A program made the position numbers and the translations under genes. This document shows positions 1 to 64,000 of a stretch of 64,000 bases of DNA, one piece after another; within the stretch, counting starts at the first letter, position 1, and every line of letters begins with the position of its first letter. The DNA is from Hyphochytrium catenoides (lineage: Eukaryota; Protista; Hyphochytriomycota). Where the stretch lies: assembly GCA_900088475.1 (NCBI GenBank), contig FLMG01000516.1, positions 74,527 to 138,526 on the forward strand. Direction: 5' to 3'. A model generated the notes under the pieces. It did no database searches, was not told the DNA's origin, and saw only the letters and a list, made by a program, of their open reading frames with translations.

Positions 1-1
1 C

Positions 2-253
2 AACGAGTATGGTCATGGGCTGATTAACGTCTGTGCTGCTGCCAAGAAGGCAGGCTTTGACCCTTCCAATGCTGTACGCTGCCCTGGTGAGACAGGTACT
101 CCTCCGCAGCCCACATCAACTCCAACCAACGAACCTACTCCAGCTCCCACGCCAGCCCCTACGACCGCCCTCCCGACCACCTCGGCCCCTACCCCTCCTA
201 CCTGCCGCTACCCGGCCTGGATCTGCTGCACATTCTTTGACATTTGCGATTAG
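2..253 (+). CDS. 3' end (partial) of a probable subtilisin-like (S8) protease with a Pro/Thr-rich linker and Cys-rich tip
   Basis: Frame 2 from the window start reads NEYGHGLINVCAAAKKAGFDPS...PTSTPTNEPTPAPTPAPTT...CRYPAWICCTFFDICD* (TAG 251-253). YGHGLIN resembles the YGxGxxN motif ending S8 catalytic domains; catalytic residues would lie upstream of the window. Absent from the ORF track because no start codon is in view. Confidence 0.55.
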   Translation, partial: NEYGHGLINVCAAAKKAGFDPSNAVRCPGETGTPPQPTSTPTNEPTPAPTPAPTTALPTTSAPTPPTCRYPAWICCTFFDICD

Positions 254-1224
254 ACCTTTACAGATCGTCAACCTTTCCCTGTATCACTTGGACATCGGAC
301 AAGATAGTCTTAAGTCAGTCGTTTGTGTGTGGTTCTTGCTCTAGCCAGAGCTTCCCGTTGAATAACCTTTCTACATAAGGACATTTTCTCCCATTGAGGT
401 CTTATAAATCTAGCTAAAGCGAGCTATGTCAATGGTTAAATATTATAACCCTAAGCCTATATGCTACTCAGTTCGAGGAGGTGGGAAGCGATCGCCACAC
501 AGGCCAAGCAATGACTCTCAACAGATTGGTGCGCTTGTTACTCTTGATGCTGATAGGAAGGCAGTATCGACGGGTCAGAATGCATCTCTTGCGGAGAAAC
601 AGGTCTTGTGGGTGGAACTTCGTTCTCCGATCAATATAGATAGCGCCCAACGAGCTCCCTCATGCCTTTGCTCCTCAAGGCAAACAGCTCCCTCCAGGAC
701 TCATCTCTCCGCCGATAGCGGCCATCTTTCATCTCAAGCAAGCTAAGCTGCTCTTCATTATGATGATATCACCTGCCTCCAACAGCTGTAACAGCCCTCT
801 GACCTCCGACCCCAATATTGCAAGCTCTCACACCGCACTTGCTTCATTCTTTACTTAAGGGGCCTGGTGGGATGTTCTTGTCGGCTTTGGCATCTCACAT
901 TGCTGCTTTACTTCCCGCAGCCGCAGCCATCAGTAGCCGTACAAGATACGCAGTCCAGACTTTATATCAGCAGACACTTTAGACTCCAGCCCGACTTTAT
1001 TGCAGCCGTAGCAGCAGGAGCCCTTCTGGACCCCATCAATACTATCGTCAATCCAAACCCTACTGCTTGCTCTCACACCGTACGGCTCGTTGTTGAGTAC
1101 TGACCACTACTCACTCTTCACTTGAACAGTGATGTGCTGCTGCTCTGCTGCTAGAGCAATGCTAGAGCAGCAGCAGCTGATCAAACTCTGGCGGCATGCT
1201 CGCTGGGAAATTTGAGACTAACGC

Positions 1225-1470
1225 TGTGGCTGCTGCCGCTGCTGCTGCTGCTAGTAGCTGGCTCTACTCCTGGTGCCTGCTGCTGCTGCCGCCGCTGCTG
1301 CCGCTTCGGCCCCTCCCTCCTGGTGCTTTCTGCTGGTGCTGCTAGTTCTAACTGCGGCTGCTACTGCTGCTGCTGCTGCTGCCGCCGCTGCTACCGCCGC
1401 TGCTGCCGCTTCGGGCCCTCCCTCCTGCTGCTTCTGCTGGTCCTGCTAGCTGCGGCTGCTACTGCTGAGG
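1225..1470. repeat. (CTG)/(CCG) trinucleotide-rich tract with an internal ~105-bp tandem duplication
   Basis: ccgcttcggcccctccctcctg (1301-1322) recurs as ccgcttcgggccctccctcctg (1406-1427). Each copy is flanked by ctg/ccg runs with cta interruptions. Confidence 0.85.
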
Positions 1471-2054
1471 AGGAGGAGAAAAATGATGAAGATGAAGTAA
1501 CAAGAGGAGCATCTGTAACCCCTTTCCCAGTAACCAGATCAGATTGGCTGATTCAGGCCTCGATAACTGAATCTTGCCGTGGATGTGATATGTCTCCCTC
1601 TGTATCTTATCTCTTCGCACTCCAGCAGGGGCTTCACCCTTCGACCTGCCGCTGCCCAGCAGCCAGATCAGAGAAGAACGGAGAACTATGACGAGGAGCG
1701 AACATCGAGGAGCTTCGCCAGAGTCTACTGCGCCCTTCTCACGCTTACGTACGGAAGTTCTCCAGCACTAGGACCTAGCGGCTTCCATCCTCCGTCCTCC
1801 CCTCCTTCCATCCGGGCTATAGAGTTCTCTACAACTCTGTGCAAGCCTGTGAGTGGCTCCTCCTAGTGGTCCAAATTCTCTTGGCGAATCTCCCGATCTT
1901 CCGACTAGATACTACCGCCAGCCTGTCCTTAGCCTCTAGGTCTCGGGCCGCGGAGATCGAACCCTCAGAATAGAGCTTTCTAGTTGTGGAGAAGAAGTAA
2001 ACAGACTGCAAGTAAGCGTAAGGTAGTCCCCAGTCCTCGGGCTCGGTGGCCTGT

Positions 2055-4504
2055 ATGTCGTACAAATTCCTCTCTAGCTTCTTTCCACGGTTCCAGCAGG
2101 GGGTCCAGAACATTCTGGACAATGACCTTGTCAAGCCATTTCTAACGCCTCTCTCTTCAGAAGGTCAGCGTCGCCACAAGGCCGGACAAGCTGACTCTAT
2201 TCTTCAATCTCCATTCATCTCTTCTCCATTCCGTGTCATCTGCCATGCTCCAGCCCGGTCACGCGACTGCATTGGCCTTCGGAAATCTGATCTGATGTCC
2301 TATGATGACTTTCCTCTTTGTCACTCTCTCTTCTTACTCTCCCCTTCTCTGTCAGTCTCTCTCTCTCTCTCTTCTATTCTCTCTTCATTCCGGTCCTCTT
2401 TCCCCAGTTCTCTTTCTACAACGTTTGACCGACTCAGAACATCCACCGTCATGCTCATATCTCTGTAGACGTGTATGTGTGGAAGGACATCCCCTACAAG
2501 GAGCACAGCGACCATGACAAGCACAAACTGGTACGGAATATATTGTCAAGAATTACTGCCTTTGGGCTGGGTGGCCGGTACATCGGGGGCGAGAGAGGAA
2601 GAGATATTGGGAGATATAGAAGAAAGGAGGAAGAAGTGACGACAATCGAAGGTAACAAGCAAACGAAAGAGGGAGACGGAGGAGGGAAACGGATAGAGAA
2701 GTGCAGAGTGTAAACAATATTTCCCTGTCTTCCTCTTCGCCAGGATGTCTACGTCCCGTCCAAGCCGTTCCCCCGCAAGCCCTCGCCCGTTTGTGTCTTC
2801 GTTCACGGCGGATCCTGGATGCGCGGAGACAGGAACTATAACTCGGTGCTCTATAAGAATGTTGGATTAGCCTGTGCCCGCGCAGGGATCGTAGGAGTGG
2901 TCATCAGCTATAGGTTATCCCCTGAGGTATGGTCGAGGGTACAGCTTTAGCAGAAAGAGCTATTGCTTCTCTGTAGGTTTTCTCTGTGCCTTACTCCCTT
3001 GGCGGTTCTAAGTACTCTTCATATCTCTCGACCGCTCCGTCGCCCCATGCTCTACGCACTTGCACCCGCTCTAACTTGTTGATCCGATGTCACCTTAGGT
3101 CCAGCATCCTGGGCACGTGAATGACGTGAGGTCAGCAACAGAATGGGTAGCGAAGAATGTCTCCAAGGTGCAAGAACCGGCCCGCCTCCCTCACACACCT
3201 TCCTCTCCTGAGCCTTGATCTCTTTATCCCAAGTCTTTTTCAAGCGCTAGCTCTTGCTTGTCAAAATCTCTGGAAGTCTATAAACAGCTCTGTTTTTCTT
3301 CCTGCGTCCCAATCCTGAGAGTCATTGCTCTCCTCTCATACCATTTGACAATTGACCTTTGCCTTTTGGTGTTGGTACCCCATACTCTAGTGACTGACGG
3401 CTGGTTGATTTGGTTGCACGTTTTCTCTCCCTCTCTCGCTCACGCACTCTGTTGCTCTCTCTACCATCCATCTGTCTCCTTCTCTCTTTCTTCCTCTCTC
3501 TCTAATACTAGTACGGTGGAGATGACAAGCGGGTGGTGTTGGCGGGCCATAGTGCGGGCGCCCACCTTGTCTCTCTTATGCTTTGCGAGGAGCAACTGCC
3601 GGACTCTATTCAGCGCTCAGTAAAGGGCTTTGTGGGCATCAGCGGCGTGTATGACCTAATCAGTCTGCAGGACCGGCTGTCACTAGCCCCGTACATGGTA
3701 AGGGATTAACTTACGGCGCCAGGAGGAGGGAGATTGTTACAACGAGAGACAAAAGACCGAGACGAAAAAGGAAAAGGACTTTAGTCGGGAAGATGACGAA
3801 GAGATTGGCGGAACGCCAGCCTGACTAAGTAAAGGTTACCAAGCAACCAAGGAACAGAGAAAGAGGAAGGAGAGAGATGGTCTGACGGGTTCAGAGAGTA
3901 TAACAAGATCGCATGTTTGATGTCAAGTCTAGCGACTGTTATAACAGAGAGTCTTGTTCCTCTCTCTCTCTCTAGATTGGGCCAGTCTTTGGAGAGGAGG
4001 TCAAGACTTGGGAAGAGGTGCGTGTGACTGCTGTGGCCTCAGTGCTTCACTGCTTGCCTCGTTCGCCCTATGCCTCGCCCCTTGCCTCTACTTTTCCACT
4101 CATTCTGTCTCTATTCTCTCCAAAGGCTTCACCACTCCACCGGCTGAGGGAGACAGAGCCGCAGAGGAAGATGCTAATAGATAGGATTCCTGTGCTTCTC
4201 TTAACTGGCGAAGAGGAATGGGGTCTTGAAGAGCATTCTGTGGCGATGGATCGCGTGCTGAGGGAAAGAAGGAAAGGCGAAGAGTCAAGGGTGGGTGGAT
4301 TCGAAAACTGTGTTACCCGGTTAAGCTGGGCCATCCTAGCTCTCCTTTAACTTACTGGCGGTCTTTCTTCTCTGTCAGGCGCCCGTGATGAAGGAGATTA
4401 TCCGCCGCCGCAATCATATCTCTGTGATCACCTCCGTCGGACAGGAGCAAGATGACGCCACACGGTTCCTGACAGAGTTCTGTCACTCCATAGCCGAGGA
4501 CTGA
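2055..4504 (+). CDS. Alpha/beta-hydrolase, HSL/ICME/kynurenine-formamidase-like carboxylesterase (8 exons)
   Basis: GT-AG splicing (e.g. introns 2531-2743, 3698-3975) gives MSYKFLSS...DIPY...KLDVYVP...PVCVFVHGGSWMRGD...VISYRLSPE...YGGDDKRVVLAGHSAGAHL...GISGVYDL...RNHISVI...IAED* (TGA 4502-4504). This has the HGG oxyanion motif, the GxSxG nucleophile and a C-terminal His. Confidence 0.9.
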
Positions 4505-5483
4505 GACCTGTTGATCCTTGATTCTCTCTAGTCCCTTTCCCTCCGTATTCTGGCTAGTGTCCCATCAGCTAGTTCTCGACCATGGGATGCTGGGCTTAGG
4601 AAGGAGAAAAGAGCGGAATGGCTGCGCGACCATAGATAGAGAATCTTTCCGTCAATTCTGACAGACTCGACTTCTCCTTCAGTGAGACCAAGTATAGATC
4701 TTTCTTCTGTCTGTCTCTCTACTTTCTTTTTGAAACCACCAATTTTGCGGACGAACTGTACCACTTTTCCTTGGCCAGCCTGAGAGGTGGAGACGGTAAG
4801 CGACGGCCGGAGCGGATATGGCGATGCCGGCAAGCAAGCTAAGCTGCGGAATAATAAACTTCCTGTGCGCGGCATCGCTCTGCGTTTCCTGTTTGTTTCT
4901 AAAGTTCTGCATGGTTCCCACACCGATGAAGAGAGGCAAGTAGATCAGTTGAGAAGGCAGAGGGACACTATGGTCATCATGACTAACCAGAGTGAAGGCT
5001 GAGAGATAATGAAGATGCCCTAGTAATCAGTGAGTTGTGAGCTTGTTTCCAACTCACTCCGCAGCCAGCGTAGAACAAAGGATAAGAGGACCTGCACAAG
5101 GGCATCCCTCTGCAATTCTCTTCCTTCCTTGTACGCTTGGTCTTCCGATCTTAGCTCGAAACAATCGCTATAATACTCAGCTTTCCTGTCGTCTCTACCC
5201 TCTACTCCTCTCATCACTATCTTCGTCTAGGATCCGCGTCTCTAGGATATCTAATAGTAGGAAACAAATGCTCTGCTAGTTGGGATCTGACTCTTACGCG
5301 ACATGTTCAGCTTCTCTGAACTATATTTGTACTGGGAGGACGGCGAAGTGGTCCTTTCACTCTTTTTGGCCAGAGCAGCCTCTTTCTTCCTTACTCACAC
5401 TCTCTATTCATGCCCCTGGTCTCTCTTTAACGCGTCAACTAGGCATCTTTTTGAAGATATAGAGGTGCAGAACGATAGCCTCT

Positions 5484-8400
5484 TTATTTATTCTTCACCA
5501 CGGCAGGCGCCACCATGAAGGTGAAGACGTTACCCTGTTTCAAAATGGGAGAGGCTCTGTGTCTGGCTCTCTTCCTCGTGAGAATGATCTCTCTGATGTC
5601 CTCCACCAGCACCTTGTTGATTTCATGGAAGCTGTGACGCATGCTGTGGATGTTCTGGTCCAGCCACGTCGTGTCCATCACGTCCACATCTAAGTACTTT
5701 CTCCTCAATAACACCGAAGAACAAACTCCTTTTTGGCTGAAAATGCGCCGGTGTTGAAAGCCATACTTGGTACCATCAGCGTGATAGATGTCGGCGTCGT
5801 CAGTGATAATATCCTCAATGCCGAGGATCGTACCGTCGTTCTCTCTCTCTCGCTCTTGCTCTTTCTCATTCGCTGTTCCTCTTTTATCGCGGGCCATGAG
5901 CAGCTTGTTAATCGCTACTATCTGATCTCCTCCATGAGCTTCTCTCTCTTCACTTTTCCTGTCTGTCATCTTATAGATCTCATACAGATGTCGGCCTAGA
6001 GAACGAGAGACCTTGTCTCGCAATACTCTGGCGACCAACTCTCCTCCTGAGAGGGCGAAGTCCTTGGTATCGCCGTAGATGGAGATGTGACGGCAGTAGC
6101 GGCGTAGAGAGTCATAGTCCTTAGAGACAAACTGCTCTAGACTATAGTCTGGGTTCAGAAGAATGACTGAATCGAGCGAAATCTGGCGAGATGAGCTGGT
6201 GAAGGTAGTTGAAGACGAAGAGCTTCCGTCTCTGGTCCTGAAGACTTCTTCAAAGCTTTGCAGAGCGTTAAAGAAGAGTCTTGCGCCCCTGAATGGCAGG
6301 AAGAGGGACACGACATAGCAGTAAAAATTAGCTCGGTCCGTACGAGGGTGTAGCAACTGAGAGTAAGGTGACGGCGAACTAACGAGCTCAGTCAGAGTCT
6401 GAAAGTGGACACAGATGATAGGGGACATGCATAAAACGCAAGCCAGAACCACAGAGAGAGAGAGAAGAGAGAGACCAGAGAGGAGACAGAGACGGCGCGC
6501 GAGAAAAAAATTGACAGAGAAAGAGAGGAGCAAGCAGTGGCCAGAAAGAGAGAGCAGGTAAGAGCAGAAGATGGCAGAGACAGAGCAGAGTGGAAGAAGA
6601 GCGCAAGTGAAAGAAGTAAGGGAGATAATGTTTGGTCGCACAGCAGCATCGCAGCGGATATCACAGATGCCAGACATTATAGAAAAGGCGCGGAAGAGAG
6701 GGAAAGGGCCTTACATGCTGTGAGAAAGGATGTGCACGGAAGTTATGCCGCCCAGCGCCAGTGACTGCAACAGATCTATGAAGTGAGCTCTTGATGTCTC
6801 GCCCTCACACATCCGCAGCGCCCAGTGGTAGGTCAGAGGCGTGCCGCTGGGCCAGCTGAAGACGACAGGTACTATATACGGAGGATAGTCCCCCAGCGTC
6901 ACCATTTGAGCGATGCGCGTCGCTGCATTGTCGGTAGAAGAGTTATATCCAGGAATAAAGATCAGCGCGGTTAAGTCATTCCTCGACTTTTTCTTCCAGC
7001 CTTGAATCTGAAGCTTTCCACCGATGGCGGCCTCTAGGTCTCTCTCAGCTTCTCTCTCTTTTCCTGCGGCTCCTCGCTCTGTCTGTTCCTCAATGGAAAT
7101 TACGACGCTCTTGGGCGGAGAAGTCTTGCTTCCTTCTGCTTGTTCATGGCCTGCGATGAGTAGCCCATGGTTGCAGGGATCCACCTGGATCTCCACGCTC
7201 TCTTGGTGCTTCTCATGGAGTAGGAAATCTAACGGGGTGACCACGGAGGCCACAGCGTCTGCTACTCGAAGAGACGGGGACGGAAGAAGGATGTACCGGA
7301 CACTGGGAAGAAATTTAAAGAACTGTCCCGAGACAGAGCACTCTACGCTAGCCACTCCCACATGTAGGCCATTAGGATGATATGCCGGGAACGTCCACGT
7401 AGAAGCATTGTCTTTCTCTTGGCGATCATGCACGACCAGCACACGTACGGCTTTGAAAGAGTAGCCCGTCCCATACTCTCTGCTAAGGAACGGCGCGACA
7501 GGGATTCCATGGTCCCACATTCCTCTCAGCACCTCTCCGTGGTAGCTACTCTCTTCCCACTGCCCATAGCCGTGCGGTCTTCTCTCTCTGTCAACTCCTC
7601 CCCGGTAGGAAATGAGACGTCGAGCCTTCAAGCCGCACCAAGCCCTCGAAAGGTAGGATATCTCATTGGGAGTGCGGCCTTGGCGTAGGTTGAACCACCA
7701 GTTGGCACTGAGCTTGTTTGTCCGCACGAGGAAAGGGTAGAAGGAGTGCGTGGTGAGATAGGCGAGTAGAGTGATGAACTCGAGAGAGAGAACCGCAGTC
7801 CAGACGACGTCTCTCCATTGATTGTACTCTTCGCTGGAGAGAGGAAGTTTGGAGGAGGACAAGTCGTAGTAGAAGAGGCCCGTCACTTGGTCTGTTGCCA
7901 CGAACATCACAATCCAGGCCATCACAATCCTAAACGAAGAGAGAGAGGGAGAGAGAAAGAGAAGAAGAAGTAAGCGACAACAGTCCTAGCTGGACACACA
8001 CAAATAAACAGGGCAGAGAAAGAAAGTGAGAACATGGGACAGGCGCTTTGAGCGGAAAAGAGATGAGCGGTGCACTAAAGAAGGATCATAAGTGGGCAGC
8101 CCAGAACAAGAAGAAAGATGCCTCTGGAACTTATCAGCATAGCAAATGGAAAGGAAAGAGGAGAAGGAGAGAGGGAGCGAAAGAGAAGGAACGGGCAGTT
8201 AGACGCAGAGAGTTAAGAAAGAAGAGTGGCATTCTTAGTAAGGCAGCGAGACACCCAGGAGAAATGCATGTCACGGAAGACAGCGATACACAGGGGGGAA
8301 CAGAGAGGGACAACCAGGACAAAGAGAGCGACAGAGAGAGAGAGGGAGAGAAAGAGACGTAGAGAGATACACAGAGAGGGGTGAGAGAGACACAGAGAGG

Positions 8401-8960
8401 GAGGGGGTGAGAGAGAGAGAGAGACAGACAAACGAGTGAATGTCTCTCGTTTCCCTCAGCCGAAGTGCCTACCAGTACAAGCACCACTTGACGACAAGCG
8501 CATAGTTGAGATAGAAGTAGATGACGACCACGAAGCCCACTCCCAGACAGAGAATCTCTATAATATTTCGATTGGAGAACGACACCTCGCGCACCAGCTT
8601 GTCCAGCCCCGTCCCCTGTGTGTTATCCTTATAGTTCGTCGTATAGATGATGCCAGCCACAAGCGCTAGAATGATAGAGGCGAGGATGAAGTAGGTGACG
8701 AACTTTGAGAGCGCAGAGTACTTCTTATACACGCCAAAGTAGCGCCGTTTGATCCTTCGATTTTGCATGTAGGTGAAGGTCGTGCCATAGTTCCACGATG
8801 TGCTACCTTCTGCCGGGCCCGGAGGAGAAGACTTCAACGGCCCGATAAGAGCCAGCGTGCTGTCGCCCTGCTGGTGGGTGCTGGGTGAAGCGTCTGGTGC
8901 CTCTTCTAAGCTTATATAGGGAGCGTTAGAGCGAGGCGAGAGCGGGGCCTCAAGCTCCAT
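5484..8960 (-). CDS. Multi-pass membrane protein with a C-terminal DUF900-type alpha/beta-hydrolase domain (3 exons: 8960-8473, 7929-6715, 6288-5484)
   Basis: Phase-compatible GT-AG joins. About four hydrophobic segments at the N-terminus. LIFIPGYNSS, VFSWPSG, VHILSHSMGARL (HSMG is formed across intron 2), ILLNPD, IYGDTKDFAL and MRHSF are typical of DUF900-like esterases. Confidence 0.8.
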
Positions 8961-10549
8961 TCTTAGAGAAGTATGCCCCCTCTTGTCGGGCTCACTGTCC
9001 CGCTAGAGCTGTCGCCGGTGACCGGAGTGTGTCTCTCATGCTACGGCGCCGCCGCCAGCATGAAGCTTGTGCCAATGGACTCTGAAGAGCTGAAGGCTGG
9101 AGGACAGGAGCTTCTGATGCTGCGGAGGCGGGAGATGCTGACGTTTGACCAGCTCTCTAAGCCACATCTCACGCGCTAATCCTTTCTCTTTCCTCGAGTC
9201 GGCTGTCGTCTTTCTCTCCCCTTTCATTCTGTCTTCTCTTTTATTTCTCTCTCTCTCTCTGTCTCTCTGTCTATGGTTTACAGTCAATGTATTGGTGTAT
9301 CTCTTTCTCCCTCTTTCTCTCCTAACTGGCAGCTGTCAACTTCTGTGTCCTTTCAAGCTTCACCTTTCCTCTCCGCCTCGGGATTGGCAACTATTCTGGA
9401 GAAAGATGAACTTTGATTGTATTCAGGAGAAGCCTCATCCTGGTCCCGTATAAATGAAAGCTGTTCGCTGTTATTCTGTATACCTTAGCAAATTAGGAAT
9501 AGATGGACGGATTATCTGGAACATTATCGGGCAGGGCGGCAGGGCAGAGGGACAAAAAGGAAGAAACTCATCATCTAGCTCATCAGAGCTGCGGAACGGA
9601 CGGAGAAGAGAGAGACAACAGGACAAAGGCAAGCAAGTTGCTGACGGGGAGAGAGAAGGAGAGAAAGACAGACAGAGACACTGGAGGCTTTGCATCAGAT
9701 TGTGCACGGACCAAGGTGTTAGAGTACATTCATCGACGCAGGGCCAGCTCATGAAGGCGGGACATGGCTGTGGACTTTCATTGTTAGACCTGGTAGACCG
9801 AAAGTTCTCCCGCTCATGGGCAACCGCAGGCTCCCTCAGGCTCCCCATCCTTGTTGAGAGATGCGCAGGGCCACAGAGGACACTTAAGGGCAGAGAAGTG
9901 CCCAAGTATTATACGGACTATTAGCAGATAGCTCCTAGAAAAGATTCTCTGAAGACACCACCACCTCCTCCCTCAGCAGCGTTATCATCTATTGTGACAA
10001 GGAATCGTGCAGCTCCTCCTTTTCTGGCGTCAGACTTCTTTCTCTCTTCGCTTCGTGGTAACGCAAGTTAATAAGCCTCTCCCGTCTCCAACGGTTTGAC
10101 CTCTTCTTCTTGCTTTTTTCTCAAAGGAGAGGAAGAGGGTAAACAGCAGTAGGAGGGTTAGTCACGTTATGGTTAGATACCGACTTTTCGGCAGAGGTGT
10201 ACGACAACGACGCCTCTCCCTCCTGCTGCCCAGCAGAGCCACTGTCTAACGTCCTCCTGGCTAGAGAAAGATAATCTAAGGGCTGACGGCTTGCGACCCA
10301 TTGAAATGCGTAAGTAGGTCCAAGGATTATGCTCCATCCCTCTCGATCATCCCCTGATCCTCGTACATGTGGTCACCCTAAGGGCCACAAGTGGCAGGCT
10401 TATAGCCTTGGCGATAACCCTAACTAACGACAGAAAAAGATGCATCCGGTTGGCGATTCCGCCACGTCCATGGAGAGGCATACGATGAGACATATCCCAC
10501 TAAGTGTTTTTGTTTTTTATAGAGAAACGAGAGCGTACGATAGCGCCTA

Positions 10550-11400
10550 GGGATAATGGAAAGCAGCTCTCCGCGTCATCTCGGGCTTATTGTCTGGGAC
10601 TGAACCATTGCAAGCTCTTCCTCCTCCTTTCAGGGGTGACCAAGGTGCCCAAGACATTCTGCTATACTCTATGCCCAAGCTCCCCGAGGTCTTCTTCTTC
10701 GACCTCTTTGGTAGGCAAAGAAGTATATGCTCTGGTGCTTTCACTCCACCACCCTCCTCTCGATCGATGTCGCGGCAAGGAGCGCAAGCACTTGATGATC
10801 GTGGCTGCAGCCACAAACGTGGGGAATGCAAGAGACCGAAAAGAGATAGATGGACATGCTTGCAGTTCGCAAGACGGCAATTGGACTTAGCAAAGCTCTT
10901 GATGATATTGTCCGCTGCACACTTCAACAACCTTAGAGCCGTCAGTAGCACCTAAACCTTGAAGGAGGAAGATGAGGAACGATACTATTTTTGCCATAGT
11001 AGAAGCCATCTTCTGCTATGAATGACCTCTCGGCGCCTTCAACCTTTCTCAGAAGTGTAGAGACACCAGGAATCATCAGTAAGACAGCAATAATCAAGCC
11101 CGCTACCATATTCTTCCCTTCGGACACCGCATGATGAAAGCCAGTAGTAGCTTCCAGCGGCTGCTGTTCATCTTTATGGTGGCCACTCCTGCCATCAGCA
11201 TCAAAGTGCTGAAGGACTAGCAATCCCACAGATTTGAATCTTGTGCCCTTTGTCAGACAGTCCAGAATCCTAATCGTCTCGTCAAACCGTGGGCCAGTAG
11301 TAGTGATAATGGTAGGCTTCTGCTCTTATGCGGTCGTGTCCTCCCTATCCTACAAACCGACTACTTGTCTTCTCACACAGACACCCGACCTCCGCCGCAC
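10550..11400 (-). pseudogene. Degenerate coding-like frame of unknown identity
   Basis: The frame of ORF 10942-11229 extends upstream (EQKPTIITTTGPRFDETIRILDCLTKGTRFKSVGLLVLQHFDADGRSGHHKD...) through isolated TAA/TAG stops. No family recognised. Confidence 0.3.
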
Positions 11401-13086
11401 CTACCGGGCACGTAAGAGTTTCGTGACGACGAGAAGCAGCAGCCACAGCATCACAGTGTTTGAATAAAAGTCTTTTATATATTGTAGAGAGATGTACAAT
11501 GATCACCATAGCCTCAGCTCTTCCTCCCCTCTATCATCTTCACTTGCAGCAGCATGATGGTGGAAAAGAAGGTAGGGCAAGACGAGAAGAAGAGGAAAGG
11601 GAAGGAACCAGCAGCAGCACTTGATGATGATCTACGCTCAAGAAGCTCTAGCCTCTTCTTCCTCTCCAACGGCCCTGTTCTTCTTCACCAACCGCTACCC
11701 TACGCTTATGCTGCATTATTGTAGCCAGTCTGCTTCAGGAGGACCACCGTCGTCTGAATAAAAAAGAGGGAAAGAAGAAGGAAGCGAACTCCATGGTGGT
11801 GGCGGCGGGTGGAAGGAAGCACCGATGAGAAGATGATGATAATGATGATGAAGCCGTCAGAGTTGTGGCAGTGGTGTGGCAACAACGAACACAGAGCGAT
11901 GAGCCGGATTGGTTGCACAGCAGCAGCAGCCACCCGCCGCCGGACGAAAGAGGAGGACTACTGGCAGACGCTTGGTCGGTAGTAGATGTGTAAGAAGGGT
12001 TGAACTGAGCGGAAGGATTATCATATTCCCCAATATTGGGCTTTCTTCACCTGGGTGAGAAGCTGTGTGCTCGATGTTCCTTCTGTCCTTGCGGGATCGA
12101 TCATGTTCTCTAAAGACAGATTGAAGGCTCTATCACTCCTCCTTCACAGCGGCAGTTGCAAGTAATATTCCATCCACACTCTCCCCTCTATAAATTATGA
12201 AGGAAGCGTTCTGTTCCCATCATCAGCAGAGGCGACAAAAACGCTTTAGAGTACAAAGAACTTGCTAAAGATGAGACCCCGGCAGTACCACTGCCAGGCT
12301 GCTTCCTCGTCCGTTATTCGCCTTACTTGCTGTCAATGGATCTTTTGTCCGTTCTCTTATCCTCCTCTTAGAGACGAGGAAACGCCTTACCGTGGACTGT
12401 CTTCTTATCTTCCTCGCTGTCTAGTTCTATATGAAGCAGCAGCAGGCACTCTCTGGAGAGCTGATTCAGGAGCTTTCCTCTGCCTACGACAGCTCGCTGG
12501 ACAGTCGATTGCATGGATGATGACCGCAGCAGGTTGGCCGTCATCGCTCCTTAGGCCGTGACTGACTGACTTCTCCTCCTTCTTGACTTGAGAGGTACCA
12601 ACAGTGCTATTTTCGGATTATTGGTCATGCTTTAGAGCTATACTACAGTCGTACGTGTGAGAAGATACCCTTAGGGTAGGACTTATTATTATGAACTGGC
12701 CAATATTTTTCAATGGCCACACTGTCTAATCTAATGCTCCCGGATAAAACCAAAAAAGCGGCCGTAGACCAACCGAAAATTCGTGCCAACAAATGACGGA
12801 CTTCCGACCCAGCGCCAAACACTAATTTAGGAGACCGGACTTTAGTTGCGAGCAGATAGTCCTCGGAAACCCGTTACTCTACACTAATCAAGCCACAACC
12901 GTTGCAGGAATGTGCACCAACCGAAACGCGGCATCACCTCCCAAAGAATGTGGCAGCGCCAGGACACGTTGTCCTCTGCGACCTATGGGGCTCCAAGCCG
13001 GACCCACCGCACACGCAGGAGATCGGATCCTTAGCTTAGGATCCTTCCTGGAGGATGATGGGGCAGACACTTTTCCTCTTTGTCCC

Positions 13087-13370
13087 CAGAGAGAGAGAGA
13101 GAGACAGACAGATAGAAAGGAGACGAGAGAGAGAGAGAGAGNNNNNNNNNNNNNNNNNNNNNNNNNNNNNNNNNNNNNNNNNNGAGAGAGAGAGAGAGTG
13201 AGAGAAGCGAGGAAAAGAGGTTATAAGCAATGGGGAGAAGAGGAAAGAGAGAGACAAAGTGAGACGGAAGAGAGGCAGAGTGAGACCCGCAGGGAGAGAG
13301 GGAGAGAAAGAGTAAAGCAGGGAGAGAAGAGAGACTGGGGGGGAAGAGGAAAAGAGAGAGATACAAAGTG
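13087..13370. repeat. (GA)n microsatellite tract spanning an assembly gap (N 13142-13183)
   Basis: gagagaga runs on both sides of the N block. Confidence 0.95.
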
Positions 13371-13765
13371 AGACCATGTAACTCACCACCACCATGACGG
13401 CGGTGCCAAGGAGATAAAGCTGTTATTGAACCTTTCTCTCTCTGTTGCTGTCGTGCCAGACAGGACGTCAAGCCCACACTCATCACCTAGAACTACGGTG
13501 GTGATTGATCTGCGTCTGCCATCCTTCACTCTTCTATTTTCCTTCTTGCTGTCTTCCTGCGTGACAACCCATCGGTGGTTCTTTGACTTCTTCTTCTTCA
13601 GCCCTTCTTGGCATTGCCCCTTTGCCCTCCTACTACCTTCAAGTGGTCAAGCCAACAATTAATGCTGCTCCTTGGTGATAGCTAGTCCTAGCGCGCCATA
13701 AACAGTCATCAACTTGAGCTCTGCTGTTCGGTAAGGTCTGGCCGTGTGCTGATCAAGTGTCCAGT

Positions 13766-15235
13766 ATGGCAAAAACAAGCACCCGTCGGGCACCATCTCA
13801 ATATTCCTCTCCTCTTTTACAGCCGGAATGCAACCGTGTGGTGAACTCAATGGTCCGATGTCTTCACCATGCTTGCGAGGACAGCAGCAGTGGCGCAGCA
13901 AGAACTTATTATGGCATCACGACGTCATTCCAATCAGTGGAGATCTCTAACAGTCATCGTCGTGGTAATGGACTCAGCGCTGACACTGATCTTCTGCCGG
14001 ACAGCTACAGCGATGTCGCAGAAGAGATGCCGCAAGGAAAGGTCCTGGTCACTGGCGGCGCAGGGTACATCGGCAGCCACGTCGCATTAGAGCTACTTGA
14101 AGCCGGCTACTCTGTTACGATTGTTGACAACTTAAGCAACTCAAATATTGAGTGCATCCACAGGCTGCATGAGCTTAGTGGGTGCTCGAAGGATCAACTT
14201 TCCTTCCATGAGGCGGATGTCAGAGATCAGGAGAAATTGGACGAAATTTTCTCCACTGAAGGTCCGATCGACCACGTCATACATTGCGCAGGGCTCAAGT
14301 CTGTGGCAGAGTCCATCAAGAGCCCCGAGTTGTACGCTGACGTCAACGTCCGAGGAACGCAGGTGCTTCTAGAGGCCATGCATCGTCACCACTGCAGCAG
14401 CATCATCTTCTCTTCTTCTGCCACCGTTTACGGTGTTGGAGCTTGCCCCTACAGAGAAATATCAGCTGTTGGGAATGGCATTGCGCATCCGTACGGAGAA
14501 ACAAAGCTTGCGGCTGAACAACTCCTTGAGCAGCATTCAAAGTCTCCGAAAGGCATTGGGTGGAGCATTGTCGTGCTGAGATATTTCAACCCAGTCGGCG
14601 CTCATCCGAGTGGTAGGATTGGCGAGGATCCTTTGGGGACACCAAACAACTTGATGCCGTACATGACGCAGGTGCTGGTTGGAAGGCGTCCTATGTTGAC
14701 TATCTTTGGCAGTGACTTTGATACACCTGATGGGACCTGTGTGCGGGACTTCATCCACGTGGTAGACCTGGCCAAAGGGCATGTAGCTGCTTTGAAAAAG
14801 GTGGAGAAGGATGGACACTCACGGACGCAAACCAAGCCGCATAGGGGTAGTCTCTCGGTGTATAATCTAGGAAGAGGAGAGGGAGTATCAGTCAAGCAGA
14901 TGGTACAGGCGATGGAGCGGGCCACGGGCCTTGCATTAAAACACAAGGTTGGACCCAGAAGAGATGGAGATTCTCCTGAGGCCTGGGCCAATGTTGAGCT
15001 TGCCAATAAGGAGCTCAACTGGAAGGCCACGCTGTCCCTGGAGGAGATATGCAGAGATGCTTGGAACTGGCAACACAAGAACCCTTCTGGCTATCGTCAA
15101 GCAAAGAGTAAAATGCAGCTCCTCCAGAATAGTCCTGAGGAGGAAGCGACGGAGGATGGCGACGCCATCCTCATCAAAGAAGGTATGCAGGATGCAAGGA
15201 ACTGGCAAACATGGAGACCCCTTCCGGCTAGTTGA
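13766..15235 (+). CDS. GALE: UDP-glucose 4-epimerase, intronless (alternative start ATG 14027)
   Basis: KVLVTGGAGYIGSH (NAD-binding), VIHCAGLKSVAES, FSSSATVYG, PYGETK (YxxxK), LRYFNPVGAHPSGRIGEDP, PNNLMPY, DGTCVRDFIHVVDLAKGH, WNWQHKNPSGY. Confidence 0.97.
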   Translation: MAKTSTRRAPSQYSSPLLQPECNRVVNSMVRCLHHACEDSSSGAARTYYGITTSFQSVEISNSHRRGNGLSADTDLLPDSYSDVAEEMPQGKVLVTGGAGYIGSHVALELLEAGYSVTIVDNLSNSNIECIHRLHELSGCSKDQLSFHEADVRDQEKLDEIFSTEGPIDHVIHCAGLKSVAESIKSPELYADVNVRGTQVLLEAMHRHHCSSIIFSSSATVYGVGACPYREISAVGNGIAHPYGETKLAAEQLLEQHSKSPKGIGWSIVVLRYFNPVGAHPSGRIGEDPLGTPNNLMPYMTQVLVGRRPMLTIFGSDFDTPDGTCVRDFIHVVDLAKGHVAALKKVEKDGHSRTQTKPHRGSLSVYNLGRGEGVSVKQMVQAMERATGLALKHKVGPRRDGDSPEAWANVELANKELNWKATLSLEEICRDAWNWQHKNPSGYRQAKSKMQLLQNSPEEEATEDGDAILIKEGMQDARNWQTWRPLPAS

Positions 15236-15809
15236 GCAAAGATAAATGTGCAGTATATTAGAGAAAAAAAGCGGGATAACCATTGTATGATATGTAATAA
15301 CTAGCTCTCTCTTCTGGCGCTCAACTCTCCTTTCGCGCTCCATTCATCAACCCCCTGCATACCGGTCGCTATTAGGATGTGAGTTCTTGGTGTACATTGT
15401 TCCTTACTCAAACTAAACCTAATAGATATGAACCCATCATGTTCATCAGTAAGGCAATCGTCGTCACATATAGTAGTACTTTCGAGCCACCTGTAGACGG
15501 CGGATGCCTGGTGAGACGCGACGGAGATCTTACCGTACGATGCTTAAGGTTGTGAGAATCCCTGCTAAATGGACGGGCAGCGGTTATTGTTAGCTTATCG
15601 CTAATTAGCCATGATGATGCGCTATCGCCATGGTCGTAGCGATGCTACATCTTTCTTCCTCTTCTGGGCGATGCTGGCTGCTAATATCAGTGAAGCTCAT
15701 CATCAAGAAAGCTTTATGATACTGAAGCTCATTAAGGTTAGTAGCGAGTATTTCCTAGTTGACTACTGTTTGAAGAGCACGAAGAGTGCAAATATGTACC
15801 ACGAAGACT

Positions 15810-17260
15810 AAAATAAGAAACAAGAAAGAACTATAGTAGGCCAAAAAAAAAAGAAGAGCAAAGCAGCAAGGACTTCACCCGGCCCTCTATGACCAGGCAT
15901 TGACGGGGAGCGACTGTGGGGCCACCAATCGCGAGGAGGCGGGGAGCTCGTCCTCCTCTCCGATGATGCGAGAGAGGAAAAAGTGTAGATCCTCCTCATG
16001 ACCAATAACCACCAGGATATTGTCAGGCGCTGGAGCTGGAGCGGCGGCAGGGGCGGGAGAAGAAGCAGAAAGGAGAGGAGAAGAGAGCAGAGAAGAAGAA
16101 GGGTGAAAGGCGGCAAGGAAGGGCGCTGAAAGTCGTAATCTGGTAACTATCATACGGGCGGCCTCCTCATGTAAAGCCAAAGAAACTTGTCTGATTAAGC
16201 GATGACGATAGAAGTGTACATCGCGTTCCAGAGCAACGGTTTGGTCAGCCTGGACAGCACAAATAGTATTGACAAACGCCGCAACGGAGGCAGAGCCCCC
16301 ACCAAAGGACTCCAAAAATAGAGGGAGGAAGTCGATCTGGTGGGCATGGCAAGCGGCCTGGTACTTGTGGCGCTTATGGTCCTCAACCGCAGCCATCTGA
16401 TATCCAGACCGTTCCGCTGCATAACGAAGGGTAACAGAGACATCAAAGGCTGTGACTGGGAACCGATTACTATATTCAGGGACCGTCAGGTCACCAGGGC
16501 GGGAGAAGGGAGAGCGAGAGAGCGAGTGGAGCGGCTCACGTGAGCAGGAGTATCCGGCGTCCGACACTGCAGAACACAAAAGGGAGAGAACACTGATATG
16601 ACAGCGGGAGGGGCCACCCGTGCGACAGACCATCGCATGGTCGCCGTAGACATCCATTTCGGCTCTTCGGCAACTCTCGCAGACCGAAGGGCCCTGTAGA
16701 AAAGGAAGACCAAGGATGGGCCGAAGCATAGCCCGAAATAAACAGGCGACTGAGCCTTATGCAGCAGCGTCCCAGAGGGAGAAGCGGCAAGGGAAGCCCC
16801 AGCATGAGGGAGAGAAACAGAATGAAGACGAGCCCGAGGAAGTAGGAGAGGGAAAAGAAAGAGGAAAACGGAGATGAGCGCACTTCAAGAGACGGAAACA
16901 AAACTGATGCTGTATTTTCCTTGACGCCAACCAGCTGAAGGAAGCCATGGCCTCCTCTGACTGCTCCGGCAACTCCATGGCATCGTAAAGGGAACGAAGA
17001 GAGCACTCATCCGCCGCAGGGGTCCTGCAGCGTGATCGGAAGGCAAGCCTACTAAGAGTGCAGACACAAGTTCATAGGAAGAGAGCGCTAGAGCACCAAG
17101 GAAAGCAGGACGACAGATAGCGGAAGCAGGCAGGAGACCCAGACCGCCAAGCTTGATGGGAAGAGAAGCCTGTTCCATGCTGCCTGCGGAACCAGGAAAG
17201 GGAACCGAGAGTCCCAACCCACAAGACGACTAAACAACCGCTCCAGGAAGTTGACCCAGG
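15810..17260 (-). mobile_element. 5'-truncated, frameshifted non-LTR retrotransposon (CRE-like): RT thumb, CCHC knuckle and restriction-like endonuclease
   Basis: EQASLPIKLGGLGL (RT thumb region), PHAGA.LAA.P, FRAMLRPILGLP, CESC...DVYGDHAMVC (CCHC), AGYSCSREP, RPGDL, FDVSV, KRHKY, FLPLFLESFGG, QVSLALH. This is the canonical REL motif order. Confidence 0.88.
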
Positions 17261-17289
17261 ACCACGCTCTCAATGGCAATGTGTGCAGG

Positions 17290-17667
17290 CTGGGGCACTC
17301 TATTCTATGAAACACCATCTCTGCATTACTGGTTGCAAGAGGACAGAGATCCGTCTGTAGGACGAGAGATAGAGGAAGACCCGTATTCCCACACCTGTCA
17401 GAAATGATGGCCCTTAGCCATTCTTCCCAGAGGACTCGGCGTAGAGGGCGACTTTCCTCCTGTGCGCACGCTCGGCGACGTATCCTCCTGTCTGAGCCGC
17501 TGCTGCATGGAGTAATGTGTTGGATTGCAGTGAGTCGGAGACGACAGTAACGTCAAGGAGCGTCGTGCAGACTTTCTGATATGCTCAAAGCCCTCAATAA
17601 ATGATGGCCAGGTCACCTGGGCGATGATGACCATTGGGCAGTACCCTGTCGGGAGGTTCAGCCCTGG
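17290..17667 (-). mobile_element. Decayed REL-endonuclease fragment of a second CRE-like family (copy A)
   Basis: The reverse strand reads, with frameshifts, RAEPPDRVLPNGHHRPGDLAI...LLDVTVVSDSLQSNTLLHAAAA...ERAHRRKVALYAE...SYRRISVLLQ..NAEMVFHR. It is nucleotide-homologous to 17975-18390. Confidence 0.85.
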
Positions 17668-17911
17668 GTTCAGCTCTATCCCAAAAGTCCCGCCGGACGA
17701 GCAGGGCCAAGGAGAAGATCCCGCAAGCCATCATGACGTAGTTCTACATCGATGAGCCAAGAGGCAGACCATCGCGTTGCGGTCCGTGGTCCCCAAAAAG
17801 CCCATCGAAGTCCTCATGGCCCATGGTACCACCTGCGCTGCTCAGCGCATCAAGGATCGGCCAGGTATCTTCGAAGCTTGAGGCGGTACAGATACTGTAC
17901 TGTTATGTATG

Positions 17912-18410
17912 ACGGTTCGTCATGATGGCTTACGGGACCTTCTCCTAGGCCTTGCTCGTTCGGCAGGACTTTTGGCCAGAGCCGAACCTCCCGACAGGGT
18001 CTTACCTAATGGTCATCGCCCGGGTGCCCTGGCCATTTTTTGAGCCTCAGAGAGTGTGCACGCTTTTTGACGTTACTGCCTCCGACTCGCTGCAACTCAA
18101 CACCCTACCTCATGCAGCGGCTCCGGCAGGGCGCATAGCAGGAAAGTTGCCCTTTACGCCGAGGATTGTGAGGATCAAGGCTATGGTTTCCGGCCCTTCT
18201 TAGCGTGGGCGTCCTTTGGCGGAGCAACGGAGACAGTTCCTTCGACCCTGATGAAAGAATGGCTTCGGGGCCATCTCTGACAGTTGTGGGAGTGTGAGTC
18301 TTCCTCTTTCATCTCTCATTGCCACTGCCTACAGCCGCATATCTGTCCTATTACAGCGTTGTAATGCAGATGCTCTTCCATCGCATGCCGCCGACCTGCG
18401 CACATTGAGA
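17912..18410 (+). mobile_element. Decayed REL-endonuclease fragment, same family as copy A (copy B)
   Basis: Reads, with frameshifts, VRHDGLRDLLLGLARSAGLLARAEPPDRVLPNGHRPG...FDVTASDSLQ...YAEDCEDQGYGFRPF...SFGG...YSRISVLLQRCNA. AATAAA copies follow at about 18515-18535. Confidence 0.85.
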
Positions 18411-19625
18411 ACGCGGTCCTGAGTCGGTGGTAAGTAAGTACGGTAGTTTAAGTTACCTGCACAAAGTCTAGCAGTAGTTACAAGTCCTCCAATTATTACT
18501 TGGGTTTCCCCAACTAATAAATCAATAAATAAAAGTACTGTAGATACTGTGCGAGCATGGCGAACTCGTTCTGTACAAACTAATAAAAAAGCGTGGAAGA
18601 GCCAGATCGTACTCGTACGCACATTGAGCGGTTGTTCCTGTAGTAATGTGCGATACGGAAGTACCGCTCAGGGATTTCAATAGCTAATTATATAATACAC
18701 GCACTTTTCATCCGCTCGTTCATTCGTACCCTCATTACTCCGAGGGATTATCTTATGACATCCAAGGTGGGGAGTTAGATGCAACACAAAGTGTGCGGTA
18801 AAGCAGCAGTGTGTCAAGACCTCCCATTCAAAGATAGTGTATTCCAGCTCACTCAGACGTGAAGAGTTAGGAGATAGGTGCGTTAATCGAGCGCCCAATG
18901 ACAGGGAATCTGTGAGCGCACAAATCTACCTCACCCAGCAAAACCATTAGATAACTGCGTCCGGACGCACCGAGTTGACGCACATTCCTCGGGCGAACTG
19001 GACTGCCACTCGCACATTCCTGTCCTCAAACCGTTGTCCTACTGTAGGAATCGTGAAATGCCCAGGGCATAATTGGCCTCAATCCCCTCCTCCTCCTCTC
19101 TCTGGACTTCTTCCATATAAAGCTCCCCTGGCCCAACCCACGCGGTTGTATCTCGGAAGGAATCAGTTGAGGATGATAATTGATGAGTGCGCGCTGTCCG
19201 CCTACCACCGGCCCGCCCCGCCCGGCATCACATGTCAACCGTCGCTCGCCTTGTCCTGGTGCTTGCGGTCATCCAACCTCATCTTCCCTAGGTCCTCTGC
19301 GCCGTGGAAGAGCTGCTCCCTCAGTCTTTGTGCATTCTGTGTCGCGCGGCCTTACAGAGAGGGCTATGAGGAGCAAACATTGAGGAGGGAGCGGCATTTC
19401 GACAATTATCCGCTGTTGCACCAGGACGAAGTTGGAAAGCTCTGTTCGCTGCCGATAGACGGGGAAACTAACACAGTCGAGGACCGACAAGCATCAGACA
19501 GGCCTCACGGCTGGATGCTTCGGAAGGGCACCTCTGCTGGATTCATCACCTTCTCAGTGTCGTCGGCAGATAGCAGAGGGACCACGGCTCTCTAAGCATT
19601 ATCCCAGCCTGACGGCGCCAGCCCG

Positions 19626-20900
19626 ATGACGTCGTACAGCGACAGCCACGGCACCAGACCAAAGGGCCAAGAGTACAACGATGAGGAGGAGGACAGCCAG
19701 AAGGAGACAGTCAATCTACTACCAAATTTTATCGATGGGAACGGACCACTATCTTGTTTCTCCCTTGGCTGCTTATATAGTTGTTGGTGGATAAAAGGCT
19801 CAATTCAGAACTTGCACAGGCGAAAAGACTGCTCAGGAGTTTGTAAGTTTACTGCCTGTATGGCCAATTCCTTCTTTGCCAGGGCGCTTCTGGTTGCGTC
19901 ATGCATAGTCCTGCTGGCCATGGCCCTCTTTTCGGCGACGGTAGTTTTTTCTGGTGAAGCAGAACCTCGATCATTTTTTTCTATCGGGAGAGAGAGGAGC
20001 AGGGAGTGCCAAGTGGATAAAAATGATATGACTGGAATGGCCCTAGACGTGATTAGCCTGTGGAAGAAGGCGGAGAAAGGGAAGCCTCGTATTCTCTGCC
20101 TTGTCTTCGCGACGAATAAGGAGAATCATGCTCGAGCGAGGATGGTCAAAGAAACATGGGGTGCAGACTGCGACCGTCTTCTCATCATCTCAAACGAAGA
20201 TGATCCTTCTTTGCCCACCGTCAAGACGCAGCAGTCAGTTCCAGACACCTATAAAAACCTTCACCATAAGGTCATCTGGGCCTTTCACTATGCCTGGCAA
20301 AATTATCGAGAAGAGTTTGACTGGATCTACAAGGCGGATGATGACACTTACGTTGTCATCGATAACCTTAGGCAGCTCCTTCTGTCCCCGCGGTATTCGC
20401 AGTTGCCATCTACACCTAGGTACACTGGTCGGCGATTTGCTTATTTTGGCTCCTCGCCTATCTACACCTCAGGAGGTTCTGGGTACGTGTTGAACAAAGC
20501 GGCACTTCAGAAGCTAGTTGAAGAGGGCTTCCCTTCGCCCTCTGAAATAGAGACTAAAGGACTCTGTAAGCTGAAGGACAACTGGCCCTATAAGCCCTCC
20601 GACTATCCAGAGGATGTGATGGTTGGCTGGTGTCTGAATAAGCAGACGATATACCCGGAGGATGCAAGAGACGAGAATATGCGCGAGCGCTTCCACTGGT
20701 CGAATCCTGCTGCACATTACGCGATGAGCTATAATGGTGACGATTGGCATGTGCAGTTCACAAAGCCTTTCGGTATCTACCACACTACTGGCCAAGATTA
20801 CTTCTCTAACTCTACCATTAGCTTCCACTACGTGTCAGACCCACAGCTCATGCAAAGAATCCACAAGCAGCTCACGCGCTGCAATCGTGAGAAAAACTGA
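19626..20900 (+). CDS. C1GALT1: GT31 glycoprotein-N-acetylgalactosamine 3-beta-galactosyltransferase-like (core-1/T-synthase-like), type II membrane protein, intronless
   Basis: TM segment ALLVASCIVLLAMALFSATVVF, then RILCLV, VKETWGADCD, DWIYKADDDTYVVIDNLR (DxD), YTSGGSGYVL, EDVMVGWCL, ERFH, ISFHYV. The family is secure; the exact acceptor specificity is not. Confidence 0.88.
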   Translation: MTSYSDSHGTRPKGQEYNDEEEDSQKETVNLLPNFIDGNGPLSCFSLGCLYSCWWIKGSIQNLHRRKDCSGVCKFTACMANSFFARALLVASCIVLLAMALFSATVVFSGEAEPRSFFSIGRERSRECQVDKNDMTGMALDVISLWKKAEKGKPRILCLVFATNKENHARARMVKETWGADCDRLLIISNEDDPSLPTVKTQQSVPDTYKNLHHKVIWAFHYAWQNYREEFDWIYKADDDTYVVIDNLRQLLLSPRYSQLPSTPRYTGRRFAYFGSSPIYTSGGSGYVLNKAALQKLVEEGFPSPSEIETKGLCKLKDNWPYKPSDYPEDVMVGWCLNKQTIYPEDARDENMRERFHWSNPAAHYAMSYNGDDWHVQFTKPFGIYHTTGQDYFSNSTISFHYVSDPQLMQRIHKQLTRCNREKN

Positions 20901-21542
20901 TCGTGATAATAGCACGCGCATTAAATAACTAAGCTCGACGCCACTCGCACTTCTATAGGAAAGGCACTTTGTTTCTTCCGCGCCAGTGTTCATTCTACTT
21001 CTACCCTTCCTCATATCCCAGGGTCTCGTCTCACTTCCCTCGCTTTTTTCCTATCGTGCGTGGACCTCCGTCTACACGGACAAGGCGGGACTCCATAAGC
21101 AAACTGCCTTCTTAGTAGAACATATCACTGTGCCATGTCCGGCACGAGCAGGAAACAACGATGAAAGGCACGCTCAGACGGAAGCAGCACGGACTAAAGA
21201 AACTAATAAAGCGGCAACATTGGTTTGTCCATTCCTCGTTTCAAGAAGGATGACATCTTAAGCTGCTTCCAGAGGTTCGTCTCGTGTTGTTGTCATGATA
21301 AGGATCCGAAGAGATGTAGGTGGTGGTATGAAGGACTGTCGAAAGGACAAAGAAGAAGAGCACCTTAGAATCCTTCTCTAGGGCATGATGAAGGGATCCA
21401 ACACGGGGTGGCTAAGCTCCTCTTCGCCTGAATGATCTGTTCGACGACCACGGTTAGGAGGTATAAGATGCGCGTAGACCTAGAGAGGCTAAAGGACGGG
21501 GAAGGGTCGGGAGGAGCGCAGCTGAACAGACTTGGCCCTTAA

Positions 21543-21588
21543 TAGACAATAAGGCGTACCGCCTTGTTAGACAATAAGGCGTACCGCC
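21543..21588. repeat. Perfect 21-bp direct repeat, 25-bp period
   Basis: tagacaataaggcgtaccgcc at 21543-21563 and 21568-21588. Confidence 0.95.
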
Positions 21589-21819
21589 CTGTCCAACACC
21601 AATCTACTACTCTACAGCTCATTCCTTTCTCTGCTACAAATGATGGTTCATGTCTCAGGGCTGGAGGAGGGAAGATCTAAGAAAAATATAGGCATCCTGG
21701 GAGGCGATGTCCATGAGGGAGGATAGAGGAGGGCCATATGGAAGGAAGAAAGGAGAGGATTAGAGCCCTCAGAAGGAGGAGGTCATCAGGAGAGCAGCCC
21801 GGCAGAGGTAACAAAAAGG

Positions 21820-22210
21820 AGAAAATGCGGAAGGGCAAGGGTTTTGTAGAGCTCGACGCTCTCACCGCTAGGGAAAGCTCCAGGGCTAGGGCCTGAGTGA
21901 GAGATAGATATCCAGCACAGTGAACTCTTAGAGAGACCGCGGCCTTGTGCTGCGCCCATTAACGGCGTGGAAGACAGGCTCCGCCAACTGTCGCAACGTG
22001 GAGAGAGTTGACGGCCACGAGGGTATCTCAGAATGAGAGAAGGACAGGCCCAGAAGCTCAGAGCTGGGGTTAGTCTGCAAAAATGCTGACAAAGATCAAA
22101 TCCCGACCCACAGGAAGTGGCTCAACAAGAAGCTCCAGCTCGCGACGGCGGCACTAACAATCTCAGGGATGGCTATCGAATAGTAGTCTAGGAGCATGAA
22201 CGCTCTACGG
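21820..22210 (-). mobile_element. Possible heavily decayed REL-type retrotransposon relic
   Basis: Reverse-strand fragments SAAV.AGASC/LVEP, DTLVAVNSLHVATVGGA, AQHK..., QALALE..SGESVELYKTLA loosely follow the REL motif order. Many stops and frameshifts. Confidence 0.3.
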
Positions 22211-22950
22211 GTCTCTAAAAGATCGCTCCCGTTGAAAAATAAACCGTTACGTAGAGGACAATAGACGGGGTAATATCAAAGAAAGAAGAACACTTTGCCG
22301 GATCAGCGGATGCAAGAAAGTGCAAGGCTAAACCCACGACTCAAAGGCTTATATATTCTTAGTTACCACCCAAGGTCGCTGCTGCATGAGTTAAGATTGA
22401 AAGTCTGACCATACATTTATCTTCTGATAAGCAACGTAATCCTCAACCCAAGAAGGGACGCAGATAAGCAATGACTGTATCTGTGAGATGAGGCTGGCGG
22501 AGGGAACGAGAAGATGGTCGCCTAGGCCATGCAGAAAGCTGATTAACGGACAGAGAAGAAAGAGAAAAGGCAGCTGCTGACGAGTAAAGAGAGTCGGCTG
22601 ACATTACAACGTGCAGGATTAGCATTGAGTCTATACCAAGGGCATGTGATTACGCAGAAGATGGCCGATGGCTTCGGTGAAGAGCATTGACAGACTGATG
22701 CACTTAACTGAATGAGCGACCCCATTCGCCCCCTTGATATCCCATCGTTCAGGCGTAGTAAGTGTGGAACTAATCAGGTTCGCTGGGATTGTATGTCCAT
22801 GTGGATGGAGCTTCCGAGGGCTCGGAAAAGAGCAATTGGGTTGCAGACCAGCCGCAGTGAAGTGCTATGCAAGTGTTCCGCTGCCGCTTCTCTTTATAGG
22901 GCTTGATCCAAGCGACTGCTCACAATGCATACCTCTTCGTCCTACTCTTC

Positions 22951-25900
22951 CTACCTAGGCGACCACATGCCCAAGCGAGTGTCAAACTGCATTCGAAGGT
23001 ACCGATAATAACGGTCATACAGCGCCTTGTCATGCTTCTTTACTGCCTCGTCGAGGGCGAGGAGAAGACCAGGCCAAATGAGAATAAGGACCCAAGCGAG
23101 CAGAGGCTGGTTATAGAGGAAGAGTCCAATCTCGAAGCCGTCAAAGGTGGTTCCGGATGTCCAGGCCAAAGAATAGAGGAACTACGACATAGCAAAGGGG
23201 CAGAGGTTACAGAGGGGACCAAGGAGAGAGAGAACGAGGGAAGGATGGGTGGCAGAGTTGTGTGCCAAACAGACGGCAAAAGACAGACAGGCAGCAGTGC
23301 GGTGGTCAATCATTTCCCCTTTCCTTTGTCTTCCTTTCTAGGTGCATCTTGTCTGCCTGTAAGGCCTTACAAACAAATTCTCTCCCCGTCTATCGTCCTG
23401 TACTGCCCACCACTTATCTTGACCAGCAGATACTCTTCGTCTGCTGGCTCTCCACTCTTCTTCTTTCAATCTCTCTGTCACTCTTTCTTTACTTCTCTTC
23501 TCCTCTCTTTCTCTCTCTCTCTCGCTCGCTCGCTCTCTCTCTCCTCCGTCCCTCTCCTTCGCGTTATCTTTCACTCTCTGCTATAATCTAATAGTCGCTC
23601 ACCTGTAAGATAATAACAGTGACCACAGTAGCCACCCATACTTTGTTTCTTGTCGGGTTCTCTACCCTGACACTTTCTGCTCTATACATAAAGCTAATAG
23701 ACGAAGAGCAGAGGGAGAGCACGAGGAGCATCAACATTGTGGCTTCGGCACGGATCATCGCGGCTTCCAAGCGTGGGGAGGCAGGCACTTTGCCATAAAG
23801 GTCTGTCTTATAAACCAACTGAAAACAGGAGAGCTTCTTTTCCTCAGGCTAGAGCAGGCGAAACGGCAAGGAGGGAGCAAGAGAGAGGGAGAGAGAGAGA
23901 GCGTCACTGAGCCGTCCAAAACCAAGGGAGAAGACTTAAATGTAAAGGATGCACAAGGCCACAGAGGAGGGGAAAGGACAGAGAGGTGCGCCAAGTAATA
24001 TGCCGATTGTGAGGAGATAGCCACAGAAAGAGGGTCATCGAACGAGAGGACAGAAAGGGGAAGAAAGGGATCTTACATCTGTGGCAGTAAGCGATAGCGA
24101 ATGAGCCATAACCCAGGAATAGAGGAATAGGCAGAGTAAGATGGTAGGCCCCATCCTTATCAAAAAGTAAAGCATAAAGCGGCCATTGTCCTCTCCCAGG
24201 TACTGATTCTTAGGGGGAGTGCGAGCCATGGCTCCTTTGTCTGCAGGAGAGGAGAGGAAAGAAAGAGAAAGAGAAGGAATGACGACCCAAAGAAGCCACA
24301 GCAGTGATATGCCGCTGATGGTCGCACTCTGGAGACAGAGCGTGGCATTAGAAATATACAGGGCTAGACACGCTTATCGGTTTTTCTCTGTCCTTCGAAA
24401 AGCTCTCTCTCCATATCTCTCTCTCTCTCTTTCTCTCTCTCCCTCCCTTTCACTCGCTCTTTCTCGCTATCTCTCTCCCCATCTTTTTATGCATAATATC
24501 TACTCCTAGTTTGATGATTTTGTGTACCTGCGGGACCGGCATCACCTCCGCCATCGTGAAAATCGACCCCACCGCCAATTGAGCAGCCAGACCAAAGAGC
24601 AGAGCTTGACGGTAGTTATAAAGTAAACGACGCCCTGTCGCGATGGAACAAGAGAGGATCGCAGGTAAGCAAGAGATACCAAGTCGGTCAATCGTGTATA
24701 GCACTAGAATATTGAAAAGGAAGTGTGCGTGTGGAGAGACGCAGAAGAGGGACACCCAAGAAAACGAGAGAGAGCGCGGGAAAGATAAAGCGCCATACGA
24801 TCCAATATGAAGACTCTTTTCCTACCGGATCTGATGAAAGTGATTAGAGGAAGCAATCGAGGTTGCCCTTCCCTTCCTCCATCCACAGTGATAGCACAGG
24901 CCATCGTGTTTAGGTAGGCACTGAGAGCCAAATCAGCAGCACTCAGGGCTGGTGCAGAGGCAGTCTATGTAGGCGTAAGCAAGAGAAGGTGAGTAGCGAA
25001 CATGGATAGCTAATGGCAGAGCAGCAAACTAGCAGGTGACCGCGTCCACCAAGTAAGTGATTAGAGAGATAGAGAGACGATCAAGAGAGCTGGTAATGAA
25101 GAGCTGCGCATGAAGCTGGAATTGGAAGTAAGACTACGACCCGATGGCCCGGGCAAGACATCAACCGTGAAGACCGGTACGGGCGTTAGTGGAAGAGGTT
25201 ACCTGCGGAAATAGCACTTCATGTAAGGTCCTAGGCTGTCCATGCATGGCGATGGCGACATCTGCCTGCTCAAAAAGGGGAGCATTTGAAGCACGGAGAG
25301 CACTACCTACTGTGCAGACAACCTGCAGGAAAGATGAACCGGTAAGACACAGCGACAAAGGCGGGCACTTAAGCCGAATGACGCGTGGGGACAGTGACTA
25401 GATGAGTAGAGAACAGTGTGTCATTGACTCCTGAGAGCTGAGTGTAGAGGTATGTAAGCGATAACTCAATCACAGCAGAGCAACATGTACTAAGTCTGAC
25501 CTCGTGATTCTCTTGAAATATCTTAAGAACTTCAAGGATGTCATTTTGCGTAGAGTCTGTGTACAATGAGACAAGGAGTGGGACGTTGTCTACCTCCTCG
25601 AGGTGCTTTCGAATAGCTGCAGTGCCTGTTAGCGGAAAAGATCACACGCAGAGAGGGAGAGAGTGAAGGCGAGAGATACGTCAGTCAATGGTACGCAGCC
25701 TGCGGAAGATTTTAGAGATGAAAGGTAAACTTGAAAAGGGAAGCGTTGGAGCAAGAGACAGTTATATCCTGCCGGGTTGACACCATCTGTGCGTTCCTTA
25801 CCGTGAGGTAGCCTGGCCTTCACAATCCAATCTGAATAGTTTGAGGTCATTCGGTGAGGATCCGGCTGGCCACTACCATCTAGAGGTCTGAGAGAGATGG

Positions 25901-28900
25901 CGCAATTCCAGTCCGTCTCGATGCCCATCTTCTCCACCAGTGGCTTGCTACGGCGCATGTTCCGAGGGCTAAAGTATACGAACCTTATACCTGTTAGCAG
26001 TCATATGAGGCGACGCGGTGGGAGATAGTAGGTACACGAAAGGGAGAAGAAAGGAAAGAGGTAACTTCACGGGCAGGGAAAGGAAAACCCATTACACTCC
26101 AACGAGGCGGTGGTGCGGGTGTAGGGAGGCAAAAGGGTTTTGAGTCGGAAAGATCCTGCCTATCCGTGACCCTCTGTCCCGCCAAGATACTGAGTATTGA
26201 GGGAACTAAGAGTCTGCCGACAGGTCCTTGGACACAACCCGACACTTGGAAGGGAAAAAACAGACGGGAAGCTTGCGTATGTACCTGAGGCCCTTAGGTC
26301 TTCATATAACTGCGCCACTTCAATCTTCGGTTGAGCAGAAGATGCAGCCATTCCTTCAGAAGTATTGCGGAAGCCGACGGTGATTAGGCAAACTTATCTC
26401 CATGTATTTTCTAAGACATTTGGCAGCGTCACTCTTCATCCTCCTTCTTCCCTGGCCGCCTCCTTTCTGCCCTCGCTTCCCTCCCTCTGGCCGATGCAAT
26501 ATCTATCTTTTTGAATCTCCGAGCTCGGCTACCAACCGGATACCTAGAAAGATTTGATTATCCTGAAGTTTGGACAGCTCCTGAAGCCAGTTCCTCGATA
26601 AGAGTTCAGGATCTGCAGATCCCATGCTGCGTCGGCCTATTCACACAATCGTGAGACTACAGATAGCGATTAAAGTGAAGCGGCGAGCACCACAACGTCC
26701 TTCATCTATCCAGTTTTCTAACTTCAAGCTAATCCAGCAAGCGAAGCGCTCCTGCCTTTATAAGTAACGGCCTTATCTTGGTGAGGGAGGCGATGCATCT
26801 GATGTCTCACCTCTAACTGGCGAGTACGCGGTCCGATGATCTTTGGCCAGATTTAGAGATCGAGTCCGACGGAAAGGGTCTGTGAGGTCGTCTTGATGGT
26901 CCTTCGGATAGAACATATGTGAGCGCCTTACGCCTCGAAACCTCTATTATAAACCCACTTCAGATCATGTATGTTGCTACGTTTCTCTTTTACTCTGACA
27001 ACCTGGTCCGAGGTAAGATCCCTCTACAGCTGGCCTATAAAACAAGAGAGGTGGTCCTGCTATGACACCTTACCCTCTGGTCGGGCTCCGATGGCATGGA
27101 CAGAGTGCTGGCAACCACGGCCAGTCGTGGGAAGGTAGGCCACTGTTCCTCCTTTGTTAGCTCAGGATTACTGGAGGAACGGCGGATATTTGCTTCTGAG
27201 TTGGGCCCTTTAGATTGCAGAGAGAACAAAGAGAACAACCATAAGAGTGGCATAACCTTAGCCCACGAAGACATGCTATGCAGAGACAAGGAAGATGGAA
27301 CTCACAACATGAAGGTGAAGTAAAGCCCTCAGCAAAAGCGTTGGAGGGGTGCTTCAATGGGGTGCTTTAGCGGGTTCGTGAAGCTAATCTTACCGTCCGC
27401 GTAGAGTCCGTTACTATCACTTTCCACCAAGTAGACAGGGGGTAGCATTTCCCCCCGTGGACCTGTTAGGCACAGAAGAGAGCTCTACCTCGAGTCCTTA
27501 TCTCAGTCATACCAGGCGACTCATTACCTTCCAAGTACTTATAATAGCGCGCAGGGATAGGGCTGTAGGAGAAAGCCTGTAAGATGAAAAAGGTGAGGGA
27601 GGACCTTTCCAAATAGTCTTGCAAAAGTTTAAAAACTGCAACAAAAGCATTCCGAAATCGCTAACAAGAGGGATGTCTGAGAAGTCGCAGGCAAGCTATG
27701 GGAGAAGGCTGTCTGCAGAGGGGAGAGGGTATAGCGCAAGGAGCATATACGAAGAATTTGCCCTATTGGGCGAACTCTTGCCCAGAGCGCTTTCTCGAAG
27801 ACAATCCGCAAAGCACCAATAGCATTAAAGACAGGCCACAAGATGCAGATGGGTGTGCGGAAGAGAAGGATTGCCAGCAAGGGTAAGCCACCAGTCACGC
27901 TAGGGAAGAAGTGCAGGTACTTTTCACCTACCACACATTCAAAGTCTTCAAGCCTCCACTGATTGTATATCTCAGTAATGGACCGGCGTCCCTCGGCGCT
28001 GATGGGACATATTGACCGTCCATCCCAGAACTCTGAGCAGTGGGCAGCTACGATCCTCGGGTGACCCTTCGACAGCATCTGAAATCCCTCTGTGGAAAAA
28101 CAGAACTCAAAATGACCCTAGTCTGGCTCATTGAGAAATCGCTAGCGGAAGAAGGATGCAAACGGCACGCAGGAACGAAGTCAAGGTGTTGGATCAGTCT
28201 ACCTGATCTGGAGTCCAACACGATGGTCGAGGAGAAGTGGGACCTCAAGTTGGCTCTTAGCCTCGAGTCCTCGAAGCCTTGAGCGTGAGTATCTTCCGTG
28301 TGCTCTGCGTATGCCAGAGTCGGTGATACACGGTGTAGCACCTGCCGTGGGTAGAAGAAGCGGAGATCCTCTGCGCAAAAGCCTATTTCCCTGTAAAGGA
28401 TGAAGTGAGGTCTGTAAATAGGAAGGAGTCCTGCACCGTCAGCACATACAAGAATCTACCGCGGGAGATCAAGCAGATACGTAGGTGAAAGTCCTGCAAG
28501 AAAGGGCTGTCCAAGGATTAAGGGACACAAGAAAGACATAAGACGATAGCATCAGGAGCCCTTGAGCAGCTGAAATTGTTCACACTAGATGGGATGTAGA
28601 TTCAGACCTTGCTAAATGCGTGAGGTACTCTTGGCTCGGGAGGTTCCTCACATGGGCAGAGAGCATGCGCATCGCTTTTGCTATCTTGTCGCCTTCTTCC
28701 GTTGGCAGTTGCGGAGGTGGTCTGAAGAAGCCACCCGCTGGAGGCGAGCGGAGGCGAAACGGACCAGGAAGTCTGCGGTGTACAAACAGATTCAGACACG
28801 GCGGTCAGCCGTAGTAAAAAGCAAACGACGAGTCAAACTATTGAAGAATATAAAGGAACTTCAGTACAGAATGAGAAGCCCGACCATCAACCATAATCCC

Positions 28901-31900
28901 AAAATGTTGCAGAGGATGATATCCTCAACTCGGGAAGGAGGAGGAGGAAGGAGGAGAGGAGAGGATGATGTCGAATTGCCAAGGGATCAGGATGCTTGAT
29001 AGCCAAAAAGAGGAACTTTCCTGCTTGAAAAACCTCTATCAGGCGTCTGGTGGACTTGATTGGTGATGAGGCTGCATAGTCCTAAAGGTTTTAGAGATGG
29101 TAGATAGTTCATCCAGGCAGGGTCCTCAAACCTAATTCAGATAAAGCCAGGGCCGAAGAGTGACAGAAGGGAGAAGAGAGGTGTCGACAGTGAGATGTAG
29201 GCTTAAAGAAGTACGGAACCCTAAGAATATGTAAGTGTAAGGATGGAGATGAAGCTCCAGGCTTGCCACCCAAGCGGGTGCAAGTTAACCAAGACAAAAA
29301 GATGACGGAACGCATAGCCCATTCAAGAACACAGCCAACAACTCCAAAAGAGGGAGAAAACGGCTACCTTACGCCTGTTTGGCTCTCTTTATCGACATGC
29401 AGGTCCAGAACGACAGATGCACCCTGGTTATCCTTCAATATAAATACCTCCTCTGGGGCAGGGTCTGGCTCACAGACCACGTCGTCATCTGTACAGCATA
29501 GCACTGTGATGGACCCTAAACGTTCCAGGAGCTTTGAGGATTGAAAAGGAATAGGAAGGAGAGGTCTCTCTGGCTGTGGATCGGCCTGTCTCTCTCCCAG
29601 TAAGCGATCCCCCTCCCCACTTTGAGGAGAGTTCGGAAGAGGCCCTGCCAAGGGCGAGACTACACTCGGAGAGCTCTCGCAGGTACCATAATGGTTCGCA
29701 GGGTGTGGGTATCTTGATGGAGACGAACTTCCGGCTCTTCTTATCTCGTCCAATGCTCTACGGGCAGCAAAGCCCGGACCATGAGCTGCACTGCATGGGC
29801 CAGTTCTAAAGCGCAATGTGGTCCAAAAATACCGCCAAAGACGGCGCTTAGAGATTTCATGGTGGGTTTTAGACCTGCGTCATATAAGTAAGGGTCGAAG
29901 CTAGTAGTTAGAGCATACGTGACACTGGGCACAGAGGTATGCAATAGAGCATCTGAGGGAAAATACCGATCACGTCAGCGCACTATAGATGCCCCACAGG
30001 TCACCCACAACGCGCTGAGTATGTAGGGCTACGAAGGGAACGAAAGACGAGAATTGGAAGCCAGACAAGGAAAGAGAGTAACCAAGAAAGGTGTCCCTAC
30101 ATAGCAATCTGTCTCTCTTCAAAGTCCACTTCATCATATTCGTCCACCGAGATGCCGTCACGACTTTCCTCCTCTTCGGCCTCGCCTATTCTGCTGCTTT
30201 CCGATCCCTGATGATGCTGATGATCCAGCAAGGACTCCAATAGAACGAGTAAATGGGCGGTGCTAATAGCCTCACCGATAAGCAACGCTAGAGAAGTAAG
30301 TGTGTCATATTAGGGATGGGCAAGGGCGTAAACAAGGCGGTACACTTGAAGTACCCCTTCTTTCTGCTAAAAAGAAGCCAAGACCTTCTTGAACAAAGAG
30401 ACCCCAATATACAATCGAGCATCGTCCAAAAGCATCGGATGGAGAGGAAAGGGGCCACCGAGCAGAGAGCTTACCCGTCGGTAGCGGTAGCATTAGGAAG
30501 CAGAGCGCCAAGTGGACAGGCTGTGCGAGGAGTTCTTCTCCCCAGTCCACTCGGAATTTCAAGAGAAGAACTCGGAGCAGCGTCGCAGCTAGAAATATTA
30601 GCATAAACAAGGTGCCAAGCCGCTGGAGCCACCACCGAGCGGCCTTCATCTGCTTCCCAATTAGGGGTTGGGGTCTCTTAGGCGGAGATAGGGACTCTAG
30701 TATATTCTTGGTGACGGGGGTTTCCAGCATCTGGTACAGACGCATGTCTCCGCAGAGACTAACAATCAGAGCGGGATCTCTCCCGATGTCGATGCCAGTG
30801 CCAGGAGCGAGAGGAGAGTGACGAAGACTTGGAACTCTATCACCTATGAAAGCAATATAAATTAAACACTAGGCGAAGTGACCATGGGTGCAGCGAGATT
30901 GGCGAATGGAAGGAGTTCGAGGGCGAGATGTGAGAAAGTGTAGGGAATGACATGGAAGACATTGTCAGAAGCCAAAAGTTATATGACCTCTCTTGATGCG
31001 TACATCCGACGCATTCAGCTGGTCCTTTAATCCTAAGGCCACTGCGTCTCCAGGCGCAACATCACCGCTGATAAGTGCGATGACATCTCCTTCTACCAGA
31101 AGATTCATAGGCATGCGCTAAACAAGGGAAGCCCCAAGAGAGTGGACGGTGATCAAGGCAGGTAGTCGGGCGTGGGAGAGCATAAGTGCCAGAGAGACCA
31201 ACAGAGAGAAAGTGTTGATGTAGCGCTGAAGAACAAACCATAGAATAACAGGAGACTTTCAAACACCTAGACACTAGTAATGCCTTGGACATCAGGCGAC
31301 TATGGAACTAAGGAAATAAGAGAGAGACGTGTCAACGTCAAGGTAATGGCAATAACGCTGGCATAAAGAGTTTATGCTGTACCCGCGACCCTTCTGTCGG
31401 AGGGATTCGGTGGTGGTTGCTTTCAACAACAGCGAGCCACAGCTGCAGACATACCTGCCAGGTTCCGTCTCTAAGAACTGCAACATAGGAAGTAGACGGA
31501 CTGAGGACTGTCTGGCCTCCTTTACCACGACTCTCACTCTCTTCCATATCATCTAAGAAGCTGAGGATGGACGCATGCACTCTCTCTGCTATCTCGCACT
31601 GGCTTCTGAGAGAGGAAGTGACGGCTAACCAGAGGTTGAGCAGGTTGTTGAGGATGAGCACGGCGACCTCAACTATCATATGAATCTGACGAGGGTTCAG
31701 ATGGTAGCCCATTAAGAGAAGAATAGCCGATATGAGGAGGAGCCACCTAAGAAGAGACCAGGCGACCCCAAAGAGAGAGCAGCTTAGAGTTAGAGAGAAT
31801 AGAGTATGGACAGACCAACAGAGCTGTACCAATCATGCTTAGCATACATTCCAGGGCAGGAAGAAGGAACAGTACTGGGGTTGGATAAGATACCCCGGCT

Positions 31901-32668
31901 AGAGGGTTGAAAGGTGGAGAGACTACCAAGAAGTGACGAAGGGAAATGCCGAAGGGAGAAAAGAGAAAGTAAGTAACACTCAGAACTTTTCAAGGTCTGC
32001 CCCGTTGGGACGGACGACTAGAGGATCAGTTCTCTTTTCGCAGTTGCTCAAGGTGGCTAAAGTAAAGCAAAGTAACGCTATCATAGACTCAAATATAGAG
32101 CAATGGGAGGACAGACAAGGTTTGGAAGCGATGAAAAGCAATGGCCTTGAGCTGCATACAGTGCAAGGTGCACAGAGGCAGTAGCCCTTCTTCCGCCGTT
32201 ACGTTCATGAGAGATTGTGACGCAAGGCAAAGGAAAGGACCAAGCACGCTTTCCCTACCTGGATGGTTCGCTCATTTTTTCTCTCCAGATCGTGGACTCC
32301 AGCTTCTGCCTCCTGGCACTGTCATCTACACAATCCAGCACTGCCTGGACGAGAGCATCTCGCGCCTGGGGGGAGGACAGTCCTAGCCCGTCCACGGTCT
32401 CTTTCTGTAGAAAGTATACCATGCTTACGGTAAGAGGTAAACAAAGTTCTGATATCAGATGCTGCTTGTAGAACGCCCTTACCTGACCCTCCGTCCGTGG
32501 GGATTCTACCTTGAAGGGGTTCTGAGCATTTGGAGATGGGCGTGGAGACGCCTGATAAGAATGCCGTCTTGGCTTTGGAGGATGCCCAGGGCTGGAGGCC
32601 GGAGTTTCATTGGAGAAGGGCCGCAGGGCCTGGGCAGGCCGAACTGTGATAGAAATCTCGTCCGCCAT
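22951..32668 (-). CDS. TMEM94: Transmembrane protein 94 (KIAA0195; P-type-ATPase-like ER membrane protein), more than 20 exons
   Basis: Spliced motifs in the expected order: LGLSSPQARDAL, VLRDGTWQRMPMNLLVEGDVIAL, LLERLGSITVLCCTD, FEDPAWMNYLPSLKPLGL, QIFLGM, GIRFVYFS, EKMGIETDWNCAISL, ARLPHG..IRKHLEEVDNVPLLVSLYTD, QENHEVVCTVGS, GRRLLYNYRQ. C-terminus LRMQFDTRLGMWSPR*. Not every internal junction was checked. Confidence 0.92.
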
Positions 32669-35600
32669 CTTAAAAGAGACAAATTACTCTAGGTCTAGCA
32701 GACGAAGCATGAAGAGACACAGGCCAAAGAGGCGGATGATAGACCGCTTGGTGAGAGCTATCTTGGACATGCAAGCATTGCTGGCGGTAGGCTTAGTTCA
32801 TGAAGTACACGAGGGCAGAAAGTAGGTGATCAATAGCTCAAGCTTGACATAAACTGGCACTTAGATGATGAAAGGGTTTGGCCACAGCAAGATTAACTAC
32901 ACACTTCCTGTCCGGGTATGAGCAAGGAAGACCCTTCTGCTGCTGCTGCGTCAGCGTCGGCGTCGGCGGCGTTAAGCGGCAACCAAGCACTAGGAGCAGC
33001 GTCAGCAGCAGCAAGATCAACAGCGACAAGGCGAGGAGCAGCGGTGCAGCAGCAGATTCTTCGTCTTGCAAAAGATTTCAGACAACCTCTCCTCTCTCAA
33101 AAACAATTCAATAAGAATTCAGATTTTATTCCATTCTCTACATTCTTGAATAAGATCTTCTGAATCTTACCAAGTTTATGCCTCATTATGCGGGATAGAT
33201 ATAGACCATTTATCTTCATGGAATTGCAAGAAAAGATTTAAAATAGGGCTTATTTGTACAATAACACAGATCCGTAGATCGAGTCTCTGCACGCATTTTT
33301 TCATCTTCTGCCAGACTGGAAGAGAAAGCAAGAGAATCTTCGTCTGAGGTCTTCAGAAGACGATAAGGCCGATGATCGGATGAAGTGAGCCAGTTCACTG
33401 TCTCCTGCTGCCTGCGTGGCTTGACTTCTCCTTGTGCCTGGACTGCAGCTCTACAGGAATGTGTCTTTGAGGAGGAAGATTTGGAAGACTTGATAGGTCA
33501 AGCGCCATGGTTGCCTAGTCATGACGGACCAAGAAGCGCCCGCGTCGGCAGCGCCAGCTACCTCCCAGGAATACGGAGACGGGACTCGCTATCATTTAGA
33601 CTCCAGGAGCAATGGGCAGAGGGAGAGAACCGTAGCGACAAAACCCAAAGAGCTCCTTCTTAACTTTTGAGCGTGTGGCGTTCCAATATTACTGGGTTCT
33701 TGCCTCTAAAGTCCTCGTGAATGTTTGCTGACCAGCGCAAAGCGAAGAAGATGGTGCTGAGGTTCATGCTCTTCTTTGATGGACCTAGTCAGTGGACCAT
33801 CAGAAGAGTGAGAAGAAAGAAAATGCACCGACTAAATGAAAGCCCCCTCACCAGTAAGCGTTGCAGAATGGATCTGCATCGACACCTCCGCAGCTTATGC
33901 TGTATAGAGTCAACTATATGAATGATCTTCGCTCTCCTGGTGGACGACGTCCATTGTGGGATGGCTGCCATCGCCTTTCCTTCTTCCCAGTTGGCTCTTT
34001 CTTCTTACTAGGAGGACAGCTGCTTTTCTCTTCTATAGTATCCGAGGCATCATCCTCTAGTCTTCATCTCTCTTTGCGTGTTCACCACTCGCCGGATCCT
34101 TATAAATATCCTTTGTCAACATACAGATTTCCGAGAGACTCTGTTCCCGCTTCTCAAGCTATTCTTTGAGTCAGCAGGAGAAAGACAACAATGGGGTATG
34201 GCCATGGAAGGTCAGACCACTGCAGGGTTTGCTCTCGGCCTCTGCCCTTCTGGAGATTTCTCCTTAACTTCGAAGCTTGTCTCTAATCTTCCTCTTCTCT
34301 CGAGATCTCTGCGTGAACCGGACGTTACCGTCAGCTATAGACGCTGGTAGGCTTATGGGACATATCGGCACCATGGCCAAACTCTTCAGTGCCCAAGAGT
34401 ATCAGAATTCCTTTGAATACGGATGCTGGAGATCAAGAAATGATCCAAATAGAGTAAGGAAAGGACATGAGGCCATTGGAAGCGGGAAGAGACCACACTT
34501 CTCGGAGAGTTTTTGAGAGAACCCCGACCTTAGAGAGCGTGCCAGGGTCCACGGTGGGCACGATGTTCAACAAGTGTCCTTACTCTTACGTAGACGTGTC
34601 TGTATGGCAAGGGAGCTCATTTTGGAAGAAACAGAGAAGTTCAGATAAGGCTCTATGAGAGTTATCTGCCACGATAGACGTAGACCACTAAGGACGACGT
34701 GGAGAGTCAGCAGCCCTTGCAAAGGTGCTAGGCTGTGGGTCTTTATAAGGTTACTAGCGCCTCTCTGCACATCTACTCCATCTTTTTCTTGGTGTCCTTC
34801 TCGTCCTGGTGGTTCTTCTTCTGGAGATTGAAAAAGATCGCCAGCAGCACGAAGACGATAGATACCATGCAGACATGCGTGAAGTTGAACTTGAACTGAG
34901 ATGGCTTCCCTATGGGACACAAGTGCACGGATTTGAGCAAACGAGGAAGGTCTCGCAAGTCAAAGGCTTTCGCATAGTATCCTTTCTCCCGTCCGCGGCA
35001 TCTTCTACAGCTGCCTGTCTTTGTTCATCTTTCACCACGGCTCCACTTACCGAACATAGCTTCAATCCCTGTGTTCGCAAACTCCAGCGCTGCAGAGAGG
35101 AAGGCATGCTCCTGTCAGCAAGAATGTACCAGCAGCAGAAGAGATAGATATGACGGGGCATACCTGGTTGCAAGGACTTGACTACGGCATTACTTCTGTA
35201 CCTGGTACCAACTGGGGACCAAGCCGCGATTAGAAGCTAGTCAATTATAGAAAAAAAAGCAAAGGGACGATGCTAGAAGGGATCACTACTCAGAAGTGCA
35301 CCGGAGTGATGGGGGAAAGGGAAGAGTCCATTGAAATGCTGGGGCTGTACGCTGCTGGCGAGCTGATTACCGGTGCTGAGAGCCTTGATCATGTTCTGGA
35401 AGTTAAGAAGCGAGAGTCCCGAGATAAGGAAGATGAAGGGAGGCAGGAGGAGCACCTGCGGCACAGTGAGATTGAGCAACATCTTTCCTGGGCCATAAAA
35501 TGAGAGAAAGACAGGTGACAAAAGGCAGGGACAATGGATGGTTAGACTACGTATCCATCGCTATTAAACCTCTTCTTAGCCATTCAAACCTTGGACGGCG

Positions 35601-36398
35601 TGTGAGATGCGACTCTGCTCGCTTTCGTCTGATAGTTGGCCGGGATGGCAATGAAGGCTGGAAAAGAAGAAGCTGACAGGCGTGCGGTAGCGAGAATTCT
35701 GATCTCTGAGAGCTCTTTCTGAGCTTTGCGCTGTCTCTGAAGATCTCTACTTCCTCACCAGCGCACTGCCACGTCTCCACTCCTGACAAAGACCGCTAAC
35801 CGCCCTCACAGAGCCGGTACTCGCCAGGATTCAGAGCTTCATCATCGAAATGGAATCTCCACAAGAGGCTTGGACTTGCGGGACAATGAGGCGATGAGGC
35901 CACGAACTTTGGCGGTGGACTGTGATCAAGAACCTGCTGCTGTGCCTTATACTTTGGAGGACGACGAGCGACGTCATCAGTGGCCAAGCTTCTGTCAAAT
36001 GCTGTGGAGTTCGCCTTTATTACTCACTATCTGCCTTGTAATAGCGTCAATATATTGATTGTCCCCACCAAAATCGGCGTCCTCTTGCCCGCTACGATGA
36101 TCTGATCGCCGCTGATGAGTTATTCCATTCTTCAAAGGTTGTCATGAGGGACAGAGATGTTCACGCGCTGGACTCCTGGAGCCAGCCAAGGCTCTAAGCA
36201 AAGGGCACTCGACGACACCAGAGATGCAAACAGTTAGCTATCCTTCTCCTCAACTCGGCATGGGATGCTATTCAGGGGCGATCAGGCTAAGAAGAGTATA
36301 AGACATCAGACATTGTATGTACAAGGAAGTCTGGAAAGGCAGAAGACCAAATAGCTCTGCTCATAGATAGAACCCGCCCTCTTCACTGTTAGTCATTC

Positions 36399-37503
36399 CT
36401 AGATTGTCTCCTTGAACCACGCCGGCGGATGAGGCGGTATGCGCACCAGGTCTGTGTCAAATAGCTCAATAAACTGCTCGTTCTGGAGTCGGACCTTCGT
36501 ACCCGCGTAGCGCCTATACTCCTCGAAGATGGATGAGAGATGCCATTGCTGGATCTTGCGGAGGCAGCCTACAACGACGCCTACAGCAGATGACGAGTAA
36601 ACAGTCGGTCTGCGATGTAAAGGCAAGGAGAACCCTGACAGGCCAGCCCTAAGCGGGATGTGGAGAGTTGGAAGCAACAACGAACACCATGACAGGGAAA
36701 GTATGAGCTAATACAAAGAAGTGATCAGAGTTGCGATGTCGAGAAAGAAGGGAATTGAAGAAGAGTCCGAGATGAAAGCAGAGCAAGAAGTGGCGTTGAC
36801 TCTGACCGGTTCTATGGCGGCCTAGGTGGCAGCATATATATAGTGGATAGTTGGCCGGGTCGAGGATAATGTCCAGGGCCTCAAGAACAGTCTCCTCTGA
36901 CAGGGGATTCCAGGATTTGCGCCTACTTTCCATGTTGTCGTCGCCGCCGAGGTTGATGATCTCAATGTCCTGCTCATCTACAAAGCTCTGACTATTGGGA
37001 ATATATGGAGAGAGTCCGATAAGAAGAAGATCAGTAGAGAGTCCAGTGGGAGCAGGGAAATTTGCCAAGGCAACAAGAGATCAGGCGCAGAAGATAGACT
37101 TAGCGATGTCGAGGTCTAGCGCGTCGAAGAAAAATAGCTGGAACTAAGTAGAGCCGCGAACGTCGGCACAGTCCATACACTTCAAGCTCTAGCACGTCTA
37201 CAGTCAACTGCAAGGACGAGGAGCAATAATAAAAGGCATTGCCTCCTGTTGTCTAGGACGAAGCGCTAGAACGTCTGAGACCAGAACTGTTTGAAAAAGG
37301 GGGCCAGTCTGCAAAAGAGAACGCTCCATACGTAAGGTCATAACCACTTACAATTGCGGATCAAGCTCATCCGGCTCCAGATAGATAATCTTTCGAAGAT
37401 TGAGCCTCTCCAAGAAAGGAAAGTTGAGCTCATTGGAGAGTCCTGAGCGGTATAGATCCTCCTCAACCATCCCATAGTTCACCGGCGGGATAAAGAAAAC
37501 CAT
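36399..37503 (-). CDS. PFA-DSP (Siw14/Oca-family) dual-specificity / inositol-pyrophosphate phosphatase (exons 37503-37352, 36991-36807, 36580-36399)
   Basis: MVFFIPPVNYGMVEEDLYRSG..NELNFPFLERL...[54 protein letters not shown]. The CX5R motif is intact. Confidence 0.93.
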
Positions 37504-38019
37504 GGTCTCTCCACGATTCGAAGGCGCAGACTCCTGATCTGACCCTTTGCAGCCCTAACTTCTGTCACCGCCGGGCACAGTCAGGCAAGTGATGGTCTGA
37601 ACATGAAGTCCTAGCTCATCTCTGGAGTTCTGAGGGCCTCCAAGGTCAAAGAATTACTGCGCGAGCTCTTTTTATGAACTTTTTGAGCTTTCAATCACCT
37701 CAAATGCTTCCTTCGCTGATGGAGATAATAATAGGGACCTTATAATTCATCTTACGGGCTTAAACGGTATTACTACTGCTACCCTTTCGGTGTTGTGGTC
37801 TGCAAATCTTCAAAACTCATTTTTTTCTTTCTTATGAAAGGTTTGGAGGAGTGATGCAGATGCCAAGACAAGGCAAAGAAGTCAATCTCTAAGACCCCAC
37901 AGGCGATAGAGTACTACTGGCAGCTACCGCCGGGAGGGGCATACGGAGGAAGAGATGCTGTGAATAGGTTGTTGAAAGGAGTTCGTGAACGTTTCCTCGC
38001 CTCAGAAAGGAAAGGAGAG
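37504..38019. promoter_or_regulatory. Short divergent intergenic region (putative bidirectional promoter, phosphatase/ERGIC3)
   Basis: 516 bp between head-to-head ATGs with an AT-richer core. Position only; no motif identified. Confidence 0.5.
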
Positions 38020-41000
38020 ATGGAGCGCATATTGACCTCCATTAAGAGCCTGGACATCAACCCCAAAGCTTTGGACGAGTTCAGGACGAGAACGTCATGG
38101 GGCGGGTTAAGTAAGATGCAATCTTTGGAGCGCTGAAGTCTGTCTTCCCTGTGGCCTCTGTCTCTCACGCTTCAAGTCCATGCTGGCTGTGAGCTTATGT
38201 CGTCGGCTCGCTCAAAAGCACTGTACCCTTTCTGTCTCCCTATGAACTTATTTTCGGGTATCTTAGCACACGCCTGACAGATTTCCCCTGCTTTTGACGC
38301 TTGTGCCCTGTAGTGTCGATCATCACCGCATGGATCATGGGCTTCCTCTTCATGTCAGAGCTCAAGTACTACTATACTACGGTGAGTCCCTCACCGCTCA
38401 TCGATTCCTGCCACCCGCAACGTCTTCTTCCTACTTCATGAGCGCTCCTTTCCTCTTGGTGTGGGCGTCCGCCTCTCTGTCCTCTCGCTTCATCGCACTT
38501 CTTGCTTTTTGCCTCACACCCGCACCTGATGCTCTATGGCATGCCACAAGCTAGTTAGTTATTCAATTACCTTCCTTAGCCAATTTCTCTCAACATTCTC
38601 TACCAGGCCTTTGTTGCTTTGCCGCTATCGTTCTTCCTGTTTCTGATGCATCTCTTCCGTGCTCTGTTGGCTCTGCGGCTCATAATCTCCTCTACTTCGT
38701 GGATGGTCTCTCTGATTGCTCTTCTGCACCCCTTGCAATTCACACTGCGGTGCCTCTGGTCCCTCTTCATTCTTTCTAGGAGAGGGTAGGACAGATGGTA
38801 GTAGATGGCACGCGCCAGGCGCGTGTCAGCGTGATGTTCGATGTAAGCTTTCCCAGGTACTTTTTAAAGGCATCCTTAAGCTACACCTCAGTGCTTCTCT
38901 TTCTTCTCGAAGCTATACATTTTGCTCATTTTCTTTTCGCATAACTGCCCTCTTTCTGGTGATCATTGTCTCGGGGGTCTCTTTTATCGAGTCTATGGCC
39001 CCTGGATGTGTCTCTGGCTCCCTTTGTCAACTGGTTTAAGTAGGTAGCTTATCCTCTATGTCTCTGTTAGCCTGGCTTGCGACTTTGTGGCGGTTGATAC
39101 CATCGATGTCGCGGGCAACGTTGCGGTAAGCTCTCCTCCCGGTTACGTCAGAACCGTAGTATTGTACATTGACCGCTTCATCTCCATTGTTTCGCCCCAA
39201 TCCAGAACAACTTTACCGAGAGCATTTTGTATAAGCAGTCCATAGACCCTCAAGGTAAAGGCTCTCTCAGCTATTAGCCTCCATCCACTGCTCTTTATTG
39301 CTTATCTGTCACTCAATGGCTGTTGAGTTTGCTTTGATCTCTGGAAAACCTGTCAAAGTTCATCTCGCCGACACTTAGATATTTAACATGTGCGTGATAG
39401 GAAACCCGATTGGAGAGCGCATCCGAATGGACGTAAGTGACAATGAAGCTTTGGTGATCTTGTTCTGTTCTAATCGCGTTATCTTCTCCACCTCACCGCA
39501 TCTTCTATCTCTCTTTTTGGATGAATGTTTGTCCCCGGCTTCTCTTGTACCTCACACCTCTTTTGCTGCTTCCCCGTCATATGTTGTCCAGTTACCTTCG
39601 ACCATACTTTCTAACTTGATCATTGCCGGCGATAGGCTGGTGGTACATTGAGAGAGGAGGAACACGTTAAAGATATGTTGGCCGAAATGTAAGCTATGAG
39701 GGTTCTCGGCATCTCTGCCTTCAGCCATTGTTACACCATTACCCTTTCTCTCTTCATTCCTCTCACTTGACTCTTTAAGCAGCCAACGTTAGTAGCTAAG
39801 AGCCTGATCTCTGTCCTGCAGCACTAAGACTGAGCAGAAAGAGCCCACGGACAAGTCTATCTGTCTCTCCTGCTATGGAGCCAAATCTGAGGATGAGGTA
39901 AGGTTACTTGGATTGACGAAATGAACGGCTGCCTCTGGAACTAGTTCTCCCTTCCCTCATAAGTTGTCTCAGCTAACCTACTTAGCTCAAAATTTTTGTC
40001 CGCCTAATGTTCTTCCGTTCACTCTTTCTTCCACAGTGCTGCAACACATGCCAGGCCCTGCTTTTCGCATATCGGCTAAAAGGCTGGTCAACAGATAGTC
40101 TCCACTTATCGCCGCAGGTAATCGTAAGAGGTTACAACCGTCCTTACCTGACTCACATGTCAGCTTTACTGCTTGTTTGTCGCCCTAACTTGCATCTGAG
40201 CACGCTCTGTCATCTTCAGTGTAATACCGAGAAGCTGCTTCGTATTGCCAATCACGCAAACGAGGGATGTAACATCACTGGGATGCTTGTCGTTGATAAG
40301 GTTAGCTCTCCCGCTGTTGATCACTCCTTGCTCAAGGAGCTTACCGATTGACACAATATTCTTATCTTTGTGGAAGCTGCCTGTCTTACCTTCCTCAGTC
40401 CTAGTGCTCCACAATATATTTGTAGCGCGGCTAGGACACTAACGACTCTCTGCTTGCACGTCGTTATGTCATACATGGGCTTTTACTATGAAGGTTGCAG
40501 GTCGGATACATTTTGGTCCTGGTATGGATGTGGATGAGACAGCGTTCAAATACGGCGAAGTACTAGAGTTCATGTTTGAAGGCTTTAACAGCTCCCACAG
40601 ATTCAACTATCTCGCCTTCGGACAAGTATTAGAGGTAAAAGACCTTCCTCAACTCCTCCTATGTCTTGCATCTACTCTGGTGGATACGAATGTGGTTCCC
40701 TTCCATGTCGCACCTTACATCCCTTCGTTTTCTTCTTGGGACCATGTTCACCTGGACTTCCTTCCCGATCTACTTCTTCTGTGTCCTAAGCAGGAGGATA
40801 TGGTTAATCCATTAGATGGAGTGGAGAGGATAGTCCCCAACGGTACCCACGGCATCTTCCAGTACTATTTGAAGGTAACTGGTGCTCCTTAATGGTGTGG
40901 CTAGTCCTGGGTGAGCTTTTCTTATTTATGCGCTTCCCCGTTCACGCTCTTGCAGGTCGTTCCTACGCAGTACACCCGGTTAGACGGCCAGAGGATGCTA

Positions 41001-41602
41001 ACGAACCAGTACTCAGTCACCGAGCACTTTAGAGTCACGGGACCGGAGTCAGGAAGAGGGCTGCCTGGTGAGTCTTACTTGAATCTAGAGGGCTGATACT
41101 GGGAAATAGATTGACACGAGAGCCAAAGCAGAACACATAAAGCTGTGGAGTCAGTAAAGTGCGAAACAAACGGCTCCCTCCAAAGCATCAGCAACCTGAG
41201 GGTCCACGACAAGGAGAGTAGGAATCGAGAGGAGGAGGAGGAGGAGGGCAAGTGTCCAGTAACAAGTAGTGCTGGGATTATGTGGCAATGGCCAACTTGT
41301 CTGTCCAACGATTGACATATGCTCTTTAGGTCTGCTCTTAAATTATGAGTTCTCCCCGATCGCTTACTACGTGGAAGAGAGACGAAAGGGCTTCCTCCAG
41401 TTCTTAACTAGCGTCTGCGCCATAGTGGGAGGAGTCTTCACGGTACGGAAGAGCGTCAGTACCTGGTTTTCCTATCCTCTCCTTCTCATTGATTTTTGAT
41501 TTTTTCCAGGTGATGGGCATTTTGGATCGCCTGTTAGAAGGAACAGTGATGAAGGCGGGCAGAAGAGGGTCTGCCAAGCACCAGACGTTGCATGCGAAGT
41601 AG
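38020..41602 (+). CDS. ERGIC3: ER-Golgi intermediate compartment protein 3 / Erv46-like, many short exons
   Basis: IKSLDINPKALDEFRTRTSWGG, TM1, CLSCYGA, CCNTC, EGCNITG.L.VDKVAGRIHF, FNSSHRFNYLAFG, NPLDG, FQYYLKVVPT.Y, TNQYSVTEH, LPG..LNYEFSPI, FLQFLTSVCAIVGGVFTV. TAG at 41600-41602. Confidence 0.93.
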
Positions 41603-43167
41603 TGACTTCCACGGTTTGCTTTGTTATTAGTTACAACCTAGAGGCGTTTGGTCTCTATGAGGCAATATCGCTTCTCTATCAGAATAGACTTTGGCAGTAC
41701 CATGTTAGAGTTCAAGTCCTCATCCCTTAGCCTTAGTAAAGGCTGCTGCCACCGTGTCATATCTATCTCAAGACTCTGGGGCTATCCCCTTCCAGCTCAT
41801 TCGTTCACTTTGGGGCCTTCCTCGTAGCTTCGCCTCATAGAATAAACATCAGCTGGGCCACTTTCAGTGACTCACAGCCCAGGAAGTTTGTACCTGTTAC
41901 TGGGGCGATGCTGTGGACAGTCCGGCAATCCCTCTTCAGCAGCACGGGACAACGCTGTTTTGAACCTTTATCATGTCTCGCTAGATAAGCGTTCACCGCT
42001 CTTTGGACGTGATTCTCACAGGTGTGAGTGCCCATAAACCTCTTCTGAACAGGTCTCTACTATCTTTCGTTAGCATGTCGACTGTGCTATTGTTTTGGAG
42101 GAAAGAGACAGTGGGTGACCATCTGTCCGTTTACTCTTCCATGATGTCTGCTTTATACTTAGTCTTATTGAGAGATAGCAGCTGATGGCAACATGTCAGC
42201 GAAGCTCTTACACTCCTTCCCTTCGAAGAAAATCTTGGAGGATGATCATAGTTCATAGTGCACCGTTTGCTCGTCTCTTCTATCTCTCCTTTGGATCTTC
42301 CCTTACTTGATATCAGCCGCCTTCTCAGGCTCAGATGTGAATGTTTTGCCTATAACTCTTTCCGTAGTAGTATAACCATTACACATAGACCTGGCACCTA
42401 CTCTTCCTCATGCACCGCCCTTCCCTCATAAGCTATGAGCGGTCAACAGCCAATATGATGGATAGTACAGACAAGGCGTGGGTGAGAGTGAATGGATCTT
42501 CAAACAGAGAGGAGATAGATTTGGTACTGTCACGCTGTCACTGCCAGTTCGATCTTTCCCTTCCCCATCTTCTTCTTCCCCTTTCCTCGGAGAGTTATTC
42601 TTCACATCAGCGCTCATCCTTACTACTTGTACTACTTCCAGAGGGTTGCGGTGTCGGGCCAGCAACTGCCACCCTTCCTCCTCTCTCCTCAAGGTGCTTG
42701 CAAGCTTGAGAACCAAGCCTTATGCTTGTCTCCAAGCAGCAGAGATGTTGAAGAACGACCGTTCCCTGCGAACAGTCTCCTACGGCTCCTGGGTAACACC
42801 GAGAAACGAGTACAGCGGCCGAGGGAGCAGCAAGGATAACAAAGAGTCTAAGAGAGAAGCCTCAACTGCTTCTCCAGCCTCCTTCCTCATCACCTCCTCC
42901 AAGTCGCAGAGGGAAGAAACCTCATCAGGAACTCTTCGATCGAGGTAGATCTTTTCCCTTCATCATCAGAGTGGGAGGAGGAAAAGAGAAGAGACACCCT
43001 GAAAGTGCAGCTTTGTAGCCCGGCTCTCTCTGTGCAGATGGTGTCAAGAGGAGAGAGATGTGATGCTAGCTGGTCAAAAGAGGAGAGAGGCGCCTCCAGG
43101 GTAGGAACATGAGAAGAAGCTTGATGGAAGGATGGGTAGGAGGAACACGAGCGGACATAAGAAATGA

Positions 43168-43410
43168 TCGAGCCTCTCTCTCTCTTTCTCTCTCTCTCTT
43201 TTTGTCTCTCTCTCTCTCTATCACTCTCTCTCTTTCCCTCTATCTGTTTCTCTTTTCGTCTCTCTCTCTTTCTCTCTTCTCTCACTCTTTTCTTTGTCTC
43301 TCTCTCTCTTTGTCTCTCTCTTTCTTTCTCTCTCTTTCTCTTCTCCTTCACTCTCGCCTTTTTTTCTCTCTCTCTCTCTTCTCTCTCATCCTCTTTTCTC
43401 TCTCCCTCCC
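43168..43410. repeat. Imperfect (CT)n microsatellite block
   Basis: About 240 bp of near-pure pyrimidine, dominated by ct repeats. Confidence 0.95.
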
Positions 43411-45172
43411 TTCAGGATTCAAAAGTGTGTCACATTTTATAAAAGCCGTTAGCGGTCAAAAGATCGCACCGCCTAACTAAAAGAGGAGGAAAGAAGGCGG
43501 CTGGGGATCTGCCTTTTTTTAATCTTTGCTCCATCATTATTGATGGGGGAACAAAAGATCTGATGACCCTCTGGCCGCTTGTCCTGCACTTTCTTCAGGA
43601 GAGCGATACTCTTATTGTCCACCGGGAGACGCACACACACTAGAGAGAGAGAGAGAAGGGCGTCGAGACAGAGAGGAGGTTTAAAGACTGGACTAAGATA
43701 CTGAGAGAGAGAGACAGAGTGAGGATATGATGTGACTGTCTGGTCAGAGAAAGGCTGTACGTAAACCTAACGTTTGTTAAGGCGAATCTTTTTCTCTCCT
43801 CTTTCCTCGTTTTGCCTCTGTGAGAGCCACTTGTAACTTCCAAAACATAGAATAGGCGTGTAGGCCAACGGCTGACACCTCTGGAACCTTATAGACTCTT
43901 AGACAAAAAGAGGGCGGATGGGCGAGTCGGAAATACAACACCTAACAATGGAGAGAAGCTCTTGTCTTGCACGTCCTTGTGGGGGTTTGAAATTTGTGCA
44001 GGATTATAGGGAACCTTTTGGTGTAGTTTCGCCTCTATTCTTTAAAAACTTTGGCTGTGTGGGTTTGTCTCGACATCTGTGATCTTTTTGACTAATCCTT
44101 ATAGATAATACCCCTAATATCATGTCTCTGCCAGGGAAACACCCAGTGAAAGAGAGAGTGAGTTTGGGACTTGATGTTCCGTATCATTTTGCCTTCCTCC
44201 CCCCACCCAACGTCACGCTGTCTCTCTCGCCCCTTCAAGGACTTTCTTCAGCACGTTTGTAGCGCTTGGGACGAAGGATGGTTGCGGGTTGGAAATAAAG
44301 CTGTTGTTAGACTTTTCGGTAGTGTTAATGTTCCGCCTTGCAGAGCGGAAAAAGAGACATACAGAGCGAAACACGTCAAGGATTTTTTTACTCCCCAGTG
44401 ATTTTAGAATGAGAGAGAGCTGTACTGTATTTCCGCCCCCAATTCGCCCTGTCCCTCATTTCCGCTTGGGTGTTTTACTTCCTCTACGGAGTATATTTTT
44501 CCTTGTCTTCTGGACCCCCATCGCGCTCAAGAGCTTTTTGGTCCCTGATTTTGGGTGCTGTCAGATGTGAGAGAGGAGGAGGAGGGAAGGGAGGAAAGAA
44601 GGACTAGTGAGGCAAAAAGATTGTTTGGACTGTGAATTTGGGCGATTGAGATAGAGAAATAGACCTTTTGTTATGGGGATGAAAGCGGCGAAAATAGGCC
44701 GCAAAGCTGAGCGAAATTCATTAGGTCCAGCAAAAATGAAGCTCGTCAACCGTGCAATTTCAGAGATTTTTGATCGCGCATTGCAGAGACTGGACGTTGA
44801 GATTGCGGAGAGGGCGTAACAGAGACTTGCAGACAGCTTGTACTGCTCCATCAAGGGCCCTAACTCTATCAGTAGCGAAAAAGACGAGATTTACTTGTGT
44901 CGTACACTTAATACCGGCAAGTTGGTCTATAGAAAGAGGTTGTTCGGACGACACCAACAAAGTGCTTCAGACTGCTGAGCTTTGGCAAGACCTTCCAAAC
45001 TGAGAAATAAGAGCTGTCGAAGTACTTCCGCTGCGAAGGGACGGTCTTTGGTCTCACATTGAGCTGATCACTGAGAAGACATCTCAGGACTTAGAAAAAG
45101 CCTCCATTATACTGCACTAAACCTTGGCTTGCGTGGATTAGACTGGACTAGTAGCCTCCAACTACCCGCATA

Positions 45173-46264
45173 ATGAGCCAACACGCTGGTTACTGGGAGT
45201 ATTCAATACCTTCGTACGGTACTCATGTTATGCAACCGCCTCCAATGATGGGACCCCATCGGTACCATGAGGGATATGTTCCAATGACAGACGCCTACAG
45301 GATGGTCATTCCGCCTCCTCCACCGCCTCCTCCTCTTGCAGCGCCAGCGTCCTTCCGCTTGTCCTCACTGCTCAATAACGACGAAGCCATGGAAAATAGG
45401 GCGAGCATTGGAAGTCGTAAATCCCTCTCATCAGGGGATGAGCGTGGTCTGAAATCAGGGAAGATTCGGAAGTTTGGTGAGGAGGGTGACGCTCTCACTC
45501 AAGCTAAAGCCGACACACAACGCGACGTCGAGGGTGTACCCAAGAAGAGGAAAATGAAAAAAGAAAAAGTTGAGAAGGAGCCTTCGGTAGCTTCTGGAGC
45601 ATCTTCATCTGACGAAAGAGACCAGCAGCTTGAAGAAGAAAAGGGTTCGGGTGCTGTTCGGGACGGCCGATGGAGGCCCGACGAGCACCAGCGCTTTCTT
45701 AAAGGTTTTGCAGAGTTTGGAAATCAATGGAAGAGAGTACAGCAGGTAGTCGGGACTAGGACGGTCACGCAGGTCAGGACACACGCTCAGAAGCACCTGC
45801 TCAAGCTGCAGAAGCTTCAGCGAACAGATACAGACAGGGATGATGGTAGGGGAGGTTTCGATTCATCCTCTTCCGAGTTCGTGGATGCACACAAGGGATC
45901 ACATCAGCAGCAAGTAGACCAAATCAAGAAGAAGAGCAAACACTCCACAGAAGTCGCAACACACTCCGTATCAAGACCATCCGAGCTCTCAGATGCAGAA
46001 AGAGAGCTCATTGCGGCGCAAGCTCTGTGTGGCTTGCTAAATGCGTCCTTTGATGCTAGTTCTCTAGGCAAGTCACTCAAGAAGACAACAAAGAGTAAAG
46101 ACGCCTCATCGTCTTCTCCTCTGACCTCCAAGAAAAATATCAAGCAATACGTCTGCCGCGCTTGCGGACTTCCCAAGAAAGGACACAATTGTACTGTCTC
46201 TAGCCAAGCCGGAGAGGCAATGGAGAACAGCGCAGATGAGTCCGGTCCCGCCACCAGTGGGTAA
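45173..46264 (+). CDS. Single-repeat SHAQKYF-class MYB transcription factor with a C-terminal CxxC-x6-HxC motif
   Basis: GRWRPDEHQRFLKGFAEFGNQWKRVQQVVGTRTVTQVRTHAQKH, an N-terminal poly-Pro run, a basic KKRKMKK NLS-like stretch, and YVCRACGLPKKGHNC. The stop overlaps a possible donor (gg|gtaagc), so a further exon cannot be excluded. Confidence 0.9.
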   Translation: MSQHAGYWEYSIPSYGTHVMQPPPMMGPHRYHEGYVPMTDAYRMVIPPPPPPPPLAAPASFRLSSLLNNDEAMENRASIGSRKSLSSGDERGLKSGKIRKFGEEGDALTQAKADTQRDVEGVPKKRKMKKEKVEKEPSVASGASSSDERDQQLEEEKGSGAVRDGRWRPDEHQRFLKGFAEFGNQWKRVQQVVGTRTVTQVRTHAQKHLLKLQKLQRTDTDRDDGRGGFDSSSSEFVDAHKGSHQQQVDQIKKKSKHSTEVATHSVSRPSELSDAERELIAAQALCGLLNASFDASSLGKSLKKTTKSKDASSSSPLTSKKNIKQYVCRACGLPKKGHNCTVSSQAGEAMENSADESGPATSG

Positions 46265-47239
46265 GCGAGCAGGTACTCTCATCATCTCTTCTTCCAGCTT
46301 GTCGTGGAGCACTTCCCTCGTTGAGCTACTATCTATCTTCTTGTACACTAGTGCGCTGTAAGGGCGACGGGGCAACGATACGTCAGGCAGAGGAATCCAA
46401 ACTTAGAAAAGAGAAGTGAAGATAAGGAGCTCTGTTTTCTTACTAGGCAGTCAATGTACAGTAGCTTCCTGTGCTCTAGCGCCTACCTTTCTCCCCCGCA
46501 TATATATACTACATATAAAGCTATTATTGCCTCTCAGACAACCAGTCTCCATTCTTATCAACCTTAGACAATGAAATGGTGAGCGATACTGCTCAGTATT
46601 CACAGCCTCTTCTTTACGTTAAGCATCCCTTTCCTCTCCGAGAGTAAATATTGACCGCCACCAAAACCGAACCATGGCAGCATCTTCATGCTACTTTGAG
46701 GTCGTGGAAGCATAAAGTAAACGAGGCTCCTCAGGCACCGTGCAATGGGGCGCGATTTCTAACTGAAGATTGAGTGGCAAGGCAAGGCGCAGGTCCTACT
46801 CCGGGGTCGTGAAGCCAGGTTGAGCGGGTTATGTATAAGCTTGTGGGGTTCCTGACGTGAGCCCCACACCCACGGGTGCCAATGGTTCTGCCTGAATTAG
46901 CCTGGACAAAGCATCTACTCCTTGTCTAGAGCACTACGGGGCCTGCAGCCTTGGTACATTTGAGGTTAGACCGTCTTACTCTTACATTGGTGGACTAGGA
47001 GCACGGCTGGAGCTCCCTGTGTATGACGGTGTTAGACTTCATATAATAAATTTAAGTGCTTCTTAGGAAGCCCGTCCACAACGTCTCAAGAAAGGGAGCA
47101 GTATAGCGAATCAAAGACCTGGCAAGACGCGATGCAGGATTGGCGTCCCAATCTCGCAGTGCTCTGATGGTCACTTTTAAGGTGTGAAGCAAAGGTCAAA
47201 GAACGCTCCATCCTACAATAAATAAACACTAGGACTACG

Positions 47240-49105
47240 CTATTCCAGCTCCTCCTGCTGTGCTGCTTCTTCAGTATCCAAAGGAATACCTCTCCAGGAA
47301 AGGTTAAGGAAGCAGGAAGCTACCTCTGCCCCATCACGGCTCACGGTGGGATCTTGGATCTTGAGCCAGAAAGGGAAGATGGGCCAGGAAAGGTGAGCAT
47401 AGTATGAGTAACTAAAAGTAGGAAAGGAAAGTAACGACGAGAGGTAGCGTGAAAAGACTTCGTTATGAAGCAACAAAGATAGCGAGAGCTCAGGACATGG
47501 ATGACGATGGACGAAGGAGGATGATGGACGAAGGCGGTTGAATGCCGGCGTACCGTAAAGGCAAATTCCTCCTGACGCTTTTCAGACCGTTGAATGAGCG
47601 CTTCAATGGAGCTTAAGTCTTCCAGAGCTTCTTCATTCGACGGGAACTTCTCTAAGAACTGAACAAGAGGAGGGTTGGGTATAGAAATCGTAGAGCTGGT
47701 AAAATTTTCAGAACTTAACGATAAGTTCAAACGCGCCTCCTCCTTCCTCCTAAACATAAGGCAAGAGATGACGCTCATACCTTGGTAAGGCTGTCCTTTG
47801 CTTTCCTGAATTCTCCAAAATTGAGCTGTGCTCTGGCTAGGGTCAGATAACCCTCAAACCAGTCGGGAGAAAGCTCCAAAGCTCTCTCTGCTGTCTACAG
47901 AATTGGGGCATTCGACAGGTCCACATGAGATCAGGATGGAAAGGTATAGGCCAACAACAAGGAAATGCAGCAGACTAGGAGAGAGCCTTCATTAATGCAG
48001 TACTCCATACACTCTACGGCAAGAGGTAAATTTTGCAACGAAGAAAGAGAACTGCGAGAAAGATAGAGACATGCTAGTGAGGTTGAAGCTGAGTTAGACA
48101 GGCAACAAAGAGAGAGACAGAGACAGGGAGACACAGTGAGAAAGAGGTTTATAGACAGCCAGTGAGAAGATGCACGGCGAGTGGACCAAGACAACTAGCA
48201 GTCATACACGGAAAGAGAGACCAGCCCACAAAGGAAGACGAAGCAACAACAAGAACAGAGATTGAGGGTAACAACACACAGTGTGGATCCGGAAGAATTG
48301 AAATTGAGTCAGTTCATCCTAGCGGATAGAAAGGAAGACAAAGTAACAATCAGCCAGCCTCAAGAGTAGCATTGCGCTACACTGATGTTGTCGCTCCTCT
48401 GACCTTGATGGCCTTGAAGTACTCGCCCAAGTGTGAGAAGGCCTGTGACTGTAGGTCATAGAGCAAGTGATTGTCGGGCTGAAGTTGGGAGGCCTCCAGC
48501 CATCGAGCCAGAGCAGCGCGGAATCTTCCTAAAACGGTAGAGAAGGACGGCAAGGGATTAGAATGAAGGCGTCAGCATGGCATCAATCAGTTATGAACCA
48601 AAGACAGTTTGGGAAATAGGGCAAGGGAGAGGAGCAATGACTTGCGACGAAGAGAAGCCAGGGTAAGGGAAGAGGAAGAGCCTGTGTTGACCTCTCGTCT
48701 GTAGGTGAGGGGACTTAGAACAATCACATAAAAGCAGCAGGTGCGAGAGAGAGAGAGAGAGAGAGAAGATGGTTGTTCTTAACATAGGTTGCGCTGTGAC
48801 CAAAAAGCTCTCTATACCTCCTTCCGCTAGGGTGTTGCCCTCGGCCTTAAGTCTAACTGCCTTTGTTGCAGCATCTTCAAGCAGACTAACAGCTGCTTTT
48901 CGCCTTGGCGCAGCTAGCGCACCGTCCTCTGAAAGATAGTTGTCCTCGTCGTCTGTTGAGATCGCACCGTTTAGTCCGCGTCCTGCTTTATCATTCTAGC
49001 CCCTTTCTAGTCAGGACGCCGCTCACCTTCGTTTTCATCGCTTTCGCCAGTCTCTAGTCGCCTCCGCTTCTTTCTGAAGGCAAAGGATACGGACGCGCGG
49101 GACAT
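47240..49105 (-). CDS. TTC33: Tetratricopeptide-repeat protein 33-like (6 exons)
   Basis: Spliced: MSRASVSFAFRKKRRR...LLEDAATKAVRLKAEGNTLAEGGRFRAALARWLEASQLQPDNHLLYDLQSQAF..LGEYFKAIKTAERALELSPDWFEGYLTLARAQLNFGE...EDL. Three TPR-like units in the TTC33 pattern. Confidence 0.82.
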
Positions 49106-49952
49106 ATCCTTTGCTCTTGGCTAGCCTTGCTTCTGTGCTCCGCTTACCCTTGTTCGCCCTTGATTGTCATACCTCACCAGGAAGGCCAGGCTCTGTTCCC
49201 TTTCTGTTCCCTTTCCGTCATTGTATTGACCTTCCTTGGATCCGCGGCTGCTAAGCTACTTGCTCCGCCGCTCCTGGGCGTCTGGGGCCAGCCCCGATGA
49301 GCTCCCCGAAGATGAGAAATGATGAGGAAGAAGAGTTCTGAGCTCCACTCCGGGGGGAGATCTGGCGCTTGCAATAAGAAGACGAAGCGGCAGGGAGAAT
49401 CAGAAGAAAAGAAAGATCTCATCCTCATCGTCCGTCTCTCTGTCTCTCTCTCTCTCTCTCTCTCGCTCTCTCTCTCTCTATCTCTCTATCTCTTTCTCTT
49501 TCTTTCTCTCTCTTTGATCTACCTTCCCCATGTCGTCAAGAGCCATCGGCTCAGCAGTCTCTCTCTCCACGAAGTTAGCGAAGGTATCGCTTCTGACAGA
49601 TACAGGCTTGGTGAGTCCTCCTTATAAGAGCAGAGAGCGAGCGAGTGAGACAGAGAGAGAGAGAGAACAGAGCGTAGAGTGAGAGCCATCCTCCATTGTA
49701 TCTTCGTCAAGAGGTCTCTCTCGCTGATCCGCCAGAGTTGAAGCCCCGCTTGCTCTTAATCTCCATCCCGTCACTTTCTTCTGCGCCTTCTGCGTGTTTC
49801 CCTCTCTTTCTCTTTCCTGTCTAGATGTGCGCCAGCTTCTATGACATGCGAGAGAATTTTTACGCTACTGATAATATCCTAATAGCGCCTTCTCTTGCTC
49901 GCTTCCATGTCCAGCTTGCGAGGAGACATTGACTGAGCAATTCTAAGAGGAG
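49106..49952. promoter_or_regulatory. Divergent intergenic region TTC33/FAM98 containing a (CT)n tract (about 49434-49512)
   Basis: Head-to-head ATGs at 49105 (-) and 49953 (+). Position only. Confidence 0.45.
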
Positions 49953-52532
49953 ATGGAGGAAGAGTCCGAAATAACCCAGCATATCAACAATAAGCTAGAA
50001 GACCTAAGAGCTCCCTTCGCTCTGAGAGAGAGCTCATTGAGGGACAGGGCGAAGAGAGACGACCACGATGAGGGAAGAGAAGATGAAGATTTCTGCAGTT
50101 TGTCTAAGTGGCTCATGGAGCGGATTGAAGCTCAAGAGCAGCAGCTGAGACCCTTCAGGAAGAAGAAGACAGAAGAGAAGGAGGACGAGGCTTCGTCCCT
50201 ACAATGGGTTCTCGACTTCTGTCTTGCTAGGGACTTTCCTTATCCTTCCTCTGGCCCAAACCTGCGATACTTCATCATAGAGTTCCTTACATCAGGTAGA
50301 GAGAGAAGCCACGGAGGACTGTCTCCCAGATCGCGTCCTTTGCGCCTCTTCAGCCTCGTTCTGCCCTGAGCACTCTTCCTGTCGTTCTTCCTCTCTCTGT
50401 CTCGCGATCTTACCATGTGTTCGCCTTCTATCGCTTGGTACCGTTTGCTTCTCTCTTCTCTCACCGTACAGAGCTAGACATACCTCGCCGTTCCTCATTA
50501 TTTGGCCATCATCGTCTTTCCTATCCCTTCCGTCTCAGTTACTGAGTGTCTGTCTCCCTCGTCCCCAATCTCTTTGCCTCTTGTCGCTTGGCGTCCAGAC
50601 TGACGCTTCTCCTTCCCCAGCCCTACAGGCTTACCGGCTGCAGGCTGTAGCAGATGCAAGGCCTTCCAAAAAGAACCCACAGAAGACTGATAAGGTAGAG
50701 AAGAGCGCCAGCATCCTCACTTCTTCACCTGCTCTCTCCCTTCTTCTTCTGGTGCCCTAACTCTACCTCAAGACCTCATGTCGCTACTTCTGCTTCCGTA
50801 TCTCCTTTCCCTATAGCTCTGGTTCTTACTGCTTTTAGTCTGAGAGTCTCAGGACAGAATCAACCATTACACCCTTCTCCCCTCTCCATTGCTTATCTTG
50901 CAGCCTGGAACATAAAGTCTTTCCTCTGCCTGTTTCCCCTCTCTCTGGATCCTCTCTTCTCTGTCTTGTCGCCCTTGCTCTCCGACCGATTTGTTTAGAC
51001 TTCAGAAGCAGAGTTCAGTGCAGAGATTGAGCGACTACTGGAAGTGGCCAGAGTTCCGCAGGACGAAAGAGAAGGACTCATTGCATCTCCTCCAGACGCG
51101 CTGCGACGGGTGCGTGACAGTGCAATTATCAAAGCAGGACAACAAGAAGTCAAGGTCCTTAAACCCTTCCTGCTATTGCCAATCCAAGCTTTGACTTCGT
51201 CTTAGGCAGCACACGGAGTATTTTGCCTGCCCTGGACGCATACACATTAGCTATAATGTCCCTTACGATGTGCCTCTTTATACTCACCCATCTCTCTCTT
51301 TCTCTACTTTCTTTCCTTGCCAGGAGTCTGCTCGTCTTCTTACACCTGAAAGTCTATCGGCCGACCAACTGGAGCGCCTTCAAGCTGTACATGAGGCTTT
51401 GGTCGGAGACTACAGAGTGCGGCGGGAGATGCTGCTGAAGCGTCTGGACGTGACCATACAGACCTTCCTATCCTCCGACACTATATCTGTAGGAGCTAAC
51501 TCTCCTTTCCCCCCCTAATCTATTGACGTGGCGTTTCTCCCTTGGTCCACCCTGCAGTCATTAGCTGTCTCCCTCGTCCTTTTGGGGGTTAAATGCCTTT
51601 TCGTTCTTGCCACGTCCACTGTCTCTCTATCTTAGTTGAAGCTGATCAGCTATCGTCCCATCTCTTGCCCTGCACGAGGCTGCTTCAAAGATTGACGTGG
51701 CTGTTCTCTCTCTCTCTCCTTTGGGTTATCGAATCTCTTTGTACTCTCTTACTCTTCGTCAATGGCCAGGGCAAACAAAAAGAGGAACTGAGCAAGGTTA
51801 TAAATGAGATGCGGGAGCAGCTTTCTCCAGAGAGTGGAGGAGTGAATTTAAGTGACCTTTGGCGCTGCGACGAGAGCCTTATCCGCCGCCACCTGGAGAA
51901 GGTAGGCTTGTTGCAAGCCTGAGAATACCTTTCAGTCCTCAGTGTCTATCGCAGCCATGCTTTTAGACGTTCCCGCCGTTATATTCTGTACTAATCCTCC
52001 CTCTTCCCACTCCGGTACTGGGTGCAGGTTGACCTTCATGAGATTAGCTCCAAGATCAAGAAGGTGGAGATTGGAGAGGTATAGTTCCTCTCTTGCGTAT
52101 CTCTAAACCCGCTCCCTCTCCCCCACCTTCTCTCTCTCTCTCTCGCTTTATCCTCCTGGTCTCGTTCTCTCTCCCATGTCCGCCTCTTCCGTACAGACGA
52201 ATAGCCTCCCTGGAGCCTTCCTTCTTTCTCTAAATCCTTACTACGCTGGTTCGTCATCTGGGTTTGCAGTTCTATAGCTTAAAGCTTGCCCCTCGTCTCC
52301 TGCCCAGGTTTCTGATAGAGGAGGGCGACCAGATGCTATGAGGCCCAGTAGAAAGGATATGTTCCCCTATGGTGGTGGAGGAGGAGGAAGTGGAGGACGC
52401 AAGTGGGAAGGAGGAAGAGAGGGAAAGCCTAAAGGAGGAAATGGACGGCGAAGGAATAGCGAGAGCGGAGAGCAGCCGACGGGTCATAGCAAAGAGAAAA
52501 AGAGGTCTTCAAAGGCGAAGCGCCATAAATAG
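49953..52532 (+). CDS. FAM98: FAM98-family protein (DUF2465; tRNA-ligase-complex component in animals), about 7 exons
   Basis: FCSLSKWL, IIEFLTSALQAYRL, ALVGDYRVRREMLLKRLDVTIQTF, KIKKVEIGEVSDRGGRP, then a Gly/Arg/Lys-rich tail. Confidence 0.88.
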
Positions 52533-52888
52533 AGTACGATAGAGGTTGCGCATCACATGGAAGACGCCTTTTCTGGTCCTGCTAGAGTTTCTTTCTTCTG
52601 TTCTTTCTGTCCTCTCTCTGGTCGTCCCTCTTCCTCTTATTAGCTGCACAAATGCAGATCGGTCGTGTGCATTTCCTACACCGCTTTGGTTTTGGTGCTT
52701 CCTGGTCGGCCAATAAGGTGAAACGCAAAGTAGAGAGAGGGGTAGAAGCATCAGCAACCATTCAGTTTAAGCGCCACCGACAGGACCGTGGTAGAACCTG
52801 AAGGAAAGTCTCATGGCAGAAAACAAGCGACAGAGATTGGTGAAAAGTAAGAGAAAAGAGACGACGGAGAAAGCGGGACCCCAACAAC

Positions 52889-53435
52889 CTAAGACCAGAG
52901 ATTTACCAAAGGATGCGCGGTTCTTCCCCTGACCATTACCTGCGCCACCGCGGGAGCACTTGCGGTGCCATTGCTCTCCGACACAGAGAGCTCTTCTTGA
53001 CAGCGGGCACACATTGTGGAGTCGTGAGCTCGTCGGTCGACGAAGCATCGCGATCGGGGCGGTGCTTGATGAAACTTTGGCAGATCTGCTGGTGGTCGCC
53101 ACCACTGAGGAGGAAGGGAGCGGCGCTGGGACATCTCCCCGGTCACCATTTCCAAGTAGTGCAAGATCCCCGTCTCTGAGAAGAGTGTGGAGGAGAGAGA
53201 CAGAGCTGTCTGGGCGATACTTTGGCATTCTTTGTCATGCTTTAGACACCTGCACGGAGAGGAAAGAGGATGAGACGGGAAATTGGCCGGTTATAAACAT
53301 GTTAAAGTTATTATGGAAAGGTGCTGAACACCAGAGAAGACAGAGTGTCCGTTAACAGAGTGTGGCGGAGATCCGGAGGGAAGAATTGACAGGTACAGAG
53401 CGGCAGCCAAATAACTTTGGGTCGGGTGAGGAGGA

Positions 53436-53481
<46 letters not shown>

Positions 53482-56324
53482 CTCCCCCTCCCTGTTCTCT
53501 GTCTCTCCCCCTCCCTCTCTCTCCTTCATTCTCTCCTGTCACTCTCTCTTGTCACTCTCTCTCTCTCTCTCTTTCCTTCTTCTTTTTCGCTCTCTTACTC
53601 TCTCTCTGTCCTCTGGCCTTCTTACCAGTCGATCCTAGCAGCTAGATCAGAGAGATCAGCTTTGACAGGGACATGGTCCACAAATGGCTGAAGAAGATGA
53701 GAGAACCAGAACTCGTTGCAGAGAGTCTCTGACTCTACCTGCAGGTGGACAAAAGAAAGAGAAAATAGAAAAGCCGAGTCTTAGCAAGCGATGGACAGAG
53801 CAGCGAGGCCGCAAGCGGTGGTTGAGAGGAAGAGACTGCTCAGGAAATGGTCATAATCCTGAAAGTCAGCAGTGGATGGGCCACCTATAAGAGAGACGGT
53901 AAGATAGGGCAAAAGGAAAGAGGTAGGACCAGGATGGTCAGAGGGACAGGAAGAAAAATGAAAGAAAGAGATCGAAAACTGCGAAGGAGAAGTGGTCAAC
54001 TCCTAATTGTGCTCCCTCTGTGTGCGGGTTTCTCTCTCTCTCTTCTTGCCTTTAGGATAACGCTCCCTGTCCTCATGAGAAAGGCGTAGTGGTCCTCCCG
54101 GCGGTTACCCTGGAGATAAACTAGGAATTTGTACCTCTGCCAATGGCAGAGATCCACGGACTCGACGGGGCCGAAGTCAAAGGATGCAGTGATGACGTGC
54201 CGGAGGGGCTTTTCCGCTGTCTTTTTGTCTCCATGATCCCAGGCCGTGAGCTCAGCGTCTAGCAGACGACCTCGGGCAATGTCGTAGTCTTCCCTTTCTC
54301 TCTCCCAGTCATGGGAGAGTGAGACGAGAGCCAGACTCTGGTTGTCTGTCACGTTCGTGCCGCGACCCCTGGATGTGCCGCGCCAGAAAGCCGTTGAAAC
54401 CTATTCACAGGGGCCAAGGAAAGACGGAAGTCCCATTGACAGGTCCAGGCAAGTAAATAAAGTGAGACAGGATCGGTCAGATCGAGAGAGAAAAGACGCA
54501 GAACGAGAGGGAGAGAGAGAGAAAACACCCAGTGAGAGAAGGAGAAAGAGAACACAAAGTGAGAGGGAGAGAGGGCTCCATAAGCTTTGAAAAAAGCCTT
54601 CGAGAGAAGTCAATCACCTTTCGTTCCCAGGTCACTCTCTCTCCCCCTAGCGCCTCCTCTGACAACTCATCGAGTCCTTCGAAAGAGACTTTTTTTGTCT
54701 TGAACGGAGGGGGAAATACACAGCCGGTTGCCAAGCGCCAGTCTGATGGTCGAGGAAGAGGAATATCGGCGTGTCTTCAGGAAGAGAAAGACAGGGTAAG
54801 TGTGAATGTTCCCCTCGTCAGACGCTGACGGTGAAGATAAGGACACCAGTTCGTTCAAGATGTAAGACAGGAGAGGGAAGGAGAGAGAAGAGAGACGAGA
54901 AGAGTGAGAGTGACAGGCTATGGCTGGCGACATGTGTGAAGAGCAAAAGGAGGGGGCCAAGCTAACTGCACCTTGAGGAGGATTGAAAGCTGAGAATGGG
55001 AATGTAAACTGTGGACTTTTCGCTGGTAAGAGGAACATCTTGCGTGGGGTCTCGGTCGTCTCGACTAAAGAGAAAGCTCTCCGGTTGTGTCAAATTACAC
55101 TGAGAAAGAAAGGAAAGAGAGAGAGTGTGTGTGTTTAATGGGTGTGTGAGAAAGAGAGAGAGAGAGACACAGAGAGAGACAGAGAATTGAGGAAGCAGTC
55201 ATAAAAAGGAATGCACCGATGTAGGGAGGCTTGACCAGACAGTGTAGAAGGAAGGCCAACATGAGAGAGAAGTCGACAGCAGGATCGGATCAGGAGCAAA
55301 ACCCATTTTGAGAAGTAGCTCCAAACCAAGCTTCGGGGTTAGGAGATGAAGGGAAGACAGAGAAAGAGGATAAGGAGAGAGAGAGAGACGACGCGAGTCC
55401 GCCACACCTTTAGCTGGGGGTTCTCTCTCAGGTTTATGATGAACTCGCAGTCCGGTAGAGCTCTAAGCTTGCAAGCAGACTCTAGCATGTCTCTCAGCTC
55501 GGCCAGCCAGCGGTCCAAGGCGTACTCAGGATCGTTGTCAAGTGCAGAGAAAGAGAAAACACTCGTCCCATCATTCCAAAGCTTTTTCGGGTCTTCTCTC
55601 TCTTTCTCTGCTACTCTCTCAATGTCGGGGTACATTCTCTCTTTCCCTCGATAGTACTCGCTCATCGTCTTCCCGTCGTCAAATGGAAGAGACGCGCCCC
55701 AGGCGTTCTCATACGTGTCATTAAAGAACGGAGCAAAGAGGGAGAGTTGTCTCTGTCTGATCATCACCAGCACGCCGGAGCCTGTCAGTTTATAGATATA
55801 TTGAAGAGAACGAAGCACGCCCTCTCGCGTTATGTTTCTATGGAAATTTAGACTCAGTCTCTTTCTCACTCTCTCCAGGAGAGAGGAGAAGAGAGAAGGA
55901 GAGAGAGATGACGAAGAGATAGCGCCCGAGAGGAAGAGATTGTCAGCGGGAGGCGGAGACGGGGAGAAGGAGCGGTTTTCAAATTGTGGCAGCTTCTTGA
56001 GGACATAGTCAGAGATCTGGTCCCAGCCCAGGAGCACTGGGGAAGAGGAAGAGTTCAATAGTTGAAAGAGAAGAGAGAGAGAGAGAGAGAGTGGTTAGCG
56101 GGAGAAAGAGGAACAGGAAAGGACGGAGTTTGAAGGATAGGGAGGTTCGGGGTTTAGCACGTGATGATAGAGGAAAAGAGAGAAGTAGCCGAGAACCTTG
56201 CGCCAACACAGGGGGAGGCAGAAGGGAGAGCTTACGAGAGGTTTCAAGAGAGAAAGCGGATCACAGAGACAGTACTACCCAGGGGGAGAGACAGAGAGAG
56301 ACAGAGAGAGAGAAACAGACAGAC

Positions 56325-56357
<33 letters not shown>

Positions 56358-56798
56358 GAGAGAGAGAGAGAGAGATAAGAGACCGATGGGCATTGGACAG
56401 CAACAGGCAACCTCAAAGTTCCTACGACAGATGATGCTTTCTCCCCGGAAGAGGAGAAGAGCGAAGCAATCAAGAGGAACAGAATAGAATCCTAAGCGAG
56501 AGAGAGAAAAGAGAGACTAACAAGGAGGAAGTGAGAGAAAGAGAGAGAGAGAGAGCCAGCAGGAACTCTGTCTCTTACCAGTGAAGCACCCCAACGCCTT
56601 CTTCACGTCGCCATCCTGTCCTCTCGCTACGAGTCCCTTGGCCTGCAGTCTCTGGCAGAAGGCCTCACACTCTCTTCTGGTTCTGAAGCGCGGCACATTG
56701 TGCGGAAACTGCAGCGCTGCCAGCTCCGCGTGCCAGATAGCATCCTCCTCCTCGTCCTCTGGGCTGTATAGTCCGCGCACATGCCGAGAGACACTCAT
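52889..56798 (-). CDS. Glycosyltransferase family 90 (CAP10/KDELC-like); 5' end uncertain
   Basis: Spliced: SLQYIYKL..GVLVMIR...FAPFFN..Y.N.W, RDMLESACKLRALPDCEFIINLRENPQLK, YIPILS...HADIPLP..DW, WERKVSTAFWRGTSRG, RYKFLVYLQGN...LMRTGSVILK, WFSHLLQPFVDHVPVKADLSDL..IDWCLKHDKECQSIA. Confidence 0.87.
53739..54049 (-). other. GC-AG intron in the GT90 gene
   Basis: The exon ending GSVILK is followed by AAG|GCAAGA. No phase-0 GT occurs before the next in-frame stop. Joining to CAG|GTAGAG restores ILK-VESETL..WF. Confidence 0.8.
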
Positions 56799-57029
56799 CA
56801 GAGGAGGGAAACAAAGCTGTCTCTCTTTCTCTTTCTCTCTGTCGTTCTCTCTCTTAAGTTCCCCCTTTCTTGGCTCTTCTCTTCTGTATCTCTTCTCCGG
56901 TCTGGTGCTTGAGAGGCCACGGCAGGAGATAGTGCACTGGTCTGACGAAGAGGAAGAGGGAGAGAGAAGGCAATGGCTATCATCCGCGTGATGTCCACGC
57001 TCTTCCTGAAGATCCTTCGTCAGTTTGTC

Positions 57030-57137
57030 CTTCTCTGTCTCTCATTCACTCTCTCTCGTTGATGTGCGCTCTGTCTCTCTCTGTCTCTCTCTCACACTTT
57101 CTCCCCCTCCCACTCTCTCCTCTCCCTCTCTATCTCG

Positions 57138-57169
<32 letters not shown>

Positions 57170-57357
57170 TTCTCTCTCTCACTCTCTCTCACTCTGTCTC
57201 TCTCTCTTTCTCCCTCTCTCGTCTTCTGTTCTTGGTTATGCTCCATGCTCCGCCGTATATTCCTAATAGTGCTATCCCAGTTCCGAATGATAGATGCGAA
57301 CTTATCATCCCATTGGCCGTTACTGCACTTGTTGCGATCAAAAGGATGATTTCGTTT

Positions 57358-57414
<57 letters not shown>

Positions 57415-57440
57415 GTCTCTGTGTGTGTCTCTCCTTCCGC
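57030..57440. repeat. (CT)n microsatellite blocks in the divergent region between GT90 and SPEF2
   Basis: Long ct runs at about 57070-57220 and 57355-57420. Confidence 0.95.
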
Positions 57441-57950
57441 TGCTTCCTCGTCGCTACTTCTTCTCTTTGCTGCTCCTCTACTCATACATGGCTTCTCTTC
57501 TCTCTGCTCTCTATCGTTCATTTCTCTGTCTTTTCCTCTCTCGACAACCTCTTTTACCCTCTTGTCATTTTTACAGCTCTGTCTCTCCTTTCGTTCTCTC
57601 AATCACCTTCCCCTCTCTTGGCGTCTCGACAAGTTCTTCCCCTTGAATCTCCTACTTCAGTGTCTCTCTCTCTTTCTTTGGCAGTGAAATTGTCTCTCTG
57701 GCAGGATTCTTACTCTTCTCTTTGGACCTCTGCCACTATTCTCTCTCTCTGGATAGTCAGTTTGAGCAGAGCCAGAGAGAGAGAGAGAGCTAGAATAACA
57801 GAGTGAATCTGATGGCCCAGACGCCAGAGAGAGGTGCTTTCTGGGGCAGGAGATAGCGGAAGAACGGGCTCAGGCAGGCTCTTTCACTCCCTCAATTTCT
57901 CTCTCTCTCTTTTCTTTCTTTCTCTCTCTCTCTCTCTCCTATAGAACAAC

Positions 57951-58401
57951 ATGGCTAGCCTCCTCCTCAACTGGGTAAACGATGAGGTGGGACTGAGCCG
58001 CCCAGTACAGACGATAGAGAGAGACTTTGCTTCCGGCTTTCTCTTGGCAGAGCTTCTCTTCAAGCTGGGCCGTCTGCCCTCTCTGCAAGGAGCTGAAGAC
58101 ACAGAGAGAGCGGAGGGAATGGTGAAGAACTTTGAGATGATTCAGGGCCCGCTCTCCGCGTTAGGAGTGCAGCTGGAAGAGAAGATGGTGCTTGACATCC
58201 TGACAGAGACCAGAGGAGCGGCCTCTAAGGTGAGAGAGAAAGAGACACAGACCGAGAGAGAACGAAGGGGAGAAGAGAGAGAGAGGGAGTGGTAAAGAGA
58301 GACGCGGCACAAGGAAGGGATATAGTTAGGAATTGCAAGAAGAGGAGGAGAGAAGAGAAGAGTGGTAGAAGTATACGAAGAGGTGCTCCAGAATCTTTCT
58401 A

Positions 58402-58442
<41 letters not shown>

Positions 58443-59601
58443 TCCTCTCTCGTTTATTCTCTCTCTTTCGTTTGGTCCTCCGGCAGCTAACCTTCCTCCT
58501 TTACTTTTTCTTTAGATCCTCCTCAAGCTGAAAATGTCACTCTCAGGAGACAAGAGAGAGTCTACCGCATCTCTCTCTCGTTCCCTCTCTCCTTCTTCCA
58601 CTCTGTCCATTCGTCCCAACCCTCACTCGACAGGGAGACAGAGCGCGGTGGAGCTGCAGGCCGAGAGCAGCGAGAGAGAGGTCTGGAAAGTGAGAGACCA
58701 GCCGCGTCTGCTGCACACCGCTGTCATCACCAAGAAGTTCGAGAACCTTAGACTTCGGGCGATGAGAAAGCAGGAGAGGGTGCGGGATTGTGTCTTCTCT
58801 TCTCTTTCTCTCGCCCTCTCACTTCACAGTGCCGCATTCTCTTTCTGTAACCTTTCTCTCTCTCTTTGGTAACCTTTTTCTTTCAAAAGTGTTGGTTTCT
58901 CTCTGTCCGTTCTCTAGCTACCTCTTCTCTTTTTCCATGGACCTTATCCTTCGCATCTCCTGCGTTTGACGCCTCCCTTGTCTGTCTTTCTCTTCCTGTC
59001 TTTCTCTCTCTCTCTCTCTCTGCGTTCGTATATTTGCGTCTCTCCTCTGTCTTCCCTGCCCTTCTCCTCCTCCATATAATGCATTTTTCTTCCTCCTTTC
59101 CTCTTCGTTTTAACTGTTTCCTAATCTACATTCTTGTTCTGCTTTGATAGAAAGCAAGACGACAAGAAGAAGAGAAAAAAGCTCTGCAGCGTGACTTTAG
59201 GCTGCTGCAACTAGAAAAGATGGAAGAGAAGAGAAAGACAGAGAAAGAAGAGCTGGACAAAGCGTTGAAGGACTGGGAGAAAAACAGAGTAAGAAAGAGA
59301 TAAGTAGATGAACACTGCCAATTGCGGGAGAGAAACGAAGAAGAAGATAAGGGGAGGAGGTGAGAGAGGAATGAGAGAGGACAACAGAGAGGAGGGAGAA
59401 GAGAGAGGAGAGGAGAAGAAAAATTGGAGAGGAGAGATATAGCTACACAGATTGACCAAGAGAGACATAAGAGGAGAGAGAAAAGAGAGAAGGCGACGAC
59501 CGAGAGAGAAAGAGAGCGAGAGAGAGAGAGAGGAGAGAGAGAAAGAAAGAGACAGAAAGACAAATTAAGAGAAAGAAGAGAGAGAGAGAGAGAGAGAGAG
59601 A

Positions 59602-59649
<48 letters not shown>

Positions 59650-60151
59650 GGAAAAGGGTGAGTGAGGGAGAGGGCGAAATGTCTCAAAGAGGAAGGAAGG
59701 AAAGGAGAACAGTAACCCAGCTAAGAACCCTTCTTTCTCCTTCTATCGTTGCTGATGCTTTATTTTCCTCTCTCTCTCTCTCTCCCCTTTCTGTCCGTCA
59801 GCGCAAAGATATAGCGCGAGAGGGGAAGGAACTGCAGCTAGAGCTCACCTTCATAGAGAAGAAAAAGATAGAGGAAGAGAAGAAGAGACACTTCGAAGTA
59901 CGAGATGTCAACAATGGCACCGACGAGTAAGTGACCTCTCTCTCTCTCTCTCCTTTCACCCCTGTCCGGCCAAGGGCAAGATGACCTCTCTTCCTACTTT
60001 GTCTCCTCTTACTATTTCTTCTCCCTTGACATTACTCTGAATGGGCACATTCTTCTGTCGATGCATAGAAGATATTGTCGTTGTAGCTTTATAGCTGATC
60101 GCATTTCTTCTCTCTGGCAAAACTGCGGTGTTCTTCTCTCGCGTTGTGCTC

Positions 60152-60191
<40 letters not shown>

Positions 60192-60610
60192 CTCAGGTTC
60201 TTTTCCTAAGCAATTCCCGCACTTGTATCTCCCGTTTTCTTTTGACAATATTCGCTCTTTCCTCCCTCAATGGCAAGGTTGGAGAGAACGCTGTTACGTT
60301 TGGGGGTGGGAGGAGGAGGAGAGAGCGATGGTTCTGAGCTAAGGCCCGCGCAGGGTTCTCCCCTGGAGTACCTGAGAGAGATGGAGAATAGAGTGGAAGA
60401 GTATGGCTTCAGCACTGCTGGTGAGGGAGAGAAACACGCTCGATTCTCTCTCGTCTACTGCTTGCCTGCGCTTCCTTAGTAATGCTGTTCTATCTTTGTC
60501 CAACCTCTCTCTCTCTCTCCGTGTCTCTGTCTACGGTTCCGCTCTGTCAGTCTCTCTCCGCTCTTTTTTTGCTCTCTTCGTTCTTGTTTTCTATCTCTCC
60601 TCTCTCTCTC

Positions 60611-60661
<51 letters not shown>

Positions 60662-61390
60662 CTTTCTCTCTCTTTCTTTCTCTCTCTCTCTCCTCCCTTA
60701 CCCCATCTGTTCGCTCTGTCTTACCCTTTTATCTATCTATCTCTCCCATCGTCGTTCTTACGCCATCCTCTTTTCGCTGTCTATGTATCATCTGTTAACC
60801 TTCCTGTCTTTATCTATAGGGAACAGCTCTTACATGAGGAAGCTTCATAGTCGACGACAGCAGGATAAAGAGACATTGAAAGAGAAGGAAGAGAGAATGA
60901 GAAAGATTACATCAGACCAGCAGAAAGCGCAGATAGAATTGGACAGGAGAGATCAAGAGAGAGAGAGACTCTCTTTTTTCTTATCCCACTCCAGGGAGAA
61001 GAGAAAGAGGGCTCATGAGCTCCGACAGCTGCGCTATGACAAGGAAGAGGAAGAGAAGACAGTGCAGAACAAGCTTGTCAGAGCTGCGCTTGCAAGAGAA
61101 GAAGANNNNNNNNNNNNNNNNNNNNNNNNNNNNNNNNNNNCATCCTGTCTCATCTCTCTCTTCTGGCTCTACTCTCTCTCTCCCAGCGTTTCTCCTCTCT
61201 CTCTCCATCTCTTCGACAAGAGTATGAGAGTCGAGCTGCCTCCTTGCGGGCCAAAGCCGCGGAGGCATCGGAGGAGAGTCGACAGCGGCGGCAGCTTAAG
61301 CGGGCACAGCACCTGGCAGCTTGCGAAGAAACAGCCCAGAAACTGATCGACCTCGCGTTGATTATTGCCGGCATGAGGTCTATTCTCTTC

Positions 61391-61426
<36 letters not shown>

Positions 61427-64000
61427 CCTCACTGTGTATCCTCTCTCTGTCTCTTCCTTCTCCTCTCTCACTCTATTTCTCTCTCTCTCTCTCTCTCTTG
61501 TCACCTTTTTCATCTGTCTATCTCACTCACAAAAAGTTCCACTTCCTCCCAAAAAGCCGCGTGTCGCTCTGATCTTCGCTCTTTTGTCTCTCTTCTGAGC
61601 AGGGAGAAGCGTCACTATCAGCCTATCGACCCGCCTCTCTATCGACAGTTGAAGTCGATCTTCATCTCTCTTGAGCCATTCTACCATAAAGATGAAGGAG
61701 AAGAGAAGAGCAAAGAGAAAGAGAGAGAGAAGGAGAAAGAGAGAGAAGACCCTTTCCTGCTTGCAATCGCTGGCGTTCATCGGGAGAATTATCTTCGCCT
61801 TCAGCCGCCCTGGACATGTGCTGAGAGAGAAAGAGAGCAGCCTCTCTGCTCTCTTCGTACTAAAAGCAAAGCTAGAATTAAGGTAAATCTGATCGTGTTG
61901 AGGGACTACCGAAAAAAGGGAGTAAGAGGAAGACAGCGAGAGCAAGAGAGAGAGAGAGGGAGAGAGGGAGGGAGATTGTGACGCTATCCTGTTTCGTAAT
62001 TGTGAGGGAAGAAAAGGGAGTGGGAAGAATGAACGAGAGAGAGAGACAATAAGACGACAAGAGAAGTTGTAAGAGGAAGAGAGAGAGAGAGAGAGCAGGA
62101 GAGAGAGACAGAGAGACAGAGAGAAAGAGGGGGAGAAATAGAGGGGGAGAGAGGGAGAGAACGAGAGAGAGACAGGGAGAGAGAAGGGAGGGGTTGGGGT
62201 AGCTGAAAGAGATAGTAAATTGAGTAGGGTTGAGGACAAGCGAGAGACTAAGTTGACGACGAGAGATAAGGAAACGGGAGTTGTCTTCACTCTTCTTCTC
62301 CTACTCTTTCTGACCAAATCTCGTCCTTCTCTCACAGATGGAAAGCTCTATCGCGGCTCTCGCTTCCTCTTCTTCCCCTTCCTCGCTGCTGGGCTCTCTC
62401 TCTCCCTACAGCCGCCCAGTGGTTGTGTCTTTTATTCTCTCCCCCTCTCTCCAAGCGTCTGCGGCTGTCGAGGAGGTGCTGAAGGCTCTTTCCTCTTCCT
62501 CTTCGCTGGAGATATTGACCTTGGAAACAGAGCGAAAAAGGGTTTTAAGACTTGGAAAGACACTGGAGAACCAGGTCAGCTCGCAATCCCAGAGTCTCTC
62601 CCTCTGCCCCTCTCTCTCATCTTTCTCCCATTTTCTCTCTCTCTTTCCTGCACTCTCTCTCTCTCTCTTTTCTTTGCATTCTCTCGTTCTTGCTATCTCT
62701 CTTTCCCTCTCTTTTCTCGCTCTCTCTTTTCTGTCTCTCTCTCTCTTTGTTCTCTCTTTGTTCTCTCTTCGTTCTCTCTTCTCTCTATCCTGCTACTTTC
62801 TCTCTTTCGCCTTTTCCTACTTCTCTCTCTTGTGGTCCTCTCTCTCGCTCCTTCTACATTAACCTTGTTCTCCAGGCCTCCGAGAACTCAACAGGCAGTA
62901 AGTCTCAGAACAAAGACAGTCTCTCTTCTTCTCTCTCCCATGAGCAGGTGAGTATGCGGCTAAGCCTTTTACTGTCCTAAAGTTCCGTTCGCTCCTTCGG
63001 TTGCTTACCTTGTACCGCGTCCCTTCTGGGCCCCATATCTCATCGGTGTCCGTCTCTGTCTCTCTTCTGATCGTCTCTCAGCCTTCCTCTCTCTTTCTCG
63101 TGTCATTTTCTCTCTTCGTCTCACTCGCTCTCGAAGTCTCTCTCTCTCTCTAGCCTTCTCATGCTTTTCTCTTTCCATTCCAGGCTTGGTGGGTCTCTCT
63201 TTCTCCCTTTTCCTCCCCTGTCTCTCTCGTCACTTCTCCAATTCCTTCTCCTTTTTCTCTTATCTTCTGTCTTTCTTGATCCCTCCTTCTCGTTCCCGTT
63301 GCGTCGCATATCTCCCTCACAATATTCCTCTGCTCCTCTTATGTAGCAATCCGTTCTCTCTCTCTCCGGCGAGCTCGAAGAGACTGAAGGCTCTGTTCTG
63401 TCCGAAGACCTTAGCGCTCGGCTGATGGCGTGCAGCCTCAAGGAGAGACTGTCGACGCTCGATCAGGGGCAGCAAGAAAACGGCTTTATTATCCTCAACT
63501 ACCCCAGGTCATCACCCTTACTCTCCCTGTTCATAATGCTCTCTCTCTCTCTCTCTCTCTGTCTCTGTGTCTCTCTCTCTCTCTCTCTCTCACTCTTTGT
63601 CTCTCTCTCCACTTCCTCTTTCTCGTTGCCCCGTTCCCTCTCTCTAAATCTATATCTATCTATCCGTCCACCTATTCGTTTCTCCCTGGTCTGGCTCTCT
63701 CTCTCGCGTTCTGTAGCAGATTGTCTCACGCTTGTCTACCTGGGGCGTTCCGCTCTCATTGAGTAACACCACTAGTCGTGCTCCTCTTTTCGTCATCTCT
63801 CTCCATTCTTCCTCTCTCCCCCTTTCTTTCTCTCTTTCTCTCTGTCCCTGACATACATGTCTCTCCGTGTAGCACGTTGCAGCAAGCTCAATTATTAGAG
63901 AAAGAGTTGACTGGCTTTGAGGAGGAGACCTCAGACGGCGGATCATCAGGAGGAGTCGAGAGCGAGAGAAGAGCTCTAGGACTTGATGCAGCACTGGTCC
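57951..64000 (+). CDS. SPEF2: Sperm flagellar protein 2 / CPC1-like central-pair protein (partial, continues past the window; gap at 61106-61140)
   Basis: N-terminal calponin-homology domain MASLLLNWVNDEVGLS...ERDFASGFLLAELL...KNF...L..LGV...RGAASKILLKLK, long E/K/R coiled-coil exons, LIDLAL...LYRQLKSIF, then adenylate-kinase-like remnants (LSEDLSARLM...NGFIILNYP). Confidence 0.8.

Follow-up and report, generated by a model that had tools for sequence, protein, structure and literature searches.

Multiple three-base tandem duplications in a dead retroelement fragment of Hyphochytrium catenoides

In several systems, short duplications arise by distinct routes. Trapped topoisomerase II in yeast (top2-F1025Y,R1128G and K720N) and human TOP2A K743N, corresponding to indel signature ID17, generate exact de novo duplications of 2-4 bp where no repeat existed and without microhomology, and these are explained by fill-in of 5' overhangs followed by end joining, the best-documented way to make short exact duplications without microhomology (Stantial 2020, 10.1101/2020.05.03.075358; Boot 2022, PMC8795545). 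Their commonest size is 4 bp, the spacing of the two nicks, and they belong to somatic or laboratory mutator states. Cut-and-paste transposons of the CACTA and PIF/Harbinger types make 3-bp target-site duplications, and a 3-bp direct duplication can be left at a site after excision; however, PIF/Harbinger elements target TWA, footprints are usually imperfect, and PIF-type excision is typically precise. Replication slippage also yields tandem copies of a short unit, but needs re-annealing. Meanwhile, 5'-truncated, dead-on-arrival non-LTR copies, such as Drosophila Helena and similar elements, serve as neutral recorders of mutation, and such studies usually report a deletion bias and a 1-nt mode. 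Neutral indel spectra in eukaryotes normally peak at 1 nt and lean towards deletion. A neutral spectrum dominated by 3-bp duplications was not found described in the literature searched, which is the absence of a hit and not proof of novelty, and the locus below is compared with each of these systems in turn.

The DNA analysed, referred to as the window, is a stretch of 64,000 nucleotides (contig FLMG01000516.1, positions 74,527 to 138,526) from the 61-Mb assembly GCA_900088475.1. Two head-to-head, 5'-truncated fragments of one repeat family, 76% identical to each other, are situated at positions 17200-17895 on the minus strand (copy A) and 17904-18428 on the plus strand (copy B). The family has at least 30 copies in the genome, 69-80% identical to A, and no copy is closer to A than about 80-82%. 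Copy B belongs to a different subfamily, about 87% identical to the copies at loci L002 and L006 (L-numbers denote genomic loci analysed here). The L002 copy contains a 708-aa open frame with a reverse-transcriptase domain at its start (RVT_1, E = 5e-20), and its only matches among solved structures are R2 proteins, which are weak (E = 4e-5). A tblastn search of the window with this frame showed that A and B correspond to its C-terminal 200-240 residues, with A homologous to residues ~455-695. By eye, the L002 translation shows a CxxC...H....C stretch followed by RHD, RPGD and DVT motifs, resembling a CCHC motif and a restriction-like endonuclease of the PD-(D/E)XK type, but no profile match was obtained, which leaves the presence of this nuclease core undecided. 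According to the blastn extents, the copies start at variable points and share a common 3' end near L002 positions 2078-2088, as expected of 5'-truncated insertions of an R2-like non-LTR retroelement. Directly downstream of A, a 280-aa ORF (15887-16741, minus strand) is a distant relative (31% amino acid identity) of the same C-terminal endonuclease-like domain, and the same juxtaposition of the two families recurs in L037 (2108-2732) and L039, suggesting a composite or a preferred nesting site. In addition, six of about 27 loci of this family (L005, L006, L009, L026, L027 and window 17200-18428) hold two copies in inverted orientation, head-to-head or tail-to-tail and often only a few bases apart; in the window, the two copies are of different subfamilies, so they are separate insertions and not one inverted duplication.

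The original prediction listed six exact triplet duplications in A, each present as a single unit in B, and this observation is confirmed. On the plus strand, the doublets are located at 17404-09, 17501-06 (within 17499-506), 17540-45, 17561-66, 17601-06 and 17624-29 (within 17623-30), and the pairwise alignment shows B with a single unit at these sites, among many other gaps of 1 to 80 nt. The interval 17400-17650 holds nine exact period-3 doublets against 2.8 expected from dinucleotide-preserving shuffles (0 of 300 shuffles reach nine), whereas periods 2 and 4 are not raised, and B holds 3 against 5.7 expected. With two copies, the polarity was acknowledged as unproven, and a family consensus already carrying the doubled triplets had been named as a refuting outcome. 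An alignment of 31 copies settles this point: at the insertion columns of A, 19/20, 18/21, 18/21, 20/21, 18/22, 19/22 and 22/27 of the other copies that cover the site have no residue, so these are gains in A. The seven columns include a further A-specific +3 at 17483-89 (AGG/GGA on the element strand; 19 of 22 copies without a residue), which had not been listed.

The gains differ in detail. The +3 at 17623-17630 (CAT on the element strand) forms a period-3 run of 8 nt, with no residue in 19 of 20 other copies. The doublet at 17601-06 is part of an A-specific +7 patch at 17595-17606 (18 of 21 copies without a residue), best read, by inference, as two 3-nt duplications plus one extra T; L013 carries an independent ATT duplication at the same place. 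The duplications at 17561-17566 (ACG on the element strand) and 17540-17545 (GTC on the element strand) are exact and without flanking microhomology. The gain at 17499-17506 (GCA on the element strand) is possibly shared with copy L024, and that at 17404-17409 (22 of 27) is a +3 whose doublet is exact today but matches the ancestral neighbour, as given by the family majority, only after two substitutions. Furthermore, A contains a +2 (AT doubled) at 17579-17582, absent from 22 of 22 other copies, a loss of about 76-80 nt with its junction at 17426-17432 (called as -45, +2, -33), where the frame changes, an older gain of about 12-13 nt at about 17664-76, and further +5, +6, -11 and -1 changes downstream.

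Because the region is coding in the family, frame-preserving selection, in which the triplets are single-codon duplications dating from an active, translated lineage and only in-frame indels would have survived, was the serious rival. A is dead, with two in-frame stops and at least three frame changes; nevertheless, it holds one frame from 17860 to 17411 through every +3, reading as doubled H, T, V, A and G residues, and the +7 and +2 changes together restore the frame after about 20 nt, with both stop codons lying between them. The original prediction took the frame to be unselected in a frameshifted copy, but selection had to be excluded by test and not assumed. Private substitutions across all copies fall on codon positions 1, 2 and 3 in 241, 256 and 195 cases, against 245, 257 and 190 expected (chi-square p = 0.89), while columns varying between subfamilies number 20, 14 and 64, showing that the method detects selection where it acted. 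Private deletions are multiples of three in 19 of 76 cases, no different from one third, whereas insertions are so in 105 of 203 (p = 9e-8). Duplications of unambiguous position start at codon positions 1, 2 and 3 in 8, 5 and 8 cases. All the doublets are still exact and hence young, and the same signature occurs outside this family. Selection for frame is therefore rejected and considered very unlikely.

The size spectrum peaks sharply at 3 nt. Pooled over this family and a second family (F2), private insertions of 1 to 6 nt number 29, 22, 68, 14, 8 and 22, and private deletions of 1 to 3 nt number 17, 11 and 9, followed by a long tail. The 3-nt class exceeds the 2- and 4-nt classes (p = 4e-11), and its share is higher among insertions than among deletions (Fisher p = 2.6e-4). 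The absence of an excess at 3 nt over 1, 2 and 4 nt in neutral DNA had been proposed as a refutation, and in these polarised copies the excess is present; nearly all of them, however, are transposon-derived, formerly coding DNA, and although integrase loci were found, LTR pairs were not compared. Of the 68 insertions, 39 are exact tandem copies, and many of the 6-nt insertions are two adjacent triplet events. In contrast to the usual pattern of dead-on-arrival copies, insertions outnumber deletions 203 to 76, although the deletions are longer. A simulated family with a monotonic indel spectrum, passed through the same aligner and caller, returned a monotonic spectrum without a 3-nt peak, which argues against a pipeline artefact.

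The duplications also lack microhomology. The period-3 run in the derived sequence is 6, 7, 8 and 9+ nt long in 24, 9, 3 and 3 of the exact 3-nt duplications, against a chance expectation of 21.9, 11.0, 4.1 and 2.0, so the events arise at single-copy triplets and need no flanking identity, as in the topoisomerase II-type signature. Ordinary slippage, possibly helped by weak repair of 3-nt loops and representing the birth stage of trinucleotide microsatellites, is favoured by the tandem nature of short insertions, by the 1-2 nt of flanking period-3 identity at some sites (runs of 7-8 nt), and by compound 6-nt insertions and 3-unit runs, which show that sites can be hit again. However, 24 of the 39 exact duplications have no flanking identity and only 3 sit in runs of 9 nt or more, and neither 2- and 4-nt events nor 3-nt deletions are raised. 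The mismatch-repair inventory had been suggested for inspection, and MSH2-, MSH3- and MSH6-like genes are all present, judged by the best solved-structure match of one exon each; a loop-repair defect through gene loss is thus not supported, and slippage is considered unlikely.

Excision footprints of transposons with 3-bp target duplications (CACTA, PIF/Harbinger or an unrecognised family) fit the exact size and the lack of microhomology, and regional hot zones could reflect insertion preference. The presence of such elements had likewise been put forward for examination, and the genome contains at least 20 matches to the PIF/Harbinger transposase domain (PF13359; contigs C3817, C1617, C2723, C3013 and others, including loci L073-L075), several with uninterrupted frames of 380-517 aa, so these elements may still be active, together with 5 matches over the cut-off to the CACTA transposase (PF02992). 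However, the duplicated triplets are diverse, only 1 of 24 unambiguous ones being TAA and none TTA, no leftover terminal bases are seen, CACTA copies are few, and seven to ten insert-and-excise cycles within 230-1000 bp of one copy is a lot. Footprints thus remain possible but disfavoured. No convincing sequence motif was found around the 24 unambiguous sites; a G excess four bases downstream (16 of 24) fits the period-3 composition of the coding strand. Recurrence at the same sites shows only a weak excess (55 against 40 pairs, p = 0.025), which the aligner may inflate.

The signature is not confined to this family. The younger family F2, the ~360-nt 3' end of another LINE-like element with at least 40 copies at 84-97% identity, has 10 of 23 private insertions at 3 nt. 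This abundant repeat, at L051:1304-1664 and at least 40 other places, comprises the acidic C-terminal tail, stop codon and roughly 120-nt 3' UTR of that element and has two alternative 3' ends. Composite segmental pairs show 10, 17 and 4 gaps of 3 nt, mostly exact tandem copies, and nine further repeat pairs, some overlapping those above, show 26 of 65 gaps at 3 nt, 18 of them exact. The ratio of 3-nt gains to substitutions is similar in all sets, about 0.06 to 0.11. An assembly or sequencing artefact is very improbable: the assembly is fragmented (4759 contigs) and reads, the third refuting check proposed, were not inspected, but no common platform error makes exact 3-nt copies in non-repetitive sequence, and the same insertion is inherited by related copies at different loci, for example shared events in F2 and the L037/L039 pair.

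Simultaneously, the rate varies by region. Heterogeneity across copies is significant (p = 0.0036), with A holding 6 callable events against 2.1 expected. In locus L013 (contig C2951, 59331-62575), a regional hot zone, both the family copy (9 private 3-nt insertions) and an adjacent unrelated repeat (10 of 11 extra triplets on the L013 side relative to L048) carry the excess, which speaks for a positional effect and not an element-intrinsic one. Reverse-transcriptase error at the time of insertion is rejected, because A has about 5% private substitutions, the signature crosses element boundaries in L013, and it appears in composite segmental pairs. Within the window, a single-copy island at 11500-12000, upstream of the GalE-like gene at 13757-15235 and with no ORF above 80 aa, is saturated with doubled and tripled triplets of many different sequences. 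It holds 31 exact period-3 doublets against 6.3 expected; this is the only clearly non-coding unique DNA examined, and its events cannot be polarised. Periods 2 and 4 are normal there, the doublets share no phase, and repeated hits can grow 2-unit sites into 3-4 units.

The inference that a mutational or repair bias makes exact 3-nt duplications where reading frame is not under selection is supported by every test that could be run. In the favoured explanation, given a probability of about 0.55 as a whole, copy A gained at least seven exact 3-bp tandem duplications after it escaped selection, through a genome-wide, regionally uneven process that creates such duplications de novo at roughly 0.09 per neutral substitution, by filling in and joining double-strand breaks with a 3-nt 5' stagger. 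The analysis itself demonstrates the polarity, neutrality, 3-nt mode, exactness, lack of microhomology, occurrence in other repeats and regional heterogeneity, whereas the staggered-break and fill-in step and the enzyme responsible are inferred. A real mutational bias is very probable; given that, staggered-break fill-in is the simplest mechanism and the best fit among those originally suggested, because no microhomology is needed, but is held only tentatively, an unknown polymerase or repair stutter is somewhat less likely, and transposon footprints are unlikely. No enzyme making a 3-nt stagger was identified, and dependence on non-homologous end joining and clean enzyme removal was not assayed. 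Exact tandem insertions of 2, 3 and 4 nt number 8, 39 and 5, so that 4 bp is about five to eight times rarer than 3 bp; the process works like the topoisomerase II signature but is not a member of it, and it is the standing germline spectrum of a species. The lesion would have to be a 3-nt stagger, or a 4-nt stagger trimmed by one base on one side.

A spectrum that peaks at exact 3-bp duplications without any repeat or microhomology points to an enzyme-made lesion and not to polymerase error. A bolder and rather doubtful possibility is that this lineage has an endogenous activity making 3-nt 5'-staggered breaks in regional hot zones, which could be a nuclease, an unusual topoisomerase reaction, or a retroelement or transposase endonuclease acting without insertion; fill-in and end joining would then give a germline indel spectrum whose mode is a de novo 3-bp duplication. 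This would be a new mutational signature, and it would lengthen DNA, seed trinucleotide repeats, and add single codons to genes at roughly a tenth of the substitution rate. If the observed spectrum is real, there is a new signature to place beside the 4-bp topoisomerase II signature, and a steady source of in-frame single-codon insertions, which genes tolerate far better than frameshifts. In this genome, indels in multiples of three cannot be taken as evidence that a sequence is or was coding. If real, the process also gives a ready explanation for the triplet-rich islands and low-complexity coding tracts of this genome. At window positions 1001-1500, an imperfect GCT/GCC-rich trinucleotide tract lies inside a 159-aa ORF (1212-1691, plus strand), with 29 period-3 doublets against 12.6 expected.
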